IMG/VR virus record: IMGVR_UViG_3300025030_000068
Span: 25,929 to 89,928 of that record
Length of the DNA: 64,000 nt
Strand: one strand, 5' to 3'
Origin: a virus
In this document: in pieces, positions 1 to 64,000 of the stretch
Layout: the number at the start of each line of letters is the position of its first letter
Position numbering within the stretch: position 1 is the first letter of the stretch
The notes under the pieces: generated by a model
The model's input: the letters and a program-made list of their open reading frames with translations, nothing else
Databases searched by the model: none
What the model was told of the DNA's origin: nothing
Made by a program: the position numbers and the translations under genes

Positions 1-421
1 CGTTCCACTTTTTGAACTTGTCGTCTATGCCGTCATGGGCGACGGTGGGCGGGAGGTTTTTGTTGATGTCCATTGGGCTGGGCTCCTTTGTTAGATATTC
101 GTCTTCTGGATGATCTCGCTGGACCAGATCGGGATGCAGAGCAGCCACCACGTTGTGCGGTAGACGACCTCGGTGTGCTTCGCGTCGTCATGCCCGGCAT
201 CCCATGTCGGTACGCTGCGGCGGAACTGTCTCACGGTCTTGCGGATCATGGCTGGCATCCTTTCCCGACATGGCCGCAGTAGCCTTTTCCGGTGAGTTCC
301 CGCTTGATGTGGGGCTGCGCCGGGGTGGTGTACTCCTCCTGCCATGCCATGCAGTTGTCCGCTACGCAGCGGCGGTCCTGTGTGCAGCAGTGCCTCTTTC
401 TGGCCTCGTCCGGGGTGTGGG

Positions 422-1927
422 TCATTTCTTCCTCGCTTTCTGCACTTCACTGAATGGCGTCATGCTTCCGTCCTGATTCATGAGTTGCGGCTCTTCTTGG
501 CAGTATTCGAAATAGCGCTGGAGGCTGCTCTGGACGTAGGCCGTGGACAGCTCAATCCCACGATATCTGCGTCCGGTCTTGCGGCAAGCGATCAACGTTG
601 TGCCACTGCCGTTGAAGAGATCGATGACAATCTCCCCGTACTGGCTGCTGGCATAGATGCAGCGCTCGACCAGGCGTACTGGCTTCATTGTTGGGTGGTC
701 GGGGGACTTGTGGGGCTTGTCGATTCTGATCACTGTGGTCGGTTCCCGTAGGCGGAGTTCCTTGGCAATTTTGATCAGCTCCGGCTTGGAGAGCTTGGTG
801 ATGTCGATATCGTCGTCTATGACGGTCGTTTGCGAGAAATCGCCGCTGAAGTAGTGGGCGGCTCCTTCTTTCCAGCCGTAGAGTATCGGCTCGTGCTGCC
901 AATTATAGTCTTGGCGGCCCAGTGCAGCAGAGTTCTTAATCCAAACAAGGCATTGCTTAATCAGTAATATGGGGGCACTATTAATTGCCTTCCTGAAAGT
1001 TGTTCCGAGGTTGGCGGTATCCGCATGTGCGACATAAAAGCAACCTCCTGGTTTCAACGCATGACTCATCGAAGTGAATGCTCCGAGCAGAAACTCCTCA
1101 AACAAAGAATCTGTCATTTTGTCATTCTTTATGCCCTGTTCATCCGTCCGTTTATGTTGACTCCTTGGCTTCGCTCGATTCTCGTTGTGCTGGACGTCCA
1201 CGTTGTAAGGAGGATCAGTCCAACAAAGATCCGCCTTCTCCCCATTCATTATGCGTTCGACATCTGCGATCGATGTGCTGTCGCCGCAAAGCAGCCGATG
1301 GTCGCCTCCGCCGAGTACCCACAAGTCCCCCAGCTTCACGAACGGTTCCTCGACGGGTTCGACGACGGCATCCTCGTCTCCAGTCGGGTCCGGCTTATTC
1401 AGCCCCAGAAGTTCGTCGATCTCTTCCTGATTAAACCCGGTGAGGTTCATGTCGTAGCCGGTCTCGACAAGCTCCTGCATGAGCTGCGCGAGGAGGTCGT
1501 CGTCGAACTCTCCGCCGTGCCGATTTGCAGCTATATTCGCCGATTTTTCCTTTTGTTCATCCCACTCAACCTCCCGGTAGTTGAAGCGACCGTCTGGAGT
1601 GTCGATGTATCCGCTGGCGACCGTTCCCGCCTTGTCCGTGACCGCTTCCTTAACGATTGGCCAGCTGGGATCGAGGTTTTTAACACGCTGATGTCCACCA
1701 ACAAGTCTTCCGGTTCGGATGTTGAAAACGATAGAACCTAATTCGCCGAACTCCTTCATAGCGTCACGGAGCATATGAAGTTTTTCCGGGGAAATCCGGC
1801 GGGGGTTGTACCCGCTGGGCCGCAAATCGCTAATAGATGTCGGCACCAGTTCTTTTGCTGCTGTTGTTAGGTTGTCTACGGTCCTATCTGCGTTTGACAC
1901 CGCGCTTTTTCTTTTTTGCGTCGCCAT
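422..1927 (-). CDS. ParB-like N-terminal domain fused to N6/N4 DNA methyltransferase
   Basis: YNPRRI...GGHQR ParB-like N-terminus; catalytic DPPY, HPTMKP and DLFNGSGTT SAM-binding motif. Confidence 0.9.
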   Translation of the reverse strand: MATQKRKSAVSNADRTVDNLTTAAKELVPTSISDLRPSGYNPRRISPEKLHMLRDAMKEFGELGSIVFNIRTGRLVGGHQRVKNLDPSWPIVKEAVTDKAGTVASGYIDTPDGRFNYREVEWDEQKEKSANIAANRHGGEFDDDLLAQLMQELVETGYDMNLTGFNQEEIDELLGLNKPDPTGDEDAVVEPVEEPFVKLGDLWVLGGGDHRLLCGDSTSIADVERIMNGEKADLCWTDPPYNVDVQHNENRAKPRSQHKRTDEQGIKNDKMTDSLFEEFLLGAFTSMSHALKPGGCFYVAHADTANLGTTFRKAINSAPILLIKQCLVWIKNSAALGRQDYNWQHEPILYGWKEGAAHYFSGDFSQTTVIDDDIDITKLSKPELIKIAKELRLREPTTVIRIDKPHKSPDHPTMKPVRLVERCIYASSQYGEIVIDLFNGSGTTLIACRKTGRRYRGIELSTAYVQSSLQRYFEYCQEEPQLMNQDGSMTPFSEVQKARKK

Positions 1928-1942
1928 TACGTCCTCTTCCCT

Positions 1943-2611
1943 TTATGTTGTTTTAAGGAGTCGCTCTTCTTTGCTGTGACATTTTGAACACAAGGTTATA
2001 AGGTTCTCCATGCTGTGAGCCTCTTCTGGGGTATCGAATAGCCTGAATGGTTTTTTGTGGTGGACATGCAACCTCTTCCCGGTCTTCCCACACTTGGTGC
2101 ATTTATTCCCGTCTCTTTCCCTTGCTTGCCGGCGGATTCGATCCCACCCGCCGTAATAGGGTTGCGATCCGTCTTTGCATAAATAGCCACCCTTCCATCT
2201 AGGATGATTTTCTTTTGACCAGTTCAAAGATTTCCACGTCCCGAAGCATTTAGTTGAACAAAAGACTGAGTTCCTCGTCTCTATTTGGTCTCTATTTCTG
2301 AAAAACTTTTTGCTGCAAATTATGCATTCCCTTTCTACCGGGCCGCCTTTCCATCTCTTTGTGTTCTCTCCTGTAACTGCCGCTCGCTGTAATTTCATCC
2401 TGCATTCAATAGAACAACAGTCTTTGGTCCTTCCGCTCTTCCGAAGGATGTCGCTTATCGTTTTATAAAAGTATTCACCGCATGCATGGCAGGTTACTTT
2501 CACCGACAATCGTATCCTTCCATTTCTCGCTATTCGGATCGGCTCATTTATTATCCCGATTGTTTTGAGCCTTTCTTTGTATTCTTCTATTCTTCTGTCC
2601 ATCTCCGTCAC
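1943..2611 (-). CDS. HNH homing endonuclease with repeated Cys zinc ribbons
   Basis: C-terminal RDGNKCTKCG...HVHHKKP...NLITLCSKCHSKE; repeated CS..C and HPRWKGG-like motifs; AT-richer than flanks. Confidence 0.85.
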   Translation of the reverse strand: MTEMDRRIEEYKERLKTIGIINEPIRIARNGRIRLSVKVTCHACGEYFYKTISDILRKSGRTKDCCSIECRMKLQRAAVTGENTKRWKGGPVERECIICSKKFFRNRDQIETRNSVFCSTKCFGTWKSLNWSKENHPRWKGGYLCKDGSQPYYGGWDRIRRQARERDGNKCTKCGKTGKRLHVHHKKPFRLFDTPEEAHSMENLITLCSKCHSKEERLLKTT

Positions 2612-2625
2612 GCCTTTTGCCCTCC

Positions 2626-3051
2626 CTATCTCTGTATTTCCCGCAGGCGGATAATCGACGCGGCAATGTAGTTGATGGCACCGAGGCGTTCGGCGATGGC
2701 AGCCTCCGTGGCGAGACGTTGGCTCTCCCAGAGTTTCTTGGTCGCTTGCCCTACCGGGTAGCCGTCGCCGACGTTGCGGGTGATCTCCAGTATCGGCTGG
2801 TCGACGAATGGCTTGCCGTTGGCGTGGCGCTCCTTGCCCTTCCCTTGCTGGCTTTGGTCAAGCGCCTGCTGCAGCACTTCGGCAAGGGGCTCGTAGCCGG
2901 GCTCGATCGTCTGGCTGTGTTCCCTCTTAGTTCCGTAGTCGATCAGCATCCCGTCCTTGCCGCAGGTCGGGCAGTCTATAACTCGAAAATTTGCGTCTCC
3001 GGTGTTGTGGATCGTCGCGTCAAACCCGCAGTGGACACATTGGACTCGCAT
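2626..3051 (-). CDS. conserved phage hypothetical protein with N-terminal zinc ribbon
   Basis: CVHC/CPTC followed by the LxxALxQxxxGKGKERH motif; start moved to MRVQC after a GAGGAG RBS. Confidence 0.6.
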   Translation of the reverse strand: MRVQCVHCGFDATIHNTGDANFRVIDCPTCGKDGMLIDYGTKREHSQTIEPGYEPLAEVLQQALDQSQQGKGKERHANGKPFVDQPILEITRNVGDGYPVGQATKKLWESQRLATEAAIAERLGAINYIAASIIRLREIQR

Positions 3052-3062
3052 CTGTTCTCTCC

Positions 3063-3218
3063 TCACTTGCTTTTGTCGCTGGGCTCGATTTCTTTGCAGC
3101 TGAACCACTCCGCACCGCACTCGGTACAGCGGTACAGCGGGTCTCCGGGGTTGCAGGTGTCGAGCGGATGCTCGTCGGCTACCTTCTTGGCTTTGCCGTC
3201 GCAGACGAAGCATGTCAT
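3063..3218 (-). CDS. small zinc-finger protein
   Basis: CFVC...CTEC; ATG overlaps the thyX stop codon. Confidence 0.5.
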   Translation of the reverse strand: MTCFVCDGKAKKVADEHPLDTCNPGDPLYRCTECGAEWFSCKEIEPSDKSK

Positions 3219-3868
3219 GACTGGCAGCCTCTGGCGCCTTCCGGACAGCTCCCGCGCGTGCAGCCCGGTCCGGCGTCTGCGAATAATGCGGGAGCAATGC
3301 GCCTGCATGCGTTCAGCATCTCCTTCGCCATTTCCCGGATCTCCCATTGGGCACGGCTGCAGCAGCGCAGCGAGAAGAAGTGGCGCAGCTCTCTGGCGTT
3401 CATGGTCATCACCAGTTTCGTCTCGGCGGCGTTCGGGAGGACGAAACGGGCGTCTTCGGCGGGCACTCCGGCGTGGATCAATTCGTCGTAGAAAGCGAAG
3501 GCCTGCAGTTCCATGAATTCACGGTAGGCGGCCTCGTACCCGGCGGCGGAGATGCTTTCCGGGATGATGTAGTTAGCATCCTTCGTCCGGACATACCGTT
3601 GGCTCTGCTGCGAGAATGAAGCGACCCGGTGTCGCACCAGCTGGTGCGAGCAGGCCCGGCTGATTCCATCGACGGCGAAGGTGAAGCTGGCGTGCTCTGC
3701 GACCGACTCGTGTCCCATGCCGAGAACTTTCCGCAGCAGGAGAATGTCGCTGTCGGTTGTCGTGCCGGGGACAATGGCTGCTGGCATCCCGGCGCTGTAG
3801 CATACCCTTGCCGCGTAGGCGCAGACCGCTTCCGGGTCCGGGGTGTGGGTAACTAGTTGGACTTTCAT
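3215..3868 (-). CDS. thyX: FAD-dependent thymidylate synthase
   Basis: GHESVAEH and the RHRVASFSQQSQRY signature (RHRx7S); start MKVQLVTHTPDPE. Confidence 0.95.
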   Translation of the reverse strand: MKVQLVTHTPDPEAVCAYAARVCYSAGMPAAIVPGTTTDSDILLLRKVLGMGHESVAEHASFTFAVDGISRACSHQLVRHRVASFSQQSQRYVRTKDANYIIPESISAAGYEAAYREFMELQAFAFYDELIHAGVPAEDARFVLPNAAETKLVMTMNARELRHFFSLRCCSRAQWEIREMAKEMLNACRRIAPALFADAGPGCTRGSCPEGARGCQS

Positions 3869-4062
3869 GGGCTCTCCTCGAATAGTGTCATCTGCCCCTC
3901 GCAGGTCCGGGCCTTGCGTTTGCGGTCCGCTCTGGCTGCTCCGAGTATCTTGCGCAGACAGGTCTTGCCGATGCCGATATGGATCGACTCCGGGTCTGTC
4001 AGTTTTCGGTTGCAGCGTCGACAGCGAGTGCTTTCGGCTTTTGCTTTTCCCATGATGTCCAT
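3865..4062 (-). CDS. DUF6011-like zinc-binding protein
   Basis: CRRCNRKLTDPESIHIGIGKTC motif. Confidence 0.7.
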   Translation of the reverse strand: MDIMGKAKAESTRCRRCNRKLTDPESIHIGIGKTCLRKILGAARADRKRKARTCEGQMTLFEESP

Positions 4063-4472
4063 CCGTTATCCGTTCTCTTCTCGACCATCTGCCAGTATAG
4101 GAGCGCTCCGGTTTCGCGGATGTTCTCACCTTGGTATTTCTTCGTCGGGCTGGGGTCGTGGACGACGACGCCATTCATGTCCATCACCACCGCGTGGGTT
4201 TTGCCTTCAAAGTTCTTACTTGGAACCGCAGCGTCGAAGTATCCCTCGATGCTGTCTTCGAAGAGTAATTCCCGCTTCCCCGGATATCCCGACCCGCAGC
4301 ACTCGTAACCCATCGACCAGAAGAAGCACGTCCAGACGTTTTGCCATATCCATTCTGGCAGCAGGATGAAGTGCGGGACCGCTTCCAGTTCCAGATCGAA
4401 CAGGCTGGCGACGACGGCTCGCATGCAGTCTCCTCGGCCTTGGTCGTGAATTGATTGTTCGACTTTGGTCAT
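3999..4472 (-). CDS. phage hypothetical protein, possible Cys-peptidase-like fold
   Basis: Q...GDCMRA...HAVV...HDP pattern. Confidence 0.5.
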   Translation of the reverse strand: MTKVEQSIHDQGRGDCMRAVVASLFDLELEAVPHFILLPEWIWQNVWTCFFWSMGYECCGSGYPGKRELLFEDSIEGYFDAAVPSKNFEGKTHAVVMDMNGVVVHDPSPTKKYQGENIRETGALLYWQMVEKRTDNGWTSWEKQKPKALAVDAATEN

Positions 4473-4685
4473 GCTTTTCTCCCTGTGTTTTACTGGCCAG
4501 CGGCAGGGGGTACCGGAGATCACATCTCCAGCTCCCTACCACCGGCCTCCGTTTGCGACCGGATGTGGTCCTGCTCTCTCAATGAGGCCAGCAGTCGTCG
4601 CGAGGTTGAATGGTTGCGGTGCCGACGACAGCAGTTCCCGCTTCCCCTATGCCTTTGCTGTTGGGTGCCTCTGGGGGTTCTGTAT

Positions 4686-4850
4686 TTATCCTTCACCGAC
4701 GATAGTCTTGTCCCGGCGGTAGCCCGGCACGCTCGGTACTCGATCGGCCACACACTTGCAGACTTCGCAGGTGGTCTGGACGTGGGAGTGTGGTGCGATC
4801 TCCTCTTGCCGTTGGCCGCAGAATCGGCACTCGTAAGTGTAGAGCGGCAT
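4686..4850 (-). CDS. FmdB-like zinc-ribbon protein (54 aa, below the ORF-track cutoff)
   Basis: Manual translation MPLYTYECRFCG...CEVC; AAGGA RBS. Confidence 0.7.
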   Translation of the reverse strand: MPLYTYECRFCGQRQEEIAPHSHVQTTCEVCKCVADRVPSVPGYRRDKTIVGEG

Positions 4851-5413
4851 TATCCTTTGATCTCCTTGTAAATACGCAGGACGCTATCGGCGTACCGGAC
4901 TGCCGCCGGCCCTTGCCCGTTGTAGCGGATCAAGGCTTTTCTTATGCTGCCGTGCTGGCCTATCAGCGTCCGGATCACTCTCTCCGCCTGTGCTGCCTGC
5001 CCGAACACGTCCGCCGGGACATGGCCCCAATACTTCGCCCGGACTTGCCATGCGCCCTGTTCCCCAGCGGTTCCTCTCGGTGACCACGGGTTGGCGTTGC
5101 TTTCGATGGTGGCGATAGCTGCCAGCAGGAAAGGGTCAGCGCCTGCCTCGACGCACGCTGCGGCGATATCGGCGGAGCCGATAGACTTCTTTGCGTTGAG
5201 GTAGGTGATGATCCTTGACTCGACGTCCTTCTGCTTCTGTTCGTACTGTTGCTTCTCTACTTTGAGCTGTTGGATCTCGATGCGGAGGCGTGAGGTTTCC
5301 CTCTCGTTGTCTATCGTCTTGACGATGTGATAGGAGAGGGCGATCGCTGAGACAATGATTCCAATAATAATGACGTCGAGGAGCTGGTTGGTGGCATCGT
5401 TTTTCCTGTTCAC
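4850..5413 (-). CDS. membrane-anchored lytic transglycosylase (SLT domain)
   Basis: N-terminal TM helix, coiled coil, IATIES catalytic Glu, GAWQV and YNG motifs. Confidence 0.8.
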   Translation of the reverse strand: MNRKNDATNQLLDVIIIGIIVSAIALSYHIVKTIDNERETSRLRIEIQQLKVEKQQYEQKQKDVESRIITYLNAKKSIGSADIAAACVEAGADPFLLAAIATIESNANPWSPRGTAGEQGAWQVRAKYWGHVPADVFGQAAQAERVIRTLIGQHGSIRKALIRYNGQGPAAVRYADSVLRIYKEIKG

Positions 5414-5880
5414 GGTTTTCTCCTGATCGTGATTTCGAGCCCATCGACTCCGGGGACGAGGTGTGGCTGGTTCTTGTCACAGCCCATTGTGACCCATCGT
5501 TTGTGCTGTCGCTTGTGCAGGTCGCAGACGAGGTGGTTTACTCCTTCGACTTCAATCTTCTGGCCGTCCCATGCCCGGTGACCACACCTCTGGACAGCGC
5601 AGAGCGAGGGGAAAACGGGATGCTGACCGTCAGTCACCGGGTTGTTGCGTTCATAGACAATCTGTCCCCGGTTGATCCTGGCGCTGCAGTTGACGCAGAC
5701 ATATTCGACCCCCTTGTGGATGAGTCGTGGGTGGACCGCCAGCACGAGGTGCGTCACCATGAGCGTTCCGCCGCAGACGGAGCAGGTGCGGCAGCTCAGG
5801 CATCGGCGGACGCCATGCCGCTTGCACCATTGCCGGTCGGCGTTAATGCACTCCGGGTGGATGCCGTCCTTGAACGACAT
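5410..5880 (-). CDS. Cys-rich hypothetical protein
   Basis: Multiple CxxC pairs; start uncertain. Confidence 0.45.
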   Translation of the reverse strand: MSFKDGIHPECINADRQWCKRHGVRRCLSCRTCSVCGGTLMVTHLVLAVHPRLIHKGVEYVCVNCSARINRGQIVYERNNPVTDGQHPVFPSLCAVQRCGHRAWDGQKIEVEGVNHLVCDLHKRQHKRWVTMGCDKNQPHLVPGVDGLEITIRRKP

Positions 5881-5917
5881 ACGGGCGTAGCGCTGCCGCT
5901 CCCGTGGTCCCAGCGGA

Positions 5918-6532
5918 TCATCGCTTGAGTTTGATCCATTCATTGAACCGGTCGACAAGGGCGGTGAACTCCTCACGGTTGATGTCTGTGCAGCTGGCGA
6001 CGTTAAAGTGTTCCTTGAAACATGCCTTGCAAGTCTCCGGGCTATCAATACTTCTGGCTGCTGGCCAGAAAATTATCTCTCGCAAAAAATCCCAAAATCT
6101 CTCGTTGCGGAACCAGCCGACATGCAGCCCCTTGATTTCGTGCGAAGTCAGGGGGGAGCTGTTCTGTCTCTTTTCTGGTACCGGCACGTCGCTATAGCTG
6201 CGGATAGTCATGGTAATGCTGGTATCGGGAAGGGCGGTGATCATCGGGCCGATGCTCGCTTGTTGCTCGAAGCATGTCTCGAAGGAGAGAAAGAACTTTT
6301 TACCTTTGTGGGGGACGTCGACGATGAAGGCCGGCGAGATGGTGATGTTGATCTCCCCTTGTATTTCGATCTCGACCTTGCTGTCGATCAGGCCGGTCAG
6401 TTGCGAGGGGAGTTCCTTTTCTGTGGGGATTTCAACGAGGCAGCGCCATGCCTTCTGCGACCTCATCCACTTTCGTTCAACGAAGCGGCAAGGAATGACT
6501 AAATCTTTCGATATAGGGAACACTTGAGGCAT
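5918..6532 (-). CDS. hypothetical protein
   Basis: 204-aa ORF in operon orientation. Confidence 0.55.
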   Translation of the reverse strand: MPQVFPISKDLVIPCRFVERKWMRSQKAWRCLVEIPTEKELPSQLTGLIDSKVEIEIQGEINITISPAFIVDVPHKGKKFFLSFETCFEQQASIGPMITALPDTSITMTIRSYSDVPVPEKRQNSSPLTSHEIKGLHVGWFRNERFWDFLREIIFWPAARSIDSPETCKACFKEHFNVASCTDINREEFTALVDRFNEWIKLKR

Positions 6533-6615
6533 ACGCTTGCCGCTTTCTTATTTTTCCGGGCGGGGGGAGGGAACAACGGATTCAACCGCCGTCCCCGTCC
6601 CCGCTCCTGTTAGTT

Positions 6616-6858
6616 TTAGTTCTGGCACTCTTTGGCGGTACAGGTGGGACAGATAAACGCCTCGATCATCGCCGTTTGTACGTTGTTCTGCTCTGCGTAG
6701 ATCGCCTCTTCGAGATTCAACCACAGAGGTCGTTGCTCTCTGGTCATGGTTGCCAGTAGCGACTGTTCCGCGTCAGAGCGTTGCTGGCTGTTCTTTCCTC
6801 TTCCGGATTCCGCGATTTCCGAGAGCCGTTCCATGTCCTTCTTTGGGCACTGTGCCAT
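6616..6858 (-). CDS. hypothetical protein
   Basis: AGGAGG upstream, operon orientation. Confidence 0.55.
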   Translation of the reverse strand: MAQCPKKDMERLSEIAESGRGKNSQQRSDAEQSLLATMTREQRPLWLNLEEAIYAEQNNVQTAMIEAFICPTCTAKECQN

Positions 6859-7147
6859 TCCCTTTTCCTCCTATTGTTTTTCTACCGAATTTCCCGCCAA
6901 CCTGCATGCTCTCCAAGGCGGCGAGGATATGTGGCACCATGAACTTGTTCGGCTTCCCCGGTATATGCGGGAGCATTTTGCGGCGGCATAAGCGCGTGAC
7001 GTGCGTTTCGCTCCAGCCAGTCATGCGGGAGACGTCCCCGGTATCGAGCAAAAGCTGACCGATGCCGAGGAAGAGGTTGAGCCGTTCCTCCGCTTCTGGA
7101 GACGAGAGAAGAAAAGCAGTAATCTTTGCCTCAAGATGGTCCGTCAT
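6773..7147 (-). CDS. excisionase-like helix-turn-helix protein
   Basis: LLDTGDVSRMTGWSETHVTRLCRRKMLP resembles HTH_17/MerR-type HTH; close to the integrase. Confidence 0.6.
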   Translation of the reverse strand: MTDHLEAKITAFLLSSPEAEERLNLFLGIGQLLLDTGDVSRMTGWSETHVTRLCRRKMLPHIPGKPNKFMVPHILAALESMQVGGKFGRKTIGGKGNGTVPKEGHGTALGNRGIRKRKEQPATL

Positions 7148-7148
7148 G

Positions 7149-7370
7149 TCAAGCGACTTTACCGCAATCAGCCGGCTTATCGTCGGAAGGGACAAGGCCG
7201 TCCCGGCGCAGGGCCGCGACATAGGACGACACGACCGGGCCGTTACTCGTCCATTGACCCCGCAGGAACATTTTAAAGGTGTTCAGGTTGAATTTGTTCG
7301 CCCGTGCGTATCCGGCGATAGAAAACCCGCGTGCAAGTAATTTCTGTTTTGCCAGTTCGACGTTGACCAT
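7149..7370 (-). CDS. Cro/Ner-like DNA-binding protein
   Basis: 73 aa with GFSIAGYARANKFNLNTFKMFLRG HTH; first gene after the leftward promoter. Confidence 0.65.
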   Translation of the reverse strand: MVNVELAKQKLLARGFSIAGYARANKFNLNTFKMFLRGQWTSNGPVVSSYVAALRRDGLVPSDDKPADCGKVA

Positions 7371-7401
7371 GTTCTTGCCCCTTTGGTATATTTGCGAATT
7401 G

Positions 7402-7430
7402 ATAGTAACTGCTCCCGTTCCCTATGTCAA
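7402..7430 (-). promoter_or_regulatory. sigma70 promoter for the leftward operon, overlapped by the operator-like motif
   Basis: Minus strand TTGACA-17 bp-TACTAT. Confidence 0.75.
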
Positions 7431-7438
7431 AGGTTTTT

Positions 7439-8623
7439 ATGGCGAAAATTTACGCGCACAAACAGCACGGGTGGCAGTTGCGTTTCACCATCTATTTTGC
7501 TGAACAAAAGGTCGTCCGCTACCGCTTCAGCCGGTCTCGCGACGAGATGTATTCCATGCACCGGGCAGCGGAAATGCTGGAACTCGCCAGCCGTCGCTGT
7601 GACGCCTCTTTCCGTGAGGTGGAGGTCGCCGTCAACCTCGGTCTGATCTCCAGTTCCGAGGCGGTCCTGCTGACTGGCGGAAAACGATCGTCGTCCTATG
7701 ATCTTGATCTGGTCATGGAGCGCTGGTCGGTCTCCTCCTCGTTGCTCAACTCCCCCTACGGTCATGGAGTCAACCTGCGGCGTGGTGTCCGTCTGCGCCT
7801 CTGGCTGGAAGCGAACCCGATCCCGACGCTCGACGACGCTGCCGTGAAGAGATATATCCAGAGGCGCCGAGACGGGCTGCTGACCTATCCCCATCCCCGG
7901 ACCGGGATCACCGTCGTCGGCTGTTCGACCAAGACCATCACCAATGAGCTGCAGGTGCTACGGGCGATCATTGACGAGGCCGTGAAGCTCAAGATGGTCG
8001 ACATGAACGTGGCTCGGTCTGTCGATCTCCCGGTGAAGAAGTCAAAGTTTCGACGGTCCATGTCGATGGATGAGGTTTCGGCGCTCCTTGAAGCCGCCCA
8101 GCAGTCTCGGCACCTCTGTCATGGGTATGCGGTCGAGGTCTTGTCCTGTGCTGTCTATGCTGGCCTGCGGCGCTCGGAGATTCGGACCCTGCAGTGGCGC
8201 GACATCGACTTCGACAATGGTCGTATCCGGATCGTGCAGAAGGCGGTACCGGGCGAGGATGATTTTATCCCCAAGGGTGGCAATGCCGGCGTGACGACGC
8301 TGCCGGATCGCCTTGCCGAGATTCTTGAGCAGGTAGAGCGCAAGGGGGAGTGGGTCTTCGGTGGAGAGAAGCCGCTGGTTCTTACCGCGTTTTGGCAACT
8401 TTTCAAGGAGGTGGCGTCCCGTGCCGGGCTCCCCTCGGATTTGTCGCTCCATCACGCTCGCCATACCTACGGGTCGTGGCTGCTCCGCATGACCGGCGAT
8501 CTGTCGTATGTTCAGTCCGAAATGCGGCATACCGATATCAACACGACGCGGAACTACATGCATACGACCGCCTCGGAAAAACCGGCCCGGCTGCTCGACT
8601 TCGGCATCAAAAAAAAGGATTAA
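7439..8623 (+). CDS. int: tyrosine integrase
   Basis: AGLRRSE (R), PKGG (K), HHARH (HxxR), RHTDINTTRNY (H, Y); attP immediately downstream. Confidence 0.95.
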   Translation: MAKIYAHKQHGWQLRFTIYFAEQKVVRYRFSRSRDEMYSMHRAAEMLELASRRCDASFREVEVAVNLGLISSSEAVLLTGGKRSSSYDLDLVMERWSVSSSLLNSPYGHGVNLRRGVRLRLWLEANPIPTLDDAAVKRYIQRRRDGLLTYPHPRTGITVVGCSTKTITNELQVLRAIIDEAVKLKMVDMNVARSVDLPVKKSKFRRSMSMDEVSALLEAAQQSRHLCHGYAVEVLSCAVYAGLRRSEIRTLQWRDIDFDNGRIRIVQKAVPGEDDFIPKGGNAGVTTLPDRLAEILEQVERKGEWVFGGEKPLVLTAFWQLFKEVASRAGLPSDLSLHHARHTYGSWLLRMTGDLSYVQSEMRHTDINTTRNYMHTTASEKPARLLDFGIKKKD

Positions 8624-8656
8624 ATGGTGGGCGGGCAATCGGATTTTTTTGGGCGT

Positions 8657-8914
8657 TTTGGTAGTTCTTTGGTAGCTCGTTTTATGCGTTCCTCTTTTCT
8701 CTTTAATTCCAAGTTCTTGCAAAAAGTCCGCGCGGGTTCGATTCCCGCAGGGATCACCAGTTAACCGCTATAAAAGCCACATATAAAGTTGCAGTTTTCT
8801 TTGCTTTTTTGCGTAGATACCGACTTGACAGTGGCTTTTATGGTTTTATCATTCTTTTGTATAGGGATCGATTAAGGCTTATTGTAGCCGAGAAGCTTGG
8901 TACTTTTTTGGTAC
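8657..8914 (+). other. attP: tRNA 3'-end core (8732-8759) with arm-type repeats
   Basis: GCGGG-TTCGATT-CCCGC-AGGGATC-A-CCA = T arm, acceptor strand and CCA; paired YTTGGTAS repeats at 8657/8668 and 8896/8907 with an 11-bp period. Confidence 0.85.
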
Positions 8915-8936
8915 ATGTGGAAAAGGAGGTTTTGTC

Positions 8937-9539
8937 ATGGTCTCTTTGAGTGGTGTCGTCCATGATCTTCGTCGTCAATCTGGTCTCGGTCTGCGCGAGC
9001 TTTGCCGCAAAACCGAGCAGACCGGGAGTCTCTCAGGGCCGTTGTCGATCGCCTATCTTTCTCGGATTGAAAATGGCGGTGTGCATAACGATCTGTCGAA
9101 GGTCTCGATTGACAAGCTCTGGGCGCTGGGGGTCGCTCTCTCTGTCGACCCTCTCCTCCTCTTCGTCCTCAAGGCCGAGCTGCCAGCGAAGTATCTCGAT
9201 CATGAGACGCGGAAGTCGCTCTTCGATGTTCGCGATGTTCCCGACATGCGCTTCGGCGAGTACGTCCGCAATCTTCGCCATGCACTAGACCTGTCGCTGG
9301 CCGATGTTTCGAAGGCGGCCAAGGTCGACCCGGCTCGCTTCGGCATCTCTCCCGGCTATCTGTCTCAGGTCGAGACGGGAGACGACGACCTTGTTTCCAA
9401 GGTGACCGGCGAACGGTTGTGGGCTCTGGGCTGCATCTACCGGGTTGATCCTCTGGCACTCTTTTGTCTCAGTCGCGGCATAACACCGTTGCTGGTTGCT
9501 CGCTATCGCAACTCCCTGTTTGGTAAATTCTCGCTTTGA
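8937..9539 (+). CDS. XRE-family repressor with two tandem HTH domains
   Basis: Internal duplication YLSRIENG...KLWALG...VDPLLLF and YLSQVETG...RLWALG...VDPLALF. Confidence 0.8.
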   Translation: MVSLSGVVHDLRRQSGLGLRELCRKTEQTGSLSGPLSIAYLSRIENGGVHNDLSKVSIDKLWALGVALSVDPLLLFVLKAELPAKYLDHETRKSLFDVRDVPDMRFGEYVRNLRHALDLSLADVSKAAKVDPARFGISPGYLSQVETGDDDLVSKVTGERLWALGCIYRVDPLALFCLSRGITPLLVARYRNSLFGKFSL

Positions 9540-9569
9540 TATAGGAGACGGATGTGATACTCTCCGGGC

Positions 9570-9833
9570 ATGAGTGATCGTGACCCGGAGTACCGTGCTT
9601 TTATCCGGCAGCAGCGTTGTCTGTGCTGCCCTGCTCCTGAGTCTATTCATCACCACCAGCCGCGTCGGTTTCATGGCTCTACCAGCATGAAGTGCTCCGA
9701 CTATCGCTGCGTTCCCCTCTGCTACATCCACCATGACGAGTTCCATCGCACCAGTTGGCCGTTTTACGCCAAGTATGGCATCGACGTCGAGGCCGAGATC
9801 GCCCGGCTCAATGCCCTCTATTTTTTTGCCTGA
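9570..9833 (+). CDS. DUF968/HNH-like nuclease-domain protein
   Basis: YRAFIRQQRCLCC...HHH...SDYRCVPLCYIHHDEFH. Confidence 0.7.
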   Translation: MSDRDPEYRAFIRQQRCLCCPAPESIHHHQPRRFHGSTSMKCSDYRCVPLCYIHHDEFHRTSWPFYAKYGIDVEAEIARLNALYFFA

Positions 9834-9922
9834 CGTGTTCCCCATATCGAAACCACCAGTTAGCGTCGGTTTCTTTTCATGATTGAGCAGCTTTGTCTGC
9901 CAACACCCCACAGGAGGTTCCT

Positions 9923-10291
9923 ATGTCACAACCAGAAAAAGTGTCCCTTGCTACCCTACGCGGTGGCGCCGCCGTCGAGCAGTTCGATGCCGAATTGCTT
10001 CGTGTCCTTGAGAATGTCATCGACATCAATACCGACGGCAAAACGCGCACCGTCACCCTCGCCGTCAAGATCACCCCGGACAAGAATCGCAGCTTCTGCA
10101 CTGTCGAGGTCTGCGTCTCGTCCAAGCTCCGCCCGAATGAGTCGTTTGAAACGCAGATGTATCTTGGCGTGCAGAACGGCCTGCCGTTCGCGATGGAGCA
10201 CAATCCGGAGCAGATGACTCTAGAGTTAAATTCGCAGGTGACGAAGTCGTCACTTCCCGTTATCCAATTTCCCATTGCCAAGGAGAACTAA
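9923..10291 (+). CDS. conserved phage hypothetical protein
   Basis: GGAAVEQFDAEL..VLENVID.NTD motif; AGGAGG RBS. Confidence 0.65.
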   Translation: MSQPEKVSLATLRGGAAVEQFDAELLRVLENVIDINTDGKTRTVTLAVKITPDKNRSFCTVEVCVSSKLRPNESFETQMYLGVQNGLPFAMEHNPEQMTLELNSQVTKSSLPVIQFPIAKEN

Positions 10292-10294
10292 CCG

Positions 10295-11014
10295 ATGTTG
10301 AAGGCCGCTATGGATCTGTTGTTGTCGCTCAAGACCCCGCCAACCATTAGTATTGATGATCGGACCTATTCGACTCTTCCCCTGTCACCGTGCAAGGAGC
10401 CAGCTCCGCCTAGAGTAGTCTTGCACTCCCTCTCTGGCCTGCGGGATTGCATCAAGGGGTTCAAGACCCGTGATCGGTCGTTGGTCGATCGCGACTTTTT
10501 CGTGTCGATCGACTCGCCGACGTGTGTCTCTGTCGTCAGTACCTGTGAGGGCGACTTCAACGAACGTTTCACCTTGGTACAGGCGACCACAGCGCATGAT
10601 GATTTTCCGTTCGGTCGTTACATGGAGCAGGAGGAGTTCGTCATCGCTCTTCAGACGATGTTCGTGCAGGACGATGCGCTTCGAGCTGTCCTTGGTGTCG
10701 CCGGCAATCTTTCGGCAGCAACGGATGTTAATGTTCAGGACGACGGCGTGACCCAGAAGGTCACGGTGCAGCTCGGTGTCGTGCAGAAGGCGGTTGTATC
10801 CGTCACCAATCCGGTCACGCTGAAACCGTACCGGACCTTCCTTGAGGTGGAGCAGGCTCCGTGCCAGTTGGTTTTGCGCTTCAAGAAGGGTCGTGATGGC
10901 GGGGCTCCTTCGTGTGCTCTCTTCGAGGCCGATGGCGGTCTGTGGAAGATCAAGGCGATGGAGAATTGTGCGGCGTGGCTTTCTGATAATGGCGTTGCCG
11001 ACGTCCTTTGCTAA
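10295..11014 (+). CDS. conserved phage hypothetical protein (usual partner of the preceding gene)
   Basis: DDGVTQ...NPVTLKPYRTFLEVEQ...LFEADGGLW motifs. Confidence 0.65.
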   Translation: MLKAAMDLLLSLKTPPTISIDDRTYSTLPLSPCKEPAPPRVVLHSLSGLRDCIKGFKTRDRSLVDRDFFVSIDSPTCVSVVSTCEGDFNERFTLVQATTAHDDFPFGRYMEQEEFVIALQTMFVQDDALRAVLGVAGNLSAATDVNVQDDGVTQKVTVQLGVVQKAVVSVTNPVTLKPYRTFLEVEQAPCQLVLRFKKGRDGGAPSCALFEADGGLWKIKAMENCAAWLSDNGVADVLC

Positions 11015-11034
11015 TCATCTCGTGATTGTTAACC

Positions 11035-11068
11035 GGAGCTGGTGTCGTTTGGCATCAGCTCCTTTTTT
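11035..11068 (+). terminator. intrinsic terminator
   Basis: GGAGCTGGTGTC/GGCATCAGCTCC stem followed by a T-run. Confidence 0.7.
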
Positions 11069-11083
11069 CTGGAGGTGTTTCAA

Positions 11084-11527
11084 ATGATGAATCAATGCAA
11101 CTTCATCGGTCGTACCGGCAAGGAGATTGAGCTGAAGTATACGCCTTCAGGCGATCCCGTGGCGACCGTCTCTCTGGCCTGTTCGGAATCGTGGAAGGAT
11201 AAGTCAGGTCAGAAACAAGAAAAGACGGAGTGGATCAATCTTGTTGTCTGGCGGAAGCTCGCTGAAATCATGGCGCAGTACGTCAAAAAGGGTGACTTGA
11301 TTTTCGTGTCAGGGAAGATGACGACTCGGAAATGGCAGGACAAGGACGGCAACGATAAATATTCCACGGAAATCGTTGTCAGCGATATGAAGATGCTCGG
11401 CTCCAAGGGCGACGGCGAGCGCTCGGCTGCTCCGGCCCGGACTGCGCGGGAGACAACTCCTGACCCTCATGGCAACAGCAAGTACGAAGAGCCGCCGTTC
11501 GATGCAGATCAAGAGATTCCCTTCTGA
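11084..11527 (+). CDS. ssb: single-stranded DNA-binding protein
   Basis: N..FIGR.G...ELKYT, TEW, acidic C-terminal EIPF. Confidence 0.95.
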   Translation: MMNQCNFIGRTGKEIELKYTPSGDPVATVSLACSESWKDKSGQKQEKTEWINLVVWRKLAEIMAQYVKKGDLIFVSGKMTTRKWQDKDGNDKYSTEIVVSDMKMLGSKGDGERSAAPARTARETTPDPHGNSKYEEPPFDADQEIPF

Positions 11528-11590
11528 TCTTGAAACCACCAGTTAACGTCGGCTTCTTTTCCCCTGTGAAGCGGATCGGATTTATCACTC

Positions 11591-11620
11591 TTGACAGGGA
11601 GCGGATTATTTTGGTATAGG
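11591..11620 (+). promoter_or_regulatory. sigma70-like promoter upstream of the replication genes
   Basis: TTGACA-18 bp-TATAGG; the -10 is covered by an operator-like copy at 11613-11626. Confidence 0.6.
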
Positions 11621-11645
11621 GAACACGTAAATAACGCGAACGGGA

Positions 11646-11740
11646 GTGACGGCCTGTAACGCGATGAGTTTTCGGGATGTCTAATCCCGGAAGGCCCATG
11701 CTCCCCGGCGTCCGTCACCGCCGGGGGGTATGGGTTTTTC
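11646..11740 (+). promoter_or_regulatory. structured leader/attenuator upstream of the replication initiator
   Basis: 17-bp hairpin 11694-11735 with T-run; loop CCGTCAC is complementary to GTGACGG at 11646-11652. Confidence 0.6.
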
Positions 11741-11813
11741 ATTTTCTGGAGGATTCTATGGTCCCTCATCTTATTGGTGGCTGGACAGATCATTTCACTG
11801 CCGGAGGTATGTC

Positions 11814-12731
11814 ATGGCGAGAATAAGAACGATCAAGCCGGAGTTTCCTCAATCCGAATCAATGGGCCGCGTTTCGCGAGACGCTCGGTTGCTTTTTATT
11901 CTTCTCTGGACACTCTCCGACGATGCCGGGAGGTCTCGCGGAAATTCGCGAATCCTCGCGAGCCTTCTTTTCCCTTACGATACTGACTCGGTAGAGTTCA
12001 TCGACGGTTGGATCGGTGAGCTTGAGGCTGAGGGCTGTGTTCTTCGCTACTCTGTTGGTGTGTCAACCTATATCCAGTGCCTTAACTGGCTGAAACATCA
12101 AAAGATTGACAAAGCCTCTCCGTCCAAACTTCCTGCCCCTCCTGAAAATTCGTTTCCTCCTCTCGATGTTTCGTCTCCTCCTCGCGAATCCTCTCCTCCT
12201 CCTCGCGAGCCTTCGTCGTGGGACCTAGGACCTAGGACCTTAGAACCTAGGAAGGGAAAGGAAGAGGAGCAGAGCAGCGTGCGCGATAATCTTTTTCCTG
12301 ACGTTTGTGGTTGTGTTCGTGACGCGGTTCGCAAGGTCCAGCTGAGTGCTAGGGACCTGGACACCATCCGTCAGTGGCTGACAATGTTTTCCGAGCCGGA
12401 AATCTTTTCCGCTTGTGTCATCTGCCAAGAGCGAGGCGGGACGTCTACTGCCTATATCGACGCTATCCTCCGCAGTGAACACGACAAAAAACCTTCTACA
12501 CCTCCTCCCGCCGACTCTGAGCCCGTCGATCCCAAGTGGGAGCGCAAGTACAAACCCCACTACCCTCGTTCAAACGGGATGCTGCTGAACGTCGTCGAAC
12601 TTGCCGACGAGATCGAGCGGGTCATGGAGTCGTCCCGCACATGTCGCGAAAATATTCTTGATATCGCCGCAAGTCATGGCTGGGGCGACATCTCCTGCCA
12701 TCTGGAGGCATACAATGCCAAAGCCGTCTGA
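11814..12731 (+). CDS. phage replication initiator (O-like)
   Basis: MARIRTIKPEF...DDAGR...W.KHQKID N-terminal domain; precedes DnaB; internal repeats. Confidence 0.8.
   Translation: MARIRTIKPEFPQSESMGRVSRDARLLFILLWTLSDDAGRSRGNSRILASLLFPYDTDSVEFIDGWIGELEAEGCVLRYSVGVSTYIQCLNWLKHQKIDKASPSKLPAPPENSFPPLDVSSPPRESSPPPREPSSWDLGPRTLEPRKGKEEEQSSVRDNLFPDVCGCVRDAVRKVQLSARDLDTIRQWLTMFSEPEIFSACVICQERGGTSTAYIDAILRSEHDKKPSTPPPADSEPVDPKWERKYKPHYPRSNGMLLNVVELADEIERVMESSRTCRENILDIAASHGWGDISCHLEAYNAKAV
12155..12260 (+). repeat. putative iteron/origin repeats inside the initiator gene
   Basis: TCTCCTCCTCGCGA-type repeats, then GGACCTA-like x4 and a purine-rich tract. Confidence 0.55.
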
Positions 12732-14034
12732 CCTGATTCAGCAATCGATCATCGGTTGCCTACTGCTGTATCCTGAAGAAGTCGAACTTGTCACGTCGAT
12801 CATTGCCCCTGCTGATTTCGTCAGCGAGTTGCACCGCACCGTTTACTTGACCATTCTCGAAAATCCGAAGTGCGATTTCGTCGCGCTCTCCCCGAAAATG
12901 AAACCGATTGTCGGAAGCGCAACGCTTAGCGAATGGATGGATGCTGAGTTTTCCGCTTCTTACCTCCCGCAATACTGCCGGGAGTTGAAGGAGATCGCTC
13001 TCAAGGAGAAGCTCTGGACGATTGCCTGCGAGGTCCGCAACGGTTGCGAGTCGATGTCGAGCGCTGCCCTTCTGGAACTTATCGAAAAAGGCTTGGCCGG
13101 CCTCTCCCTGCAATCGAAGGTCGAGCCGAAGACGATGCGGGAGCTGTGCCTGTCGGCTTCCGCTGAGTTGGAGCGTCGCTATCACGGAAAGGAACTCTCC
13201 GGTATCCCTTATGGTCTTACTGGTCTGGATGCCGTGACAGGTGGTTTGCATCGCGGCGACATGGTCGTCGTTGCCGGTCGTCCGTCGATGGGAAAGACTG
13301 CCTTTGTCGGCAACATCCTCGAAAATGCTGCAAAGAAAGGGCACCGTGGGCTGTCGTTTTCCATCGAAATGCCGGCGATGCAGTGCATGGATCGCTTGCT
13401 GGCCAGTCAGTCCGAGGTCAGCTTGACGCGGATTCGCAAGGGCGACATCGAGGATCGCCATTGGTTAAAAATCATGAAGGGCTTCGAGTCGATGCATACC
13501 CTTCCTCTGCTGATTGACGACTCTCCGTCGATCTCTCTGGCGGAGATCAAGTCCAAGGCACGAAACGCCAAGCGCAACGGCGGTCTTGATTTGATCGCTG
13601 TCGATTACCTGACGCTAGTTAAGGTCGAAGAACGCAAGGGCGAGTCACGGACGCGGGCCGTTGGCGACATTTCGCGGGGCTTAAAGGCTCTGGCTCGGGA
13701 GCTGGACGTGACGATGCTGGCGATTGCTCAGCTCAACCGTGGTGTTGACAGCCGTCAAGACAAGCGCCCGGCGATGTCTGATCTTCGCGACTCCGGGGAG
13801 ATTGAGCAGGATGCCGACGTGATCCTCTTCCCATTCCGGCCTGCTGCTTACTGCGAAAAGTGCCGAGACAAGATTGTGGACGCTGGTCACAACTGGCAGA
13901 CGCACGCGGCAGAGGCGGAGATTATTGTCGAAAAACAACGCAACGGTGAACGCAACGTCTCCATCCAGTGCGCATGGAATGGCGGCTGGCAGCGATTCAG
14001 CGACAAGGAGGTGGTCTATGGTCCGGGAAATTAA
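12715..14034 (+). CDS. dnaB: replicative DNA helicase
   Basis: GRPSMGKT Walker A, SIEM, VDYL, AQLNR, SDLRDSGEIEQDAD, KQRNG. Confidence 0.95.
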   Translation: MPKPSDLIQQSIIGCLLLYPEEVELVTSIIAPADFVSELHRTVYLTILENPKCDFVALSPKMKPIVGSATLSEWMDAEFSASYLPQYCRELKEIALKEKLWTIACEVRNGCESMSSAALLELIEKGLAGLSLQSKVEPKTMRELCLSASAELERRYHGKELSGIPYGLTGLDAVTGGLHRGDMVVVAGRPSMGKTAFVGNILENAAKKGHRGLSFSIEMPAMQCMDRLLASQSEVSLTRIRKGDIEDRHWLKIMKGFESMHTLPLLIDDSPSISLAEIKSKARNAKRNGGLDLIAVDYLTLVKVEERKGESRTRAVGDISRGLKALARELDVTMLAIAQLNRGVDSRQDKRPAMSDLRDSGEIEQDADVILFPFRPAAYCEKCRDKIVDAGHNWQTHAAEAEIIVEKQRNGERNVSIQCAWNGGWQRFSDKEVVYGPGN

Positions 14035-14271
14035 GCGGCTAGAGGCAGAGGTCGCTCGGCTGGAGTTGGCTCTGGCAGAAACTGAAAAAATGTGGCGCGT
14101 GGAGAGGAGGGCTCGTTTGCTTGTTGAAAGTGTTCCCTTTGTCAAACAGAAATCTATGGTGGGCGAATTCTTTGCCCTGTTTGGCGGCATTTCTCATGCG
14201 CGTCGCGGTGACGGCATGGGCTTGCACCCCTGCGACCCTCAAAATCGATTTCTTGGGAATGGTGGGCGCTG

Positions 14272-14682
14272 ATGATTAAGCTACCCGTACCGAATGAAGA
14301 CGAAGAGCAGGCGTCGGTGATCTCGTATCTTCTCTTTCGCAAGAACAACCTCGGCGACCGTCTGCGCTGGCACCATAGTCCGAATGGCGATGGCCGGGAG
14401 AAGAGGGTTGGTCGCAATGGTAAGCGTTATTGCCCGTCAGGGCAACGGCTCGCCGCACAGGGGACGTCTCCGGGCTTCCCAGATCTGGTTGTGTTCCTTG
14501 ATGCTCCCGGCGACGTTGTCTTCCAGGTCGCTATCGAAATGAAGCGCCGCAACGGGCGGCCATCGGATGTGAAGCTGGAGCAGCGGGAGTGGTTGTCGTT
14601 CCTCTCTCTCTGCGGTTGGCAGACGCGGGCCTGTTTCGGTGCCCAAGAAGCTATTAATTTTCTCCGCGAGTGCGGGGTTTGA
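14272..14682 (+). CDS. VRR-NUC domain nuclease
   Basis: EEQ...HSPNG...GFPDL...IEMKR...Q..W. Confidence 0.85.
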   Translation: MIKLPVPNEDEEQASVISYLLFRKNNLGDRLRWHHSPNGDGREKRVGRNGKRYCPSGQRLAAQGTSPGFPDLVVFLDAPGDVVFQVAIEMKRRNGRPSDVKLEQREWLSFLSLCGWQTRACFGAQEAINFLRECGV

Positions 14683-14693
14683 AAGGATGTTTT

Positions 14694-15656
14694 ATGACTG
14701 GAAAGGAGTTGTACGAGGGACGCTATTTTCATCGCAACCAGGATCGAGATTGGGCGTTTACCCGGCTGGACAAGATCAGCGACAATCAGGCTGCATTCAT
14801 CACCAAGCTGTGCGAGCGCGACGGCACATGTGGAACCGGCGGCCGTGGGATTGACTTCGGCGGATGGTCGGCTTGGTCATCTATCGTCACCGCATTGAAG
14901 CGCAAGGGCGTCTTGAAGGAAGAAGGCGGCAAGCTCATCTTGATCGAGGGCGAGCCGATTCCTTACGTGGAGCCGATGCTGCCAAAGCCCTACATGAAGG
15001 TCCAGCGCGTGTTGCTGGATGTGTTTGATGGCGAGCAGGTGTCGGTGCAGAACCAGTGGCTTTGGCTGGACCCGCGTGGCGATATGGAGTTTCTCGTGAT
15101 CCTGCCGCTGGAGATGGCGCAGGTGCTACCTGAGTCGAGCGAGCGGACCACAATGGCCGCCGGCTGCTTTTGTGCTCATGGCAAGGTGTCGAAGGAGGCA
15201 ATCAACCGTGCCTCGACGCTCTCGCGTGAGTTTATGGCGGTTCGCTCCGGCGTGTCGCGGCAGGTGCTCTTGATCGAGTTCGAGACGGAGATTAAAGATC
15301 CAGGTGAGCAGTATTACTCGAAAAACGGATTGATGTTCAGCTACAAGCGGATGCTCTATTTGGGTACTGGATTTCTTTATCTTGAATTGCCGGACGGCTC
15401 TCTGCGGCAGGCGAAGCATGTTGGAGACTTCGATACCTCCATCGTTAAGGCCAAGCTGGCCACCGACAAAACGGTGATCATCGATTATACCCCGGAGCGC
15501 GAGGTCGCTCTGGAGTCCCTGCGGATGCGGCTGGTGAATGCGGCTACCGATCTACAGCGCATTTTAACCGCCGACAACTTTGTGTCGGCCATCGACAGTC
15601 ACGGTCCGCGTCTTCTGAAGCTGGGCTCGACTAGCAAGAAGGGAATGGCGTCATGA
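14694..15656 (+). CDS. hypothetical protein
   Basis: 320-aa ORF with RBS, coupled to the next gene. Confidence 0.6.
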   Translation: MTGKELYEGRYFHRNQDRDWAFTRLDKISDNQAAFITKLCERDGTCGTGGRGIDFGGWSAWSSIVTALKRKGVLKEEGGKLILIEGEPIPYVEPMLPKPYMKVQRVLLDVFDGEQVSVQNQWLWLDPRGDMEFLVILPLEMAQVLPESSERTTMAAGCFCAHGKVSKEAINRASTLSREFMAVRSGVSRQVLLIEFETEIKDPGEQYYSKNGLMFSYKRMLYLGTGFLYLELPDGSLRQAKHVGDFDTSIVKAKLATDKTVIIDYTPEREVALESLRMRLVNAATDLQRILTADNFVSAIDSHGPRLLKLGSTSKKGMAS

Positions 15657-16450
15657 GTAAAAAAGGGTTCGATGCCGCCCGCTCCGGTAGCGGGACGAAA
15701 GAGTGGGCCGAGGTCACGGAAAACATCCAGCGCGGCTGCGCCAATAATTGCCTGTACTGCTATGCCGCTGCCAATGCGGCTCGCTTCCATCTCTGCTCCC
15801 GCGAGGACTGGCCCAATGAGGTCTTGACGAAGCGGGCGCTCATCACCTCCTACCCGGCCCGTGAAGGGGTTGTCATGTTCCCCTCGTCGCACGACATCAC
15901 CGCGTTCAACGTCGGCGCCTACCTCCGGGTTGCCCGGCTGATTCTGGAGAAGGGCAACCAGCTCCTGATCGTCACCAAGCCTCGCCGGGCCATCGTGAGT
16001 AACCTCATGGATATCCTTGCGCCGTGGCGGGAGCAGATTCTGTTCCGCTTCACCATCGGGGCTCTTGACGATCGGCTCATTTCCCTCTGGGAGCCGGGGG
16101 CGCCGTCGTCGCTGGATCGCCTTGATTCGTTGAGTGATGCCGAGGATCGGGGCTTTGCCCGCTCGGTGTCCATCGAGCCGATGCTGGCTGGCTACGACGA
16201 GACGATGCGTGTCGTCGAAAATGTCTTGGCGATGAATCCGGAGACGATCTGGATCGGCAAGATGAACAAGATGTCCTTGCGGGTGGTGGACCAGTCGGAC
16301 GAGGTCCGCGCGGCGGTCGCCTTGCTCCGCGAGCAGCAGTCGGCACCTGAAATCATGCGTCTTCATGCGGCGATCCATCTCGTTCCCTCGATCCGCTGGA
16401 AGGATAGTATCAAGCTGGTCTTGGCCGAAGCGGCGGGAGGTGCAGAATGA
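15653..16450 (+). CDS. radical SAM protein (phage DUF5131/SplB-like)
   Basis: GCANNCLYCYA CxxxCxxC; IVTK; VSIEPML. Confidence 0.8.
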   Translation: MSKKGFDAARSGSGTKEWAEVTENIQRGCANNCLYCYAAANAARFHLCSREDWPNEVLTKRALITSYPAREGVVMFPSSHDITAFNVGAYLRVARLILEKGNQLLIVTKPRRAIVSNLMDILAPWREQILFRFTIGALDDRLISLWEPGAPSSLDRLDSLSDAEDRGFARSVSIEPMLAGYDETMRVVENVLAMNPETIWIGKMNKMSLRVVDQSDEVRAAVALLREQQSAPEIMRLHAAIHLVPSIRWKDSIKLVLAEAAGGAE

Positions 16451-16710
16451 GGCTCGAAGATATCCCTGTTCGCCGTATCGGCAGCACGATTCTCGGTCTG
16501 GGGGTTGTCGGCTGTTTCTTTGTCGGCTTGTCGTTCTGTGTTAATCTCCTTTCCTGCAACAACTTCCACCTGATTGTTTTCGGTGAATCGCACTGGCTGA
16601 TAGACGGGCTTTTCTCCGCTCTTATTGTCTGGGGAGTCTGCGGGCTCTGGGGGATTCTCGTTTGGTGCTGGGAAGTGACCGATCCAAAGAAAGCCGAGGT
16701 GAAGTCATGA
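16447..16710 (+). CDS. two-TM membrane protein
   Basis: Two hydrophobic segments; ATGA overlaps at both ends. Confidence 0.6.
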   Translation: MRLEDIPVRRIGSTILGLGVVGCFFVGLSFCVNLLSCNNFHLIVFGESHWLIDGLFSALIVWGVCGLWGILVWCWEVTDPKKAEVKS

Positions 16711-16994
16711 TCTTCGTCAACACGACCACCGGCCATAGCCTCTTGAGCCGGGAGGAATTCGAGAAGCAGTTCGGCCAGCTCCCCTCGTCCTCTGGTCCCC
16801 ATATCGAGGAGGGCCGGCGCCTCTCTGCCGCCCGTAATGCCGCCGACATTTCCATGCGCGAGTTGGCCAAGGCCGTCTCTGGCTGGACGATGCTCACCGT
16901 CTCGGATATCGAGCATGGCCGCACCGAGATCACGCCGATGATCCGGGCTGCTTACCAGAAGACGATTTCTGCGAAGAAGGTTGGTGGCAAATGA
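16707..16994 (+). CDS. XRE-type HTH protein
   Basis: LSAARNAADISMRELAK...VSDIEHG. Confidence 0.7.
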   Translation: MIFVNTTTGHSLLSREEFEKQFGQLPSSSGPHIEEGRRLSAARNAADISMRELAKAVSGWTMLTVSDIEHGRTEITPMIRAAYQKTISAKKVGGK

Positions 16995-17311
16995 CCCGCT
17001 CGGAAGCGCAAAGGTTGCGGCGTGCAAGGGAAGCGAAGAGAAACCCGCGTCTTGGCCCGGACGACATCACTCGTTTCAAATGCCGCAAAATGTTTGGACG
17101 AAGCGCCAAGGCGGTCATCTTGGGAATGGCGCTAGACGGGTATAGCGGGACGACGATTGCCGGTGCTCTTGGCGTTAAATTCCGCAACTTAAAAATGTGG
17201 TGTGAGGATTGGGGCCATCCTGAAATCTGCTCGCATACGCCAGAAAAGCGCAGCCGCGCCGTGGTTCGGGCGTGGGCTGAACGATTGTCCGACGGAATTT
17301 GTTTGCCTTGA
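16991..17311 (+). CDS. HTH-containing hypothetical protein
   Basis: GYSGTTIAGALGV..RNLKMW. Confidence 0.5.
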   Translation: MTRSEAQRLRRAREAKRNPRLGPDDITRFKCRKMFGRSAKAVILGMALDGYSGTTIAGALGVKFRNLKMWCEDWGHPEICSHTPEKRSRAVVRAWAERLSDGICLP

Positions 17312-17340
17312 GTGTTCCCCTTATCGAAAGGAGTTGCGCC

Positions 17341-17703
17341 ATGACGCAGCCTGATTTGTTCACCGCTCCAGTCCTCTCTGACGACCAGTCCGCTATTTAT
17401 CGCTGCATCGAATCCCGCAAGGGGAAGGCTCTGGCTATCTCCGCTGCCGAGATCGTCCGCCTCACTGGTATTGCCGATCGTCGCTCCCGTGCGCTGGTGA
17501 AGGAGTTGGTCGAGGACCACGGCCTGCCGATCGTCTCCTGCCCCTCTGGGTTCTTCGTCCCGGCCACCGAGGAGGAGATCACCGCAGCCTATCGCCAGTC
17601 GGTGTCGTGGGCGCTGTCGCTGCTGCACCGGGCCAGCTGTTTGAAGCGATCGACCGATCTGCAGCGGATCGTCGGCCAGTTGCGGCTGGAGGTGGCGACA
17701 TGA
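17341..17703 (+). CDS. winged-HTH protein
   Basis: ISAAEIVRLTGIADRRSRALVKEL...GLPIVS...GFF. Confidence 0.6.
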   Translation: MTQPDLFTAPVLSDDQSAIYRCIESRKGKALAISAAEIVRLTGIADRRSRALVKELVEDHGLPIVSCPSGFFVPATEEEITAAYRQSVSWALSLLHRASCLKRSTDLQRIVGQLRLEVAT

Positions 17704-17954
17704 AGTGGCCGGTTGGGAAGTATAACGGCAGGCGCATTGTTGGGCTAGAGATCGACGCAAAGGTCCGCGTCAACGTCTGGTACTGGCGGCCTCGCTGGTT
17801 TACCTACACCTCTCGCATTGCCTGGCTCTGCTTCATTGTTTCGCTGGAGTGCGTCTACGACTGAAACCACCACTTAAGCGCGGTTTCTTTTCCTATATGA
17901 AGGGACGGCTGTCCCTAACTCTCATTTGCCTGCGGGCAGCAGAAAGGTTTTGCC

Positions 17955-18635
17955 ATGAACAACATTCTTTATCTCGATATCGAGACCATCCCCGATCAGA
18001 CTCCCGGTGCTCTGGAGGCGATTCGCGCCTCTATTGAGCCGCCCGGAAACATCTCGAAGCCGGAAACTATCGCCAAGTGGATGGAGGAGAACGCCGTCGC
18101 GAAATCTGAAGAGGCGTGGCGCAAGACTGCGCTGGACGGGAGCAAGGGGGAGGTGGTGGTTGCCGGCTGGGCGTTTAATGATTTTGTGCCGCGCCGTGTG
18201 ATTCGCGACTCGCTTCGTCCTGGCGACGAGAAGCGGCTGCTGTTTGACACCTTTGAGTCGATCCTGATGGAACTGGAGACGCTTCCAGATGCCCCTCTTA
18301 CCATTGTTGGTCATTGCGTCAAAGACTTTGATCTACGTTTCCTCTTCCAGCGGGCGGTCATTGCCGGCGTTCGCCCGACCTTTGACCTCGGCGTCGGCCA
18401 GCGCTATCCGGCTCATATCTACGACACCATGACCGAGTGGGCAGGATGGGGCAATCGGATCTCGCTGGCGAATCTCTGCAAGGCACTTAATGTCCCGGTC
18501 AAGCAAGGTGGCATTGACGGATCGATGGTTTGGGATTTGGTGAAATCGAATCGCATCGTTGAGGTGGCGGACTATTGCTGTACCGATGTTGTTGCGGTCC
18601 GCGAGTGTCACCGCCGCATGACCTTTGCGGGGTGA
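17955..18635 (+). CDS. 3'-5' exonuclease (DnaQ/PolB-exo-like)
   Basis: LDIET (ExoI), GH.VKDFDL (ExoII), YCCTDV (ExoIII). Confidence 0.85.
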   Translation: MNNILYLDIETIPDQTPGALEAIRASIEPPGNISKPETIAKWMEENAVAKSEEAWRKTALDGSKGEVVVAGWAFNDFVPRRVIRDSLRPGDEKRLLFDTFESILMELETLPDAPLTIVGHCVKDFDLRFLFQRAVIAGVRPTFDLGVGQRYPAHIYDTMTEWAGWGNRISLANLCKALNVPVKQGGIDGSMVWDLVKSNRIVEVADYCCTDVVAVRECHRRMTFAG

Positions 18636-18639
18636 GACC

Positions 18640-18873
18640 ATGACCATTCCCGAACTCCTCCGCGATATCAATCAGCATCTGGCGCCGACCGAGATCATCG
18701 GCGTGCGCTATGCCGAGTTCCCCAACGAGGAGACGGAGTGCTTGCGCCGTCGCTGGACGCTGGTGACGACGATGGGCGCTGCTCCTCGACATGTCCGGGC
18801 TTTCGACCACTTCTTTTCCCGTGAGGGCTGCATCGCTGCCCTGCGCGGTATCAGCTCCTTCCTCGACCGTTAA
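18640..18873 (+). CDS. hypothetical protein
   Basis: Short ORF in operon orientation. Confidence 0.45.
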   Translation: MTIPELLRDINQHLAPTEIIGVRYAEFPNEETECLRRRWTLVTTMGAAPRHVRAFDHFFSREGCIAALRGISSFLDR

Positions 18874-18938
18874 CCTCTCGCCGTCCTCCGGGGCGGCTTT
18901 ACTCCGATGCCGGTAGCGACTGGCAGAAAGGCATTCCC

Positions 18939-20258
18939 ATGTCCGAAGAATTTGAAGCTGTTGATTACAACACTGCCGTAGCTGGTCTTATTGAGACGGG
19001 CGACACCGAAGACGTCCAGATGCTCCTTGGTCACAAGGATCGCTTGCGCTGTGGCGGGATTATCCGTACTGGCGTCAAGGTTCCGAAATCCTCTTGCACG
19101 GACGCCGAGAAGAAAAAGTTTCTTGAACTCGAAGCGCAGGGGATGGGGTACGAGGCCATTGATGCCGCCATCGGTGGTGTCAGCCGGTCCGCGAAGTCCA
19201 AACTTGTGCCGCGTAATGCGAATCACTTCGTCGTGCGGGCGAACGATTTTGGCCGTCCGTCTGATGCCGAGTACATCTTAAACAACTTCGCTGATCCTGA
19301 TTCCAAGGTGCGGTCACTGCCGATCTGGTTGAGTCAGGACGCGATTGAAAAGTGTGTCCAGAACGGTTTCTGTGCCTTCAATGGCGGGGGGCAGCTTGTC
19401 GCCGCTTCTTTCTATGAGGGGAAGGAACTCCGTGTCCGCTATCTCCCGAAAGACTTCAAGGGCGGTGCGGTGAAAAAAGAGGATTGGAAGATTGCCAAAC
19501 TTGACCCGGATAATCCTGTCGATCCTGCCGGTCGCAAGTTGGACTTTGGCGCGATTTTTCGCTTCAATGTTCCGGGCTTGAAGGGCTTTGACGAGGTTGT
19601 TTGCATCAGCCGGTCTTGGTTTGGGGCGTCATACAGCATCGCCTTGCTGCGTCGTGTTCGGTCGATCCTTGGCCGGTTCTCGGGTCTCCTTAACGGCCAG
19701 CCGTTCCTGCAGCTCTCCAAGGTTGCCGAGGAGATTCGGCACGACGGCAAGACCGTGACGCAATATATCCCGGTCATCGAACTCTCCATTGACCCGATGG
19801 AGCTGGCCCGCTACGCCGAGCCGCAGGCCGTCGTTGCCCGTGCCCGCAATGCCATGTCGGCGCTGGCTGGTCCCCGCCCGGCTCCGGTCGCCCAAGATCG
19901 CGAGTCGTATTCCGACAACCAAGACCGCGAGTCGTACTCGGCTGAACATGCGCCTGTTGCCGAGCCTGTTGTTCCTGTCGTTCCTCCTGTCGCAGAGGCT
20001 CCCTTCGGCAACGAAGATCCGGCGCTGGTCCGGGCCAACGAGTATCTGCACGGCGCCGCCAAGCAGTGCCGCGTGACGTGGCCGCAGTTCTCCGCGTGGG
20101 CGTGCATGGAAGTGACCGAGGGTGTCGCGCTGGAAGATTGCAGCCTTGAGGAGTTGCGGAAGGTCGCCGAGGTCGTCAAGGCTGGTCTTGCCAGTCCGGA
20201 GCGCGAGGCGTTCGGGGCGAAGGTGAAAGAAATCGCCCTGTCTTTCGGCGTCGAGTAG
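18939..20258 (+). CDS. putative recombination protein (Gp3-like family)
   Basis: GIIRTGVK N-terminal motif, Pro/Ala linker; lies between exonuclease and SbcCD. Confidence 0.5.
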   Translation: MSEEFEAVDYNTAVAGLIETGDTEDVQMLLGHKDRLRCGGIIRTGVKVPKSSCTDAEKKKFLELEAQGMGYEAIDAAIGGVSRSAKSKLVPRNANHFVVRANDFGRPSDAEYILNNFADPDSKVRSLPIWLSQDAIEKCVQNGFCAFNGGGQLVAASFYEGKELRVRYLPKDFKGGAVKKEDWKIAKLDPDNPVDPAGRKLDFGAIFRFNVPGLKGFDEVVCISRSWFGASYSIALLRRVRSILGRFSGLLNGQPFLQLSKVAEEIRHDGKTVTQYIPVIELSIDPMELARYAEPQAVVARARNAMSALAGPRPAPVAQDRESYSDNQDRESYSAEHAPVAEPVVPVVPPVAEAPFGNEDPALVRANEYLHGAAKQCRVTWPQFSAWACMEVTEGVALEDCSLEELRKVAEVVKAGLASPEREAFGAKVKEIALSFGVE

Positions 20259-20304
20259 TCAATCACGGCGGGGGCTCCGGTCCCCGCCTTTCCCGGAGGA
20301 TATT

Positions 20305-21654
20305 ATGTCAATACGCTTGCTCCATACCGCCGATCTGCACTTCCAGAACAATCCCGAAATACTTGCCGAGGTCTGCCGCGTGGCCGACTACGTTGTTGAG
20401 GTCGCCATCCGGGAGCAGCCGGACGCGATCGTTCTTGCCGGCGACACGTTAGACAATTACAACTCGCATATCCGCATCGACTCTGATGCTGCCCGTGCCG
20501 CGATCCGCTTTGTCACCGCTTTGGCCGATGTGGCGCCGGTCGTCGTCGTCAGAGGTACCCGTTCTCACGATCGGGATTCGACATATCTCTTCCGGCACCT
20601 GCGGACGCGGCATCCGGTTCACGTTTCGTCGGAGCCGGAGATGGTCGGTCTCTACCGTTCGTTCGACGGCGCCGCCAAGTTCTCGTTTGAGTTCGAGACC
20701 GCTCCGGACGGCTACCAGCTGCAGGCGGCGTTCACTCTTGTCCCCTCCCTCGACAAGTCGTTTCTGGAGGCCGAATCGATCCGGCAGGGCAACCGCGACT
20801 TCCGCGAGCTGTCCCATGACCTCTGCGCTGGCTTCGGTGTCGTCAATGCCGCCATCACGGTGCCGCGTGTCTTTGTCGGGCACGGCATGGTGACCGGCAG
20901 CGTCTTCTCTTCGGGGCAGATGGCGATCGGCGAGGACTTGGAAATGTCTCTGGATGCGCTGCGGGCGGTTGGCTGCGATTATGTTGCTCTCGGCCATGTC
21001 CATAAGTTCCAGCAGTTCGGCAGCGTCGTTTACTCCGGTTCTCCCGGTCGGCTTAACTTCGGCGAACCGGAGGAGAAGGGCGTTTGCATGGTCGATGTTG
21101 CCTATGCTGAGTTCCCGGTCGTCACCTTCGTTCCGACTCCGGCCCGAAGTTTCGTTTTCATCGGCTGCGAGTTTGACGACCTGCATTTCGAGATTGATAC
21201 GCGCGACCTGTCTGGCGCCCATGTCCGAATCCGCTTCTCTTTGTCCGAGGAGCGCCGGCACGAGGTCGACCGGACAGCGATAGAGGGCCGGGTGATGGCC
21301 AAGGGCGCGGCGCTGATTAAGGTTGACTATCAAGTCATTCCGACGCAGCGGCAGCGGGCCGCCGGGATATCGCAGGCGACGTCGCTGGCAGCCAAGGTGC
21401 AGCGCTGGGCGGAGGTGACCGATGTAATCTTGCCGGCACGGGTGCTGGAGGTCGCCGGACGCATCGAGGGGCAGGAAGTGGATGAGTTGCTGCGGGAGGC
21501 TAATCAAATCCCCGATGCTGTAGTTGACCGGGTAGAGGCGACTCTGAATGGTAACTTGAGCGCTTATCCGACCCGCAAGGAAATTACCGGATACAGCACT
21601 CGTTCGGAAGAGCGGCTTGCAGATGGAGGGGTGGCCAATGGACAAAAAGCCTAA
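20305..21654 (+). CDS. sbcD: Mre11/SbcD-like nuclease
   Basis: DLH, GD..D, GTRSHD, GHVH and YSGS metallophosphoesterase motifs. Confidence 0.9.
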   Translation: MSIRLLHTADLHFQNNPEILAEVCRVADYVVEVAIREQPDAIVLAGDTLDNYNSHIRIDSDAARAAIRFVTALADVAPVVVVRGTRSHDRDSTYLFRHLRTRHPVHVSSEPEMVGLYRSFDGAAKFSFEFETAPDGYQLQAAFTLVPSLDKSFLEAESIRQGNRDFRELSHDLCAGFGVVNAAITVPRVFVGHGMVTGSVFSSGQMAIGEDLEMSLDALRAVGCDYVALGHVHKFQQFGSVVYSGSPGRLNFGEPEEKGVCMVDVAYAEFPVVTFVPTPARSFVFIGCEFDDLHFEIDTRDLSGAHVRIRFSLSEERRHEVDRTAIEGRVMAKGAALIKVDYQVIPTQRQRAAGISQATSLAAKVQRWAEVTDVILPARVLEVAGRIEGQEVDELLREANQIPDAVVDRVEATLNGNLSAYPTRKEITGYSTRSEERLADGGVANGQKA

Positions 21655-22024
21655 AATGGACGCCTGCAAATTCAGAAAAGAACTCATAAAAGTTATGCCC
21701 GGATACACTTGGACCGTTCACAAATCGAGTGCTCCGGAAATTTACTTGACGGCCACCGGGGTGCAGTCCAGCGGATTCAATAGGCTCTCAACGGTGTCCG
21801 TAACGTGGCGGGCTCATCCCACCACTATTCCGTGGTATGAGGTGAAAAGTTCCGGCTTCGGGTTGAAGTCACCTTGGCTGGCTGAAAAGGGTGGGAAGAC
21901 TCTGGCACAGGCGTTTCGCGCCCTGCAAAACCACTACGAGCACATGGCGCAGACGTATGCCTGTCAAGCCAGAAATTTGCAAGCGGCGAGGACGGTGGCG
22001 GAGGTGGACAATGGCCCATTTTGA
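21638..22024 (+). CDS. hypothetical protein
   Basis: GGAGG RBS; AT-richer than flanks; lies between sbcD and sbcC. Confidence 0.6.
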   Translation: MDKKPKMDACKFRKELIKVMPGYTWTVHKSSAPEIYLTATGVQSSGFNRLSTVSVTWRAHPTTIPWYEVKSSGFGLKSPWLAEKGGKTLAQAFRALQNHYEHMAQTYACQARNLQAARTVAEVDNGPF

Positions 22025-22253
22025 AGCGTGTTGGCTCGGCCCTTTGCCGGATAGTGAAACCACCGAAGCGTATTCCCGTGACCGTGGCGAACCTCTAGCT
22101 GACAATGCTCCGGAGTCGTACCACAGTCTGTTCTATCTGCGGAATGCTGCCCGCAAGGCCGACGCCGAGTTCCTTTATGTCTTCGCTGATGGCGTCTGGT
22201 CCTATCTTGATCCCCGCCGGGACGATCTCACTTTACTGGAGGTAACGAAATGA
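22011..22253 (+). CDS. hypothetical protein
   Basis: AYSRDRGE...EFLYVF.DGVW motif. Confidence 0.55.
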   Translation: MAHFEACWLGPLPDSETTEAYSRDRGEPLADNAPESYHSLFYLRNAARKADAEFLYVFADGVWSYLDPRRDDLTLLEVTK

Positions 22254-24652
22254 TTTTGCATTCACTCATCCTGAAAAACTTCAAGGGGCTTCTGGCTGGC
22301 GTCGGCTTGGCAGAGGTCACCATCGACTTCGACAAACTGCCAAACGGTCTTGTTGCCGTCGTCGGCAGCAACGGCATGGGCAAGACGACCCTGCTCGACA
22401 ACTTCCATCCCTTCCGGCTGATGCCCTACAAGCTCCGCAAGGCTGCCGGCTGGTCCCCGGCGGCGTTCTCTTACTACGACGAGTGCGTCGGCGAGGCCAA
22501 GAAGGAGCTGATCTTCTCGATCGGCGATGTCCGCTACAAGTCGGTTCTGCTGATCGATGCCGATCGCCGCAAGCAGGAGGCGACGTTGTATTGGTGGACT
22601 CCTGCCGCCGACTTTGTTGATGGCGGACCTGCATGGACTCCTCTTAACGACGGCAAGACCCGGACCTATGACGAGGCCGTCGAGAAGATCTGCGGCTCCC
22701 CTTCCCTCTTCTTCACCAGCGTCTTCCGGGCGCAGGGTGCCCGCAACCTCTCCGACTACACGCGCGGAGATATCATGTCTGTTGTCGCCGAGCTGCTCAA
22801 CATCGACCATATCAAGGAGCAGGGGGAGAAGGCCCGCAAGGTCGCCGCTGCTCTTGGTCTACAGGTCGATACCCTGCTCCGTGACAAGTCGGCGCTGTCC
22901 TGCGACGATCTTCCCCGACTGCAGGACGAGCTGCGGCAGGTCGTGGCTGAGGCCAGTGCATCCTCTGGCCACATCGTCGCCTACCGGGGCGATCTGGCCA
23001 CCATCGAAGCCAACCGCCGCGAGCTGGAGATTGCCAGCGCCGCCGAGGCTTCAACCCGGCAGCGCATTGCCGACAAGCAAAGCGTCCTGATGAAGTTGCG
23101 CGGCGAGCTGACTGCCGGGCACCTGCTGGCGCAGCGGGATACTCTTTCCTCCGATCTGAACGAGGTCAAGACCTCCCGTCCGCCGCTGTTGATCCGGCAC
23201 TCGACAGACCTCGACCGCCTGACGACAAAGTGCGCCGAGACCAAGAAGATTCTCGGCAATGAGGCCGCGATCCGTAATGGCTCTGCGGCGCTCCCGACGC
23301 GGCAGGCGGCGCTCGACGAAGCCCGTGTTTCGGTGCAGGCTGTCCGCGACCGTTATGCGGCCATTCGCGAGCAAGTGGCGGCACTATCGTCGCTGCCGGG
23401 AGAAATTGCCACAGCCGAGCGGCAGCTTGCCTCCCTCCAGCTCCGTGCTGCGGCCCTGGCGGGTCTGGACTGTACCGGCAGCGGTTCCGGGTGGATCAAC
23501 CAGTCCTGCCCGCTCCTGCGCGATGCGGTGGCGGCACAGGCCGAAATTGCACCGACGCAGGCGGCGATTGCCGGTTGCAAGGAGCGGTTGGTGGTGAAGG
23601 CCGATCTGGACGTGAAGCTGCTGGCATTGAAGACGACCGGGGAGAAGTTGGCTGCGGATGTGACGGCCTGCGAGGAGGCGCTGAAGTCCTGCCAGTATTA
23701 CGCCAACCTCTTGCCGCAGCTGGAGGGTGCCATCGTTCAATGCGCCGGCATCGAGGAGGAGATTGCCCGCCTCAAATCTGATCACGTGGCGGCGCTGGCA
23801 GATATTGACAGCCGGGTACTCGACCTGAACGATCGGCTCGGTCATCTCGAAACCGGGATCAACACGTTCCGGGGCGCGAAGGCACAGGAGGTCGCCGTTG
23901 TTGAAGAGGAGATTCGACAGCTGCGGGCTTCGGTCGGCGATGGTCTGGCCATCGAACTGTCCGGGCTGGACCAGAAGGCCGCCGAGGTGCGTTCGGTCAT
24001 TGAGCGGGCCGAGGCGGATCTTCGCCGGAAGCAGGAGGAGTCCGGGCGGGTGCAGGCTCGCATCGAGACGGCAGAGGCATCTGCTGCCAAGGTCGCCGAG
24101 ATCGACGGCAAGGTTGCGGCTCTGAATGAGGAGATCGCTAACTGGAACCTGCTGGTGAAAGCCTGTGGCAACAGCGGAATCGTGGCACTGGAAATCGACG
24201 AGTCGTCCTGCAACATCTCCTCACTCGCCAATGACTTGCTCCGCAACTGCTACGGGCCGCGTTTCTCGATTCGCTTTGAAACGCAGTCGGAGAAGCTGAA
24301 CGGCGAGTCCAAGGAGGATTTCGATATCACCGTCTTCGACTCGGAGACCGGAGAGCAGAAGTCGATCACCGATCTTTCAGGAGGTCAGACGACATGGGTG
24401 AATGACGCACTGACTCGTGCCATCTGCCTTTACAACATCCAGGCGTCCGGGCGGCCTTTTGGGACGTTGTTCAGTGATGAGCTTGACGGAGCACTGGATG
24501 CTGGCAAGAAAATTGAGTTCATGGCGGTGAAACGGCAGTCATTGGCGGTCGGTAGCCATACGCGGGAAATGTTTATTACTCAGGCTGCCGATCTGGTCGA
24601 TATGGCTGACGGCGTGATCCGGCTGCTGCCGGGGGAAGTGAGGGTGTCATGA
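22250..24652 (+). CDS. sbcC: Rad50/SbcC-like SMC ATPase
   Basis: GSNGMGKTT Walker A, Q-loop, coiled coils, LSGGQ signature, DELDGALD Walker B/D-loop. Confidence 0.9.
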   Translation: MILHSLILKNFKGLLAGVGLAEVTIDFDKLPNGLVAVVGSNGMGKTTLLDNFHPFRLMPYKLRKAAGWSPAAFSYYDECVGEAKKELIFSIGDVRYKSVLLIDADRRKQEATLYWWTPAADFVDGGPAWTPLNDGKTRTYDEAVEKICGSPSLFFTSVFRAQGARNLSDYTRGDIMSVVAELLNIDHIKEQGEKARKVAAALGLQVDTLLRDKSALSCDDLPRLQDELRQVVAEASASSGHIVAYRGDLATIEANRRELEIASAAEASTRQRIADKQSVLMKLRGELTAGHLLAQRDTLSSDLNEVKTSRPPLLIRHSTDLDRLTTKCAETKKILGNEAAIRNGSAALPTRQAALDEARVSVQAVRDRYAAIREQVAALSSLPGEIATAERQLASLQLRAAALAGLDCTGSGSGWINQSCPLLRDAVAAQAEIAPTQAAIAGCKERLVVKADLDVKLLALKTTGEKLAADVTACEEALKSCQYYANLLPQLEGAIVQCAGIEEEIARLKSDHVAALADIDSRVLDLNDRLGHLETGINTFRGAKAQEVAVVEEEIRQLRASVGDGLAIELSGLDQKAAEVRSVIERAEADLRRKQEESGRVQARIETAEASAAKVAEIDGKVAALNEEIANWNLLVKACGNSGIVALEIDESSCNISSLANDLLRNCYGPRFSIRFETQSEKLNGESKEDFDITVFDSETGEQKSITDLSGGQTTWVNDALTRAICLYNIQASGRPFGTLFSDELDGALDAGKKIEFMAVKRQSLAVGSHTREMFITQAADLVDMADGVIRLLPGEVRVS

Positions 24653-24800
24653 GGAGTCTGGAATTCTGCGTTCGCCAGTGCTCTCCGGTGCGGCACGGTA
24701 AGATTGACTTGGTGGAGGTGAACTGGCTGGCGTCGCTGGCCGGGACGTCGTGGCAGGAGGCGTTGCAGTCCGTCAGGCGGCGTTTCGGGAGGTAAAATGG

Positions 24801-24836
24801 AAAGGGGCGACCTTCGCAGGTCGTCCCTTTTTTTTA
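24801..24836. terminator. terminator between the convergent early and late operons
   Basis: AAAGGGGCGACCT-TCGC-AGGTCGTCCCTTTTTTTT. Confidence 0.8.
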
Positions 24837-25010
24837 TGGCGTTCGTCCGTCGCGGCAGAAGGCACAGCGACCGGCAATCAGTCGCGGCCTCGGCTCTCCG
24901 CAGTCGTTGCATTCTCCGGCAACTCCCGGTGGGATCGTGTAGCGGATGCTGTGGATCACAGCATCGTCCTTCAGCATCCGGAGGGCGACTATGTCTGCGT
25001 CATCGGCCAT
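24834..25010 (-). CDS. TraR/DksA-like C4 zinc-finger protein (58 aa, not in the ORF track)
   Basis: Manual translation MADDADIV...GECNDCGE...GRCAFCRD. Confidence 0.65.
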   Translation of the reverse strand: MADDADIVALRMLKDDAVIHSIRYTIPPGVAGECNDCGEPRPRLIAGRCAFCRDGRTP

Positions 25011-25086
25011 CTTCTTTCGTTATCTCCTTTGGTTGTCCTGTGCTCGCACTCGTTATCCGGTGCGCGGCTGTTCGGGCAGGTAGGCA

Positions 25087-25215
25087 TCACATCCCGCCTG
25101 AGCCTAAAAGACTACCGCCCTCAATGGTGATGACTGCCCCACTTCCCTGTGGTTGCTGCGGCACAGTCGTACAGGCACAAAGCGACAACAATAAGAGACC
25201 AATTAGCCAGCGCAT
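25087..25215 (-). CDS. small lipoprotein (42 aa, not in the ORF track)
   Basis: MRWLIGLLLLSLCAC lipobox; GGAG RBS. Confidence 0.55.
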   Translation of the reverse strand: MRWLIGLLLLSLCACTTVPQQPQGSGAVITIEGGSLLGSGGM

Positions 25216-25217
25216 GT

Positions 25218-25784
25218 TTAGTTGTCTCCGAGCGTAACGGAGTCAAAGGCAATGACCGCACCTTCAGCTGCGAACGCTTCCGTCGGGGAAATGATCTTAT
25301 GCATCAAACGAGCAATGCGGATAAAGCTGGTCGCTGCCCCTGCTGCCGGGAAGTCATAGGTCAGCGTGACAGCGGCAGGAGATACAGCTGCATGCTGCTG
25401 GACAAAGAGAATTTTATCGCCCTTGCTGGTGTTATAGACAACGCTGCACTCGCCGCCGGTAAAAGTAATCGTAGTGTTCACATCGTCGGGAAAGTCGAGT
25501 GTCCCGGTGGCGGTGTAGAGGGCGGCAGTCGGGGCAGCGAGGGTAAAGCCACCGGTCGTGTAACCGGCGCCTGAGACTTCGGTCGCTCCGGCGCTCCAGA
25601 CGGTCGAGGCGGTGCCGAATGTCGCGGTCGAGGTGTGTGTGGCGACCTTGTAGATGTCGGTTGGCAGGTGAACCCCGGCCAGCAGATCAGCCTTGGCCTG
25701 GTAGGGGATGCCCGTAGTACAGGCGGCGAACGCGCTCCCGGCGAGAAGGAGCAGGGCGAGGGTAAAACCGATAGTTTTTTTCAT
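25218..25784 (-). CDS. phage fibre-associated beta protein with Sec signal peptide
   Basis: MKKTIGFTLALLLLAGSAFA signal, then EVSGAGYTTGG...DF.D...YN...FIRIA motifs of a widespread phage family. Confidence 0.7.
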   Translation of the reverse strand: MKKTIGFTLALLLLAGSAFAACTTGIPYQAKADLLAGVHLPTDIYKVATHTSTATFGTASTVWSAGATEVSGAGYTTGGFTLAAPTAALYTATGTLDFPDDVNTTITFTGGECSVVYNTSKGDKILFVQQHAAVSPAAVTLTYDFPAAGAATSFIRIARLMHKIISPTEAFAAEGAVIAFDSVTLGDN

Positions 25785-25798
25785 GGTAAGTCTCCTTG

Positions 25799-28045
25799 TT
25801 ATTGGCCCCGTGGGGCGCGGATGATGATGTTGCCGTTGCGGTCGTTATGGGTGATAGGGTTGCCGAGGCGGTCAAGAGTGTTGGTAGCTATAAAATAATC
25901 AACAATGTTGTACGAAGCACCTGCAATGGATATTGTCGCCGCTACATCCTCCTCCCCCCATCCAGCGGGGAGAGACAACGGATTAGCTGTAATCATCCCA
26001 TCCAGCCTAACAGTGACCCCCATTAACCCCTCCAATACCCAGCGGATAAACTCGGCATCAGCACTCCATGTATAGGAACCATAGGTGGTTGTTTCGGGGT
26101 AGAACGAAATGCGGCCAGTTTCGGGCACATCAAACGGACAGACCCATGAGGCGTAGGAGCGGGCGGGGCTCCTCAGTCGTGCTTCTGTTTTTGCCCAGAT
26201 AAAGAATAACTCCGGCCACCCCTGTTCATAGTAGCCATTCCCAAACGCATCTGGAAGTGCTTGAATAGCGTTATAAGGCCCAGTGCGATAGCCATAAGTA
26301 TGGTCAAGAATGCTTATATCAGAGGACACTCCAGACTGAATCGCCCACGCCAATCCGTCGGGCTGCAAATCATCAATCGTAGAATTAACAAACGCACCAT
26401 TAACCCAAAAACGCCGATACAAATTATTCGTGGCGTCGAACCATTCTGAACTCTGCAAAATGGCTTTCACAGCATCGGCTCGACTGGTATAGGTGGCGGC
26501 CAGAGTCGGATTACCCTCGTGTGTCAGGATTTCCGCCATCCTTCGGCACGCCATGATGTAGCAGCACGATCCCTGAAACGCCTTCGAGTTTGGGGGCGTT
26601 GCTCCTGTCAACCACTCGCCTCCATAAACGTCATCCCAGTCATGGGTGCGAATCAAGCCACCATTACGGTTAGCATGGAGAAAATCGAGGGCGGCTAATG
26701 CGTGGTTGAGAATCGTTCTTGTTCCAGTGGTCTCTGCCAAAAAATCAAAATCTTGTGAATAGCAGAGGTAATTGTAGAGACACATCACAAACATCATCTC
26801 GTTGTAGGCGGATGAATAGTCGTGATAGCCAGAGGGGATCGAGTAAGAAACCTCGACCGCCATCTGCCCACTGGCGGATTGAATCTCCGATAGAGCGGCG
26901 ATCTCTGACTTAACTGGGGCATAATCCCCCAACATTAACAGCACATTTTGCATGGGATAGGACTGGTGGATTCTGTTGTGGATATATTCCCAGAAGCGAG
27001 CTCCCGAAACCGGATGATTGTGGATCTGTGGCCCCCCATGCCAAAAGGCCTTTTTCGTTGGGTCAAACCATTGGTGCGTCAGTGCCCCGTAGATATTGGC
27101 AATAGCGTAGCGCATGTAATCGTTGATTTTTTGGTTTGGAGTCTGTAGTGCCAGATTGTCAAACCAGCCGTCGATAGTGGCAATCTCCTCGGCATACCAT
27201 TGATCCAGCCCGTAGGTTTCCAACTCCTGCATTCCTGTAGTCAGTAAGGTTGCAGAATTAGTCACGTTTGCATAGACCACTCCGAAGAGCATGTAAGCGG
27301 TTGCCGTCTGGCCAGCGGGGATCGTTAAAGATACTTTGCCCGCAAAACAGGGGGCCGCGCCCGTATAAGATGAGGTATTAGACAAAGCCCCAGCTAAGGC
27401 GGAAGGGTTAGCATCGCCCCCTGCCCCAAAGAAGGTTGCCGCGTTAGTTTCCCACTCCGTCATGCCGGGGATGTAACACGTTTGGCGATGATCCATCGGA
27501 ACATCGAACGGTTCATCCTCAATGATAATTTCGTTGACGATGGTGCGGAGCGATGTCAAGAAATCCGTGCTTTTTGTCGCACTGGTTCCGAATAGTTCCA
27601 GGATCGGATAAAGGTTGATCTCCCGCTGAACCGTATCGTTATTTGTAATCGCCAGCCGTGAAACGACTATCGGTTTTTCCCGGTGGCAAATATCATTCTG
27701 TTCAAAATCCAGAGCACCGACCGTGAAACGGATTGCGGTTCTTTTCGGCTGATAAACACAGCGCCAGTTGGTCATAACTGCTGAATGTAGTGCGTGGTTG
27801 GTTGAGTAGGGATCGTTAGTGCCTTCCTTAATGTACCAACTTCGCCCCTGCAAAAACTCCCATGACACCCCCGCATCACTATTCGCCCCATCTGTCGATA
27901 GTTGGGAGACATCACCATGCGCGACCAGCCCCGCCGAACCGTTAGAATGCGGGTGATACATAAAATAGGGATTACCAAGGGGAAAGTCCGGCCACGCAGC
28001 CGAGTCCTCCCAAACTAATCCATGTTCAGCGGCGTCAAAAATCAT
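25799..28045 (-). CDS. GH94-like glycoside phosphorylase/hydrolase
   Basis: Beta-sandwich N-terminus, L.LQTPN...NDY linker, DFDFL, HDWDD (cf. GH94 DWND), WVLEGLMGV...P.LPAGW. Confidence 0.7.
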   Translation of the reverse strand: MIFDAAEHGLVWEDSAAWPDFPLGNPYFMYHPHSNGSAGLVAHGDVSQLSTDGANSDAGVSWEFLQGRSWYIKEGTNDPYSTNHALHSAVMTNWRCVYQPKRTAIRFTVGALDFEQNDICHREKPIVVSRLAITNNDTVQREINLYPILELFGTSATKSTDFLTSLRTIVNEIIIEDEPFDVPMDHRQTCYIPGMTEWETNAATFFGAGGDANPSALAGALSNTSSYTGAAPCFAGKVSLTIPAGQTATAYMLFGVVYANVTNSATLLTTGMQELETYGLDQWYAEEIATIDGWFDNLALQTPNQKINDYMRYAIANIYGALTHQWFDPTKKAFWHGGPQIHNHPVSGARFWEYIHNRIHQSYPMQNVLLMLGDYAPVKSEIAALSEIQSASGQMAVEVSYSIPSGYHDYSSAYNEMMFVMCLYNYLCYSQDFDFLAETTGTRTILNHALAALDFLHANRNGGLIRTHDWDDVYGGEWLTGATPPNSKAFQGSCCYIMACRRMAEILTHEGNPTLAATYTSRADAVKAILQSSEWFDATNNLYRRFWVNGAFVNSTIDDLQPDGLAWAIQSGVSSDISILDHTYGYRTGPYNAIQALPDAFGNGYYEQGWPELFFIWAKTEARLRSPARSYASWVCPFDVPETGRISFYPETTTYGSYTWSADAEFIRWVLEGLMGVTVRLDGMITANPLSLPAGWGEEDVAATISIAGASYNIVDYFIATNTLDRLGNPITHNDRNGNIIIRAPRGQ

Positions 28046-31000
28046 GGCAACGCCTCCACAAGAACATTGTTAATTAGCGTCGTAGGAGTAATGCTGCTGG
28101 TATCTGTAAGGAAAAGGTAGCTAAAGTCTGTGTAAGTGGCATCGTTGTACGTTATAACTGTCGTTCCGCCTATTTTTCCGATGAGGTCTCCGTTATCGTG
28201 CAATTCAAACCGGATAACACGGTTGGCAGATGATTGTGTTATTGCCTGAGACGCAACGATTGTCCCATTTTTCAGAATCAAGGCCATTCCGAAAGGCGTA
28301 AGTTCTATGTCAATTTCATTTGAAAATGCCAGACCATAACTGCCTGTTGCACCGTGCGTACTACTACTCCCCACACCAATTTCTGTACTGGTCCAATCAT
28401 CTTCTCCCGTTGCAAGGGGCATCTGTAAATCAATCTCAACTGCAAATCCCCGCACCATTGCCGTCGGGGTTCGCACCGCCTCTCCAATAGCGTTGAAGAG
28501 CAGCTTACTGCTCGAAATTGATGGTGATCCGGTCGATGTCCAAGGGGCCGGGACGGCACCATCCGAATAAGTGAAGAGGTCGACGAATGAGTTAGCCCCA
28601 ACTGCCGTCACTCCCAGCGTCCCATACGCCGAAGTCATCGACTGACTAGCAATCGTGATCGTCGCCGCTCCTGCCGGTGCGCTAACTGCCAAGCCCCCAT
28701 AACTGGAGGTCATCGACTGTGCATCCAGCGTAATAGTCACCGGCCCGCCTGCGGCCAAAACGCCAATAGCGCCATAGGCCGAAACCATCTCCTGCGCGGT
28801 CATACCGATGGTCTGTGGGCCTGCCGGTGCTGAGGGAGCAAAGCCGCCATAGGCCAGCGTCATCGACTGCCCGCTCATACTGATTGTCGGGCCGAGGGAC
28901 AGCCAGCCTGCACCGCACTCGATGTTGCTGTCGTTGATGCCGATGCTGTCGAGGTAGGTGTTGACAGAGTTGTACTGAACATGGAGCTCATCACAGATAG
29001 CGCTATCACCGCGTGCTGGCAACGTCCCACCCCAGGCAATCCATTGCTCGATGGAGATGGAGAGGAGTGGCTGTTTGCTTGATGCCAGGTCGTAGACCGC
29101 TTTCACCGCCGCGCTGTTGGCCGCCGTGGTCGAGCTGTCAGAATTGGTCGCGCTGGATAACTCCGACTCTTTGATGATGGCGGCGTCGGCGGATTCGGCA
29201 CCGATCGTGCCGGGAGTCAGTGCAGCAATGGCGCCACTGGCTATGGGGTCGGACTCCTCTTGTAACACGGCCTGCCACCCCGTTTCCGTAGCAGTTTTTC
29301 GCGTGCTGGTTGTCGTATCAAAGACCGTGGTTCCCTTTTGTATCTCGGTGTGGGCTGGCAAGGCCGCAGTAGTAAAGAATGCGTCTGTCATACCATACCC
29401 GACTGTCACGGCCCCACGGCGATGGATCAATCCGGCATCGATACCGTTGACTATCCCCATGTAGTAAAATTTGCAGCGCCTTGCATCGGCATGGCCGTAA
29501 CCGTAATTGATCCTGACGCGCAGTTCGAGCTTACGAGTTGCTACGGCATCAGTTAAAAAGGATAGGTTAATAAACTCGGCTTGACCACTTGGCATGACAT
29601 TATACTGAGTATCAGCCGCCGCCCATGTCTGCGAGTCCCAATCATAATATTGATTATTAACCGCGTCTCTCAACTGTATCTGCAAAAAGACGCTCGGTGG
29701 GACTTTTAGGGCGACTTGAGCATAGAGCGTGCTGTTAATTGGCACTGCTGCTGCCGACCCATACGCAGTGATTCCGTTTGTTTCGACCCCATCCGGTATA
29801 AATTCAACGTGGCAGCTTTTATTCTTGGCTGCGACGTGAGAGACGGCAGGATTAAAAAGGTTTCCAGTTGGGTACGAGACTGTAGACACTGCCCCCTCAA
29901 TAATCGTTACGGCGGCAGGGTTAGAATCATCGAGATAATTGACCCTCGCCGTATCAGTACTGACAGGCAAATCCCCCCATACCTTGATCTGTGTTCTAAT
30001 AATATTCCGGCCGTCATTGTCAATGACAGTTTTGCGAGATTCCGCGTTTGACGGATCAGTATAGTGGCTGCCAGTTGACAATAAAATCGTATTACCCTGA
30101 TTCCCGACATCAATCACTGTCTGACCATAGACTCCGGTCATGTCGATTATGTTTGAGTGAGATTCCTGCCGCCCTGCTCCTGAAGTGAGGTCCTTAGTAA
30201 TATGGAAAACAGGTGCGGAATTATTTGTCGGGTCAGTCCCTCCGAAAATTTTAACGCCGCAAATCCCACTCAGTTCTAGTCCGGGATTACTCCCCTCGTA
30301 ATATCCACCGTAGACGCGGATTGACGGGGAAAAATAGGCTTGGGCGCGAGATGTCCCGCCGTCGCTACCGCCGCGCAATAGAATGCCGCCGAGGTCATTT
30401 CCCTCAGCCCATGGAGAGAATAAATCTGCACCGATAACGCGACTCAGTTCAAGCCCCCTCCCCACATTAAAGTAGGCCTTAATTCTTCTGAGATCGATTT
30501 GCTGTGACGACTGAAACAGGAAACCCGTACCGCCACTGAATGACGCAACCACGCTGTCATAAGTATTGCCCCACCCAGAAAGCTCAACGAGTGCCGAAGT
30601 TCCTGGGTTGAGCTGTGCGCCGCCCCACGAAGCGGGCGGGTTATTTCCGTTAAATCTTACGCCACGGATTCCGGCTGAGTATTGCGTTGAGTCATATAAA
30701 AGCCGAGTATTCTCACCCGACGCCAACTTGAATTCGCTGACTGTTTCGTCGCCATAAATCCACACGTTATTTAAGGCTGAGAATCCTGCGACTTCACCAC
30801 CGAACATCGTTGTTACGTAGACACCAGGATCGACATAAAGCGGATTTTTACTGGATGCGCCATAGTTCCACCACGCCTTAATCGCTTCAAAATTTGACAC
30901 CTTGTCAGTATCTAAGCCAGTGCCTTTGGCTCCGAACCAACGCAAATGGACAGTCCCAGAATAATCGCGCAACCACCTCACCGAGCCATCCCCGCCAGTC

Positions 31001-31797
31001 GACACAAGGATTGTTCCGTTGTTGTCAACGAAAGTGCCAGTGTCTTTACGGAAGTTACCACCTCCACCATCTCCCGCCGTGGTATGCCCTTCGACGTAAA
31101 CCACCGTAGCCGAGCCGGTGTAATCGCGCAGGGCTTGGATGCTGGCAACGTGGGGGACAAGAGCTGGAAGGTTGGCTTTTTCGTCGGCGGTAGGAAACCG
31201 GGCATCATCAAACGCTGCAACCGTATCACCGATGGATTCTGGCTGCAGAGCCGTGGCCGCCAGGGCAATATTGGTCTGCTCCGTAGTGGTCGTGCCATGC
31301 TGGACCGTGGATGCGTGGGAAGAAATCGCCCCGGCGACGGAGGGATCGGTCTCGGCTTGCAGCGCCGTATCCGCTGTTGCTCCCTGGGCGGCGGTGGCGA
31401 AATCAACAGGATCAAAGCTGGCAGCGGGGGAGGCGGCAAAGATCGGATCAGCTTCCACCTCAATGCCTACCGGACCTTCTTGATCGGTTCCGCATGTAAA
31501 GTTTCCGGTGGCAGTGTCAAAGGCGATCACTTTATCCGTGCCGGTGCAGGTGACCGAGTTGACGACCGTCCCGGCACCCCCTAGCGCCGCTTCCAGCCCA
31601 TCGATGTCCGCGATGGCATGCCCGTGCCCCAGCAGCGAGAAGTAGGTCGTCAGCTGGAGGCCATACATGACGCCGGCCCGGTCCACAAGCACCTCATCGG
31701 TCGACTGCAGCGGTCCGGGAATCGGAGTGTACAGGCTGGCGCTGGCGGTGGCCGCCCAGAACAGGATAGTGATCAATAATCGCAGGGTACTCCTCAT
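28042..31797 (-). CDS. mosaic tailspike/fibre protein with pectate-lyase-like beta-helix and Sec signal peptide
   Basis: MRSTLRLLITILFWAATASA signal; GDGGGG.F, WFGAKG, LYVDPGVY; SSATNSDSSTTAANSAAVKAVYD fibre repeat. Confidence 0.75.
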   Translation of the reverse strand: MRSTLRLLITILFWAATASASLYTPIPGPLQSTDEVLVDRAGVMYGLQLTTYFSLLGHGHAIADIDGLEAALGGAGTVVNSVTCTGTDKVIAFDTATGNFTCGTDQEGPVGIEVEADPIFAASPAASFDPVDFATAAQGATADTALQAETDPSVAGAISSHASTVQHGTTTTEQTNIALAATALQPESIGDTVAAFDDARFPTADEKANLPALVPHVASIQALRDYTGSATVVYVEGHTTAGDGGGGNFRKDTGTFVDNNGTILVSTGGDGSVRWLRDYSGTVHLRWFGAKGTGLDTDKVSNFEAIKAWWNYGASSKNPLYVDPGVYVTTMFGGEVAGFSALNNVWIYGDETVSEFKLASGENTRLLYDSTQYSAGIRGVRFNGNNPPASWGGAQLNPGTSALVELSGWGNTYDSVVASFSGGTGFLFQSSQQIDLRRIKAYFNVGRGLELSRVIGADLFSPWAEGNDLGGILLRGGSDGGTSRAQAYFSPSIRVYGGYYEGSNPGLELSGICGVKIFGGTDPTNNSAPVFHITKDLTSGAGRQESHSNIIDMTGVYGQTVIDVGNQGNTILLSTGSHYTDPSNAESRKTVIDNDGRNIIRTQIKVWGDLPVSTDTARVNYLDDSNPAAVTIIEGAVSTVSYPTGNLFNPAVSHVAAKNKSCHVEFIPDGVETNGITAYGSAAAVPINSTLYAQVALKVPPSVFLQIQLRDAVNNQYYDWDSQTWAAADTQYNVMPSGQAEFINLSFLTDAVATRKLELRVRINYGYGHADARRCKFYYMGIVNGIDAGLIHRRGAVTVGYGMTDAFFTTAALPAHTEIQKGTTVFDTTTSTRKTATETGWQAVLQEESDPIASGAIAALTPGTIGAESADAAIIKESELSSATNSDSSTTAANSAAVKAVYDLASSKQPLLSISIEQWIAWGGTLPARGDSAICDELHVQYNSVNTYLDSIGINDSNIECGAGWLSLGPTISMSGQSMTLAYGGFAPSAPAGPQTIGMTAQEMVSAYGAIGVLAAGGPVTITLDAQSMTSSYGGLAVSAPAGAATITIASQSMTSAYGTLGVTAVGANSFVDLFTYSDGAVPAPWTSTGSPSISSSKLLFNAIGEAVRTPTAMVRGFAVEIDLQMPLATGEDDWTSTEIGVGSSSTHGATGSYGLAFSNEIDIELTPFGMALILKNGTIVASQAITQSSANRVIRFELHDNGDLIGKIGGTTVITYNDATYTDFSYLFLTDTSSITPTTLINNVLVEALP

Positions 31798-32777
31798 GCC
31801 CAGGTTCCTCTCATGATTTCAACGAGCCAAATGTTGTCGTTCAGCCCGGTTAATTTCAGCATGACGCCGGCAGCGGCAATACTTGTCAGGGTGATGCCGA
31901 TGGCCGACAGCGTGCCGTTCTGCAGGAGTAGTCGGTCGTCACCGGATAGTTGCACCGAGACGGCATTGTTCGACAGTCCGACGTAAATGTGGCTGATGCC
32001 GACCGCGCAGGCAGGGACGACGAATGCTTGCGCTCCGGTGGCGGTATGCACCGTTGAGCTGCCAATAGCGAGATCGCCGCTGCCGAGCAGGCTCTGGCCG
32101 TTGATGGTTTTGATGTTGGTACCGGAGACTAACGCGGGCTGCATAAGGACGAGCTGGTCGACGAAGTCCTCGGCACTGACCGCGCCGACGTCCGCCGCCG
32201 TCAGGGTGACGATGCCAACCTGCCCATTGACGCTGCCGACCGCGCCGCCCTCGACCAGGATACCGTCGATGGCCGCCGTGATATCCTCGGTGGTCGCGAG
32301 ATTGTCGGGCAGGCTCTGGATGACCGGGTTCCCGTCGTAGTAGAGAAGTCCGCCGACAATCGCGAATTTATCAAGAATGATGGTATGTTGGAGGATGTGC
32401 TGTTGGAACGCTGTGAGTTCCTGCGTCGTCAGTTCTCCGCCTCCCGCGCGAAAATCAAACCACTTGACCGGGCTGAGGTCGCCGCTATTCAGATTGGCGG
32501 CAAAGGACGGCTGCCCCATGATGCTGCAGAGGTATTGCCGTCCTCCTTCGCCGCGATCTGTTGGCCACAGGGACAGCGAGAATTCCCCTGATATGTTCGT
32601 GTAGACTGTATGCCGCCGGCTGACCACTTTTTCTTGGCTGATCAAATCAAAGGAGTCGGTGGGGATGAATCCCTTAACCAGACAGAACTCGATCTTCGCG
32701 CCGACAATCAGGTTGCCCGCCGAGTCGACGAGCGGTTGCCCGGCATTATTGATCTCGCGTGTGATAAGCGGTGGCAT
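31794..32777 (-). CDS. tail fibre-like protein
   Basis: GSVNGQVGIVTL and LVSGTNIKTINGQSLLGSGDL fibre motifs. Confidence 0.7.
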   Translation of the reverse strand: MPPLITREINNAGQPLVDSAGNLIVGAKIEFCLVKGFIPTDSFDLISQEKVVSRRHTVYTNISGEFSLSLWPTDRGEGGRQYLCSIMGQPSFAANLNSGDLSPVKWFDFRAGGGELTTQELTAFQQHILQHTIILDKFAIVGGLLYYDGNPVIQSLPDNLATTEDITAAIDGILVEGGAVGSVNGQVGIVTLTAADVGAVSAEDFVDQLVLMQPALVSGTNIKTINGQSLLGSGDLAIGSSTVHTATGAQAFVVPACAVGISHIYVGLSNNAVSVQLSGDDRLLLQNGTLSAIGITLTSIAAAGVMLKLTGLNDNIWLVEIMRGTWA

Positions 32778-32809
32778 AGGTTATCCCTTGCTGTGGCGGT
32801 TAGACGTTG

Positions 32810-33106
32810 TTACTTCGTCGAGTCCTTGATCTTCTGGACGGCCATTTCAATGGCCGCATTGACAAGGCTGGTGCCGACGTTGACTCCAACAATAATTCCC
32901 TGTTTCTGCAGGTCTCTGGTGATGAGTTGCAGGGCTGCGTCCCGCTTCTCGCTGGAACTGGCACCGCTGTAGTTTGCGGCAACGATCTTGACAGCAGCCA
33001 GTGCGGCCTTGGCAAGAATCGGCCCTGCGTCACGCGCCATCTGGCGCAGGAAGGGGAGGCAGAAATCGAAAATGCTGGTCATGGCAAGCTTCATTTTTTC
33101 CCACAT
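32810..33106 (-). CDS. holin-like/lysis-cassette protein
   Basis: SSEKRDAA...VNAAIEMAV motif seen in LL-H-type holins; within the lysis cluster. Confidence 0.5.
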   Translation of the reverse strand: MWEKMKLAMTSIFDFCLPFLRQMARDAGPILAKAALAAVKIVAANYSGASSSEKRDAALQLITRDLQKQGIIVGVNVGTSLVNAAIEMAVQKIKDSTK

Positions 33107-33203
33107 GGCTTGAGTCTCCTTTTGAGTTTGTTGAGTATTTTTAGCAGCCAGACGTCAATGTTCAGCCGCCATGTGTGGCTGATGCGGAGCGGGTTGCGTG
33201 GTA

Positions 33204-33455
33204 TCACGGTGCGGTGGCCTTGACCGCCTCGGTGTTCTTGTCGATCTTGCGTCCGATGCCGATCATGCCCAGGCCCCCCGAGATTGACAGCACGCACTGC
33301 TCGATGCTCATGGAAAGGTCGACGGGGACCATATCCGGCCAGGCAATACGGACGAAGCCCACGAGGCCGAGCATGATCAGGGCGACGCCTGCGACTTTCG
33401 TCCGGTAGCTCTCCGGGACATATTTGCCGACAAACTGTAAAATTTTCTCTTTCAT
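33204..33455 (-). CDS. holin (2 TM)
   Basis: Two TM helices, basic C-terminus; follows the endolysin; GGAGG RBS. Confidence 0.7.
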   Translation of the reverse strand: MKEKILQFVGKYVPESYRTKVAGVALIMLGLVGFVRIAWPDMVPVDLSMSIEQCVLSISGGLGMIGIGRKIDKNTEAVKATAP

Positions 33456-33465
33456 GTGGCCTCCC

Positions 33466-33987
33466 TTAAATTCTGACGTAGCAAACAACAGCACCGGGTG
33501 AAGTCCTGCGCTTCTCCCAGACACCATCTCCTGTGGTGCTCTCTCGATCCCCGGCTCCATTGGTATTCCCTTCAACTGTCGTAATGTGGTCGAAGCACAT
33601 GTGCTGGTCAGCGACTACGATGCCGATGTGCCCGCCTCCTTGCTGTGCTCCGTTGAAGTCGAAGATCACGAAGTCGCCGGCCTTGGCCAGTTCGGTCTTG
33701 GCGATGATCTCGCAGCCGTTCTTGCGGCCCCACGTCTCCCATCCAAATGCGCTGGCGTCTTGGCAGCGGGATAATTTGATCTCTGGGAAGAATGCGAGGG
33801 CTTCCCGGAGTACCCAGCAGCACAGCGCAGCACACCAAGGCCATGAAGCCGGCGCCAGCCATGTCGCCATCATGTACTGACGGATCTGGGCGCCGTTGTT
33901 GTTGCCGCCGACTTCGCGAGTTCCGACTTGCGACAACGCGATCTCGACGATCTTGGCACGGAGTTGCTGCTTTTGTTCGGGCGTCAT
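33466..33987 (-). CDS. CHAP-domain endolysin
   Basis: WPWCAA (Cys), GHIGIV (His), TVEGNT. Confidence 0.9.
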   Translation of the reverse strand: MTPEQKQQLRAKIVEIALSQVGTREVGGNNNGAQIRQYMMATWLAPASWPWCAALCCWVLREALAFFPEIKLSRCQDASAFGWETWGRKNGCEIIAKTELAKAGDFVIFDFNGAQQGGGHIGIVVADQHMCFDHITTVEGNTNGAGDRESTTGDGVWEKRRTSPGAVVCYVRI

Positions 33988-34051
33988 GGCTTCTTACCTC
34001 TTGCGTCCTCGTGGCGCTGCGTTGACATAGGGAACACTCCGGCCACAAACT

Positions 34052-34663
34052 TTACCAGCCGGTCTCGATGTCGTAGGCGTCGATAGTCTCGATGGTTCCG
34101 AGTGCCTCAATGGCTTCGGCATGTGCCCGCTCGGCGGTGAAGTGCGCCTGCACATGGCTACTGACGGCTGCGGCAATCTGCATAACCATCGGTGCGCCGA
34201 TCTTGATCCAGCCGTCAGCGCCCTTGAAGTCAATCTGTCGTGTCGGATCAATCTGCACTGCGACGTAGGCACCTGTAATCATCGCTTGGCTGGCACGGTC
34301 CGTCATGATCGTAGCCGGTCCAATGATGAGCCCTGCAGTCTCACGCTGGTAGCGGGCTGCGGCCAGAGCGGCGAGCTTATCTTCTTTGGCGCTGGCCAGT
34401 GTCCGGGCTGGCGGCTCCTCGTTGTAGGGCCGAGCTTGCCCGTGGAATTTTATGGAGCGACCCTTGCTCTGCCATTCCATCAAAGACTGGTACTCCTCCT
34501 CGGAGAGTTCTTTGGCATCGAGTGGGATCAGACAGTTGGGATTTGGAACCATGTATCTGTCAACGACGGCTCCTTCTCCATCGGTGTCGACCTGCTCTAT
34601 TTCCCGTTCGCCGTGAATGGTGGTATCGAAAAAACCCGATTTTGTCGCTGAGAAGTATTTCAT
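34052..34663 (-). CDS. tail fibre assembly protein (DUF4376-like)
   Basis: MKYFS...GFFD..IHG; RYQRETAG...TDR.SQ...F.AE. Confidence 0.8.
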   Translation of the reverse strand: MKYFSATKSGFFDTTIHGEREIEQVDTDGEGAVVDRYMVPNPNCLIPLDAKELSEEEYQSLMEWQSKGRSIKFHGQARPYNEEPPARTLASAKEDKLAALAAARYQRETAGLIIGPATIMTDRASQAMITGAYVAVQIDPTRQIDFKGADGWIKIGAPMVMQIAAAVSSHVQAHFTAERAHAEAIEALGTIETIDAYDIETGW

Positions 34664-34674
34664 GGCTGACTCCT

Positions 34675-35379
34675 TTAAACTCCAATCGCAATAAAATCGA
34701 GGACTTTTCCAGCGTCAGCAGCTGTCCACGTAAAATAGGAAGGTGCTTTGCCGGTAATTGTGTGCGTATGGGGAGGATAATTCCCGCCGTTTGTTTGTGT
34801 CGCAACGACGGCTAGGCAGGCACTGGGAAATGCGGTAGGGAAATAAGTGGTCCCACTACTCGTTGATCCCCACTGGATCATAAATCCTTGCGGTGTCTTA
34901 AAATATCCGTTGTAAGTGAGATAATGAGCGAAGGCGTTAATGTGGTTGGTGGCATTGGTGGCAGAACCAACCACCATCGCCGCTCTGGATGCCAGAAAAC
35001 CGTTGCCGTTGGAATCCGCACCCCACAAGTATGTCGGGTTATTGTGCGAATTTGCCCAACTGAAATGCTGCCCGTCGACTGTATCCGCATTGCCGGCACT
35101 GGTTGCCGATGTCGCGTTGCCGCTCAATGCTGCGGTGATGACCCTTGTGGAAAAGTCTCCGTTGGCATCGCGCAGAACCAGCCGGCTTCCGACGTTTGAA
35201 GCGGTCGCGCTGTGGGGATTGGTCAGCGCCGCATGTACGGCAGCCGCAAGTTTGTTGAACTCCGTGCGGTTGGCGAGGATCTGCATCAGTTCTTCGAGGA
35301 TGGCCTGATTCAGCTCGTCGCCGTCAATGATGGACTTGACGGGTGAAGTGAATTCATTGACGGGTGTCAGGTTCTTCAT
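34675..35379 (-). CDS. short tail fibre protein
   Basis: LANRT, GNATSAT, NADTVDG; C-terminal GF.IQWG...FPTAFP...IAIG. Confidence 0.8.
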   Translation of the reverse strand: MKNLTPVNEFTSPVKSIIDGDELNQAILEELMQILANRTEFNKLAAAVHAALTNPHSATASNVGSRLVLRDANGDFSTRVITAALSGNATSATSAGNADTVDGQHFSWANSHNNPTYLWGADSNGNGFLASRAAMVVGSATNATNHINAFAHYLTYNGYFKTPQGFMIQWGSTSSGTTYFPTAFPSACLAVVATQTNGGNYPPHTHTITGKAPSYFTWTAADAGKVLDFIAIGV

Positions 35380-35391
35380 CGGTGCCTCCGG

Positions 35392-35847
35392 CTATTGAAC
35401 CGAGATCGTCCATTCGACGGTGATTTTGTACAGCGTCGACTTGGTGATCGGGGTGATAATAACTCTTGAAAAAAGGATCTCGGTGGCGTCCGATTTGAGG
35501 CCGAGTTCTTGGTAGGTGAAGCTGCCGCCCTCGTTCCCTTCCATCGTCGTCGCGAACATGACCTTGTTATAGGCCGGATAGGTGACGGTGACCGCCTTCT
35601 CAAACTGCTCGTCGATCAGGGCGGTGTCGGCGGTCGCGGCTGCTTGGTTCGACGTACCGAACGCCATCTTGGTGATGTGCTCTAGGTTTTTATAGCTGGC
35701 ATCGCCGCCGAGAAGCTTGGCGACCAGAGTCTTTCCCCCATTCACAATCAAATTCTGGATGTCCCGCTCCTCAACCAGTGTTCCGTCGAGGGTTCGCACG
35801 GAAATCTTTAAGTCGCCGCGCAGGCCGATCATTTCACCGATGTTCAT
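35392..35847 (-). CDS. baseplate/tail-collar protein
   Basis: NLIVNGG...MAFGT...DTAL...ELGL...LFSR. Confidence 0.7.
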   Translation of the reverse strand: MNIGEMIGLRGDLKISVRTLDGTLVEERDIQNLIVNGGKTLVAKLLGGDASYKNLEHITKMAFGTSNQAAATADTALIDEQFEKAVTVTYPAYNKVMFATTMEGNEGGSFTYQELGLKSDATEILFSRVIITPITKSTLYKITVEWTISVQ

Positions 35848-35848
35848 C

Positions 35849-36859
35849 CTATCCTCCGTAAAGTCCGGTCGCGACGATGCTGCCATCGGCGACGAGAATG
35901 GTTTTCACTGCGATCTGTTCTTTGATGGCGTCATTGGTCCCACATAGCAGTCCCGGCGTCCCGCAAATCCATCCGGTACCGCAGATAATTGCGCCCGGAA
36001 GGAATGTGTCGTCGATGCCGGCGTTGATCGATGCGCCGACCGTCTCAGTAATCGACACGTTTTCGCTGATTGCGTTGAGCTTGCTCAGGACGGTCTGCAG
36101 GAAGTCGGTCCCGGCGGCCTTGTTCTTCCGCACCACGGCCTTCATGCGGTCAATCAGGAGCAGGGCTTCTTCCGCCGACAAGTCGTTCGGGACGGCAAGG
36201 TCGAGCAGGAAGCGTCCGGCGGCTTCGGCTTGGTCTTCTGGCGGCAGCTCGGCAACATTGGGCAGGGCATCGCGCACAGTGCAAATCATCCCGAAGGCTT
36301 CCGCGATGATGTTCTCCAGTGCCACATTGTTGCTGCGCGGCCTTATCGCTTCGGCGATGGCCCGGTTCAGAAAGGTTGCGTCGCTCTCTCCGGCGACCCG
36401 GTAGGTGCCAAAGAGGTCGCCCCACTCCTCCGCCCAGGTGCCGGTGGCGGAGTGCAGGTAGAGCTGCTTGGTGGCGTCGTCGATGCGATCTCGCTGGTTG
36501 TCCAGTTCCCATGCGCTGGTCTTGAGTTCCGACCAGAGCAGCGACTGGTGATAGCCGATGGATTCTCCCGACTGCGCCGTCCCCTGTTCGACAATCCCTC
36601 GCGCCAGCATGGTTCCGTACTGGCCGTCGTAGAGGACGGTGGTGAAGCCCTTGACTTGCAGGGCGGCAAGGAAATCGTTGACCGTGCCCGTTTCAAGGCT
36701 GATCGTCGTCGTTCCGGTGGCGTCGGTCGTCAGACACCGCAGGCCGACAATGCGAAAGGTGGCACCGTCCTTAGTGATCGTTGCGATCTCGACACGCTGC
36801 GGCGATTTATTCCATACGGAGTTCAGCCGGGCTAGGACTCGTTCGAAGGCGCCCATCAT
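35849..36859 (-). CDS. baseplate wedge protein (gpI-like)
   Basis: ATG.W.EEWG..FG..R..GESD motif; follows baseplate J. Confidence 0.7.
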   Translation of the reverse strand: MMGAFERVLARLNSVWNKSPQRVEIATITKDGATFRIVGLRCLTTDATGTTTISLETGTVNDFLAALQVKGFTTVLYDGQYGTMLARGIVEQGTAQSGESIGYHQSLLWSELKTSAWELDNQRDRIDDATKQLYLHSATGTWAEEWGDLFGTYRVAGESDATFLNRAIAEAIRPRSNNVALENIIAEAFGMICTVRDALPNVAELPPEDQAEAAGRFLLDLAVPNDLSAEEALLLIDRMKAVVRKNKAAGTDFLQTVLSKLNAISENVSITETVGASINAGIDDTFLPGAIICGTGWICGTPGLLCGTNDAIKEQIAVKTILVADGSIVATGLYGG

Positions 36860-37956
36860 GTCACCGTAATCGTGCCGGGGATGAGCACTTGCGTGTCGGT
36901 GATGGTGACGTCGGCGGCAGGAACCGACACGTCGCAGTTTGTCACGCCGTCGACCGCCATCGTCAGCTGCACCAGTTCCGCCCAGATCAAATCGTCTCCG
37001 ACCTTGAGCGTGGCGAAGTAGGCCAAGATCGCCTCTTCAATGGCTTCGGCAGCTCCGCTGGCGCTGGCAGACTGCGTCGTCGCGATGGTCACATCCTGTG
37101 CGACCGGCGTGGCGGAGACGGCGGTGACGACGACCCCGGCAGCTTTGTATCCGGCAATCTTCACGCCGTTGTCGTCGACATAACCGTCGATGATCTTCTG
37201 CGCTTCGGTAATCAGTCCCGCCGAGGCGGTTCCGACGCCGTTGTAGATAACGCAATCCGCGATGGCCTGCCCGGTCAGGATCGTCTTGGCCGAGACCACT
37301 TGCTCGGTGACAACTCCCTCCACCAGCAGCCGGGCCGTGGTGGCGCCGTATTCAATAGCGGTATCGGTGGCCCGCGACAGATTGAGGACGTAGTTGGCAA
37401 AGCGTTCGCGTCGGCTGGATTCTGTTTCGCGTTCGGCGCCATTCGAGAATGACAGCGGGTTGCTGACTGCGGTGATTCCGGGGATGGTCGTCTTTAGAAC
37501 CGTAATGGTGGCGGCGCCCGTGTTCCCGGTGGTCCCGGCAGTGGTACAGGCAACGTTGATGCTGGTGGTCGCTTGCCCGGCCAAGATCGTCCCGTCGGCG
37601 ACGGTGACGAAGACCTTCTCGGCGATGGTGGCGGTGGCGGTGGTCGCAACTCGCGTGCCGGCAGGAATATTGATGTCGCTACCGGGGACTGGATTCGCGG
37701 TAAAAGTCACGGCCCCAGCGGCTTTGCTCGCCGGCAGCAGGGAGAAAGTAAAGGCTTGATAGACTGCGACCGGGATCGCCTTCTTGACTGCCGCATAGAA
37801 CTGGTAGTCCTGCTCCTCCATTTCAACGGCAATGGCCTCGAACTTGGTGCGGAGCTTGGAGCCGACGACCAGATCGGTCACGGTACTGCAAATACCCGTG
37901 AACCAGCCGACCATGCGGGAAACTCTGATGTCTGCCTTGATAATCTCGAATGCCAT
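36856..37956 (-). CDS. baseplate J-like protein
   Basis: A.GAVTF, IPAGT.V, GTTGN, NG.ERE...RRER, YKAAGV. Confidence 0.9.
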   Translation of the reverse strand: MAFEIIKADIRVSRMVGWFTGICSTVTDLVVGSKLRTKFEAIAVEMEEQDYQFYAAVKKAIPVAVYQAFTFSLLPASKAAGAVTFTANPVPGSDINIPAGTRVATTATATIAEKVFVTVADGTILAGQATTSINVACTTAGTTGNTGAATITVLKTTIPGITAVSNPLSFSNGAERETESSRRERFANYVLNLSRATDTAIEYGATTARLLVEGVVTEQVVSAKTILTGQAIADCVIYNGVGTASAGLITEAQKIIDGYVDDNGVKIAGYKAAGVVVTAVSATPVAQDVTIATTQSASASGAAEAIEEAILAYFATLKVGDDLIWAELVQLTMAVDGVTNCDVSVPAADVTITDTQVLIPGTITVT

Positions 37957-37963
37957 GCCGGTA

Positions 37964-37991
37964 TCTTAACCTCTCGCGTTTCCTATATCAA
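37964..37991 (-). promoter_or_regulatory. sigma70-like promoter with overlapping operator-like copy
   Basis: Minus strand TTGATA-17 bp-TAAGAT upstream of baseplate J. Confidence 0.5.
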
Positions 37992-38000
37992 AGAATTTGC

Positions 38001-39902
38001 TCATGCGACCAGCAGCCGCATTTGTTCCGGATTTGACCTGCCCACCAGCTTGCAGCGCACGTCGACATAAAGGCTGATCCCCTCGGTCTGGAACGAGGAT
38101 TCCAGCACGCTCTCGACGCGCGGGTCTTGCAGGACCGCCAGCTCGGCCTCGAACAGCGCCCGCTCCTGCCACATCTCGTTGCTGATCTTCCCGACGATTT
38201 CCGGCAGCCGGGAGCCGTAGCCTTCGTGGCTCAACTGCTTCAGCTCGCCGCGAGTGGTGGCAATGCGGTGGCGGATCGCCATCTCCAGATTAGCGATGCC
38301 GCCGACGGTGGCGATGTCTCCCGATGGGGTGGCGACCATGAACCCGTCGGCGTCGAGCAGTTCGTCGATGCCGTAGGCACTCTCTTCAAAGGTGCTGCCG
38401 GCAGAGGCGAAGTTCTGTCCGATCGTGGTACCGGGGATGCGGACGGACTCTCCGGCAATCAGGATCGAGTAGCGGTCGGCATGGGTGCTGATCGGGGTGC
38501 CGGCAAGGATGTCGACGATCAGTTCTTCGGTCAGGGTCACAGTCGTGTCATCCACTGCCGCGACTTCTGCGAAAATGTCCCCGACGCTGATGGTGTCGGC
38601 ATTCGCTCGAAACAGGATGATCTCGCCCGGCAGGATGGACCCGTCGAAGGTGGCAACCTCAATCGTCCGGCTGCCGGCATAGGCGGTGTCGAGGACCGTG
38701 CCGAAGTAAAGAGCCGGGGAATAACGGTCCTCCTCGGTCTGGCCAATGTAGGGAAACGTCAGGCCGTTGATGGCGACGACGTCCTGCCAGCGGACGTTGT
38801 TCTTTCCGGCAACAGTCTGGATGGTGTCGCCATCGGTCAGGGCAATCTCGGTGGCGGAGAGGAGGACGGTCTCCTGCGTGTTACTGAACAGCGATTCTTC
38901 CGGGACTGTTTCACTGGCGATCGTGCTGTCGAGGATTGATGCTCCGGTGAGGATTTCCGGGTTGTCGCTGGCAGACAGGGTGCCCGATCTCTCCGGGATC
39001 ACGGTGGTCTCGATAAAGAGCTGCTCTTCCGCCTTGAGGGAGAGTAGCGCCCGCTCAACGTCGCGGAGTCCTCGCGTAATTTCGTGCGGGATGTCGGAGA
39101 AGCTGGAGATCGTGTGAATGATCGCCTGCGTGGCGTTGATCGTGGAGACGACCAGCGAGAAGGCGACGTTGATGACCTTGGAGACGCCATTGCGGAGGGC
39201 CGTGACCGCTGTCGAGATCGCCTTGACGTTGGCTTCGACCGTCGCCATGACCGTGAGGACCGTACTGACGACGCTCATGACAGCGGCATAGGCGTTCAGC
39301 GCCTTCATCAGCCAACCGGTCTTTGCCGGCAGGGTTCCGAAGTTGAAGTAAATGCTGATCATCGCCTGCTCATCGATCGACGGCAGGATGCGACCGAGGA
39401 CGGTCATGTCGAGATTGTACTGGTACATCATTCGCCGCTGGATATCTTTGGTCAGCGTGAACTGATTGAGCTGAACCCGGAAGTAGTCGCGGTTGCAGTA
39501 ATCGTAAAAGTGGAGGACGGGCTTCTTGGCACCAAGGGGCTTCTTGTTTTCAGCCCCATAGATATCGTAGGCCGCGAACTGAGCATGGAAGTCGGCAAAG
39601 ATCGCTTCCAGTTCCAGAAACAGGGCGAGGCCGGTCTTCTTATCCCCGGCCAGATGAACGGCTCCCGATCCGGGGTATTTCGTCCCTCGGATGCCGAAGA
39701 CGCCGCTGATCTTGATCTTCGGGATGCCGTAGCCGACATTGTCCTCGAATGCCCCTGCCTTGGTCATGGTGACGCTGGCACGCGTCGGGCGCGACAGCGT
39801 ATAGGACTCCGGGTTGATCGGGAGAATGTACTGGTTCTCGATGATCCCTCGGTCGTCCAAGACCTCGAACATGAACGGCAGTTTTTGTCTGCTGGCAGGC
39901 AT
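38001..39902 (-). CDS. fused baseplate protein: tube initiator, LysM and gp25/W-like domains
   Basis: LPINPESY N-terminus; GDTIQTVA...W..V..ING LysM; T.RGEL...H.GYGS...DPRV gp25-like C-terminus. Confidence 0.75.
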   Translation of the reverse strand: MPASRQKLPFMFEVLDDRGIIENQYILPINPESYTLSRPTRASVTMTKAGAFEDNVGYGIPKIKISGVFGIRGTKYPGSGAVHLAGDKKTGLALFLELEAIFADFHAQFAAYDIYGAENKKPLGAKKPVLHFYDYCNRDYFRVQLNQFTLTKDIQRRMMYQYNLDMTVLGRILPSIDEQAMISIYFNFGTLPAKTGWLMKALNAYAAVMSVVSTVLTVMATVEANVKAISTAVTALRNGVSKVINVAFSLVVSTINATQAIIHTISSFSDIPHEITRGLRDVERALLSLKAEEQLFIETTVIPERSGTLSASDNPEILTGASILDSTIASETVPEESLFSNTQETVLLSATEIALTDGDTIQTVAGKNNVRWQDVVAINGLTFPYIGQTEEDRYSPALYFGTVLDTAYAGSRTIEVATFDGSILPGEIILFRANADTISVGDIFAEVAAVDDTTVTLTEELIVDILAGTPISTHADRYSILIAGESVRIPGTTIGQNFASAGSTFEESAYGIDELLDADGFMVATPSGDIATVGGIANLEMAIRHRIATTRGELKQLSHEGYGSRLPEIVGKISNEMWQERALFEAELAVLQDPRVESVLESSFQTEGISLYVDVRCKLVGRSNPEQMRLLVA

Positions 39903-39912
39903 GGGCTTCTCC

Positions 39913-40134
39913 TTACGTTATGTTGCCGCTGTGCTCGCCGTCCGGGGCGCCGCTGGTAGTCGTGACGACGGCGTTGGCCTTGATATAGTCGACGATGGCG
40001 GTGGAGTCGGCCAGCAGCATCGCGTCACTGAGCGCTTGCACCGCTGCGGCGCTCGATCCCTGTGTGTAACTTGCCGTCACCGCGTCTCTGGCTGCCTCTC
40101 TGGCGGCATTGAGCCCTGCCCCTGTCATGGCCAT
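39913..40134 (-). CDS. small baseplate/spike-associated protein
   Basis: AIVDYIKANAVV motif; follows the spike gene. Confidence 0.55.
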   Translation of the reverse strand: MAMTGAGLNAAREAARDAVTASYTQGSSAAAVQALSDAMLLADSTAIVDYIKANAVVTTTSGAPDGEHSGNIT

Positions 40135-40143
40135 GTCATTCTC

Positions 40144-40869
40144 CTATTTGCTCAGCTTGACGGTCGCGGAGACCATCGCGTGTGGCTGCTTCGTGTAGGG
40201 GCAGAGGCAGTCTCCTTGAACGCCGCCCTTGACGCCTCCGCCAGCGGCGCCGTCGAGATCGATGCCGGCGCTGGTCCATGCGGTCTTGCCAGCGATCGTT
40301 ACCGTGCATTTCCCGGCGCTGGCGGTGATCGTGAGGTCGCCGCTGGTGATGGTGATGTCCTCGTTGCCCTCGATGATCGTCGTGCGCTTGCCGGCGACGG
40401 TAGTGTGCTCGTCGACCGCGACCACTGTCGTCCGGTTGCCGTCCTTGTCGATCTCCTCGCTGGTGCCGCTGCGCTTGCGGTAGCTGCGGGTGCGTTTGGC
40501 GGCGGGGGTGTAGATGGCGCTGTCCGCCGGGCCGAGGTAGCCGACGACCACCGGGTCGTTGCGGTCCTTGTTGAAGAAATCAATCGCGACAATGTCCCCT
40601 TCTTCCGGAGTCCACTCTTCGCCGTTGTCCTTGTTGATCTTCCCGTACAGCAGCGGCACGCCCATGAGGTATTCGTGCAGCTTGCCGACGTTCCGTCCGA
40701 ACAGGCCGATATCGACTTGCGTCCGCCGCCAGCCGCCCGCGTCCGCATGTTTGATGCCGTCCTTGAGCACGACTCCCCGGACGAGGCTGTCCGCCGAGAA
40801 ATTAACGGCTTTGACCGCCTTGTTTTGTTCCATCCCCGATTGCCGCCGGGCACCGTTGCGTTCAAGCAT
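40144..40869 (-). CDS. baseplate central spike (gpV/gp5-like)
   Basis: P..GD.V...F...PVVVG OB-fold, beta-helix repeats, C-terminal CPYTKQPH. Confidence 0.8.
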   Translation of the reverse strand: MLERNGARRQSGMEQNKAVKAVNFSADSLVRGVVLKDGIKHADAGGWRRTQVDIGLFGRNVGKLHEYLMGVPLLYGKINKDNGEEWTPEEGDIVAIDFFNKDRNDPVVVGYLGPADSAIYTPAAKRTRSYRKRSGTSEEIDKDGNRTTVVAVDEHTTVAGKRTTIIEGNEDITITSGDLTITASAGKCTVTIAGKTAWTSAGIDLDGAAGGGVKGGVQGDCLCPYTKQPHAMVSATVKLSK

Positions 40870-40956
40870 GTTTCTGTCCCTTTTATGTTTGACTTTACCG
40901 TTTGGTATATTATAGTGTTCCCTATGTCGCATATCTTACCCGCTGGCGGGGAGTGG

Positions 40957-40972
40957 TGGCAAAGTTTTTGCT
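40957..40972 (+). promoter_or_regulatory. sigma54-like -24/-12 element (paralogue at 46938-46953)
   Basis: TGGCAAAGTTTTTGCT fits GG-N10-GC. Confidence 0.5.
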
Positions 40973-41136
40973 GTATCGTGGGTGTTCCCTATATCGCTAA
41001 GACGTGATTTCGTTCTTTTTTTGTTGCAATCGTTTATGAGCCTGCGGTAACGTGCCTTCAACCTGCTCAACACAGGGACTGGACCGGCTACCGCACCCGT
41101 CAGTATTGCGGTATTTTTACGCCCTGCATTTAGAAA

Positions 41137-41210
41137 GGATGCCGGGAAGGACAGGGAATATCCAATACCTGTCGCAGCCGTCCATTGCTGTGTTGAACTT
41201 CCCGGCATCC
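41137..41210 (+). ncRNA. C4/CI-like antisense RNA, copy 1
   Basis: 13-bp closing stem 41137-41149/41198-41210 enclosing two hairpins; upstream complementary target; precedes an antirepressor. Confidence 0.7.
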
Positions 41211-41246
41211 TCTGCCGCATCCCTCAACAGGAAATGGAGCTTCACC

Positions 41247-41438
41247 ATGAAAAACATCAAGACCACCTGCCCCATCCCCTACCCGTCCGATCCAATCTTC
41301 AACGCCACCCTTCACGCCGGTTTTGCCAAAGAGCGCGGCGGCCAGATTTCGCCGGCCAATGTTCTGTGCCTGGCGGAGTATGCCGAGCAGTCGATTCGCC
41401 TCTTGCAGTCGCTGTTGGCTGGAAAGGCGGTGTGCTGA
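41247..41438 (+). CDS. small ORF upstream of the antirepressor (icd position)
   Basis: Paralogue of 47292-47537 (YP.DP.FN..L.AGFAKERGGQI); TGATG coupling. Confidence 0.7.
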   Translation: MKNIKTTCPIPYPSDPIFNATLHAGFAKERGGQISPANVLCLAEYAEQSIRLLQSLLAGKAVC

Positions 41439-42166
41439 TGAATCAGTTAATCGCAATCGCCAACCGTCCCATCGGCACCGACTCCATTCCGACCGTCAAT
41501 GCCCGCGACCTTCACGCCTTCCTCGCTGTCGGAAAGGACTTCTCGACATGGATCAAGGACCGCATTGACCAGTTCGGATTCGTTGAAAATCAGGACTTCG
41601 TGCGCTCCCCGATTCCGGGGAACGGCAAACATGCGGGTTTACGGGCGCCCATCGAATACCACCTCTCCATTGATATGGCGAAAGAGCTGTCGATGGTCGA
41701 ACGCTCTCCGCAGGGGAAGAAGGCGCGTCTCTACTTCATCGAGTGTGAGCGCCTCGCCAAGACGCCCCTCATCGAAACGCCAGAAATGCAGATGGCGCGT
41801 GGCCTCCTTGCCGCTGCCGCCATGATCGACGACAAGAACCGGCAGATTGCCGTACTGGAACCGAAGGCCGCCGCTCTCGACCGGATCGCGACCGCTGACG
41901 GCTCCCTGTGTATCACCAATGCCGCCAAGGATTTGCAGGTGCGCCCCAAGGATCTCTTCGCCTTCCTCTCTGGTCACAAGTGGATTTATCGCCGGGCCGG
42001 TGGCGGTGGCTTCGTCGCGTATCAGGATAAATTACAGTCCGGCCTACTGGAGCACAAGGTGACGCTCGTTTCACGCTCCGATGGCAGCGAGAAGCTCACC
42101 GAGCAGGTCTTGGTGACGGCCAAAGGCATGGCGCGGCTGGCGGAAGCCTTGGCGGTCACGGCGTAG
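41438..42166 (+). CDS. antirepressor (AntA/AntB N-terminus, KilA-C/ANT C-terminus)
   Basis: VNARDLHAFL.V.KDFSTWIK.RI; MAKELSMVER; LEPKA...ITNAAK...QVLVTAKG. Confidence 0.9.
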   Translation: MNQLIAIANRPIGTDSIPTVNARDLHAFLAVGKDFSTWIKDRIDQFGFVENQDFVRSPIPGNGKHAGLRAPIEYHLSIDMAKELSMVERSPQGKKARLYFIECERLAKTPLIETPEMQMARGLLAAAAMIDDKNRQIAVLEPKAAALDRIATADGSLCITNAAKDLQVRPKDLFAFLSGHKWIYRRAGGGGFVAYQDKLQSGLLEHKVTLVSRSDGSEKLTEQVLVTAKGMARLAEALAVTA

Positions 42167-42221
42167 TGTTATGGACTGGCCAATTCCGGCCAGAATTTGC
42201 AATTTTCTTAAGGGGATCTAC

Positions 42222-42377
42222 ATGAACGAAAAAGCACAGAAGATGATGGAAGTTCAGGCGCTGGTCGATGCAATCCGTTGCGGCACTGCCAATGACGAAC
42301 TGTCGATGGCCGTCAACACGATAAATGTCCTTGCCGGTATGGTGGTCGAAAGGATAGAGTGGTTGCTGGAAGGTTAG
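42222..42377 (+). CDS. small hypothetical protein
   Basis: Paralogue of 48337-48492 (T.NVLA.M..ER). Confidence 0.6.
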   Translation: MNEKAQKMMEVQALVDAIRCGTANDELSMAVNTINVLAGMVVERIEWLLEG

Positions 42378-42381
42378 AGGG

Positions 42382-42421
42382 ATAAAATTCGCCCGGTCAG
42401 TGATGGCCGGGCGAATTTTAT
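42382..42421. terminator. bidirectional terminator
   Basis: ATAAAATTCGCCCGGTCA-GTGA-TGGCCGGGCGAATTTTAT. Confidence 0.85.
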
Positions 42422-43725
42422 GTGTGTTTCTGCCCTCGCGTCAGGCCGAGGCAGGACTGATAAGTCGTCCCGGCCATGCCGATCTGGTAGTTATGGGTCA
42501 CCTGCTCCACGAAATATTCCAGCCCGTTCTTCATGAGGGCACCGTCGCCCACCTTGAACTCTGGGGCGCCGTGGATGCCGAGCGTGCCGCTTTCGAGGAG
42601 GTGGTTGCGTTTGACGCGAGTCCAGAGCATCGACGCTTTGTTCTTGATCGGCTCCAGTGCGAGGTCTTGCATCCAGACGTCGAGAGCCGGGACGTTTGGT
42701 GGCGCGAAGTTGGTATTGACCTCCCACGGGGAGAATCCGTGTGTGGCAATTTCGTCCTGCGTGTCGTTGAAGACGCCTTGCGCGAACTGGATGGGGATGC
42801 CTTCCAGCGCAGCGGCCATGACGAACTGCGGCGCCTTGAGGTAAACGTAGTTGATGCGTTCGTTGTCGCAGATGCCGAGGTCTTCGGTGACCACCAGCCG
42901 GTCGTCGATCGTGCGGAGGACGCCCCTGATCCCGGTCGCTCCCGGTGCTGCTCCGGTCTCGGTGCAGAGGAGTTTGCCGGTCGTCGGGTCGAACGGGTAC
43001 TTCTCGTGGATGACGTAGAACTTGCCGTCGTAGGTCTCGGTGGAGAGGACATTGAACGGTTCGTTGGCGGTGGCCTTCATCGCGTTCCAGATGCTGCCGG
43101 TAGATTCGAGGAGCGCCCAATTGTAGGTCTGCCAGTCGTCCGGAGTGACGTCCGGGAACCAGATGTCCATGTAATCTTGCGGCAGCAGCAGCTGGTTGAA
43201 GAAGAGCTTATAAAAGAGACTGTCAAGGATCTCCTTCGGTGTACCGGAGAACGTCACGCCGGCAGCCAAGCGAAACAGGTACTCGGAGTTGTCGCCGCCG
43301 GTCACGGTGCCGGTCTCGGTGTTCTTCAGCGGCATGATATCGACGATGCAGTCGTGTTTCATGAGCAGCTTGCCGAAGTCGGTGCCGTTGATGCGGCAGC
43401 GGAACTGCGGGCGGCCCTCGGCGTCATAGCAGCGGACCCGGCCTACGCGGTCGATGAGGCCGATCATGACCGACTGCATCCCCTTGCCGTCTCCGGCGTC
43501 GAGGCTGATCAGGATGATGTCGTCGGTCTTGACTATTTCATCATATCGTTTACTATCGATTCGCGTATTGAACGTGGTCGTGATCTGGAATCCGCCAGCA
43601 GCACGGGCAAACGCCTTGTTCGTGTTGATCGACACGATGTCATTGCTGATATCTTCGTCTGCGTAGCCGTTGGCGGCCCGGCGGAGAATGACTTTGTGGT
43701 CTGGTCGGAATGTCCCGTAAAACAT
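42418..43725 (-). CDS. baseplate hub protein
   Basis: Position after the tape measure; SGTL.I.G.P.FKVG...YFVEQVTH...LTRG C-terminus. Confidence 0.7.
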   Translation of the reverse strand: MFYGTFRPDHKVILRRAANGYADEDISNDIVSINTNKAFARAAGGFQITTTFNTRIDSKRYDEIVKTDDIILISLDAGDGKGMQSVMIGLIDRVGRVRCYDAEGRPQFRCRINGTDFGKLLMKHDCIVDIMPLKNTETGTVTGGDNSEYLFRLAAGVTFSGTPKEILDSLFYKLFFNQLLLPQDYMDIWFPDVTPDDWQTYNWALLESTGSIWNAMKATANEPFNVLSTETYDGKFYVIHEKYPFDPTTGKLLCTETGAAPGATGIRGVLRTIDDRLVVTEDLGICDNERINYVYLKAPQFVMAAALEGIPIQFAQGVFNDTQDEIATHGFSPWEVNTNFAPPNVPALDVWMQDLALEPIKNKASMLWTRVKRNHLLESGTLGIHGAPEFKVGDGALMKNGLEYFVEQVTHNYQIGMAGTTYQSCLGLTRGQKHT

Positions 43726-43746
43726 TGAGGCTCCGTGGAGGTTGTT

Positions 43747-44136
43747 ATGCGTTTATTGTGTGTTCTTTGTGCGTTTCTTCTGACTGTTGCTATTGCTTGT
43801 GCCGGCGAGCCGGGGAAATACATTTATCAGGGGGGGACGACAGATTCTGGCCCTGTTGCGGTTCGGACTTCGAGCCAAGAATTTGAGTATTTTTGGTACA
43901 TGAGTGGTGGTCGCTATGTCGCGGCGGCTTTTCATTCCCCCAACCATCTTGCAATCCTCCTGTCTGACTCCTCCGGAGAATCCGGCGATACTGAATTTTA
44001 TTTTGACGGGAAGACCAAGGAGGTGACTTTCCTCGATCCGGCGAACGGCGAGAGGGTTGTCTATCTTTCTCCCGGCTCCTCTGGTTATGAAATGGCGACA
44101 TCCATTTGGCGACACGCTGGTTTCCTGAGTAACTAG
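43747..44136 (+). CDS. secreted hypothetical protein (moron)
   Basis: Signal peptide MRLLCVLCAFLLTVAIACA; GGAGG RBS; antisense to the tail operon. Confidence 0.7.
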   Translation: MRLLCVLCAFLLTVAIACAGEPGKYIYQGGTTDSGPVAVRTSSQEFEYFWYMSGGRYVAAAFHSPNHLAILLSDSSGESGDTEFYFDGKTKEVTFLDPANGERVVYLSPGSSGYEMATSIWRHAGFLSN

Positions 44137-46157
44137 ACCTGCGAAGAGAGGGTGCGGACTTCACCGACAAGTCTCGTTATCTCTTCTGTCAATCTGTCAA
44201 TACTGCTTAATGGTTTTCCGAGCTGCATGTGACCATTCTTATCTGGGATAAATTCGCCCGTCTCTTCATCGTGCAGGATCTCCCTCTTCTTCTGTTTCTC
44301 CATTTCATGCGTAGCACTATGAACCTTCCGGTACCCAGAATTTCTGATGGATGGAGGGTCAGGGTCGTTTGGTCCCAATCCCCAGCCGAGGAGCTTTTTC
44401 GTGGTGCTATTGACGGCCTTGGTGACTGGCGATTCCTTTTTATCTGAGTACATTCCAGCCGGATCGCCAAGCATGAGGTTTGTCAGTTTCCCGACCGCCT
44501 TGGTGAACTCACCGGAGTTGATCGTGTTGGCGACATCAACAAGGCCAGCTTTGATCTTGTCGGTTACAGACAGCAAGGAATCACCGAGGCCGACCATGTA
44601 GTTCTCAATATCAGCCTGCACTCGCGTGTGCTCGTCGGTTCCCCTCCCCGCGTCCCCTGCGAGCGACCCGGCGGCGCGGGCCTTGGTGAATATCTCCCGG
44701 AACTTTTCGGGATCATTCAATGCCTCGTTCGATAGCGCTCCGTTGTCCTTCAGCGTCTTCAGCAGACTCTCGGTCTCCGCCACGGTCATCGTGAACTGCG
44801 ACGCCAGCGTGAATTTGGTAAGCGGTCCGTCCGCGCCGCCGCCGAAGGACATCGCCTTATTCATCATGCCCCGTACGTTCTCGCTGTCGCCGACGCCGAG
44901 AGACATGCGCTTCTTGAATTCCCAGAGGGCGCCGAGGTCGCCAGCCGGCAGCTTGTCGCCGCCGAGGGCCGACCACTTGAACAGCTGCTCCCCTGGTGAT
45001 CCGCCGTTGCCGGAGATCGACGAGTTCATCTTGGAAAGGATGTTGGCATTCTGCCCGGACGGGCCGTTGCTCCACAGGGACGCTTGCAGGCCGGCGACGA
45101 ATGAGGCCGACTCGCTGCCGATCTTGGCGCCTCCGGACGTGGCCGAGATTGTCTGCATCAAGCGCTGATTAACCTGAACGTACTCTTCGATCCTTGTGCC
45201 GATATTGTGCCGGCCCAGCTTGCCGAAGTCCCGCATCGCCTCGATATATTGCCGGGTCTGTTCCTGCGTCATGCCGGTGAGGGCGCCCGTTGATCCGACC
45301 ATGTTGGCGGCAGCGGACCCGTCCATGTTGAAGGCTCTGGCTGACTGCATGGCGAGGAGCGTTCCCCTTGCGCCGTAGTTCCCCTTTTTGGCGACCGCTT
45401 GCGCCATCTGCAGCTCGGCTGCCGGCCCAAATCCCAGATTGAGGCCGGCACCGAATCCGGTTTGTCCGCCGATCCCCGCGAGGCCGGTCCGGCCCTGTGA
45501 TATGGCTCCGGCGCGTGACATCGACTCCAGCATGAAGCCCATGACCGTGCCGGCGCCAATGAGAGCCGCTCCGTAGCCGATGGCTTTCTTCAGGCCTCCA
45601 CCAGAGGCCGGTGCTCCGCGTTGCTGCCCAGAGCCCTGCACGCTGTCCGTGTATTCGTTGAACTCGCCTTGAAACTGGTCCTCTTGCCCTTCCAGCCGAC
45701 GGTAGCTTTTCTGTTGCTGCCTTAACCGGCTCCTGAGCTGAGTTCTCTGTTCGGCAATTCTGGAGCGTTCCGATGCCGAATTGCTGTTCGACTCTTGCTG
45801 GTCGAGAGTTTTCAGCTCCCCCTTCATTTTGGTGATTTCTTGTCGGGCCTTGCTGATCTGCGCGGCGAAGTCCTGCATATTCTTGCCGAGCTTGGACGAA
45901 ATACTGGCGGCCTCCTGAAACTGTTTTGCGTTCAGGAGGCCGCCCTGTTTGTCGCTGGACGAGGCAATGCCCTTGAGCCGATTGATATCGTCGGTCAATC
46001 TCTTGATGAGAACGGAGGTTTCCTTGAGGCCGGTCTTCCCCGCCAGCTCAATGGGATCGCCAAGGTGTTGCAGCGCGTCCTTGGTCTTGTCGATGGATGC
46101 CTTGGCCGCAGCAACCTGTCGCGCGTCAACATTTATCCCGATGCCAATTCCGCCCAT
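44133..46157 (-). CDS. tail tape measure protein
   Basis: 674 aa, Ala/Gly-rich helical, follows the tail chaperones. Confidence 0.75.
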   Translation of the reverse strand: MGGIGIGINVDARQVAAAKASIDKTKDALQHLGDPIELAGKTGLKETSVLIKRLTDDINRLKGIASSSDKQGGLLNAKQFQEAASISSKLGKNMQDFAAQISKARQEITKMKGELKTLDQQESNSNSASERSRIAEQRTQLRSRLRQQQKSYRRLEGQEDQFQGEFNEYTDSVQGSGQQRGAPASGGGLKKAIGYGAALIGAGTVMGFMLESMSRAGAISQGRTGLAGIGGQTGFGAGLNLGFGPAAELQMAQAVAKKGNYGARGTLLAMQSARAFNMDGSAAANMVGSTGALTGMTQEQTRQYIEAMRDFGKLGRHNIGTRIEEYVQVNQRLMQTISATSGGAKIGSESASFVAGLQASLWSNGPSGQNANILSKMNSSISGNGGSPGEQLFKWSALGGDKLPAGDLGALWEFKKRMSLGVGDSENVRGMMNKAMSFGGGADGPLTKFTLASQFTMTVAETESLLKTLKDNGALSNEALNDPEKFREIFTKARAAGSLAGDAGRGTDEHTRVQADIENYMVGLGDSLLSVTDKIKAGLVDVANTINSGEFTKAVGKLTNLMLGDPAGMYSDKKESPVTKAVNSTTKKLLGWGLGPNDPDPPSIRNSGYRKVHSATHEMEKQKKREILHDEETGEFIPDKNGHMQLGKPLSSIDRLTEEITRLVGEVRTLSSQV

Positions 46158-46160
46158 GCG

Positions 46161-46527
46161 CTATTCTCCGTAGCCGGGGAGCATCCCGACCGTTTCGTGT
46201 TCGTGGCGCTTCCTGAAGATCGCGGTCAGATCGAGGTCTTCTCCGGCCTCCATCCGTTCCATGATCTCGTCCGCCAGCTGGTCCCCGGTGATCGTCATGC
46301 CGCATTCCGGGCACTGCGGGCGGTGGGTATCGATCTCGCATTTCGGGCAGGTCTTCAGCTTCTCTCCCTGCTCGATCATCTCCATCTCGTATTCCAGCAT
46401 GATCTCCTCGTCGGTCATGGCGAGGAAGCGCGGATCTGTCGGCGGCAGGTTATACTTGCGGCGAAACCATGCTCGCAGACCCCGGTGCAACTCCTGTGCT
46501 GTCGCCGCTAACTGGCGCGGGTCGAAA
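46161..46527 (-). CDS. tail assembly chaperone GT extension, reached by a putative +1 frameshift
   Basis: WFRRKYNLPPTDPRFLAMTDEEI motif; lies in the +1 frame of 46450-46869. Confidence 0.65.
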
Positions 46528-46869
46528 GGTATCGAGGAAGGTCTGGACCTCTTGCCAGACAGCCAGCACGGCGTTTTCATCGGTTTCGTCGAACAGATTG
46601 GCGAGGTCGAACCATGCCGGGACTTTGCCGTCGGTGACGTGGGTGACGAAGACGACGATATACGAGAGCAGGCGCAGCCCTTCGCCGATCTGGTCCGCAT
46701 CGACGCGACCAAAGGCATTGTTCTGGGCGGCGTCCTTGAGGGCGATGGTCCGCTTGTCGCCGATGCTGGGGCGGCGGATCACGAAGGTGCCGGCGTACTT
46801 GCTGCCGAATGGTAGCTGCGTGTGGCTGTTGATCTTTGTCTCGATGCTGAACGACGTGGCGTTGCTCAT
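46450..46869 (-). CDS. tail assembly chaperone (G-like)
   Basis: Between tube and tape measure; GTF.IRRPS...P.WF...FR; AGGAGG RBS. Confidence 0.75.
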   Translation of the reverse strand: MSNATSFSIETKINSHTQLPFGSKYAGTFVIRRPSIGDKRTIALKDAAQNNAFGRVDADQIGEGLRLLSYIVVFVTHVTDGKVPAWFDLANLFDETDENAVLAVWQEVQTFLDTFRPAPVSGDSTGVAPGSASMVSPQV

Positions 46870-47183
46870 TGAATCCTCCTGAGTGGTTTCGTGTGGTCGT
46901 TACCTATGTCAAATATTCTAGCGGTTGCGGGGCGCAGGGGCAAAGTTTTTGCTGTTGCCGGGTCACTCTTGGATAAACTCTACCAAACGGCATATTTCTA
47001 GTTGCGTTTAGTTTCTTCGTCCTGTAGGCTGTTCCCTATATCGCAATATCGTTGCGGTGTCGTTTTTGAGTTGCAACCAATCGGGAGTGCTGGTACGGTT
47101 TCTTTACCTGCTGAACACAGGGACACAACCCGGCCCGCACTCGTTAGCTTTGCGGTATTTTTATGTCCGGCGCTTTGAAAGGC

Positions 47184-47257
47184 GTGCCGGGATGGGCGAG
47201 GAATATATTGAATACTCGCCGCAGCTTGGTTGTTCGCTGTGTTCAACATCCCGGCAC
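47184..47257 (+). ncRNA. C4/CI-like antisense RNA, copy 2
   Basis: Closing stem 47184-47194/47247-47257 with two hairpins; covaries with copy 1. Confidence 0.7.
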
Positions 47258-47291
47258 TCTTGCCGAACCCCTTGAACAGGAGAACAACACC

Positions 47292-47537
47292 ATGAACACC
47301 TCAATGCACGTCCGTCCTGCGCCCCTGCCCTGTCACAAGTCAACCTCCCCGGCCATCTACAACTACCCGACTGATCCGCTCTTCAACGTCTCCCTCTATG
47401 CTGGCTTTGCCAAAGAGCGTGGTGGCCAGATTGCCGCTGGCAACGTCTTGGAGCTTGCCAAGTATGCCGAGGCCGCTGTTCGTCTTCTTCAGGCCGAAAT
47501 CGCGCAGCTGCGGTTGGCCGGAAAGGCGGTGTGCTGA
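47292..47537 (+). CDS. small ORF upstream of the antirepressor (icd position)
   Basis: Paralogue of 41247-41438; AGGAG RBS. Confidence 0.7.
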   Translation: MNTSMHVRPAPLPCHKSTSPAIYNYPTDPLFNVSLYAGFAKERGGQIAAGNVLELAKYAEAAVRLLQAEIAQLRLAGKAVC

Positions 47538-48340
47538 TGAACGCGACTACTCTTGACACCTCCTCCCTCGTGTTCCTTTCCGATGGCGAACCCCGGACCA
47601 CCTCCCTCGCGATTGCCGAGGGTATGGAACTTCAGCACAAAAACGTCATCGAGCTTATCCGCACCTATCTTGCTGATTTGGCGGAGTTTGGCCCTCTCGC
47701 GTTTGAAACGCGGAAGGGGCAAGCGCTCCCTCATGGTGGTTTTGCCAAGGGGACTGAATATGCCGTCCTCAACCAAGAGCAGTCAACGCTGATCATGACC
47801 TACATGAAAAACACCGAGATTGCCCGCTCCTTCAAGAAGCGGCTGGTCAAGGCATTTTTCGCTCTGGCGCGTCAGGTGACCGGATCGTTCCTGTCGGTCT
47901 CCTCCCTGCAAAACTTCCGGGCACCGGTCGAGGCGACCATCGTCTTCGACGCCTTCCACAGCCTGGCGCTCAAAGTCGGCTTGGAAGGGAATCAGGCGGT
48001 CCTCTCTGCCAACATGGCGACCCGTGCCGCGACCGGGATCGATCCGTTGCAGCTTCTCGGCGCGACGCATCTGCAAGCCGGGAATCAGAACCGGCACTAC
48101 ACGCCGACCGAGCTTGGCACTCGCTTCAACATGACCGGGCGCGAGTTCAATATTGCCCTTGAGGCTGCTGGGCTGCAAACCCGTCACGGCAAGCAGTGGA
48201 TGCCGACGGTGAAGGGCCGGGCCTATGCCGTCCTCCTCGACACGCAGAAACGCAAGGGAACCGGGACGCCGATCCAGCAACTCAAATGGACCGCTGATAT
48301 CGTCGACGTCCTGCCGTCGCTGAAAGGTGGTGCCCAATGA
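47537..48340 (+). CDS. Rha-family regulator/antirepressor
   Basis: TTSLAIAE...HKNVIELIR...LNQEQ...FKKRLVKAF; C-terminal TPTELG...FN..L...GLQ. Confidence 0.85.
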   Translation: MNATTLDTSSLVFLSDGEPRTTSLAIAEGMELQHKNVIELIRTYLADLAEFGPLAFETRKGQALPHGGFAKGTEYAVLNQEQSTLIMTYMKNTEIARSFKKRLVKAFFALARQVTGSFLSVSSLQNFRAPVEATIVFDAFHSLALKVGLEGNQAVLSANMATRAATGIDPLQLLGATHLQAGNQNRHYTPTELGTRFNMTGREFNIALEAAGLQTRHGKQWMPTVKGRAYAVLLDTQKRKGTGTPIQQLKWTADIVDVLPSLKGGAQ

Positions 48341-48492
48341 TCCCCGCCAAAAAGCTGATCGAGGCGATGGCGCTGGCTGAGGCGATAAAGGTGCTGACAG
48401 AACACGATGCGTATCACGCTCCGGCGCATACGTTGAATGTTCTGGCGGCGATGGCTATCGAACGAATGACGGCGGTCCTGGAAACTGAGTGA
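48337..48492 (+). CDS. small hypothetical protein
   Basis: ATGA coupling; paralogue of 42222-42377. Confidence 0.6.
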   Translation: MIPAKKLIEAMALAEAIKVLTEHDAYHAPAHTLNVLAAMAIERMTAVLETE

Positions 48493-48494
48493 CA

Positions 48495-48533
48495 ATAAAA
48501 ACCCCCGGTCAGTGATGGCCGGGGGTTTTTTAT
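48495..48533. terminator. bidirectional terminator
   Basis: ATAAAAACCCCCGGTCA-GTGA-TGGCCGGGGGTTTTTTAT; same core as 42382. Confidence 0.85.
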
Positions 48534-48571
48534 CGTTCAAGGTCCGAACATTTGACTGTGAGGTCCGAACA

Positions 48572-48976
48572 TTACACCATTTTCTTGCGGGCCTTGATCG
48601 AGTAATTTTCGCCGGAGATTACGTGCTTGCCGTAGCTGCGGCTGTGGGTTGCAAACTTGCAGCCGGTGTACTGCTCAATCGTCTGGAAGGTGACGTTGTC
48701 CTGAATTTCGATCTCGAATTCCGGCGCAGTCAGCCAGTCGCCAGACTCCGGCACGAAGCCGAGCTGCTTCAGGCTTTTGCCGCTGACCATGTAGCGGCTG
48801 CCGGAAATGTTGTGGGTGAATTTGCCGGGGACGAACTCTTGCGTCTCTGGGGAGCCGAGCGCGTCGACATCCTGCAATCCGAAGTCGTCGCTGACCTCGA
48901 CGTTCTGAGCAAGGCCGATCACTTCTCCGCCGATCTTGAAGAGTGCCCGGTTGCCCGTCATGGTATTGAGTCCCAT
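48572..48976 (-). CDS. tail tube protein
   Basis: 134 aa after the sheath; TGNR...IGLAQ...FG...LGS...E.V. Confidence 0.85.
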   Translation of the reverse strand: MGLNTMTGNRALFKIGGEVIGLAQNVEVSDDFGLQDVDALGSPETQEFVPGKFTHNISGSRYMVSGKSLKQLGFVPESGDWLTAPEFEIEIQDNVTFQTIEQYTGCKFATHSRSYGKHVISGENYSIKARKKMV

Positions 48977-49023
48977 GATGTTACCTCCTTAAAAGAGCGC
49001 TCCCCGGAGGGAGCGGTAGATGG

Positions 49024-50784
49024 TTACAGGCTGACGGTGAATTTCGTCGGCAGCAAGTGGAACACGCTAAAGATCCATGAAATTGGCAACACCGGCTGCG
49101 CCGAGTAGTCGATGTAGCGGACCACTCCGTCCGCCCGGAGCACCGTTGCCTTCGGGTCGTAGCTGACGATCAACTCGTCGCGCATGGCCGCTTCCAGCAC
49201 CGCGTTGGTGATGCTGATGATGCTCTGGTCGATACCCGGTGTTCCCGGCTTGCCGATGATCAGCTCGTGGCGGTTGCGGACTTCGCGGGCGATGTAGTCG
49301 GCGCCGCGTCCGACCGAGAACTCGACGCGGTAGAGGTCGGCGTCCTGCGCCCAAGTGGTGAGCTGCCGGGAGATCACGAAGCCGGCCCCCTGCACAAGAT
49401 CCTTGATCGGCACCGCGAGGTGGGCTTCGAGGAGGTCGTCGATCTCGGTGTTACGCAGTTCCACTTCAAGGCCGAGGCAGTTGAGGTACTTGCGGGTTAG
49501 CGGAGTAACGACCGAGGCGCCGCCAGCGATGCCCGCGTACATGACGGCGGTGATATAGGCCGGGTAGAGCTTGCTGACGCCATTCGGGTCATAGTGCTTC
49601 GAGCCGAGGCCGACGTGGACGGTGCGGTCGTTGTTGAGGGCGGACGCTTCCGCTTTGATAACTCCCATCGCCGTGATGCGGTTGGCTTCGCTACTCCACG
49701 ACTGCAGGGCGCCACCGACGAACTGCCGCCGCTCGCTTTTCCCTGCCGGGCCGCTCATGAAAGTACAGTGCGCGTCGCCGAGGGCATGGATCGAGGCCGA
49801 GGAGGAGAGGGGGACGATGATGTCGATGTCGACGGTCTTCAGCTCGTTGAAAGCCGAAACCCAATCATCGTTGGTGGTGGCACCGTCAGCGCCGCCGGCA
49901 AGGTAAGCCCATGCGCTGTTGGCCGGGACGGCTCCGGCTCCGGCGATGCGGGTTGCCGCGACGTAGGAGCTGCGCTCATTGAGGCGGTCGACGATCGCTT
50001 GCAGGTCGGAGGTGATGGTCGCTGCCGTGGTTTTGACCGACTCTGCCGTGAAGGCGTCAAGCTGCAAGCAGAGATCGGTTTTAGCTGACTTGGTGACCGC
50101 AACGGCAGTGTAAAAGCCGCTGGCGTTGATCGCGTCGATCAAGGACTGGATGGTCGGGTAGCTGTCGAAGTCGAGAGAAAGGTTCTCGGCGCCACCTGTT
50201 GCCGTGGTGGTGGTCAGCTTGTGATTGCCGGCGCCGGTCGCGACGTTGATCGTCACGGTTGCGGTCGCTGCGGCTCCGGTATAGAGCAGGGTAAAGCTCG
50301 GCTTGGCAACGTCGTCGTGGACCTCGGAGACGTCCTGAAAGCCGATAGTGATCTTCTTGCCGGTGTTGGTGCCGGCCTCGACTTTGGCCTTGATCTGGTT
50401 GGCGACCAATCCGTACAGGTATGAGTCGAGAGTGATAACGTCCGCCGCTGCTGCCGAGGCAAGGTTCTTGGTCGCCTTGGTCGCCGGGTTGACCGGCAGG
50501 AGGTAGACTTCGCTCGCGCCGGGGATGCCCTTGGAGGGGTTGAAGACCAGAGAGGCGGCCAGCCGGGCCTCTTCCCATGCCGGAGCAATCAGGAAATTGC
50601 CGAGGGTCGAATCGATCCGGGTCAGTTTCTTCGGCTCAAGGAGCCCGGTCATTTCCGCCATGATGACGACCTTGTTGGCCGAGCCGAGCTGTACCGGACT
50701 CAGAGCCGACGAGTCGATCGCGGAAGCGGCTTGCGGGCGCACATAGTACGTCCCCTTCCAAGTAACGCCAGTTTTTACTCCCAT
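49024..50784 (-). CDS. tail sheath protein
   Basis: 586 aa; LAGGADG, PLTRK and other sheath motifs; precedes the tube. Confidence 0.9.
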   Translation of the reverse strand: MGVKTGVTWKGTYYVRPQAASAIDSSALSPVQLGSANKVVIMAEMTGLLEPKKLTRIDSTLGNFLIAPAWEEARLAASLVFNPSKGIPGASEVYLLPVNPATKATKNLASAAAADVITLDSYLYGLVANQIKAKVEAGTNTGKKITIGFQDVSEVHDDVAKPSFTLLYTGAAATATVTINVATGAGNHKLTTTTATGGAENLSLDFDSYPTIQSLIDAINASGFYTAVAVTKSAKTDLCLQLDAFTAESVKTTAATITSDLQAIVDRLNERSSYVAATRIAGAGAVPANSAWAYLAGGADGATTNDDWVSAFNELKTVDIDIIVPLSSSASIHALGDAHCTFMSGPAGKSERRQFVGGALQSWSSEANRITAMGVIKAEASALNNDRTVHVGLGSKHYDPNGVSKLYPAYITAVMYAGIAGGASVVTPLTRKYLNCLGLEVELRNTEIDDLLEAHLAVPIKDLVQGAGFVISRQLTTWAQDADLYRVEFSVGRGADYIAREVRNRHELIIGKPGTPGIDQSIISITNAVLEAAMRDELIVSYDPKATVLRADGVVRYIDYSAQPVLPISWIFSVFHLLPTKFTVSL

Positions 50785-50786
50785 TG

Positions 50787-51029
50787 TCAGTTACCTCCCT
50801 GTTGTGAAAGCCATTCGCTCCATGTGAGCCGGGTCGGCTGGCTGCGGAAAAGTTCGAGCAGCCGTGCCCACTCGGAGCGCATTTTGTGGCCGTTGATTTG
50901 TTCCTTGCTCATGAGTGCCTTGAAGGCGCCCTTGATCTCTGCTTGTGCGTTGCCGAACTCACTGAGGAATTCGTCGACCGAGAGCTTGAACTCCTGCGGC
51001 TCGGTCTGTTCGGTGTCCTTCTTCTTCAT
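50787..51029 (-). CDS. small conserved protein upstream of the sheath
   Basis: GGAGG RBS; syntenic position. Confidence 0.6.
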   Translation of the reverse strand: MKKKDTEQTEPQEFKLSVDEFLSEFGNAQAEIKGAFKALMSKEQINGHKMRSEWARLLELFRSQPTRLTWSEWLSQQGGN

Positions 51030-51066
51030 GCAACCTCCGTTTTATATGGGGAACACTTCGGGCGCG

Positions 51067-51726
51067 TTACAGCGCCGTGTTGTCGCCTGTGGCATAAACT
51101 CCGACCGGCAGAGTCTTGTTCCATGTGTTTTCCAGCTTGGCGGTGATTCTCACTCCCCGGACGAAGGCTTCCAGCGGCTGCAGCGCTCCTTTTTCAAGGC
51201 GGATGTCCGCGAGGGAGATATTGACTTCCAGTATCCCCTTGGCGCCGATTTCGCCGATGTTCTGGCAGATGAAATACTGGCAGAATCGGGAGAGCCAGAT
51301 CGCCTCGTCCTTGGTTGCGGTGATCACGTCGATGTTGAAGCTGGCCTGCTCGTAATAGCCATAGGGTTGCTTCCAGCCGGTGAGCGTCTCTCCGTCGTCC
51401 GCGTAGACCGCTGTGGCCTCGCCAACGATATCGCCAAGGAAGCGATCGGTACTCGGCGACTCCCCGTGGTAAATGCCGATCTGCGGAAAGGGCAGCTCCG
51501 CCGAGGGGAAGTGGGGGAGGATGAAGACCCGCTTGCCGTCTTCGCTGCGGTCTCGGTTGCTGCCGACAAAGACCTTTCCGCGCAGGTAGGTGCCGATCTG
51601 CAGCTGCTCTTCGCTACTGCGGTCTTCGAAGAGATCGCTGATGATCTCCTGCGGGTCCATTTGCGCCGCAAGGAATTCCCGCAGGAAGAGGTCTTTGAGA
51701 ATGAGGTCGACGTTCGGGAAGCCCAT
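51067..51726 (-). CDS. tail terminator/completion protein
   Basis: Synteny; FP...FPQIGI; start MGFPNVD. Confidence 0.6.
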   Translation of the reverse strand: MGFPNVDLILKDLFLREFLAAQMDPQEIISDLFEDRSSEEQLQIGTYLRGKVFVGSNRDRSEDGKRVFILPHFPSAELPFPQIGIYHGESPSTDRFLGDIVGEATAVYADDGETLTGWKQPYGYYEQASFNIDVITATKDEAIWLSRFCQYFICQNIGEIGAKGILEVNISLADIRLEKGALQPLEAFVRGVRITAKLENTWNKTLPVGVYATGDNTAL

Positions 51727-51731
51727 TGTCT

Positions 51732-52481
51732 TTATCCTGTGAAGGTGACGTCCATGCCGATAGTGGCGGTAGGGACGAGGTCTTTGATCGCGGCCTCTCT
51801 CAGCATCGCTTCCACGGCTGGCTGGCAGTAGCCGGCGACCTTTTCGGCGATGTGGTGCGCTTTGTAGCCGGGGTGCCACCAGCTGCCGGGGTCGCTGTTG
51901 TCGGAGACGACCCGGAACGTCAGGTATTTGCTCTGGGTGGCGTTCTCGTAGGTCTTGGTGACCTTAGTCATCCCCTCGAACCTGCCGTTCTTGTGCTGGT
52001 ACCCGGTGCTGGCGTTCTGTTCTGCCGGGTGCCGGCCCTCGGTGCCGGTCAGGCGCCCGCCCGGTTTCAGCTTGGTCGCCTGCGCCAGTATGTCCCGTGG
52101 CATCGTCGGAAAGTTGCTGTTCGGGGCATGGTTGGCGGTGGTGCCGTGCCGGAAGGGGATAATGTTGTAACGGCCCTTCTTGCCGATCCGGGCTTTGGGA
52201 CCACCGAGGAGCATCGGCTTCATGTCCCACTTCGCCTTGCCGTATTCGAGGTCTTTGGCGGCTTGTGAAGTGGCGATGATGAACTGCCTCAGGTCGGCGC
52301 CGCCCTGCACTCGTTGGCCAAGGACGATGCTGTCAGCGTAGGCTTTTCGCAGACCGATGTTGGCTTTGATCTCTGGCACTCCCGGCAACGGCTGGGCGCC
52401 CATGACCGCCTGCTGCCATGTCGCTTGGACGTAGCTGGCGGCGAGGTTGATGGCGGCGTTGAGGTTAGGGAGGTCACTCAT
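51732..52481 (-). CDS. neck protein
   Basis: WDMKP...YNIIPFRH...YLTFRVVSDNS...WWHPG motifs. Confidence 0.7.
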   Translation of the reverse strand: MSDLPNLNAAINLAASYVQATWQQAVMGAQPLPGVPEIKANIGLRKAYADSIVLGQRVQGGADLRQFIIATSQAAKDLEYGKAKWDMKPMLLGGPKARIGKKGRYNIIPFRHGTTANHAPNSNFPTMPRDILAQATKLKPGGRLTGTEGRHPAEQNASTGYQHKNGRFEGMTKVTKTYENATQSKYLTFRVVSDNSDPGSWWHPGYKAHHIAEKVAGYCQPAVEAMLREAAIKDLVPTATIGMDVTFTG

Positions 52482-52482
52482 G

Positions 52483-53118
52483 TCATTGCTCGTAAATATG
52501 TTTCTTACGCAGCAGCACGCGGCTGCCGATATCGACTCCGTGGCTGACCCGTGTGGCGGGTGCCTCCACTGCAATCCACTCGACCATGCCGCGATACTTG
52601 ATGCTGTATTTCGTGCCGGGTCCGGGCGCCTTGGCGGTGAGCGCCTTCCCTACCCATGTCCAGACGATCGAGCGACCGTCGAGTTTGAAGTCGACGTTCT
52701 CGATATATTTGATGCGGTCGATGTCGTAGCAGACGATGGCGTCGGTCGCCGGGTAATAGAGGATGTCGCTGTCACCAAAGCCGCGCACCAGCGCTTCCCC
52801 CTGCCCGTGCGGGATCGGCCAGGTAAAGATGATCTTGTCGCCCTCGCTGACGATATCGGTCGAGAGGGGGGAAAAGACGCAATCACCGGGGAGCGCGACT
52901 CCCGATTCCAGCCAGTCCTTGTGCATGCTGATCGCCGTCACCAGACCAATCAACTGTTGCGACTCCGGGAAGAACCAGCCGCCCAGCTCATGCAGGTCGC
53001 AGTTCGGGTCCGGCTGGCCGTGGTCGTCGTGGCAGGGGCAGCGGGTACCGACCGCATGGGTGACGTACTCGCCTTCGGCTTCGACGAAGTTATTGATGGC
53101 GTCGACCGGGATCGTCAC
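52483..53118 (-). CDS. head-tail connector/neck protein
   Basis: CPC...PDPNC..H..GGW; GTG start overlaps the upstream TGA. Confidence 0.6.
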   Translation of the reverse strand: MTIPVDAINNFVEAEGEYVTHAVGTRCPCHDDHGQPDPNCDLHELGGWFFPESQQLIGLVTAISMHKDWLESGVALPGDCVFSPLSTDIVSEGDKIIFTWPIPHGQGEALVRGFGDSDILYYPATDAIVCYDIDRIKYIENVDFKLDGRSIVWTWVGKALTAKAPGPGTKYSIKYRGMVEWIAVEAPATRVSHGVDIGSRVLLRKKHIYEQ

Positions 53119-54476
53119 AGCGTCACCATTGACAGACCGCGATACTGATTTTTGATCTTCGGCAGATTCTCCTTGATCCACTTCTCGTTGTTCTCGATCG
53201 TCGCCGAGTAGATGCCGTAGCTGGCGCTGGCCGTGTAGCTGACCGAGCGGCTCACGCCGTCTTTGCTGGTACTCTCCGAGGAGAAGCCGCCGCGATAGGC
53301 TTGCCCGGCAATGGTCAGGATGCTGACTGCGGCCTTGAAACCAATCAGCTTAAGAATGTCCGCAGGCGTCTCCGGCAGCCCAGCCACAGCAATGTAGCGC
53401 CAGAAGTCGGCAATGTATTCTCGGAATCCCCAGAAGTTGATCTGCTGGAAGAACGTGTACATATAGCTGTACTGCCCGTTGTAGGGGAGGATGTCGAGGC
53501 TGCCGCTCTTCTTGTTGATCGCAAAGGCGCCGCTAGAGATTTCCAGTGCAGACGAGTTGCCGATGTAGCCGGCGACCTTGTCGACGCTCAGCAGCTGGTG
53601 GAAAGGAAGGTCCAGCTTCCATGCGAGCGAATTGTTGTTGAAATCGCGGGCGGTGTACATCACCGGGACAGCCTTGCGGTCATAGAAAGCGCCGGACTCC
53701 GAATAGTAGGGCTCGGTGGCGACTCGGTATGGCTCGACATAGACTTTTAGCAGGGTGTTCTCGACTTCGCTGATGGCCTTATCGATCTCCGCCCGCAGCT
53801 TGTCGTCTTCCCAATACTGTTTGTCGACCACGATCCCCTCGGAGGCGTCGGCGACCGGCAATTCGAATTCGTCGATATTGACCTCGGCATAGCCACCGCG
53901 CGGGTCCAGAAGAATCTCGCTGGCTCCGGTGATCGGGATCGCCGGACCTCCCCCCCATGACAGCGTTGCCGGGTTGCCGTCGACCTCTGCCGTGAAGACG
54001 AGGCCGTAGGTGGTCTTGCGGGTGTTCTCGGAGAGGCGATAAAAAGTGACGCCGGTCACCGCTGACGGCTGCCGTTTCGGGAATGGCATATCGGAGGCGT
54101 AGAGGGGGACACCAAAGCAGTACCCGTTCCGCATCTCCTCGACGGTGATCAGCGCAATTTTGAAGACGTCCGTGCTGGCGGTGACGGCTCCGGCTGTGGC
54201 CTCGACCAAGTACTCTCCCCGGACGCAGAGAGGGATGCCGCTGGCATCCTTGATCTCCGGCAGGTCAAAGGTGGCGACGTGCCCCTTCGGGTAGTCTCCG
54301 GCCAGGACGATCTCCTGCGTGGAGACGACCGGCCCACCTTTACGCCGCAGAGCGATAGTGACTGTCTCGGCCAAGCCCGTTGCCGGGGTCGGCAGGAGGC
54401 GCACCTTGACGATGCTCCTTGCCGATTCATGCCGTGAGTATTCGCTTTTGTCGGTTTTCAGGATCAGGCCGGTCAT
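53115..54476 (-). CDS. head-tail adaptor protein
   Basis: Y.FGVP...S.S.DGVS.S...TASA...YSA.I motif. Confidence 0.65.
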   Translation of the reverse strand: MTGLILKTDKSEYSRHESARSIVKVRLLPTPATGLAETVTIALRRKGGPVVSTQEIVLAGDYPKGHVATFDLPEIKDASGIPLCVRGEYLVEATAGAVTASTDVFKIALITVEEMRNGYCFGVPLYASDMPFPKRQPSAVTGVTFYRLSENTRKTTYGLVFTAEVDGNPATLSWGGGPAIPITGASEILLDPRGGYAEVNIDEFELPVADASEGIVVDKQYWEDDKLRAEIDKAISEVENTLLKVYVEPYRVATEPYYSESGAFYDRKAVPVMYTARDFNNNSLAWKLDLPFHQLLSVDKVAGYIGNSSALEISSGAFAINKKSGSLDILPYNGQYSYMYTFFQQINFWGFREYIADFWRYIAVAGLPETPADILKLIGFKAAVSILTIAGQAYRGGFSSESTSKDGVSRSVSYTASASYGIYSATIENNEKWIKENLPKIKNQYRGLSMVTL

Positions 54477-54486
54477 CGGTTATCCT

Positions 54487-54708
54487 TTACTTCGCTACAA
54501 CCGTTTTTGCTTCAGTGGCGGTCGCGGCCAGAGTGGCAGCATAGTCGGTGCCGGTCACTCCGCCATCGAGGTCGAGCTTGGCGAGCAGGGCAGCGTATTG
54601 GGTCTTGAGGACTTCCATCTCGTTGACGAGCACATTAAACTCGGCACGCATTGATTCAAGATCTTTACCCCCGACACTGCGGGTGGTCTTGCGGATTGTT
54701 CTGGCCAT
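54487..54708 (-). CDS. small virion-associated protein
   Basis: LLAKLD.D.GVT.TDY motif. Confidence 0.55.
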   Translation of the reverse strand: MARTIRKTTRSVGGKDLESMRAEFNVLVNEMEVLKTQYAALLAKLDLDGGVTGTDYAATLAATATEAKTVVAK

Positions 54709-54737
54709 GACTGGCTACCTCCTATGGGGTTGGTGCC

Positions 54738-55286
54738 CTACCCTTGCAGCTCGGTCATGCGTCCGTTCAGCACGGTCAGGCGGTTCTCTTTCGGCTCTTC
54801 TTTGGCGATCTCAATGGCGATGACCTCCTTGATCAAGTCGATGCTCTCGCACTTCTTGATGGCGGCCTTAAAACGGTTGAAGTTGGCGTCAGCAGCAAGC
54901 TCGGCAGCGGTGCCGTCCGTTTTGCCTTGGTCGTTACCCTTATTTTCGTTTTCGTCGCTCACAGCGCCGGATTTAGTGCCTTCTCTGCCGGATTCTGCGG
55001 ACAGCTTGGACTTCTCTTCCGCTTCCCGCTCCGCCTTACCCGCTGCGGCTGCCGCTTCGAGGGTGTCGTTGGCGGTCTGCTGGAGATCATCGGCACTCTG
55101 TCCCGGCTTCCAGAAGTCTTTAGGGAGGCGCAAGAGGACGCTGGCTTCGTCGTGATCGACCATAGCGACACCGACGGTCTTGCCGTCACGTGTCTTGCTC
55201 TCGAACGTAATCGTGCGGGATTCGCCATTGACGCTGACCGACATGGTGCCGATATTTCGGGAAATGATCTGGATCGACTTGCTCAT
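54738..55286 (-). CDS. hypothetical protein following the major capsid gene
   Basis: AAGGAG RBS; C-terminal E...R.TVL...R helix motif. Confidence 0.6.
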   Translation of the reverse strand: MSKSIQIISRNIGTMSVSVNGESRTITFESKTRDGKTVGVAMVDHDEASVLLRLPKDFWKPGQSADDLQQTANDTLEAAAAAGKAEREAEEKSKLSAESGREGTKSGAVSDENENKGNDQGKTDGTAAELAADANFNRFKAAIKKCESIDLIKEVIAIEIAKEEPKENRLTVLNGRMTELQG

Positions 55287-55310
55287 GGTTTGCTCCTTGA
55301 ATTTAAGTTA

Positions 55311-55336
55311 AGCCGGGGAGGATCGCCTCCCCGGCT
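55311..55336 (-). terminator. hairpin after the major capsid gene
   Basis: AGCCGGGGAG/CTCCCCGGCT stem. Confidence 0.55.
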
Positions 55337-55359
55337 GTTCTACATAGGAAACACTTCAA

Positions 55360-56799
55360 TTACGCCGGAGTATAGGTTCCGCAGTTCTTGAAGATTTTGA
55401 GGCGGTTCGGAGCCTTGACGACCGGCACCATGTAGAGCATGAGCAGGAACGGCAGGGTGGTCCCGACCAAGGGCAGGGGCAGCTTCATGAGCGGCGACAT
55501 CTGCGCGATGGCAAGGTCTTTCGGGTCCGGCTTCATGAGGATGCAGACGCCGTTCTCTTCCTTGCCGGCAGCGGACAGGGTGCGCCATTCGTTGCGGTCG
55601 ACGAATGTGATGTTGCCGCTGGAGCTTTGAGGCACTTTCGCGATCCACTGTGCATCGGACCCGTCGTCGACAAAGCCGCGATAGATGCGGTAGCCGGTGG
55701 CACCAGCAAGGCGGGTAATGACGGTCGTAACCTTGGTGGTGGCGTCGGCGACGACGGCTGCCGTGGTGGTGACGCCGAGGGACTCGCCAGTGTCGTTGAA
55801 GGCCGCGATGGTGTAGTAGTAGGTACCGGCGACGAATTTGCCGGCGGCATCGTCGGCGGCGGTGGCCTGGGTGGTGATCGCCGGGGTGGCGGGGGCTCCG
55901 GCGACAGCAGCTTCGACCGGCATGTTGGTGTCGACTTCCTGCGACATGATCGTGTGGTCGAAACCAATCGTGCCGTAGTTCGTGTCGTACTTGTTGACGA
56001 CGCTGCCGGGGGTATATGCCTGCCCGGTCGCAAGGTCTTTGTTGAATCTCTGCAGGTTGCGGGTGTTGAACAGCTTGTTGAGACCGCCCATGACGTGGAT
56101 GGAGCCGAGGGCTTCATACCCGTTGACGGTTGCCTGCTTGCCGACTTTCAGGAACTTCTCGGCGGCATCGTCGAGTTCGTCGAAGGAAAGGGGCTCACCT
56201 TCCATGTCGATGACGTTCTCGGCAAAGTTGGTGGTCAACTGTGCGAGCAGACCGTCGAAGTTGGCCTCGACGCCGTTCTCGTCGAGGACGAGCTTGTTGC
56301 CGAACAACAGTTCGCGCTCGACTTTGTCGAGAAGCTCGATGGAGCGGTCCTGGTTCTCGCGGACGCTGGGGTCTTCGAAGGCGCCGCCGTTGCTGCCGAC
56401 GGTCTGCATCTGGAGGGTGATCCCGCCAGCGACCCCGAGGTATTTGTTGCGGATGGTTTCACGCTTGAAGCTCGACACACCACCATTGGGGGCGCCGCCT
56501 TCGCGGAAGCCAGCACCGCCGCGACGGCTGGAGCCGAAGGAGGTGTGGACGTTATACTCGTAGAGCGGGGTGGCGCTGGGGACGCGCGGGAGCTTGTTGA
56601 ACAGCTTGATGTGCTCCTGAGTGATCAGGGTGCTGGTCATCAAGGCGTCGAGGTTTTCCAGCATGAGCGGGCCGTTGCCATTGGCAAGGGCTGTGCCGGT
56701 CTGGGTGTTGAGGGCTTTGGCGAATTCCTCGACGTAGGTGTCGACGTTCATCCCCATCCCTGCGGATTTCAGCATCTGGTCGAACGACTGAATGTTCAT
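55360..56799 (-). CDS. major capsid protein (SPO1/Twort-like)
   Basis: L..ENLD, YEYN, E..LFG, FDGL; Ig-like insert GTYYYTIAAFNDTGES; PLMKLPL. Confidence 0.9.
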   Translation of the reverse strand: MNIQSFDQMLKSAGMGMNVDTYVEEFAKALNTQTGTALANGNGPLMLENLDALMTSTLITQEHIKLFNKLPRVPSATPLYEYNVHTSFGSSRRGGAGFREGGAPNGGVSSFKRETIRNKYLGVAGGITLQMQTVGSNGGAFEDPSVRENQDRSIELLDKVERELLFGNKLVLDENGVEANFDGLLAQLTTNFAENVIDMEGEPLSFDELDDAAEKFLKVGKQATVNGYEALGSIHVMGGLNKLFNTRNLQRFNKDLATGQAYTPGSVVNKYDTNYGTIGFDHTIMSQEVDTNMPVEAAVAGAPATPAITTQATAADDAAGKFVAGTYYYTIAAFNDTGESLGVTTTAAVVADATTKVTTVITRLAGATGYRIYRGFVDDGSDAQWIAKVPQSSSGNITFVDRNEWRTLSAAGKEENGVCILMKPDPKDLAIAQMSPLMKLPLPLVGTTLPFLLMLYMVPVVKAPNRLKIFKNCGTYTPA

Positions 56800-56829
56800 C
56801 TTGTTTCTTCTCCTTTTCCTTGGCGGCTG

Positions 56830-57543
56830 TTACTGCTGTTCGAGTTCTGATTTAACGAAATCAGGGAGGGCGTCGTACCCTTTGACCGCATAAATCGACA
56901 GAAATTTCGCATCGACTTTTTTCGCCACAACGAGGTTTTGCAGGTCTTCCGCAATCTCGCTCTTGCTTTTCTTGAGCGTGTCGACGACGTTTCCGGGCTC
57001 TTTGCCAGCGCCGAGGAATCCAGGGCGGTGGGCAGCGGGACCGGCGCCAGCGTCTTCGATGGACTTGGTCATCGTCTCGGTCATGCCGGCGAGGGCCTTG
57101 GCCATCTTGATCTGGAGGTTGAGGGCGGCCATCTGCGACTTCTCGATGGTACGAAGGCGCTGATCGAGGTTGCCCATCGACTTGTGGATGGTGTCTTCCA
57201 GTTCGGCATAGGCTTCACTGGCTTTGACGAGTTCTTCGTGGAGGTCGTCTTCCGGCATCGACTTGTCCATGTCGTCGTCGTCCTCTTTGTCGTCGTCCTC
57301 TTTGTCCGAGTCGCCGCCTTCGTCGTCTGCATCGCCGTCGTCGGACTTGAGCAGATTGTCCTGCTCTTCGAGGGCCTTGATCATGTCGTCGAGGCTCTCC
57401 TCGTCGCTGTCGGATTTGGTCAGGTCGTCAAGTACGGCCAGCGCTTTTTCCAGCGTTTCGCCGTCCAGACCCTGCTCCTTCAGGGCTTTCTCGATGTCCT
57501 CGGTGGACATCCCTTCTGCTTTCATTTCTTCGGCTGTCTTCAT
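56830..57543 (-). CDS. capsid scaffold protein
   Basis: Highly acidic coiled coil between protease and capsid; many hydrophobic-x-K-[SA] motifs. Confidence 0.75.
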   Translation of the reverse strand: MKTAEEMKAEGMSTEDIEKALKEQGLDGETLEKALAVLDDLTKSDSDEESLDDMIKALEEQDNLLKSDDGDADDEGGDSDKEDDDKEDDDDMDKSMPEDDLHEELVKASEAYAELEDTIHKSMGNLDQRLRTIEKSQMAALNLQIKMAKALAGMTETMTKSIEDAGAGPAAHRPGFLGAGKEPGNVVDTLKKSKSEIAEDLQNLVVAKKVDAKFLSIYAVKGYDALPDFVKSELEQQ

Positions 57544-57562
57544 TGTGGTGCCTCCTGTTTGT

Positions 57563-58435
57563 TTAACCTGCGATGCCGGACTGTTTGACCAGAGCCATGA
57601 TGTCCGGTCGTTTGGTTGCGCCTTTAATCAGCCCGCGCATGAATGCCGCTGACTGAGCCTTATCGTGTCCGAGGCACTCGTTCATGTGGACGAGGGCGCC
57701 GGCCATGCCTTTTTTAAATTTGCCGTTGGCGTCACAGCAGCCGCAGCCGGTGTCGCCGTAGAGGACGTTGGTCATTCCCCGGTCAAGATTCTGCAACATG
57801 AGCGGACCGGCGCTGGTCGTGCTCATGGCTGCCGCGTCGGATTTGTGCATGTGATCGCCGCAGGTGTGTCCGGGGATGTGCAGAGGGTGGAGAGGTTGGC
57901 AGCGGCCACAGCAAAAACTTTTGGCGAAGATTTCGACGGTGCAGTCTGGGTTCACAGGCTTATGGGTGATGGCCAGATGCTTGACAATGGCCTTCTCGAT
58001 CTTGTTGCCGCTGCGCTTGATGACTGATCCTTCGACCGAATAGGACAGGGTGCGGCGCCCGCTCTTCTGGAGGGCAAGGCCGAGTTCCCACATTTCGTTC
58101 GCCAGCCGCAGCTGTTCGCTGGCCGGGTTCTGGATATCACTCTTGAGGAGTTCCCCTTCGACCCACAGTCCCTTCTCGCGCATCTCCGCGTGCGTCGGGT
58201 AGCCGATGATCACCGGCATGCGGGTTCCGGCGAGTTCCTGATACTGGTGGTCGTAGTTGAGGAAACCGCTTTTCAGCAGCGGTCCGAAGTCAAGACCGTT
58301 CTGGAGGATGATCTCGCCTTGCTGGTCAAGGTTCTCAGTGGAGGCGTAACCGCGCACGATCCGGCGTCCATCGGACTCGGACTTCACGAAATCAATCTCG
58401 GCTTGAAATAGAACCTGCGTCTCTTCCACTGTCAT
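57563..58435 (-). CDS. prohead protease
   Basis: GYAST...DQQGE, NYDH, YSVEG, AIT.KPVN. Confidence 0.9.
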   Translation of the reverse strand: MTVEETQVLFQAEIDFVKSESDGRRIVRGYASTENLDQQGEIILQNGLDFGPLLKSGFLNYDHQYQELAGTRMPVIIGYPTHAEMREKGLWVEGELLKSDIQNPASEQLRLANEMWELGLALQKSGRRTLSYSVEGSVIKRSGNKIEKAIVKHLAITHKPVNPDCTVEIFAKSFCCGRCQPLHPLHIPGHTCGDHMHKSDAAAMSTTSAGPLMLQNLDRGMTNVLYGDTGCGCCDANGKFKKGMAGALVHMNECLGHDKAQSAAFMRGLIKGATKRPDIMALVKQSGIAG

Positions 58436-58442
58436 CTCCTTG

Positions 58443-58489
58443 AAAACGCAAAAGGGCAAACTCCCGGCTGTGCGGGTGTTTGCCCTCTG
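58443..58489 (-). terminator. terminator/attenuator upstream of the protease gene
   Basis: Minus strand AGGGCAAACACCCG...CGGGAGTTTGCCCTTTTGCGTTTT. Confidence 0.6.
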
Positions 58490-58528
58490 ATCCCAACTGG
58501 CTTGCTTTCGCTGGCTGGCTGGGGAGTG

Positions 58529-58708
58529 CTACGTATTATCGATGGTGATCATGATCAGCTTCCCGGCCTTGGTCCGGCTGATCTCAAAAGTTCTGGCTCC
58601 AAAAAGGAACCGTGCCGGGAAGTCGGAATCTTTCAGCACCGGGACGTGCTCCCCGGTTCCCTGCTTTGACTTTCGGAGTAGGTAGATGCCGGGAAGAATC
58701 TTGCTCAT
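58529..58708 (-). CDS. 59-aa leader ORF with HemP-like motif
   Basis: Manual translation ends in FEISRTKAGKLIMITIDNT. Confidence 0.45.
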   Translation of the reverse strand: MSKILPGIYLLRKSKQGTGEHVPVLKDSDFPARFLFGARTFEISRTKAGKLIMITIDNT

Positions 58709-59012
58709 GGGGGCATTTTTGCAGTCCGTGTTCCCTATGTCAATTTTTTTGCTGCCATGGTATTTTTTCTCTGGATCGAAACCACCAGTTAACCGGGGTT
58801 TCTTTTCCTTTATGAAGGGATGATCCTTCCTCTTTCGGATGCGCCAGCGGGCGCTTGGAGGTTCTTATGTTGTCTGTTTGCGGGTACATCAAAGGTCGTC
58901 GCCATTTTTTCTTCTCTGTTACCGACGCCGCCGCAGCCGGTGCTATCGGGGTCTATGTCCTCGGCGCTCCTCTCGATCCTAATTCTGTTCTCTCCTCAGA
59001 ATGGGGGTGGAA

Positions 59013-59336
59013 ATGACCGGACTTATTCCCACTCCCGGCCCGTGGCACTTCGGCGTCGGCAACGGTTCCGGCTGCATCTTTGCCGACGCTGGCCGCGTGC
59101 GGTTGAAGGAAGGCGAAACGACTCTCTTCCCTATCGCCACCGTCGACTTTGATTTTGATGCGACGGCAGGTGCTGGCAACGGTCTCCGTATGGCCGCCGC
59201 CCCGGAACTCTTTGCTCTGGCCGAGCGCGTTTCCCGTCTCAATCGTGACGCGGGTGAGATCGGCGCTGGCATGCTGGCGCAACTGATCGTCGAGGCTCGT
59301 CTTGCTGTGGCCAAAGCCAATGGTGAGCTACCATGA
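59013..59336 (+). CDS. phage hypothetical protein
   Basis: TPGPW...N..MAAAPEL...AVAKA.GE motif. Confidence 0.7.
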   Translation: MTGLIPTPGPWHFGVGNGSGCIFADAGRVRLKEGETTLFPIATVDFDFDATAGAGNGLRMAAAPELFALAERVSRLNRDAGEIGAGMLAQLIVEARLAVAKANGELP

Positions 59337-59536
59337 CGGCTCCTCGCATCCAGTCCCTCTCCTGCTGCTGCTGCGGTAACTCGACCCTTGGCCGCCAGTG
59401 GTGGAATCGCGATACCGGCTTCGGCCTCTGCGACAACTGCATTACTTTCGTCGGGGACGCTGATGTCCCTGTTGGTGAAACCGCTCAAAGCTACGGCATC
59501 CGTGGCTTCCACTACGATGTCTCGAAAGGAGTTTGA
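59333..59536 (+). CDS. small Cys-rich phage protein
   Basis: CCCCG...GRQWWNRDTGFGLC..C...YGIRG.HY. Confidence 0.65.
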   Translation: MTAPRIQSLSCCCCGNSTLGRQWWNRDTGFGLCDNCITFVGDADVPVGETAQSYGIRGFHYDVSKGV

Positions 59537-59728
59537 TCATGTATTGTGCTCGACGTGTTCCCCATAGTAAAATGTCCATTGGCCATTACCTCATGGTCGC
59601 CATCCTGATCGTCTTGATCGCGATCATCCTCTGCCAGTTGCCGCATGCTATCGATGTGGAGCTGGATATGTCCGACGCCTCTGCCCAGCGCAATCAGGCG
59701 CAATCTTCGAATTGAAAGGAGACTTGCC

Positions 59729-59875
59729 ATGCACCGACCTGTTCCAAAGCGGATCATTCGCGATCCCGTCTTCCGCTGCCACCTCTGCATGTTTACGACC
59801 AGGTGGCGGCCAGAGTATGTTAGTCATATTGTAATGCATCAGCGAGTTGCGGCAGAATCGGCGAAGACGCCATAA
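59729..59875 (+). CDS. C2H2 zinc-finger microprotein
   Basis: FRCHLCMFTTRWRPEYVSHIVMH; AAGGAG RBS; its stop codon lies in the attC1 core. Confidence 0.6.
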   Translation: MHRPVPKRIIRDPVFRCHLCMFTTRWRPEYVSHIVMHQRVAAESAKTP

Positions 59876-59925
59876 CGCCCCTGAACTGTACGGCGCAAAG
59901 CGACCGGACGAGTGATTTGTTAGAC
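59870..59925 (+). repeat. attC-like site 1
   Basis: CCATAAC...internal hairpin CGGCGC-AAA-GCGACCG...GTTAGAC. Confidence 0.75.
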
Positions 59926-59943
59926 ATCAGAACGGAGACGAGA

Positions 59944-60318
59944 ATGAGCGGATTATTTTACCTGCAAGACAAGAGGTCATACGTCGGCAATGACATGCTC
60001 TTCTGGGCAGAGAGTGGCGGATATACCACAGACTTAAGGAAATCCGAGGTGATGACCAAAGAAGAAGCCTTCGCACAAAATCGGTGTAGATCAACCGACA
60101 TACCTTGGCCGAAGGAGTATATCGACGCGAGGGCAAGACCGGCTGTCGATATGCAGTATGTGAATATAAGGGAAGCGTTGCAGGACGTTGACGGCGAATT
60201 GTATGTTGAACCTAAGCCGCCACGGGAGATTTTTAAGTGCTACCACTGTGGGAAATTTATATCTGAGCGTGAGTCTTATTCTACATGCCCTCACTGTGAC
60301 GGCAGCAATCATCATTGA
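59944..60318 (+). CDS. cassette 1: conserved phage hypothetical protein with C-terminal zinc ribbon
   Basis: FYLQDKRSYVGND..FW...GYTTDL...DIPWPK.YID; CYHC/CPHC. Confidence 0.75.
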   Translation: MSGLFYLQDKRSYVGNDMLFWAESGGYTTDLRKSEVMTKEEAFAQNRCRSTDIPWPKEYIDARARPAVDMQYVNIREALQDVDGELYVEPKPPREIFKCYHCGKFISERESYSTCPHCDGSNHH

Positions 60319-60319
60319 T

Positions 60320-60373
60320 GTCTAACGATTTCAACTAAGCGGTGCGTAGCATCCGGTTCAGTGGGTGTTATGG
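60320..60373 (+). repeat. attC-like site 2
   Basis: GTCTAAC...CGGTGC-GTA-GCATCCG...GTTATGG. Confidence 0.8.
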
Positions 60374-60389
60374 CGCGGGAGGTAGAAGG

Positions 60390-60641
60390 ATGGAAACCGA
60401 AACATTGGAACGACTCAGAAATAATATTTTGACGGCAAAAATTGAGATGGAAGAAGAACTCGAAATGAGATGGCCGAAAGGGTCGAGGGTAAACGTACTG
60501 TTGAATTGTCGGCAGACCATACCGACCACAGGAGTAGTCGTCGGCCACGATGGTCGCGGGTTTGTCCGTGTTCGGATCGACAGTGCAAAAGAACGTAGTC
60601 GGCGTGGGTGTCGGGATGTTTATTTCACTGAGATGCGTTGA
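60390..60641 (+). CDS. cassette 2: hypothetical protein
   Basis: GGAGG RBS just after the attC2 core; stop 3 bp before the attC3 core. Confidence 0.65.
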   Translation: METETLERLRNNILTAKIEMEEELEMRWPKGSRVNVLLNCRQTIPTTGVVVGHDGRGFVRVRIDSAKERSRRGCRDVYFTEMR

Positions 60642-60644
60642 GCG

Positions 60645-60749
60645 CTATAACGGGCCATGATCAGCGGACCGCGACGACAGGCCGCAACCCGCTGAGATTT
60701 TCGAGAGTAGCAGAGAGTTATTCGGTCCGCCTGGATCTTTTGGTTGTGT
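60645..60749 (+). repeat. attC-like site 3
   Basis: CTATAAC...GATCAGCGGACC / GGTCCGCCTGGATC (pairs with bulged bases)...GTTGTGT. Confidence 0.8.
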
Positions 60750-60763
60750 GCCGGTTTTGTAGG

Positions 60764-61468
60764 ATGGATGAAATGATAGATCTTCTGAACGTCGACTGTA
60801 TGGAATATCTGAAAGGCTGCGCTAACAACGCTTTTGATTTGGCGATTGTTGACCCGCCTTATGGTCTAGGTGAGGACGGCGGAACCAATAGGTGCCACGG
60901 AGTAAAGCAGAAAAACGGGACAGTGCTCCGCTGTCTTGATGGTGGATACCAGAAAAAGGCATGGGACAAGGAGACGCCGGCCCCTGAATATTTCGCCGAG
61001 TTGAAACGAGTGGCGAAGCATCAAATTATATGGGGAGTAAATTACTACCCCGTGGCGCTGCCGGGTGGCCGGATCATCTGGGACAAGGTAAACGACGGGG
61101 CCGACCAGTGCGGAGCCGAGATAGCTTACAACAGCCTGAATGAGCGGGTGGACATCGTGCGCTATATGTGGCGCGGAATGATGCAAGGGGTTTCGGTTGC
61201 TCGAGGAACTGTGCAGCAGGGCAACAAGGCACTCAACGAAAAGCGGATACACCCGACGCAGAAGCCAGTGAAGTTGTATTCCTGGCTGCTGGAAACCTAC
61301 GCCGCAAAGGGGTGGCGGGTAGTTGACACCCACCTTGGGAGCGGAAGCGCTGCAGTGGCCGCGCATTATTTCGGTTGTGATTTTGTGGGCTGCGAAATCG
61401 ACCACGATTATTACGAGGCGGCGAAGAGACGCTTTGAAGAGGACACGCGGCAAATCGCCATGTTTTGA
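60764..61468 (+). CDS. cassette 3: N6/N4 DNA methyltransferase
   Basis: IVDPPYG, IIWDK, IHPTQKP, DTHLGSGS. Confidence 0.9.
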   Translation: MDEMIDLLNVDCMEYLKGCANNAFDLAIVDPPYGLGEDGGTNRCHGVKQKNGTVLRCLDGGYQKKAWDKETPAPEYFAELKRVAKHQIIWGVNYYPVALPGGRIIWDKVNDGADQCGAEIAYNSLNERVDIVRYMWRGMMQGVSVARGTVQQGNKALNEKRIHPTQKPVKLYSWLLETYAAKGWRVVDTHLGSGSAAVAAHYFGCDFVGCEIDHDYYEAAKRRFEEDTRQIAMF

Positions 61469-61471
61469 GGC

Positions 61472-61523
61472 GCACAACGCTATAGCATCACCGGCTCCGT
61501 CCGGTGCATAGCGTTGGTTGTGC
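61472..61523 (+). repeat. attC-like site 4
   Basis: GCACAAC-GCTAT..GCA.CACCGG...CCGGTGCATAGC..-GTTGTGC. Confidence 0.8.
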
Positions 61524-61560
61524 GAGCCCTAAATTATTTTAAAATAATGTCGTTTTCCTG

Positions 61561-61589
61561 TTGACACCGTACAATGTACGGGCTATAGT
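61561..61589 (+). promoter_or_regulatory. sigma70 promoter with a palindromic operator in the spacer
   Basis: TTGACA-17 bp-TATAGT; CCGTACA-A-TGTACGG at 61567-61581. Confidence 0.85.
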
Positions 61590-61633
61590 TAAATCACAAC
61601 AGAGGAAAACAAACCCCAAACAGGAGAAACGAC

Positions 61634-61933
61634 ATGAAATACAAAATCCAGAGTCGCAAACAGGAAAATTGGTTCAGCAACGAGTTGGTGACGGAAACTG
61701 TCAGGACTGTCACCGTGCAGGGCGTGACGATGAGCATCCCGGAATCGATCGCTAGCCAGCCGCTGCAAATTCAGTGGGCGCATCAGCACGGCGGGAACAT
61801 CAAACCGGCCGGAGTGACTAACGGATATTTGGTTCTCGCTGGCCAGGCGAGAGACATGACGGACATCGGTATAAACAAATATCAAGGGGATTTTTGCCAC
61901 ATTGATGGCGAATATCTCGTAATCGAGAAATGA
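61634..61933 (+). CDS. cassette 4 gene A: hypothetical protein
   Basis: AGGAG RBS; follows a consensus promoter. Confidence 0.7.
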   Translation: MKYKIQSRKQENWFSNELVTETVRTVTVQGVTMSIPESIASQPLQIQWAHQHGGNIKPAGVTNGYLVLAGQARDMTDIGINKYQGDFCHIDGEYLVIEK

Positions 61934-61934
61934 T

Positions 61935-62111
61935 ATGACGTTGGCGGAGTTCAAGGAGGCTCAGGGCAACCTGGGCCTCACCAACGAGGCAATGGCCGAC
62001 CTGCTGTGCTGCTCTCTACGGCTGGTCGAAAAAATACGACAGGGTGAGCGGGCAGTGTCCGCCCGCACATCACGGATGATTGAACGCGAGTTACAGCAGC
62101 GCGGCGAGTAG
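61935..62111 (+). CDS. cassette 4 gene B: XRE-type HTH protein (58 aa, not in the ORF track)
   Basis: MTLAEFKEAQGNLGLTNEAMADLLCCSLRLVEKIRQGER. Confidence 0.75.
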   Translation: MTLAEFKEAQGNLGLTNEAMADLLCCSLRLVEKIRQGERAVSARTSRMIERELQQRGE

Positions 62112-62245
62112 GCCGCCCAACTACTGATTATACAGACCGTTCGGCAGTCTAACAACTTGTCTTAATAAATGGCGGATACCTAAAACAATCGCACAGTTAA
62201 TTCTGCTTCCGGCGGATAACGGAATCACGAAAGGCCGCCAATTGC

Positions 62246-62290
62246 AAAAAAGGCCCCACACCGGCACAGGGCTGGTGTGGGGCCTTTTTT
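62246..62290. terminator. bidirectional terminator
   Basis: AAAAAAGGCCCCACACCGGC-ACAGG-GCTGGTGTGGGGCCTTTTTT. Confidence 0.85.
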
Positions 62291-62291
62291 G

Positions 62292-62624
62292 TCAGTCTTT
62301 TCTGCGCTCCAGTCGCTCCCTCCGCCGATCCTTCGGCGTCACCTTCCGCTGCCATTGCCGCTTGAAGAGGATGCGCTCGCAGGTCAGCAGCCGCGTGCCG
62401 CTTTCGTCCAGTACCAGCCGCCATCCGTCCGCGACGAAGTATTGCGCTGGCTGGAAGCTGTTGCTGATCAGTCGCAGCGCAGAGGCAGCCAACTCCTCCG
62501 GGACGGCCTTCTCCAGCAGTTCCCGCAGCGCCGTGCTCCAACACTCCGGCTTCTCTGCGTGCGGCCACCGTGTCGCGAAACGTTCGCTGGCGTGGCAGGT
62601 GATGAAGAGACCGTTGGGGTTCAT
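62292..62624 (-). CDS. hypothetical protein
   Basis: IT.HA.ERF motif; coupled to the upstream gene. Confidence 0.55.
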   Translation of the reverse strand: MNPNGLFITCHASERFATRWPHAEKPECWSTALRELLEKAVPEELAASALRLISNSFQPAQYFVADGWRLVLDESGTRLLTCERILFKRQWQRKVTPKDRRRERLERRKD

Positions 62625-63532
62625 TATGCTGCGTCTTCCTCATACCAGAAGAGGTTATAGCCAAAAGTGACGGCGATGTCGTCGGCGTTGCTGAACGCGA
62701 CCAAATACGAAACCCCTTGCGCCAGCACCTTCTCTTCTGGCTCTCCGGATTCCGAGCTGACTTTGACCTGTCCTGTTGATGCTCCGGGGAGAGTCAGCGT
62801 GCCCAGAGTGACAGGAATGTCACCGGCCTCGGCTGCAACGTCGAGGTATGCTGTCACCGCTAGCGTCGACTGTTGCACGGGCCGGGCGCGATGATGGTTG
62901 ATCGGAGTCAGATCGGCGGCAATAGCGGCAGCCGTGGCATCCATCGCGTAGTCTTCCAGTATCGACACCGAGCATGGCCCTGATGTTGCCGTTATGGAAG
63001 CCGCCTGGAAATGGACGTAGGCTTTGGCGTTCCCTCCGGCCAATGCTGTTTCGGCTACGGCATTCACGACGCCACTGCCGTCTCCTTCGGCGGCGCACGT
63101 CACCAGTTCGGCGGCGTCAGCATTGGCAGCGATCGCGGCGGCGACCTGTGCTGCGGTGGAGGTGATCGCAGCGCCAGCGTTGACGGCAAGGTTGACAACG
63201 ATATCTGTCCCGGTCACCACCACTGACAACGGTGCCTCCGCGCCGGGATTGATGTGGGCGACGGTCGTCAGGTTCCCACGGAGCCCGATGGCCGTGGCGG
63301 TGTAGGTCAGGTCGGCAAGAGCATTGGTCATGTCAATGGCGAGGCTGGCGGCGCGGTCGTCGGGCACGTCGATCTGGATGGCACCGACATTGCCGGCGGC
63401 GACAGTGATCGATCCACTGAGAGAGTAGGCTTTCTTGTCGTGGACCTTTTGGTGGTTGGAGTTGATGCCTACCAGTGCTCCGGTGACTCTCTCGATGGGG
63501 TTGTCGCTGCGGTTCCGGCTGATACCTTTCAT
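62624..63532 (-). CDS. putative virion structural protein
   Basis: Ala/Thr-rich beta protein; ITSTAAQV.AAI...GDGSGVV...LAGG sheath-like subdomain. Confidence 0.5.
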   Translation of the reverse strand: MKGISRNRSDNPIERVTGALVGINSNHQKVHDKKAYSLSGSITVAAGNVGAIQIDVPDDRAASLAIDMTNALADLTYTATAIGLRGNLTTVAHINPGAEAPLSVVVTGTDIVVNLAVNAGAAITSTAAQVAAAIAANADAAELVTCAAEGDGSGVVNAVAETALAGGNAKAYVHFQAASITATSGPCSVSILEDYAMDATAAAIAADLTPINHHRARPVQQSTLAVTAYLDVAAEAGDIPVTLGTLTLPGASTGQVKVSSESGEPEEKVLAQGVSYLVAFSNADDIAVTFGYNLFWYEEDAA

Positions 63533-63558
63533 TATTGTGCTCCTTTATGGTTGGGTGC

Positions 63559-63990
63559 CTATTTGCGTTTCTTCAGCAGGTGGACGCCGGGGACGGCCTT
63601 CTCGACGTACTTTTCGAGGAGCGAGTAGTACCGTTCGTTTTCCTTGAGGTGGACTAGTACGATCTTCGCTGTTAGCACCGGATCGCCGCCGGTCACGTCC
63701 TTGTGCTCCATCTCGATCTTGTAGCCGCGACGGAACTCCGCCATGTCGATCTGCGCCGGGTCGCCGCCGGCTTCCCGGATGAATGGCTTAAAGTCGTTGT
63801 CGACGACGAGCTTGTCGAAGAGCGCCATCATCGGCTGCGCCATCTCCTGCATGACCTCGCCCATTTCCGGCGAGTGGCGTCTTGCAGCGTTCTTCAGCTC
63901 TTGACTGTTGGAATATCGGTAGGAGGCGACAGTTTCAGACTTCCGCAGAGCCGCCATGACTCGCTCCGCCAGCCGATCGATCGCCTTCAC
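63559..63990 (-). CDS. DUF5661-like protein (start may lie at or beyond the window edge)
   Basis: G.KIEMEH...AKI...HL.E...YY..L; LRKS motif near the N-terminus. Confidence 0.65.
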   Translation of the reverse strand: MKAIDRLAERVMAALRKSETVASYRYSNSQELKNAARRHSPEMGEVMQEMAQPMMALFDKLVVDNDFKPFIREAGGDPAQIDMAEFRRGYKIEMEHKDVTGGDPVLTAKIVLVHLKENERYYSLLEKYVEKAVPGVHLLKKRK

Positions 63991-64000
63991 TATCGGCTTT

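What the first reader, a model, noticed from the sequence alone, without database searches (positions are those of the whole stretch)
25087..31797. Tail-fibre-type proteins with Sec signal peptides: a possible exported appendage module
Seen: downstream of the lysis genes and separate from the normal fibre/chaperone pair (34052-35379), the 1251-aa tailspike-like protein and the 188-aa fibre-family protein both start with canonical signal peptides (ASA and AFA cleavage sites). Both have paired Cys, and a small lipoprotein follows. Known: tailed virions assemble in the cytoplasm. Inference: these subunits fold in the periplasm and join virions at lysis, or are displayed or secreted by the lysogen as adhesin, depolymerase or receptor decoy.
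Basis: partly seen in the sequence, partly recalled or inferred. Interest (0 to 1): 0.8.

Follow-up and report, generated by a model that had tools for sequence, protein, structure and literature searches.

The report
Phage tailspike and fibre proteins with export signals
An uncultured 90-kb contractile-tailed groundwater phage ends its late operon with a tailspike-type sugar-cutting protein and a small fibre-fold protein that both carry genuine-looking bacterial export signals, so they very probably fold outside the cytoplasm where the virus particle is built; what they do there is not settled.

Summary
The 1251-aa protein (28042-31797, minus strand) starts with a textbook Sec leader. The rest is a tail-fibre-type N-terminal part, a right-handed beta-helix sugar-active domain (44% identical to a leaderless prophage tailspike) and a fibre repeat. 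Divergent homologues carry their own leaders and keep a cysteine pair.

The 188-aa protein (25218-25784) has a fold seen in small phage fibre and baseplate proteins. About 80 inspected homologues have no leader. Only this clade gained a leader, a C-terminal tail and two cysteines. A 42-aa lipoprotein ORF follows.

A close relative (baseplate protein 86% identical) has a leaderless 719-aa fibre in the same slot after the lysis genes. That fibre shares only the first 150 residues of the window's 327-aa protein, and none of the export-signal genes are present. So these genes are swappable cargo of a variable second-fibre slot.

Export is well supported (about 0.8). I slightly favour action on the infected cell's envelope (0.4) over joining the particle at lysis (0.3).

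This scan has noted export signals on phage fibres on much other DNA before. I found no paper describing it. No trained predictor or experiment was available.

The parts
34675..35379 (-). Ordinary leaderless tail fibre (234 aa) in the P2-like baseplate order J-I-(164 aa)-fibre-assembly protein
   Evidence: Pfam Gp53-like_C E 7.8e-12 and PHROG tail fibre families. Its N-terminus is shared with the 403-aa fibre of the close relative L095.
34052..34663 (-). Fibre assembly-type protein (203 aa, DUF4376)
   Evidence: Pfam DUF4376 E 4.4e-20. PHROG phrog_10508 and phrog_188 (tail fibre / tail fibre assembly).
32810..33987 (-). Lysis genes. CHAP endolysin at 33466-33987 with no leader. Two-span membrane protein at 33204-33575 (likely start near 33455). 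Holin-like 98-aa protein at 32810-33106.
   Evidence: Pfam CHAP E 1.7e-7; PHROG endolysin families to E 1e-13; a weak Holin_LLH match. No spanin pair was found.
31794..32777 (-). Leaderless 327-aa fibre-like protein. Its first ~150 residues are the conserved anchor of this phage lineage's second-fibre slot. Its stop codon overlaps the start of the 1251-aa gene.
   Evidence: 54% identity, E 4e-52, to residues 2-157 of the 719-aa fibre at the same place in relative L095; the rest is unrelated. ATGA overlap. No Pfam, PDB or cultured-phage match.
31738..31797 (-). Sec-type signal peptide of the 1251-aa protein (residues 1-20, predicted cut ASA|SLY)
   Evidence: The n, h and c regions were read from the sequence. 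Homologues P0018, P0036, P0011 and the L083 fibre have different leaders of the same shape. Not run through a trained predictor.
31153..31737 (-). Fibre-type N-terminal part of the 1251-aa protein (residues 21-215), with the conserved block TCTGTDK..GNF.CG.D (C84/C102)
   Evidence: Aligned with P0018 (invariant columns). The same block occurs in the leader-bearing fibre of L083. GC3 is 0.67, nearer to the phage's own genes than the distal parts are.
29272..31152 (-). Right-handed beta-helix carbohydrate-active domain (residues 216-842): the tailspike body
   Evidence: 50% and 46% identity to P0008 and P0009. P0009 is the leaderless tailspike of a Cyclobacterium lianum prophage, next to tape-measure and tail genes. 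A profile of 18 homologues hits mannuronan C5-epimerase beta-helices in the PDB at E 6e-15 to 5e-13, and a pectate lyase. GC3 is 0.52, which looks foreign.
28045..29271 (-). Distal part of the 1251-aa protein: Phage_fiber_2 repeat (residues 880-909), a Cys-pair module (C935/C961), four ~24-aa repeats, and a C-terminal ~175-aa domain
   Evidence: Pfam Phage_fiber_2 at 29.7 bits against a cut-off of 22. Homologues P0011, P0018, P0036 and P0109 cover this part.
25799..28045 (-). 748-aa GH94-like glycoside hydrolase/phosphorylase-fold protein with no leader. Its start overlaps the stop of the 1251-aa gene.
   Evidence: Pfam GH94 supersandwich E 1.1e-14. Atlas structural neighbours are GH94 cellobiose-phosphorylase-like proteins, TM 0.8 over the full length. 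GC3 is 0.55.
25218..25784 (-). 188-aa small fibre-fold protein with a leader (residues 1-21; SPase I AFA|A or lipobox FAA|C22) and a clade-specific C-terminal tail (~160-188)
   Evidence: phrog_644, matched from residue 21 on. Homologues P0003-5 keep the leader; P0006/7, the Roseobacter phage homologues and ~80 IMG/VR homologues have none. AlphaFold2 pLDDT is 72. Best structural matches: KP1 baseplate chain Z 10.7, GP4 fiber I gp80 Z 7.8, Bxb1 tail tip Z 7.7.
25087..25215 (-). 42-aa lipoprotein ORF (lipobox LSLCA|C15). It looks like a leader joined to the C-terminal tail of a 188-aa-type gene.
   Evidence: Lipobox pattern match. GGAGA lies 9 nt upstream. Its last 16 residues match the C-termini of P0003-5 and resemble the tail of the 188-aa protein. 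DNA repeats D1 and D6 are weak. No homologue of the ORF as such is known; its expression is unproven.
24794..25010 (-). Operon end: 58-aa four-cysteine zinc-ribbon ORF (24834-25010), then a GC-rich hairpin and T-rich tract
   Evidence: Read from the sequence. No Pfam match for the 58-aa ORF. The consensus scan did not list the hairpin. In L087 a Pfam-confirmed dksA/traR zinc finger occupies a similar place beside the lysis genes.

Best explanation
SHOWN BY SEQUENCE
- The last genes of the late operon sit in a variable second-fibre slot after the lysis genes.
- That slot encodes a 1251-aa tailspike-type protein with a Sec/signal-peptidase-I leader, a 188-aa small fibre-fold protein, and a 42-aa peptide. 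The leaders of the last two fit the lipoprotein (signal peptidase II) pattern.

INFERRED
- Late in infection the host Sec machinery moves these products across the inner membrane.
- The tailspike trimer folds in the periplasm and its two conserved local cysteine pairs can oxidise there.
- The two small products become lipid-anchored in an envelope membrane.
- I judge it most likely that they work on the infected cell's own envelope rather than being built into the particle. The beta-helix domain would bind or cut an acidic surface or export-pathway polysaccharide. The lipid-anchored fibre-fold domain would bind a surface component.
- Together they would destroy or mask the phage's receptor, ease release, and keep progeny or rival phages from adsorbing to the dying cell.
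- This would make them polysaccharide-directed counterparts of the receptor-blocking lipoproteins T5 Llp and Cor, made from recycled virion-fibre parts.
For: EXPORT
- Canonical leaders with firm starts.
- Leader function, though not sequence, is kept in homologues 30-80% identical.
- The 188-aa clade added a leader exactly in front of residue 1 of a family that is otherwise leaderless.
- No twin-arginine motif, so Sec rather than Tat.

ACCESSORY RATHER THAN CORE PART
- The baseplate module already holds a complete leaderless fibre plus assembly protein in the usual place.
- A relative with an 86% identical baseplate protein lacks every one of these genes. In the same slot it carries a leaderless 719-aa fibre.
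- The 188-aa and 42-aa products fit the lipobox, so they should stay membrane-bound.
- The beta-helix and GH94-like genes have foreign GC3, 0.52-0.55 against 0.76-0.83 for core virion genes.

ENZYME TYPE
- The profile matches beta-helix polyuronate-active enzymes.

RECURRENCE BESIDE LYSIS GENES
- Leader-bearing beta-helix and fibre-like genes lie beside endolysin genes in other phage contigs: L083, L087, L088, L089, L094.

PRECEDENTS FOR EXPORTED TAILSPIKE-FOLD OR FIBRE-LIKE PROTEINS
- Pantoea WceF (PMC7949094) and Bdellovibrio MAT fibres (PMC10769870).
Against: - No experiment and no trained signal-peptide predictor were used.
- The 1251-aa protein keeps a full fibre build (N-terminal fibre part, shaft repeats, distal domain), which a periplasmic enzyme would not obviously need.
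- Its gene is translationally coupled to the 327-aa protein that carries the lineage's leaderless anchor. That arrangement looks like a partner pair.
- The cleavage sites leave mature ends that line up with the first residues of leaderless virion homologues.
- Sec alone does not take a large trimer across an outer membrane, so action at the cell surface would need a further step or lysis.
- The host and its envelope type are unknown.
- The 748-aa enzyme and the 327-aa protein in the same block have no leader.
Confidence: 0.4

Rival explanations
1. Periplasm-matured particle parts. The 1251-aa tailspike, and perhaps the 188-aa protein if it is cut at AFA|A, is exported, cleaved and disulfide-bonded. 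When the holin opens the inner membrane it docks on the particle, most plausibly onto the 327-aa leaderless anchor protein. The second fibre would then be a split fibre whose outer half is made outside the cytoplasm.
For: - The 327-aa gene carries the conserved anchor of the slot and is shorter than the 719-aa fibre of the relative. Its stop overlaps the start of the 1251-aa gene.
- The SP plus N-terminal part of the 1251-aa gene has near-resident GC3 while the distal parts look swapped in, as in receptor-binding protein module exchange.
- In other phage contigs leaders sit directly in front of canonical fibre N-termini, for example L089 9506-10441.
- Tailspikes and fibres are known to add to finished particles in vitro (P22, T4; my own knowledge).
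- Earlier notes of this scan report phages in which all fibres carry leaders (not checked by me).
Against: - The phage already has a normal fibre.
- The relative manages without these genes.
- A lipid anchor on the 188-aa product would keep it off the particle.
- No docking interaction is shown.
- No report of such a route was found in five literature searches.
Confidence: 0.3
2. Lysogen-displayed appendage. The prophage gives its host an exported fibre/adhesin or depolymerase set, working like the surface-displayed MAT fibres of Bdellovibrio.
For: - Same build as MAT fibres: a leader, then an N-terminal domain, then a phage-fibre-like body with a variable tip.
- Other agents' notes call this phage temperate (not checked by me).
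- The genes lie at the operon end, where phage 'moron' genes often sit.
Against: - There is no intergenic room and no promoter-like site ahead of 32777 or 31797.
- Overlapping stops and starts tie the genes to the late operon.
- No outer-membrane secretion or anchoring component is encoded nearby.
- Homology of the N-domain to the MAT N-domain was not tested.
Confidence: 0.1
3. The hydrophobic N-termini are not working export signals in the real host. They could be assembly or membrane-contact segments of cytoplasmic virion proteins, or they could be ignored late in infection.
For: Only rule-based recognition was used. Tailed-phage assembly is cytoplasmic in every studied case.
Against: - Four divergent fibre homologues keep the n/h/c layout and small residues at -3 and -1 while the sequence itself drifts.
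- The h-regions are 12-14 residues, too short for a membrane span.
- The 188-aa family functions without any such segment in hundreds of phages.
- Cysteines co-appear with the leader in the 188-aa clade.
Confidence: 0.1

Closest known systems
Leaderless phage tailspikes / depolymerase fibres, e.g. the 667-aa tailspike of a Cyclobacterium lianum prophage (P0009, locus L084)
   Same: The beta-helix body is homologous: 44% identity over residues 249-842. In L084 it lies in a tail module next to tape-measure and tail genes. The profile places the domain among right-handed beta-helix carbohydrate-active enzymes.
   Different: Those proteins start directly with a docking N-terminus and have no leader. 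The window protein adds a Sec leader, a different N-terminal fibre part with a Cys pair, and a long distal extension.
Bdellovibrio bacteriovorus MAT (mosaic adhesive trimer) fibres (Caulton et al. 2024, PMC10769870)
   Same: A signal peptide, then an N-terminal domain, then a long phage-fibre-like body with swappable tips. They are exported and displayed.
   Different: MAT fibres are cell-encoded, not in a phage late operon. Homology of the N-domains was not tested. No S74 chaperone-protease domain was found here.
Pantoea stewartii WceF (and related exported tailspike-fold exopolysaccharide enzymes) (PMC7949094)
   Same: A trimeric tailspike-like beta-helix enzyme that is sent out of the cytoplasm and acts on the cell's own exopolysaccharide.
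   Different: WceF uses a Tat signal, is chromosomal within an exopolysaccharide gene cluster, and has no fibre shaft or distal domain. In the fold search run with the 188-aa model, the WceF chain scored only Z 2.9; the tailspike body itself was not modelled.
Receptor-blocking phage lipoproteins: T5 Llp and Cor of phi80/N15/T1 (my own knowledge)
   Same: Small lipoproteins encoded next to receptor-binding protein genes. They are made by the phage, act in the envelope, and protect against superinfection and loss of progeny.
   Different: There is no sequence relation. The 188-aa protein has a virion fibre-type fold, and no target is known.
Sec-exported and SAR endolysins and spanins (review PMC6116005)
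   Same: Phage late proteins that use the host Sec system and wait in the envelope until lysis. The genes lie beside the lysis cassette.
   Different: Those are peptidoglycan or outer-membrane lysis proteins. The window's own endolysin has no leader, and the exported proteins here are of fibre/tailspike type.
Ralstonia podophage GP4 fiber I (gp80, PDB 8jou) and similar small tail/baseplate proteins
   Same: The 188-aa core (residues 23-160) superposes on gp80 at Z 7.8, with 113 of 136 residues aligned. It also superposes on a KP1 baseplate chain at Z 10.7. The Atlas feature search also pointed to Gp80.
   Different: Pfam gave no sequence-level match. Those proteins have no leader, no lipobox and no C-terminal tail.

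Membership tests
Sec-type signal peptide cut by signal peptidase I (1251-aa protein) | Positively charged n-region, a 7-15-residue hydrophobic h-region, and small residues at -3 and -1 | tested here: met
   The n-region MRSTLR holds two Arg. The h-region is 12-13 residues. The c-region reads A-S-A|S. The test was rule-based only.
Sec-type signal peptide cut by signal peptidase I (1251-aa protein) | The leader is really translated: start codon supported and leader conserved in relatives | tested here: met
   The ATG overlaps the upstream stop and GAGAGGA lies 8 nt upstream. P0018 shares M1, R2, S3, W14, A18 and A20. P0036, P0011 and the L083 fibre have their own leaders.
Sec-type signal peptide cut by signal peptidase I (1251-aa protein) | Call by a trained predictor, and cleavage or export shown by experiment | not testable with these tools
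   No SignalP or LipoP was available. The organism is uncultured.
Bacterial lipoprotein signal (188-aa and 42-aa products) | Lipobox of the PROSITE PS51257 type, with the Cys at positions 15-35 after an uncharged stretch and K/R near the N-terminus | tested here: met
   A regular-expression scan of the whole genome picks out 25218-25784 (..SAFAA|C22) and 25087-25215 (..LSLCA|C15). It also picks out 43747-44136. For the 188-aa protein an SPase I site AFA|A is equally possible.
Phage tailspike / beta-helix depolymerase | Right-handed parallel beta-helix carbohydrate-active domain | tested here: met
   A profile of 18 homologues hits mannuronan C5-epimerase beta-helices (8xfq, 8ja4, 2pyg; E 6e-15 to 5e-13) and pectate lyase 5olp. 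The domain was not modelled in 3D here.
Phage tailspike / beta-helix depolymerase | Homologues are encoded in phage tail modules | tested here: met
   P0009 in the Cyclobacterium lianum prophage follows tape-measure and tail genes.
Phage tailspike / beta-helix depolymerase | Presence on the virion | not testable with these tools
   No isolate and no virion proteome exist.
Pfam Phage_fiber_2 (PF03406) | Score above the gathering cut-off | tested here: met
   29.7 bits against a cut-off of 22, residues 880-909.
GP4 gp80-like small fibre proteins (Pfam PF23140) for the 188-aa protein | Sequence match to the family model | tested here: not met
   Pfam returned no family at E <= 0.01. Only phrog_644, of unknown function, matched.
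GP4 gp80-like small fibre proteins (Pfam PF23140) for the 188-aa protein | Shared fold | tested here: inconclusive
   VIA-align gives Z 7.8, rmsd 3.4, with 113 of 136 residues aligned. Foldseek E is only 0.21. The tool warns that Z near 8 is borderline.
Bdellovibrio MAT fibre family | The conserved ~130-aa beta-rich N-domain right after the signal peptide | not tested
   No MAT sequence was at hand by reference. Only the overall build is alike.
Two-component spanin (o-spanin reading of the 42-aa ORF) | An outer-membrane lipoprotein gene embedded in, overlapping or next to an inner-membrane spanin gene in the lysis cassette | tested here: not met
   No type II membrane protein gene adjoins 25087-25215. 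The ORF lies 7.6 kb from the holin-like gene.
Tat signal | Twin-arginine motif in the n-region | tested here: not met
   The n-regions are MRSTLR and MKKT, with no RR.

The most novel reading that the evidence does not exclude
The outer half of this phage's second tail fibre is made outside the cytoplasm. The 1251-aa tailspike would be Sec-exported, cleaved and disulfide-bonded in the periplasm. It would then be captured by the particle-borne 327-aa anchor protein in the interval between holin triggering and outer-membrane rupture. Part of a tailed virion would thus be assembled across two compartments.
Probability: 0.27. Interest if true: 0.85.

Novelty: new variant of a known kind. Interest (0 to 1): 0.6.

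Why it matters
Textbook tailed-phage assembly takes place entirely in the cytoplasm. Exported phage proteins are known only as lysis proteins, small exclusion lipoproteins and conversion factors.

Here, virion-type host-recognition proteins carry export signals. Other environmental phage contigs show the same. This points to one of two things:
- an undescribed class of receptor-destroying or receptor-masking accessory proteins made from fibre parts; or
- a two-compartment assembly route.

Either reading bears on how host range, superinfection exclusion and release evolve. It also bears on how depolymerase genes in metagenomes should be annotated.

This window adds three concrete handles:
- a leader gained by one clade of a large leaderless family;
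- a close relative that lacks the module in the same slot;
- an anchor/tailspike gene pair that can be tested for binding.

Tried and rejected
SEARCHES THAT FOUND NOTHING
- No match of the region, the 1251-aa protein or the 327-aa protein in 50,697 cultured phage records.
- Word-indexed protein searches found only the 1251-aa protein itself.
- IMG/VR scans with the 1251-aa protein, the 748-aa protein, P0018 and P0036 found nothing.
- A genome scan with the 188-aa alignment found nothing.
- No NCBIfam hit.
- PDB sequence searches with single proteins and with the 4-sequence profile were empty.
- No look-alike stretch in other windows of this scan.

The L083 record is not held.

WEAK OR FAILED ANALYSES
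- The first AlphaFold2 run, with 6 sequences, was poor (pLDDT 47).
- Foldseek against the PDB gave no match at E <= 0.001.
- Sequencing runs: only the groundwater metagenomes that may be the source. No RNA holder is listed.
- Five literature searches found no report of Sec leaders on phage fibres or tailspikes. Matrishin 2023 reports leaders on other Porphyromonas phage genes only.

READINGS REJECTED
- The 42-aa ORF as an o-spanin: no partner gene.
- Tat export: no RR motif.
- A downstream true start for the 188-aa gene: no start codon lies inside the leader.
- The 58-aa ORF as a Pfam TraR/DksA member: no match.

NOT TESTED
- The host. A Geobacter-like host is named only in another agent's note.

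Full report
WHAT THE WINDOW IS

The window is bases 25929-89928 of a single 89,928-bp contig. The contig encodes a contractile-tailed phage. PHROG matches include a tail sheath (E 5e-54), a major head protein (E 6e-53) and a baseplate wedge/J-like protein. The head protein is only about 26% identical to SPO1-type phages, and no cultured phage matches at the DNA level. The only sequencing runs that hold the stretch are groundwater metagenomes of one study.

THE GENES (minus strand)

The baseplate module follows the P2-like order:
- J-like protein, 366 aa
- I-like protein, 336 aa
- a 164-aa protein
- a 234-aa fibre (Pfam Gp53-like_C)
- a 203-aa DUF4376 assembly-type protein

After these come a CHAP endolysin without a leader, a membrane protein and a holin-like protein. 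The flagged block follows:
- 327 aa (31794-32777)
- 1251 aa (28042-31797)
- 748 aa (25799-28045)
- 188 aa (25218-25784)
- 42 aa (25087-25215)
- a 58-aa four-cysteine ORF, then a hairpin with a T-rich tract

Beyond that lies a convergent SbcC-like gene. The stops and starts of the 327-aa/1251-aa and 1251-aa/748-aa gene pairs overlap as ATGA. The other gaps are 2-14 nt and contain Shine-Dalgarno sequences. The consensus scan found no promoter-like site ahead of the block. I therefore read the block as the tail end of the late operon. That is an inference.

CHECK OF THE SIGNAL PEPTIDES

The 1251-aa protein begins MRSTLR, then a 12-13-residue hydrophobic stretch, then A-S-A|S. The 188-aa protein begins MKK, then a hydrophobic stretch ending AGSAFA|AC. 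Both starts have good ribosome-binding sites. The 188-aa leader contains no alternative start codon.

A rule-based scan of 136 crude ORFs of the genome flagged only these two. Conservation is the stronger argument:
- The 1251-aa N-terminus aligns with P0018 (771 aa), sharing M1, R2, S3, W14, A18, A20 and the block TCTGTDK..GNF.CG.D with its two cysteines.
- P0036 and P0011 have quite different leaders of the same shape, ending ASA|A and CQA|A.
- The 649-aa fibre of metagenome contig L083 also has such a leader, and it carries the same Cys block.
- For the 188-aa protein, three homologues at 76-82% identity keep the leader, with substitutions in the n-region.

There is no twin-arginine motif. 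No trained predictor was available.

The 188-aa leader also satisfies the lipoprotein pattern (..S-A-F-A-A-C22). The 42-aa ORF satisfies it too (L-S-L-C-A-C15), and in both the Cys is followed by TT. The pattern picks out only one other plausible ORF in the genome.

WHAT THE 1251-aa PROTEIN IS

An exhaustive HMMER search showed a mosaic:
- Residues ~215-842 match many proteins. The best are P0008 and P0009, at 50% and 46% identity.
- Residues 890-1200 match P0011, P0018 and P0036.
- The first 110 residues match essentially only P0018.

P0009 is the 667-aa leaderless tailspike of a Cyclobacterium lianum prophage. It lies directly after tape-measure and tail genes, and an integrase-type gene is nearby.

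A profile of 18 homologues of the central part hits right-handed beta-helix polyuronate-active enzymes in the PDB. These are mannuronan C5-epimerases at E 6e-15 to 5e-13, plus a pectate lyase. Pfam finds a Phage_fiber_2 repeat above its cut-off. The label 'tailspike-like' therefore holds.

The protein has seven cysteines. C84/C102 and C935/C961 are local pairs conserved in homologues. One leaderless homologue (P0090) also has the second pair.

GC3 is uneven across the gene: 0.67 for the leader plus N-terminal part, 0.52 for the beta-helix and 0.59 for the distal part. Core virion genes have 0.76-0.83. The body thus looks imported onto a more resident front end.

WHAT THE 188-aa PROTEIN IS

It belongs to phrog_644, a family of unknown function. 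The match starts at residue 21, just after the leader.

IMG/VR holds more than 400 relatives. I read the best 80. They are 131-147 aa long and start with M(A/S)..T.T.SFK..L..GVH, and nearly all have an in-frame stop a few codons upstream. None has a leader. They lie in virion modules:
- between portal and head protein in L005;
- after the coat protein in the Roseobacter phages CRP-603 and CRP-345.

With a 48-sequence alignment, AlphaFold2 gave pLDDT 72. The model has a confident beta-sandwich core at residues 23-160, and the leader and the last 30 residues are disordered. The best structural matches are all phage tail parts:
- Klebsiella phage KP1 baseplate chain, Z 10.7
- GP4 fiber I gp80, Z 7.8, 113 of 136 residues aligned
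- Bxb1 tail tip, Z 7.7
- HFTV1 tail
- 7-7-1 tail fibres

Foldseek alone was not significant, and Pfam's Gp80 model did not match.

So one clade of a common small virion-type protein gained a leader placed exactly in front of residue 1, a C-terminal tail and two cysteines.

THE 42-aa ORF

Its leader resembles the 188-aa leader around the Cys. Its last 16 residues match the C-termini of P0003-5 and resemble the tail of the 188-aa protein. It looks like a tandem copy that lost its body. The DNA repeats are weak. Whether the ORF is expressed is unknown.

THE 748-aa PROTEIN

It has no leader. It is a full-length GH94-like fold, with a Pfam supersandwich match at E 1e-14 and Atlas TM 0.8.

THE SLOT, SEEN THROUGH A CLOSE RELATIVE

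IMG/VR contig L095 has a baseplate J protein 86% identical to the window's. Its gene order is the same:
- J and I proteins
- a fibre (403 aa, same N-terminus as the window's fibre, different tip)
- an assembly protein
- an endolysin of a different type (M15)
- a membrane protein
- an 80-aa lipoprotein
- a 719-aa leaderless protein

Residues 2-157 of the 719-aa protein are 54% identical to the window's 327-aa protein (E 4e-52). The rest is unrelated, and nothing in it resembles the 1251-aa protein. Five leaderless genes follow, and the sequence then rejoins the window near 24650.

From this I conclude:
- The position after the lysis genes is a second-fibre slot with a conserved leaderless anchor and freely exchanged contents.
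- The leader-bearing genes and the GH94-like gene are cargo specific to the window phage.

RECURRENCE ELSEWHERE

- L083 is a 90.6-kb contig with a tail protein and an endolysin. Between them lie seven consecutive genes with leaders or a lipobox.
- L085-L089 were fetched through an unrelated C-terminal domain and have GC 40-56%. Each carries two to four adjacent leader-bearing large ORFs, some with Pfam Beta_helix. In L087, L088 and L089 these lie 0.2-3 kb from a Pfam-confirmed endolysin.
- In L089 a leader sits directly in front of the canonical fibre start ADVKISELP.
- L094 has an endolysin 49% identical to the window's, with a leader-bearing ORF on each side.
- In my heuristic, 15 of 355 ORFs of 300 aa or more in all held loci were flagged, and most of these lie in such modules.

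Earlier notes of this scan report the same kind of thing on much other DNA. Those notes are leads, not evidence.

WHAT IS IN PRINT

- Sec-exported and SAR endolysins and spanins (PMC6116005).
- Leaders on capsid, spanin and unknown genes of Porphyromonas phages (PMC10367356).
- The Tat-exported tailspike-fold enzyme WceF (PMC7949094).
- The leader-bearing, surface-displayed phage-fibre-like MAT proteins of Bdellovibrio (PMC10769870).

Five searches found no report of Sec leaders on phage-encoded fibres or tailspikes.

HOW IT MOST LIKELY WORKS

Shown by sequence: canonical leaders that are conserved in function, on proteins of virion-fibre ancestry, in the late operon.

Inferred with about 0.8 confidence: Sec export, followed by signal peptidase I cleavage for the tailspike and probably lipidation for the two small products.

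What happens after export is open.

I give 0.4 to action on the infected cell's envelope, meaning receptor polysaccharide cutting or masking that aids release and exclusion. The reasons:
- the phage already has an ordinary fibre set;
- the relative lacks the module;
- the small products look lipid-anchored;
- the enzyme bodies are foreign in composition.

I give 0.3 to a split second fibre whose outer half matures in the periplasm and docks on the 327-aa anchor at lysis. The reasons:
- the anchor gene is shortened and translationally coupled to the tailspike gene;
- the tailspike keeps a full fibre build;
- the cleavage sites reproduce the N-termini of leaderless virion homologues.

Display by the lysogen and non-functional leaders get 0.1 each.

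VERDICT

This is a new variant of known kinds (exported phage accessory proteins; exported tailspike-fold proteins of bacteria). It is not unique to this window. Interest is moderate to high (0.6).

The decisive tests are export fusions, a binding test between the 327-aa and 1251-aa proteins, and virion proteomics in a cultured relative.

Noticed in passing
window 43747-44136 (+): A 129-aa ORF with a clean lipoprotein leader (MRLLCVLCAFLLTVAIA|C). It lies on the opposite strand, between two minus-strand tail genes. No Pfam match. It looks like an inserted accessory ('moron') gene.
   Followed up: partly
window 25799-28045 (-): A full-length GH94-like (cellobiose-phosphorylase-fold) enzyme without a leader sits between the two exported proteins. 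Its start overlaps the tailspike gene's stop. It is an unusual gene for a phage fibre locus and its role is unknown.
   Followed up: partly
window 25087-25260 (-) and proteins P0003-P0005: The 42-aa lipoprotein ORF ends with the same ~16-residue tail (..VITIEG..L.S.GGM) that ends the 191-192-aa homologues of the 188-aa protein. It looks like a leader joined to the tail of a lost tandem copy.
   Followed up: partly
L095:2960-11400 compared with window 24650-35379: Two phages have baseplate J proteins 86% identical. Yet everything from the fibre tip to the operon end differs between them: fibre tip, endolysin type (M15 versus CHAP), holin region, and the second fibre and its partners. This is one long hypervariable stretch.
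   Followed up: partly
L083:9299-18068: Seven consecutive genes with signal peptides or a lipobox lie between tail genes and the lysis cassette of another ~90-kb phage contig. They include a 649-aa fibre carrying the same TCTGTDK Cys block as the window's tailspike.
   Followed up: partly
L086:14527-14991: A 154-aa ORF with a leader followed by a staphylococcal-nuclease-like motif lies at the end of a leader-bearing fibre module. This was judged by eye only and was not searched.
   Followed up: no
window 24989-25090 (-): A 33-aa ORF with three cysteines starts in the ATGTGATG overlap at the end of the 42-aa ORF. There is no evidence that it is a gene.
   Followed up: no
window 28042-31797, protein record P0001: The precomputed domain list for this protein names PF27114.1, a Pfam family newer than the local Pfam copy. 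I could not see which part of the protein it covers.
   Followed up: no

What the first reader, a model, noticed from the sequence alone, without database searches (positions are those of the whole stretch)
46897..48533. Paralogous cassette 2: same chassis, compensatory RNA changes, different antirepressor
Seen: same architecture and terminator core (CCGGTCAGTGATGGCCGG) as cassette 1 but with a Rha-type gene. Stems covary (ATGCCGGGAAG/CTTCCCGGCAT vs GTGCCGGGATG/CATCCCGGCAC; GACAGG/CCTGTC vs GGCGAG/CTCGCC). The RNA-target pair also covaries (TCAACACAG/CTGTGTTGA vs TGAACACAG/CTGTGTTCA). Inference: two orthogonal RNA-gated circuits with exchangeable payloads, possibly aimed at different repressors including those of co-resident prophages.
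Basis: partly seen in the sequence, partly recalled or inferred. Interest (0 to 1): 0.7.

Follow-up and report, generated by a model that had tools for sequence, protein, structure and literature searches.

The report
Second c4-type RNA-controlled antirepressor cassette
A roughly 90-kb temperate phage from groundwater carries two diverged copies of the phage P1-style switch, in which a small antisense RNA blocks synthesis of an antirepressor; each copy has its own matching RNA/target sequences and a different antirepressor gene, so this is a known kind of switch present twice with separate predicted specificities.

Summary
Window 46897-48533 is a paralogue of 40915-42421. Both have the same order: leader RNA, small ORF1, antirepressor, small ORF3, and a terminator with an identical 18-nt core. 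The payloads are unrelated: Rha-type here, AntA+KilAC in cassette 1.

The layout matches P1 immI (c4-icd-ant) part for part. A promoter is followed by upstream decoy sites a1/b1 and a leaky terminator. Next comes a 72-76-nt three-helix RNA, then sites a2/b2 bracketing the Shine-Dalgarno of ORF1. ORF1's stop overlaps the antirepressor start (TGATG).

The RNA fold is backed by covariation in six homologues: 8 pairs changed on both sides, and 0 of 500 shuffles reached this. It differs completely between the cassettes and is compensated at both b1 and b2. He also missed the downstream a2 site.

Relatives in other viral contigs put the same RNA chassis in front of AntA/KilAC, ORF6N, P22_AR_N or Bro-N genes, so payloads do exchange.

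Orthogonality is predicted from duplex energies but not shown. The target repressors are unknown.

Verdict: a divergent member or variant of the c4 / sRNA-Xcc1 / IsrK kind, below Rfam thresholds, present as two predicted-insulated channels in one phage. The scan had already noted cassette 1 of this genome as C4-like.

The parts
46897..46912 (+). Copy 1 of the genome-wide asymmetric operator-like motif (GTTACCTATGTC, one mismatch); left boundary of homology with cassette 1
   Evidence: Motif TTCCCTATRTC occurs 18 times in the genome against 2.1 expected. It aligns with 40915-40930 of cassette 1.
46915..46955 (.). Conserved 17-mer GGCAAAGTTTTTGCTGT (46939-46955), overlapping a minus-strand sigma70-like promoter (TTGCCC-17-TAGAAT, 46943->46915) that points at the downstream tail genes
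   Evidence: The 17-mer is identical in both cassettes and occurs nowhere else without mismatches. Promoter scan. Function is inferred only.
47029..47044 (+). Copy 2 of the operator-like motif (GTGTTCCCTATATCGC), about 27 nt upstream of the -35 hexamer
   Evidence: Exact match. Same position as 40982-40997 in cassette 1.
47071..47099 (+). Putative weak sigma70 promoter TTGCAA-17-TACGGT; the predicted start is near 47106
   Evidence: Read from the sequence. A -35-like TTGACA/TTGCAA lies at the same distance from a1 in cassette 1, L006, L017 and L022. It falls below the consensus scan's cut-off, so it is inferred.
47112..47130 (+). Upstream decoy sites: a1 (TGAACACAG, 47112-47120) and b1 (ACACAACC, 47123-47130), complementary to the RNA's a' and b'
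   Evidence: Nine-nt perfect complement plus extended pairing. The cognate duplex is -31.8 kcal/mol, against -18.0 with the cassette-1 RNA. P1 has a1/b1 in the same place.
47135..47162 (+). Leader intrinsic terminator: stem CCGCA/TGCGG followed by a T-run. It would end a short IsrK-like 5' RNA of about 57 nt.
   Evidence: Read from the sequence. Conserved in all homologues. Nearly the same hairpin and tail lie between a1b1 and c4 in P1, where the Rfam isrK model covers a1b1 plus the terminator.
47183..47258 (+). c4/sRNA-Xcc1-like antisense RNA: an 11-bp outer stem enclosing hairpin P2 (GGCGAG/CTCGCC) and hairpin P3. b' is the P3 loop GUUGUUC; a' is the P3 3' arm plus junction, CUGUGUUCA.
   Evidence: RF02221 gives a full-length hit of 31.7 bits, below the gathering score of 53. 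MFE fold. Covariation. Own model R1 scores 91.4 bits.
47272..47288 (+). Functional target: a2 (TTGAACA, 47272-47278) and b2 (GAACAAC, 47282-47288), bracketing the Shine-Dalgarno AGGAG (47278-47282) of ORF1
   Evidence: Two 7-nt perfect complements to a' and b'. The cognate duplex is -17.2 kcal/mol, against -7.3 with the cassette-1 RNA.
47292..47537 (+). ORF1, an 81-aa leader protein in the position of P1 icd; its stop overlaps the Rha start (TGATG)
   Evidence: 61% identical to cassette-1 ORF1. dN/dS is 0.27. Only 2 representatives among 1.84 billion proteins. No Pfam or PHROG family. No similarity to P1 Icd.
47537..48340 (+). Rha-type regulator/antirepressor, 267 aa (the payload)
   Evidence: PF09669 Phage_pRha, 3.5e-15. 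phrog_518 Rha-like regulator 2.4e-22 and phrog_63 Ant 7.7e-12.
48337..48492 (+). ORF3, a 51-aa protein of unknown function; its start overlaps the Rha stop (ATGA)
   Evidence: 40% identical to cassette-1 ORF3. pN 0.40 against pS 0.79. No family match.
48499..48533 (.). Bidirectional intrinsic terminator: A-run, stem with the shared core CCGGTCAGTGATGGCCGG, T-run. Right boundary of the cassette.
   Evidence: The cassette-1 copy is reported by the terminator scan.
40915..42421 (+). Paralogous cassette 1, used for comparison: a1 41067-41075, leader terminator 41090-41118, RNA 41138-41209, a2 41224-41229, b2 41233-41238, ORF1 41247-41438, AntA+KilAC ant 41438-42166, ORF3 42222-42377, terminator 42382-42421

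Best explanation
Cassette 2 is a self-contained operon of the phage P1 immI type (c4-icd-ant), and cassette 1 is its diverged paralogue.

Proposed mechanism. A weak promoter, preceded by two copies of the phage's dispersed operator-like motif, starts transcription just upstream of site a1. Most transcripts probably stop at the leader terminator and give a short RNA of about 57 nt that carries a1/b1. Read-through transcripts contain the 76-nt three-helix RNA, then a2/b2, ORF1, the Rha-type antirepressor and ORF3.

The three-helix RNA pairs through its P3 loop (b') and its 3' junction (a') with b2 and a2, which bracket the ORF1 Shine-Dalgarno. It may act in cis or, after processing, in trans. 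This pairing blocks ORF1 translation. The ORF1 stop overlaps the Rha start, so Rha synthesis is blocked too, through translational coupling and probably transcriptional polarity.

The upstream a1/b1 copy is a stronger complement (about -31 kcal/mol). It competes for the RNA and can release the block.

The two cassettes differ by one base in a' and completely in b', with matching changes in both target copies. Each RNA is therefore predicted to control only its own antirepressor.

Shown here: the anatomy, the fold covariation, the three-way complementarity and the identity of the payloads. Inferred: the transcripts, processing, the direction of regulation, orthogonality in vivo, and the targets of the antirepressors.
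For: The layout is identical to the annotated P1 immI: operator, promoters, a1, b1, c4, a2, b2, icd overlapping ant1. P1 also has a near-identical terminator hairpin between a1b1 and c4.

Both RNAs give full-length alignments to RF02221 sRNA-Xcc1, an outer stem enclosing two hairpins. Relatives found by pattern scan pass that family's threshold (L016 64.6 bits, L017b 59.1 bits), and my model R1 links them to ours.

Fold covariation in six homologues: 98.5% of cells paired, 8 pairs with changes on both sides, 0 of 500 shuffles as high, and slid controls at 1-2.

The same search that recovers P1's annotated a1/b1/a2/b2 finds both target copies for both RNA segments in 11 further elements, which have about 9 different specificities. 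Examples of b'/b2: UCCAUU/AAUGGA in cassette 1, GUUGUUC/GAACAAC in cassette 2, CAUUGUC/GACAAUG in L017a, UCCAAGU/ACUUGGA in L021.

a2 and b2 flank or overlap the Shine-Dalgarno in every case.

Cognate duplexes are stronger than cross duplexes. For a1b1: -31.1 and -31.8 against -18.0 and -22.1. For a2b2: -16.5 and -17.2 against -7.3 and -13.2 kcal/mol.

ORF1 is under purifying selection (dN/dS 0.27), and its stop overlaps the payload start, as icd does with ant1.

Payloads are antirepressor-type in all but one of the relatives examined; the L016 payload had no Pfam match.
Against: Neither the Rfam C4 model (RF01695) nor the c4-a1b1 or isrK models hit the window, even at E<=10. The sRNA-Xcc1 scores (29.5 and 31.7 bits) are below the gathering score of 53.

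My model does not detect P1 c4. Kinship with P1 therefore rests on architecture and on intermediates, not on direct similarity.

ORF1 is not homologous to Icd.

The a2/b2 duplex energies taken alone are not unusual against shuffled leaders: 61-229 of 1000 shuffles do as well. The support comes from position and covariation across homologues.

The a' segments differ by only one base, and the cassette-2 RNA retains -13.2 kcal/mol on the cassette-1 leader, so some cross-talk cannot be excluded.

There is no transcript evidence of any kind.
Confidence: 0.8

Rival explanations
1. This is a purely intramolecular leader switch of the IsrK kind. The read-through mRNA folds into alternative structures (a1b1:a'b' against a'b':a2b2). 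The only trans-acting species is the short terminated 5' RNA, which activates translation of its own long mRNA. On this reading the paralogue-specific covariation reflects folding constraints, not two immunity specificities.
For: All three partners lie on one transcript. The MFE and centroid folds of both leaders contain the long-range a1b1:a'b' helix. A conserved intrinsic terminator follows a1/b1 in every homologue. In Gifsy-1, short IsrK activates translation of the read-through isrK-orf45-anrP mRNA, and orf45 is translationally coupled to anrP (PMC4825925). The Rfam isrK model covers a1b1 plus the terminator in P1.
Against: The isrK model does not hit our leaders. In P1 the same architecture yields a processed, trans-acting repressor RNA (annotation; Weinberg et al. 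supplement). A cis-only switch and a trans-acting RNA are not mutually exclusive.
Confidence: 0.25
2. The two copies are a duplication, or a double acquisition, without functional insulation. The two RNAs cross-regulate both leaders, and the sequence differences are drift that is tolerated because pairing is short.
For: a' differs by a single base. The cassette-2 RNA is predicted to bind the cassette-1 leader at -13.2 kcal/mol, and the cross a1b1 duplexes are still -18 to -22 kcal/mol.
Against: b' is completely different (UCCAUU against GUUGUUC) and is compensated independently at b1 and b2 in both cassettes. Every other homologue also keeps all three copies matched despite different sequences. 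The copies are old (dS about 0.9), so uncompensated drift would have destroyed pairing. From my own knowledge of Citron & Schuster 1990, P1 and P7 are heteroimmune at immI through only a few compensated bases.
Confidence: 0.1
3. There is no regulatory RNA. The conserved intergenic segment holds only protein-binding sites, or a terminator plus a leader peptide, and the hairpins are incidental.
For: There are no RNA data, and the Rfam scores are below threshold.
Against: Five of the six P2 pairs change on both sides while staying paired, which DNA-binding sites would not require. The complementarity is three-way across elements with unrelated sequences.
Confidence: 0.03

Closest known systems
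Phage P1/P7 immI operon (c4 antisense RNA - icd - ant1/2), Rfam C4 RF01695 plus c4-a1b1 RF03163
   Same: The order of parts is the same: repressor operator, promoter, a1/b1, terminator-like hairpin, three-helix RNA, a2/b2 at the ribosome-binding site, a small ORF overlapping the antirepressor start, antirepressor. As in P1, a' is the 3' junction and b' is the P3 loop. Specificity is changed by compensated substitutions, as between P1 and P7.
   Different: The C4 and c4-a1b1 models give no detectable match. P2 is a simple hairpin with an AAUAU...AAUAC loop rather than a tetraloop-capped helix. a1 and b1 are nearly contiguous and form about 20 bp with the RNA. ORF1 is unrelated to Icd. The payloads are AntA/KilAC or Rha, not P1 Ant1/2. 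An extra ORF3 and a bidirectional terminator are present. There are two copies per genome, placed antisense inside the tail-gene module rather than next to a lytic replicon.
sRNA-Xcc1 family (RF02221; Xanthomonas/Xylella and APSE phages)
   Same: This is the best Rfam match. It is a full-length alignment with the same three helices. Canonical members found here (L016, L017b) have the same a1b1/terminator/a2b2 surroundings and antirepressor-type payloads. Multiple copies per genome are reported in Xylella (PMC12189769), and one lies upstream of an ORF6N gene in APSE (PMC7313666).
   Different: Our scores (29.5 and 31.7 bits) are far below the gathering score of 53. In the literature sRNA-Xcc1 is treated as an integron-borne, virulence-linked trans sRNA, not as an immI-type regulator.
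Gifsy-1 IsrK - orf45 - anrP (Salmonella), Rfam isrK RF01394
   Same: A 5' target-bearing RNA ends at a leaky intrinsic terminator. The read-through mRNA has a small ORF translationally coupled to the regulator gene, and a processed RNA lies downstream of IsrK (PMC4825925).
   Different: There the short RNA activates translation, and the payload is an antiterminator-pathway regulator. The isrK model does not match our leaders.
P4 CI RNA with seqA/seqC
   Same: A processed RNA is complementary to one site upstream and one downstream on its own transcript (as summarised in PMC4825925).
   Different: It acts by transcription termination of replication genes, with no antirepressor payload. It was not compared by sequence here.
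P22 immI (sar RNA / ant)
   Same: An antisense RNA limits antirepressor synthesis, and the immI region sits among late genes (from my own knowledge, not tested here).
   Different: sar is a true cis-antisense transcript from the opposite strand. It has no three-helix RNA and no duplicated target sites.

Membership tests
P1-type immI (c4-icd-ant) regulatory system | RNA of about 75-90 nt with an outer stem enclosing two hairpins | tested here: met
   MFE folds. Covariation in six homologues: 22 pairs, 98.5% paired, 8 changed on both sides, 0/500 shuffles as high. Same bracket pattern as the C4 consensus on P1.
P1-type immI (c4-icd-ant) regulatory system | Two RNA segments (a', b') complementary to two sites (a2, b2) at the ribosome-binding site of the first downstream ORF | tested here: met
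   Cassette 2: TTGAACA and GAACAAC flank AGGAG. Cassette 1: TCAACA and AATGGA overlap GGAG. P1 served as positive control in the same script.
P1-type immI (c4-icd-ant) regulatory system | A second copy of the target sites (a1, b1) upstream of the RNA on the same strand | tested here: met
   47112-47130 and 41067-41085. Cognate duplexes are about -31 kcal/mol.
P1-type immI (c4-icd-ant) regulatory system | A small leader ORF whose end overlaps the antirepressor start (icd/ant1) | tested here: met
   TGATG overlaps at 47535-47539 and 41436-41440. ORF1 is under purifying selection. The protein itself is not an Icd homologue.
P1-type immI (c4-icd-ant) regulatory system | The downstream gene encodes an antirepressor | tested here: met
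   PF09669 Rha for cassette 2; PF08346 plus PF03374 for cassette 1; PHROG 'anti-repressor Ant'. Antirepressor activity itself was not tested.
P1-type immI (c4-icd-ant) regulatory system | An operator of the primary repressor at the operon promoter | tested here: inconclusive
   Two copies of a dispersed asymmetric motif (18 genome copies against 2.1 expected) lie upstream of each cassette promoter. The binding protein is unknown, and the motif could be a promoter element.
P1-type immI (c4-icd-ant) regulatory system | The RNA is processed from the operon transcript and represses in trans, conferring immunity specificity | not testable with these tools
   No RNA data are available, so this needs experiments.
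Rfam C4 antisense RNA (RF01695) | Covariance-model score at or above the gathering score of 45 bits | tested here: not met
   No hit at E<=10 over 40800-48600. The P1 control scores 68.8 bits.
Rfam sRNA-Xcc1 (RF02221) | Covariance-model score at or above the gathering score of 53 bits | tested here: not met
   31.7 bits (47186-47263) and 29.5 bits (41141-41214), both full-length alignments. Relatives L016 (64.6) and L017b (59.1) pass and are also hit by my model R1.
Rfam isrK (RF01394) / c4-a1b1 (RF03163) for the upstream element | Covariance-model match to the 5' target-site element | tested here: not met
   No hit at E<=10. Only the layout and the terminator hairpin resemble P1.
Phage_pRha (PF09669) | Pfam score above the gathering score of 29.9 bits | tested here: met
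   56.8 bits, residues 21-110.

The most novel reading that the evidence does not exclude
One temperate phage runs two mutually insulated c4-type RNA channels. Each is a portable, self-terminated moron with its own operator and promoter, and each gates a different class of antirepressor (AntA/KilAC and Rha). This would let the phage release two anti-immunity functions independently, for example one against its own repressor and one against repressors of co-resident or superinfecting phages. The chassis would be a natural plug-and-play scaffold whose specificity loop (b') and payload recombine separately.
Probability: 0.3. Interest if true: 0.6.

Novelty: new variant of a known kind. Interest (0 to 1): 0.45.

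Why it matters
Control of antirepressors by c4-type antisense RNA has been known since P1/P7, so the principle is not new. This locus adds three things.

First, it is a natural pair of diverged RNA/target sets inside one genome, with three-way compensation at a'/b', a1/b1 and a2/b2. That makes it a ready-made test case for how few bases insulate two antisense channels.

Second, it gives comparative evidence that the RNA chassis, its specificity loop and the antirepressor payload assort independently among phages.

Third, it defines a divergent RNA subgroup that the Rfam models miss, so such switches are probably under-annotated in metagenomic phages.

If the two antirepressors have different targets, the locus would bear on prophage cross-talk in polylysogens.

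Tried and rejected
- Rfam at gathering thresholds on the whole window gave nothing.
- blastn of the leader against 50,697 phage records gave no match.
- A protein-pattern scan with ORF1 returned only spurious low-complexity loci, L003 and L004.
- The pattern CCTGCTNAACACAGGGAC gave no viral hit.
- Several pattern hits were chance matches or tRNAs: L005, L007-L011, L015, L018, L019.
- Genome-contig scans: the subtype-specific pattern gave 0 hits. The general pattern gave 120 hits, but none of the first 80 loci is a true homologue by model R1. No host could be assigned.
- The metagenome scan added only L022 and L023; L023 is the same sequence as L017.
- Sequencing runs: no RNA holder is listed. 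The DNA holders are groundwater metagenomes that may be the source sample.
- Laying contigs from four runs gave only fragmentary relatives.
- A profile search with ORF1 found only 2 representatives. ORF1 against P1 Icd showed no similarity.
- Alignment of ORF3 with small ORFs from other cassettes was too weak to call.
- Pfam on 20 early-region proteins found an integrase, ThyX, SSB, DnaB and others, but no recognisable repressor.
- Complex prediction, structure prediction and the protein atlas were not used, because no binding claim is made.
Full report
**Setting.** The window is bases 25929-89928 of an 89.9-kb IMG/VR virus record that CheckV rates complete. The DNA is held by groundwater metagenomes. 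The phage encodes a tyrosine integrase, ThyX, SSB and DnaB. It has a myovirus structural module on the minus strand, with major head protein, protease, tail sheath, tube, baseplate and fibres.

Two plus-strand cassettes interrupt the tail genes. Cassette 2, the finding, lies between the tail tube gene (48572-48976) and the next minus-strand gene (46450-46869). Cassette 1 lies between a tail protein gene (42418-43725) and a baseplate-hub-like gene (40144-40932).

**Observation.** The two cassettes share a left arm made of the intergenic leader plus ORF1. It has 77% column identity, and BLAST within the genome gives E 2.8e-22. They also share a right arm made of ORF3 plus the terminator.
- The ORF1 proteins are 61% identical and the ORF3 proteins 40%.
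- The genes between the arms are unrelated: AntA+KilAC in cassette 1 and Phage_pRha in cassette 2.
- Left-arm homology runs through the shared stretch ending in TGATGAA, that is, exactly to the payload start codon.
- The 18-nt terminator core is found only at these two places.

**What it is.** I fetched the annotated P1 immI region. Its order is: C1 operator, two promoters, a1, b1, c4 RNA, a2, b2 next to the icd Shine-Dalgarno, icd overlapping ant1, ant. Rfam on P1 shows C4 (68.8 bits) and c4-a1b1. The isrK model covers a1b1 plus a terminator hairpin (ACCGCAG...TTGCGGTATTTTT) that lies between a1b1 and c4.

Our cassettes have the same order. They even carry an almost identical leader terminator (ACCGCA...TTGCGGTATTTTT in cassette 1, CCGCA...TTGCGGTATTTTT in cassette 2).

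Rfam gives no hit above threshold. At relaxed thresholds both RNAs align end to end with sRNA-Xcc1 (RF02221) at 31.7 and 29.5 bits, against a gathering score of 53. The C4, c4-a1b1 and isrK models do not match. The sRNA-Xcc1 consensus has the c4 architecture, an outer stem enclosing two hairpins. C4, isrK and sRNA-Xcc1 annotations also alternate within the same Xylella loci (PMC12189769).

**Homologues.** Pattern scans of viral and metagenomic contigs found two groups.
- Four independent close relatives of our subtype: L006, L017a (identical to L023), L022 and L021.
- Five canonical relatives: L012, L013, L014, L016 and L017b (sequences).

L016 and L017b pass the sRNA-Xcc1 threshold. My covariance model R1, built from the six subtype sequences, also hits them at 25.6 and 41.5 bits. 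R1 finds exactly two copies in the phage genome and does not detect P1 c4.

**Fold.** On the six-sequence alignment the 22 proposed pairs are 98.5% paired.
- Eight pairs change on both sides, five of them among the six pairs of hairpin P2.
- None of 500 shuffles reaches the observed values.
- Sliding the partners by 1-3 columns drops pairing to 29-52% and leaves 1-2 covarying pairs.

**Targets.** A script that lists contiguous complementarity between the 3' half of each RNA and its flanks recovers P1's annotated sites: TTGACAG for a1 and a2, GTTAGTG for b1 and b2. In P1, a' is the junction 3' of P3 and b' is the P3 loop.

The same holds in our elements.

| | a' | b' | a1 | b1 | a2 | b2 | Shine-Dalgarno |
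|---|---|---|---|---|---|---|---|
| Cassette 1 | CUGUGUUGA | UCCAUU | TCAACACAG | around TGGAC | TCAACA | AATGGA | GGAG (overlapped by b2) |
| Cassette 2 | CUGUGUUCA | GUUGUUC | TGAACACAG | ACACAACC | TTGAACA | GAACAAC | AGGAG (flanked by a2 and b2) |

L006, L017a, L022, L021, L013, L014, L016 and L017b each have different b' and/or a' sequences and keep both target copies matched; L012 keeps a2/b2, but no a1/b1 copy was found in the sequence available upstream of it. The b' loop, b1, a2 and b2 are additions from this work, and they make the difference between the cassettes much larger than one base.

**Predicted insulation.** RNAduplex energies in kcal/mol:

| Target | Cognate, cassette 1 | Cognate, cassette 2 | Cross pairs |
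|---|---|---|---|
| a1b1 | -31.1 | -31.8 | -18.0, -22.1 |
| a2b2 | -16.5 | -17.2 | -7.3, -13.2 |

One caveat applies. The a2b2 energies alone are not exceptional against shuffled leaders: 61-229 of 1000 shuffles do as well. The argument rests on position and covariation. Some cross-talk by the cassette-2 RNA on leader 1 is not excluded.

**Coding parts.**
- ORF1 has dN/dS 0.27 between the paralogues.
- ORF1 is very rare: 2 clusters by word search and 2 representatives among 1.84 billion proteins by profile search.
- It is unrelated to Icd and to any Pfam or PHROG family.
- Leader ORFs in the relatives are not homologous to it. They again abut or overlap the payload start, or they are absent, as in L006, L014 and L021.
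- ORF3 is conserved between the cassettes only.

**Modularity.** Payloads behind the same chassis are:
- AntA+KilAC in L006;
- ORF6N twice in L017;
- P22_AR_N in L021;
- Bro-N in L013 and L014;
- Bro-N+KilAC in L012.

The cassette-2 leader is closer to L006 (80.9% overall, 86.5% in the RNA core) than to cassette 1 (69.8% and 70.4%). Yet L006 carries an Ant 40% identical to that of cassette 1 and has no ORF1.

A contig from a hydrocarbon metagenome keeps the a1/terminator and ORF1 flanks but replaces 47183-47287, the RNA plus a2/b2, with 99 unlike letters. Another contig shows a variant a1, TCAAAACAG.

L017/L023 carry two tandem cassettes with different a'/b', placed between Mu-like transposase A and B genes. 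Two channels in one phage is therefore not unique to this genome, and the chassis is not tied to tail operons.

**Control region.** Each cassette is preceded by two copies of GTGTTCCCTATRTC. This asymmetric motif has 18 copies in the genome against 2.1 expected, and earlier scan notes had already listed it. The arrangement resembles P1's scattered C1 operators, including Oc4 in front of c4, but the binding protein is unknown. The sigma70-like hexamers TTGCAA-17/18-TA(A/C)(C/G)GT are weak and are inferred from conserved position only.

**Mechanism and rivals.** The best reading is P1-like: the RNA occludes the ORF1 ribosome-binding site, ORF1 is coupled to the antirepressor, and a1/b1 acts as a competitor.

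The main rival is the IsrK logic. There the short terminated 5' RNA activates its own read-through mRNA (PMC4825925). The anatomy is compatible with both, and the two may coexist.

Whether the two antirepressors aim at different repressors cannot be addressed here. Trans-acting antirepressors that work across prophages are documented in Salmonella (PMC3121763, listed; not read here).

**Verdict.** The system belongs to a known kind (c4 / sRNA-Xcc1 / IsrK-type antirepressor control). It is a divergent RNA subgroup, present as two predicted-insulated channels with different payloads.

Noticed in passing
whole genome; in the window e.g. 6510(-), 7418, 9838, 11613(-), 34024(-), 37979, 40918, 40985, 46900, 47032, 58731: The asymmetric motif (GTG)TTCCCTATRTC(AA) occurs 18 times against 2.1 expected in shuffles, mostly at gene boundaries. 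It is often followed by TTTTTGC. It looks like a P1 C1-type or 'stoperator'-type dispersed operator, or a phage-specific promoter element.
   Followed up: partly
genome positions about 3290, 6835, 11620, 35778 (window 9850) and 84700 (window 58770): A second repeated element, AAACCACCAGTTA..GGGTTTCTTTTC, follows several copies of the operator-like motif. It could be a hairpin or a promoter-like unit. Earlier scan notes also saw it.
   Followed up: no
window 40933-40962(-) and 46915-46943(-); terminators 42382-42421 and 48499-48533: Each cassette ends in a bidirectional terminator. At its other end each carries a minus-strand sigma70-like promoter next to operator copy 1. The cassettes therefore seem to cut the minus-strand tail operon into segments and perhaps restart it.
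   Followed up: partly
window 41234-42166: In cassette 1 the ant reading frame stays open upstream to an ATG at 41234, giving 310 aa and overlapping ORF1 in another frame. Cassette 2 has no such extension. This ATG lies inside the b2/Shine-Dalgarno region.
   Followed up: no
L017:3355-3425(-): A type II hammerhead ribozyme (59.3 bits, gathering score 37) lies immediately downstream of the ORF6N payload of the L017a cassette, in a Mu-like phage contig.
   Followed up: no
L017:3424-5400(-) (= L023): Two tandem c4-like cassettes with different a'/b' lie between Mu-like transposase A (phrog_310) and B (phrog_296) genes. Each has a Cys-rich leader ORF of about 70 aa and an ORF6N protein.
   Followed up: partly
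window 47183-47287, in run X5 (hydrocarbon metagenome): A short contig keeps the flanks (47072-47182 and 47288-47405) but has 99 unlike letters in place of the RNA plus a2/b2. This suggests the specificity module is swapped as a block.
   Followed up: partly
window 3215-4174(-), 1943-2611(-), 7424-8623(+): ThyX thymidylate synthase, an HNH endonuclease and a tyrosine integrase lie in the early/accessory region, so the phage is temperate. No Pfam-recognisable repressor was found among 20 early proteins.
   Followed up: partly

Follow-up and report, generated by a model that had tools for sequence, protein, structure and literature searches.

Evidence for an integron cassette array without an integrase gene in a temperate groundwater phage, related to integrons of Geobacter-type phages and prophages

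Integrons are usually treated as gene-capture devices of bacteria, and their carriage by phages has been reported only as rare cases. A stretch of 64,000 nucleotides from a virus record of 89.9 kb (this whole stretch is called the window below) contains, at 59870-62153, what a first-pass annotation read as an integron-like cassette array with no cognate integrase. The locus raises three questions: (i) whether its hairpin sites are true attC sites, (ii) which enzyme could work them in a phage that lacks an integron integrase (IntI), and (iii) whether the arrangement is a new kind of element. The region is very probably a genuine array of integron cassettes carried by a temperate groundwater phage, with four attC sites, four cassettes, an attI-like remnant and no intI; it would belong to a family of integrons of phages and prophages of Geobacter-like bacteria (Desulfuromonadota), the intI gene having most likely been lost here.

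The sites were searched with a covariance model (R2) built from 38 attC sites of other viral contigs, each adjoining a bona fide IntI gene, the window being left out. On a plain MAFFT alignment of 28 sites RNAalifold gives no consensus structure, so a uniform subclass was aligned, the structure written by hand and the model iterated. A heuristic scan for AAC...GTT hairpins yields many false positives within genes and served only for the collection of candidates. In the stem of the seed 93% of the cells are paired, eight pairs are changed on both sides, and pairing is 21-48% when the partners are slid. Run on both strands of the window (128 kb of strand) with filters off, R2 returns the four sites as its top four matches, all on the + strand, with ends identical to those first annotated and E-values of 5e-7 to 4e-3, although as a home-made proxy for an attC model it is roughly calibrated and the E-values of sites 1-3 are moderate (1e-3 range). 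The fifth match (44040-44090, E 1.2) and a further one (17720-17745, E 5.2) were judged to be chance. The specificity control gives 0 matches in 511 kb of unrelated phage loci. Classical chromosomal integron arrays are also matched (Oryzisolibacter with 10 matches, Zobellella and Shewanella), upstream of intI and on the intI-coding strand. Matches are strand-specific in every data set, and in the IntI loci all 38 lie on the strand of intI.

The terminal inverted boxes of attC sites are R'' (...AAC) and R' (GTT...), with the consensus RYYYAAC / GTTRRRY. All four sites of the window start with ..[TC]AAC and end with GTT[AG].., a loose fit to the RYYY and RRRY parts (e.g. CCATAAC, GTTATGG). Their R2 alignments share a 5' spacer of 6-8 nt, a stem, a bulged base in the 3' arm at 3-4 bp from the stem base, and a 3' spacer of 4-5 nt. 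The sites had been described as imperfect hairpins, which holds for this architecture at every site; by plain hairpin energy, site 4 alone folds significantly better than its shuffles, and sites 1-3 do no better (z -0.8 to +1.4). Sites 1 and 2 are homologous in sequence and fold. A homologue of site 3 lies upstream of the methyltransferase (MTase) gene in a related viral locus, L059. A site like site 2 is present in the same sample in a different sequence context (record 8).

Table 1. Features of the array and its right-hand end, in window coordinates.
Feature	Position	Strand	Details
attC site 1	59870-59925	+	furthest from attI; 5' box CCATAAC, overlapping the stop codon of the preceding backbone ORF (48 aa); 3' box GTTAGAC; R2 23.5 bits, E 0.0044
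Cassette A	59876-60325	+	attC site 1 and 124-aa gene (59944-60318), phrog_2457 N-terminal part, C-terminal zinc ribbon
attC site 2	60320-60373	+	R2 23.7 bits, E 0.0039
Cassette B	60326-60650	+	attC site 2 and 83-aa gene (60390-60641)
attC site 3	60645-60749	+	long-loop type, 105 nt; R2 26.7 bits, E 0.00073
Cassette C	60651-61477	+	attC site 3 and N6/N4 DNA methyltransferase, ORF 60764-61468
attC site 4	61472-61523	+	R2 40.0 bits, E 5e-7; R1 41.4 bits; fold z-score -3.9
Cassette D	61478-62120	+	attC site 4, own promoter, 99-aa gene (61634-61933), 58-aa HTH gene (61935-62111)
Terminal box and attI-like relic	62114-62153	+	box CGCCCAA/C, then relic (62121-62153); no intI after
Terminator	62245-62291		strong, bidirectional; stem of 20 pairs, then T-run; closes the + strand unit containing the array

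Cassettes that have passed through a circular form are expected to have complementary ends, as noted at first pass. Recomputation returns the same values, 11/11, 9/10, 9/10 and 7/8 for cassettes A, B, C and D. The first bases of each cassette are complementary to its own end box and so reconstitute the attC of the circular form; in the related loci L062 and L072 the agreement is 10/10 to 12/12 (by eye). The perfect ends of cassette A (GTTAGACATCA / TGATGTCTAAC) suggest a recent insertion. The backbone box to the left of the array is complementary at 9 of 9 positions to the start of the second cassette. One coordinate needs correction: the terminal box CGCCCAAC lies at 62114-62121, not at 62113-62120. 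In composition the array differs from its surroundings in the manner already seen by eye, the cassette DNA being A-richer: GC is 0.47-0.56 with a positive AT skew inside, and 0.58-0.66 with a negative skew outside, including the adjacent + strand genes at 58.9-59.7 kb.

The cargo had been called phage-type, and its PHROG matches and homologues in viral contigs bear this out. The 124-aa protein of cassette A matches phrog_2457 (E 2.6e-26) and has 55 homologues in viral contigs, none of them within an attC array. The MTase of cassette C, which probably begins at a conserved start at 60773, matches PF01555 (E 1.2e-16) and phrog_23224 (E 1e-57), and its protein is 88% identical to that of L059 and 85% to that of L060; it probably shields the phage DNA from host restriction. 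Cassette D has a sigma-70-like promoter at 61561-61589 (TTGACA-17-TATAGT, 11 of 12 positions matching), and its 58-aa protein gives a weak HTH_31 match. The 83-aa protein of cassette B has no Pfam or PHROG match, and the 99-aa protein of cassette D has no relatives in viral contigs. No homologue of these two, of the HTH protein or of four small proteins encoded upstream occurs in any of the fetched loci.

A CALIN, in the sense of Cury et al. 2016, is reportedly a cluster of at least two attC sites with no integron integrase nearby. Here four attC sites lie within 1.7 kb, at spacings of 320-830 nt, and there is no IntI in the whole 89.9-kb record. The array is therefore a CALIN, a known kind of element rather than an undescribed system. 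Integrons of phages, and phage CALINs that hold cassettes for N6_N4 methyltransferases, are already published (Qi et al. 2023, PMC9892861), which further sets aside the earlier suggestion of an undescribed system.

The absence of a cognate integrase from the window extends to the complete record, whose single tyrosine recombinase reaches 47 bits with the IntI model TIGR02249 (cut-off 265); a tblastn search with six IntI proteins finds no relic of intI beside the array. A remnant of attI may be left. When the attI regions of 20 such sites in IntI-bearing loci are combined into a profile, its best match in the window, on either strand, falls at 62126-62153, with a weak score (10.3 bits, E 0.05); the relic sits at the expected end of the array and agrees with the attI of L157 at 13 of 14 core bases (by eye). 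In blastn comparison with GenBank phages the backbone yields only short MTase matches or chance matches, and a neighbouring 302-aa protein has one relative in IMG/VR (49%, non-syntenic) and none in metagenome contigs. With no close relative of the backbone, the loss of intI is deduced from comparison within the family and not from a sister genome.

That comparison points to the likely operator. In L059/L141 the order is MTase cassette, attI, IntI (327 bits) and large terminase (6e-103). IntI relatives occur in 24 viral loci, 23 of them on other contigs, with 46-74% identity in all but two, and the layout recurs in about 20 viral contigs and in prophages of Geobacterales. Phage hallmark genes stand beside intI in 8 of 10 viral loci and in 6 of the 8 loci from Geobacterales metagenome-assembled genomes that were tested. 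In the integrons of Geobacter-type phages and prophages, a bona fide IntI gene directly follows attI, usually beside terminase, portal or primase genes. Neither of the operators first proposed fits these loci: instead of an unknown recombinase there is a bona fide IntI beside such arrays, and the cognate enzyme is encoded by related phages and prophages, not by a chromosomal integron of the host.

Variation among relatives is bounded at the conserved AAC/GTT box, as predicted for cassettes. The nucleotide similarity of the MTase cassette to L059 and L060 ends at 61478/61479, at the C of AAC, beyond which the three contigs have three different right-hand contexts; the boxes flanking the MTase are conserved in all three. 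Locus L163 has a perfect tandem duplicate of a 547-bp cassette and L155 two copies of a 715-bp cassette, one adjoining attI, and in both loci identity ends in AAC boxes. Cassette A may have come in through the outermost site, by attC x attC recombination. Excision or exchange of cassettes in the window phage would be possible only in trans, through the IntI of a co-resident related prophage or of a co-infecting phage. No joints, deletions or variants of the array are seen in contigs from four sequencing-run entries of one groundwater study, probably those of the samples of origin; contigs drop rare variants, so variant-free contigs say nothing about excision.

Another origin of the sites, as plain hairpins between genes (terminators or REP-like repeats) whose AAC and GTT ends arose by chance, or of the region as an assembly chimera with a bacterial integron, is largely refuted and scarcely credible. 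The folding energies of sites 1-3 are unremarkable and the window derives from a metagenome assembly, as such a reading would have it, but the model matches are confined to four sites in 128 kb of strand, the boxes are complementary at 11/11, 9/10, 9/10 and 7/8 positions, those around the MTase are kept in three contigs, and the cargo is of phage type. The sequencing depth of the array equals that of its flanks across the junctions (about 1290x), and a single 11-kb contig crosses it; the array is no assembly artefact.

A second rival reading has the sites worked by a different recombinase in place of IntI, be it the 399-aa integrase of the phage itself (7424-8623) or some further enzyme. The lack of an IntI in this phage invites the idea, which is nevertheless very unlikely: all related arrays examined have as their neighbouring recombinase a bona fide IntI that exceeds the curated cut-off, R2 recognises classical IntI-dependent arrays as well, and the phage integrase lies 51 kb from the array and matches generic Xer and phage integrase models only. 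A more serious contender, though on the doubtful side, is that nothing works the sites any longer, the cassettes having become fixed as phage genes after the loss of intI and the sites serving at most as weak terminators or RNA-stabilising hairpins. It would account for the record without intI, for the one mismatch in each box pair of cassettes B-D and for the weakness of hairpins 1-3. Against it, all four sites still score with R2 and retain the AAC/GTT boxes and the bulged 3' arm, the ends of cassette A are perfect, IntI-bearing relatives exist in the same kind of hosts, and the sample itself holds a site like site 2 in another context. An integron array that has lost its own intI remains the preferred reading.

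The orientation of the genes, overlooked at first pass like the attI-like relic, sets this family apart. On the + strand the extrahelical bases are found in the 3' arm, which makes this strand the 'bottom' strand of the integron. In their arrangement with respect to intI, attC and attI are classical: the recombinogenic bottom strand is the one that codes for intI. Crossover would occur between AA and C of the 5' box (between G and TT on the other strand). The cassette genes are encoded on that same bottom strand. With the crossover at the 5' box on the + strand, attC comes first in each cassette and the gene after it; compared with classical cassettes, the genes are reverse-coded. The classical orientation, in which the gene lies on the top strand of attC and its own attC follows, is found in none of the window cassettes: the ORF that fills the cassette is on the strand of the attC model in all four, as in 30 of 33 phage-type cassettes of the relatives, whereas in 12 of 13 cassettes of three classical arrays it is on the other strand. 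Reverse coding is not a strict hallmark of phages, since one bacterial array, from Sedimenticola (L176), also has its genes on the strand of the model. No account of cassette genes that are encoded on the bottom strand of attC and read toward attI/intI was found in the literature searched.

A broader reading, somewhat more likely than not, places the window, without its integrase, in a distinct lineage of integrons borne by phages of Desulfuromonadota (Geobacter, Pelobacter, Trichlorobacter). In this lineage IntI would head a packaging or replication module and all cassettes would be reverse-coded toward attI and intI, a third architecture besides the classical and the Treponema-type; its phage-specific pool of methyltransferases and other accessory genes would also be exchangeable in trans with phages that lack intI. 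The window and its relatives would then form a coherent lineage in which the integron is owned by the phage and its cargo consists of phage accessory genes, anti-restriction methyltransferases among them. Should the reverse orientation hold, (i) cassettes would be expressed with the phage operon and not from Pc, (ii) a newly inserted cassette would be the last gene of the unit, not the first, and (iii) cassettes could not be swapped one for one with classical bacterial cassettes while keeping their expression. Arrays without an integrase offer a direct test for the movement of cassettes in trans between co-resident phages.

Among known systems, the closest are the integrons and CALINs of bacteriophage genomes described by Qi, Rajabal, Ghaly, Tetu and Gillings (2023, Front Microbiol, PMC9892861). 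In the excerpts of that paper drawn on here, phage attC sites are recombined by IntI1 in experiments, and phage CALINs resemble the present array in being attC clusters without an integrase and with N6_N4 DNA methyltransferase cassettes; the same excerpts describe no phage-borne IntI clade of Geobacter-type phages, no attI relic and no bottom-strand genes (Qi et al. 2023, PMC9892861).

Classical integrons (class 1, and the sedentary chromosomal integrons of Vibrio, Shewanella and Xanthomonas) share with this family a TIGR02249 IntI, present here in the relatives, an attI adjacent to intI at its 5' end, attC sites in which an unpaired spacer and AAC/GTT boxes go with extrahelical bases on the strand coding for intI, complementary cassette ends, and cassettes that are duplicated and reinserted at attI. 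They differ in possessing intI, which the window lacks, and in their cassettes, where the gene precedes attC, lies on the strand opposite intI and is expressed from Pc; here attC precedes the gene, which lies on the intI strand and reads toward attI and intI. PeSL-flanked gene cassettes, reportedly mobile units of T4-type phages (Arbiol et al. 2010), are said to be bounded by promoter-plus-stem-loop repeats thought to act via homologous recombination, without a dedicated tyrosine recombinase. They are alike in that small phage accessory genes are shuffled as units between stem-loop motifs, and unlike in that the sites here are of attC type and linked to IntI.

In the 'reverse' integron of Treponema denticola, intI is transcribed toward attI and the order is intI, attI, cassettes (Coleman et al. 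2004; Wu et al. 2013, PMC3607928). It resembles the present family in that intI and the cassette genes are transcribed in one direction, but it was rejected as an explanation of this co-orientation: in Treponema the inversion concerns the integrase, not the genes. In the present family the genes are the inverted part, with cassettes placed ahead of attI and transcribed in its direction and an intI whose transcription leads away from it.

The array in the window is an integrase-less member of a family of phage-borne integrons. Of the 89.9 kb in the IMG/VR virus record, the window covers the right-hand 64 kb; the array lies in a + strand block (∼58.8-62.29 kb) flanked by minus-strand head genes. 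Five small genes occupy 59.87-62.15 kb, with four attC sites standing between them. GC in this stretch is 0.47-0.56, against 0.58-0.66 outside, and AT skew is positive; the shift separates it even from the neighbouring + strand genes at 58.9-59.7 kb, and bears out the unusual cassette composition reported in the first-pass annotation.

Features of the cassette array and of the end of its block
Feature	Position	Strand	Remarks
attC site 1	59870-59925	+	R2 E 4e-3
attC site 2	60320-60373	+	R2 E 4e-3
attC site 3	60645-60749	+	R2 E 7e-4
attC site 4	61472-61523	+	R2 E 5e-7
Cassette A	59876-60325	+	attC then gene
Cassette B	60326-60650	+	attC then gene
Cassette C	60651-61477	+	attC then gene
Cassette D	61478-62120	+	attC then gene pair
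124-aa protein		+	phrog_2457 N-terminal part, zinc ribbon
83-aa protein		+	orphan
N6/N4 DNA methyltransferase		+	PF01555 1.2e-16, phrog_23224 1e-57
Sigma-70 promoter	61561-61589		near-consensus, upstream of 99-aa and HTH genes
99-aa protein		+	downstream of the sigma-70 promoter
58-aa HTH protein		+	downstream of the sigma-70 promoter, with the 99-aa gene
Terminator	62245-62291		strong, bidirectional; closes the + strand block

An assembly artefact is ruled out: in groundwater metagenome contigs, probably from the source study, array and flanks have equal depth (∼1290x) and a single 11-kb contig spans the array. No joints within the array were seen in these contigs, in which rare excision would be invisible. 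A low-depth (8x) 3.1-kb contig of run X3, from the same groundwater sample, contains a stretch 92% identical to window 60323-60385 (attC site 2 and the leader of cassette B) between unrelated flanks, so that cassettes or sites of related kind circulate in the community.

The sites had been described as folding into imperfect hairpins. By folding energy this holds for site 4, the only one better than shuffled sequence (z -3.9), and not for sites 1-3. Hairpin energy alone is thus insufficient for attC identity, and the decisive evidence comes from relatives. The covariance model R2 was trained on attC sites upstream of the relatives' intI genes, the window and methyltransferase-adjacent homologues being left out. 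In its seed of 11 sites, 93% of stem cells are paired and eight pairs are changed on both sides, and sliding the partners lowers pairing to 21-48%; the iterated model comprises 38 sites from 22 IntI loci searched, all 38 on the intI strand. Scanned at full length on both strands with filters off, the window yields as its four best matches the sites already annotated, with identical ends. The fifth (44040-44090, +, 13 bits, E 1.2, ending GAAC...GGTTATGA), within a 133-aa ORF, was judged chance. There are no matches in 511 kb from 55 phage loci with homologues of the zinc-ribbon gene. In 732 kb of methyltransferase-homologue loci, eight matches lie on the gene's strand (L059, L060, L062, L072, L105), those of all but L105 within the cassette arrays described here. 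R2 also matches the classical chromosomal integron arrays of Oryzisolibacter (ten sites), Zobellella, Shewanella and Sedimenticola; by this joint recognition, the model places the window's four sites in one structural family with classical attC sites.

The methyltransferase links the array to relatives that retain an integrase. Viral contigs L059 and L060 encode proteins 85-88% identical to it; GTTGTGTGCC upstream of the gene and GGCACA(C/T)AAC directly past the stop codon are conserved. The similarity extends into the upstream hairpin and ends downstream at the C of AAC, in agreement with the variation at G|TT (AA|C) that the first-pass annotation had named as a check. Directly downstream of the cassette, L059 encodes a bona fide IntI (TIGR02249, 327 bits, positions 2-314 of 315; curated cut-off 265 bits), followed by a large terminase (phrog_15, 6e-103). 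Searching with this IntI finds 24 viral loci, 23 on other contigs and all but two 46-74% identical. In a set of 185,579 species genomes, its closest matches (50-67%) come from MAGs of Geobacter, Pelobacter, Trichlorobacter, Geobacteraceae and 'Deltaproteobacteria'. Terminase, portal, capsid/protease or primase genes adjoin intI in 8/10 viral and 6/8 MAG loci tested; the clade thus resides in phages and prophages.

Duplicated cassettes in these relatives look like footprints of IntI activity. At L163:3287-4386 a 547-bp unit (attC and a 154-aa gene) stands twice in perfect tandem, with an ATAACG junction common to both copies, likely the trace of recent IntI action in a phage-borne integron; L155 holds one 715-bp cassette twice, at 3782-4496 and 5228-5942, one copy adjoining attI. 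Identity stops within AAC boxes in both, direct support for a phage-type cassette consisting of attC then gene, with + strand crossover at AA|C within the 5' box. Also in the L155 array are two methyltransferase cassettes, paralogues of each other and 42% identical to that of the window. At L072:2840-5000 and L062:4150-5720, methyltransferase relatives sit in arrays of four to six short cassettes, with ends 10/10 to 12/12 complementary and no IntI in the available part of either contig; these are further phage CALINs (attC clusters without integron integrase).

The complementary cassette ends claimed for the window are reproduced on recomputation (A 11/11, B 9/10, C 9/10, D 7/8). The box at the array's left edge (GACGCCATAAC) and the beginning of cassette B are complementary at 9/9 positions, which, with the ends of cassette A, fits insertion of A at the outermost attC, presumably by attC x attC recombination. 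A backbone ORF of 48 aa (59729-59875, +) encodes a C2H2-like zinc-finger motif, CHLC...HIVMH, and its TAA stop forms part of the outermost AAC box.

Classical aadA-type attC sites have their two extrahelical bases in the arm beside the gene's stop codon on the coding (top) strand, which on the bottom strand is the 3' arm. The window and all phage relatives instead carry the bulged bases on the coding strand's 3' arm (in L062, CCGCG-T-CCGGTT-G-AAA, a 5-nt spacer, then GTTAGGA). Strand-specific R2 matches the intI-coding strand in classical and phage-type arrays alike, in bacterial chromosomal integrons always upstream of intI. The cassette-filling ORF is opposite the R2 strand in 12/13 cassettes of three classical arrays, and on it in 30/33 phage-type cassettes and 4/4 in the window (for cassette D, counting the promoter-driven + strand gene pair and leaving out a 121-aa minus-strand ORF). 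The geometry of attC, attI and intI is therefore classical and the cassette genes are reverse-coded. On a Sedimenticola selenatireducens contig (L176, 5785-8000), the gene for a bacterial IntI with 40% identity to the phage clade has small cassette ORFs upstream that likewise lie on the intI strand, and a second, phage-type integrase downstream. Either reverse coding reaches beyond the phages of Geobacterales or the contig may hold another prophage.

At the right end, IntI-bearing relatives have a final AAC box, conserved non-attC sequence of ∼35 nt, then intI. After CGCCCAA|C the window continues with a sequence of this kind, sharing by eye 13/14 core bases with the attI of L157; a profile of 20 attI regions matches best, with a weak score (E 0.05), at the expected position (62126-62153). 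As the first-pass annotation held, the window lacks a cognate integrase: tblastn with six IntI proteins finds no intI after the array, its sole match being a distant phage integrase (7.8-8.6 kb; 47 bits against the IntI model). What remains is thus an integron without its integrase, most likely through loss; its cassettes may still be mobile through an IntI acting in trans. Inside the putative attI relic, a promoter-like TTGTTA-17-TATAAT (10/12; 62127-62155, -) points antisense into the array at the position of the classical cassette promoter Pc; TATAAT is not conserved in the relatives' attI, so the match is probably chance.

The 'reverse integron' of Treponema (PMC3607928) was rejected as an account of the co-orientation of genes and intI, since in Treponema transcription of intI runs toward attI, with the cassettes beyond; in the phage-type arrays the genes, and not the integrase, are turned round. 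No published description of reverse-coded cassettes or of this phage IntI clade was found in the open-access text searched. The array itself had been proposed as an undescribed system. The observation stands and its interpretation is supported in part, but that label is unjustified: Qi et al. (2023; PMC9892861) report phage integrons and 17 CALINs, with methyltransferases in five cassettes, and assays in which phage attC sites recombined with attI1. The window's array is like the phage CALINs described there: an attC cluster with a methyltransferase cassette and no integrase.
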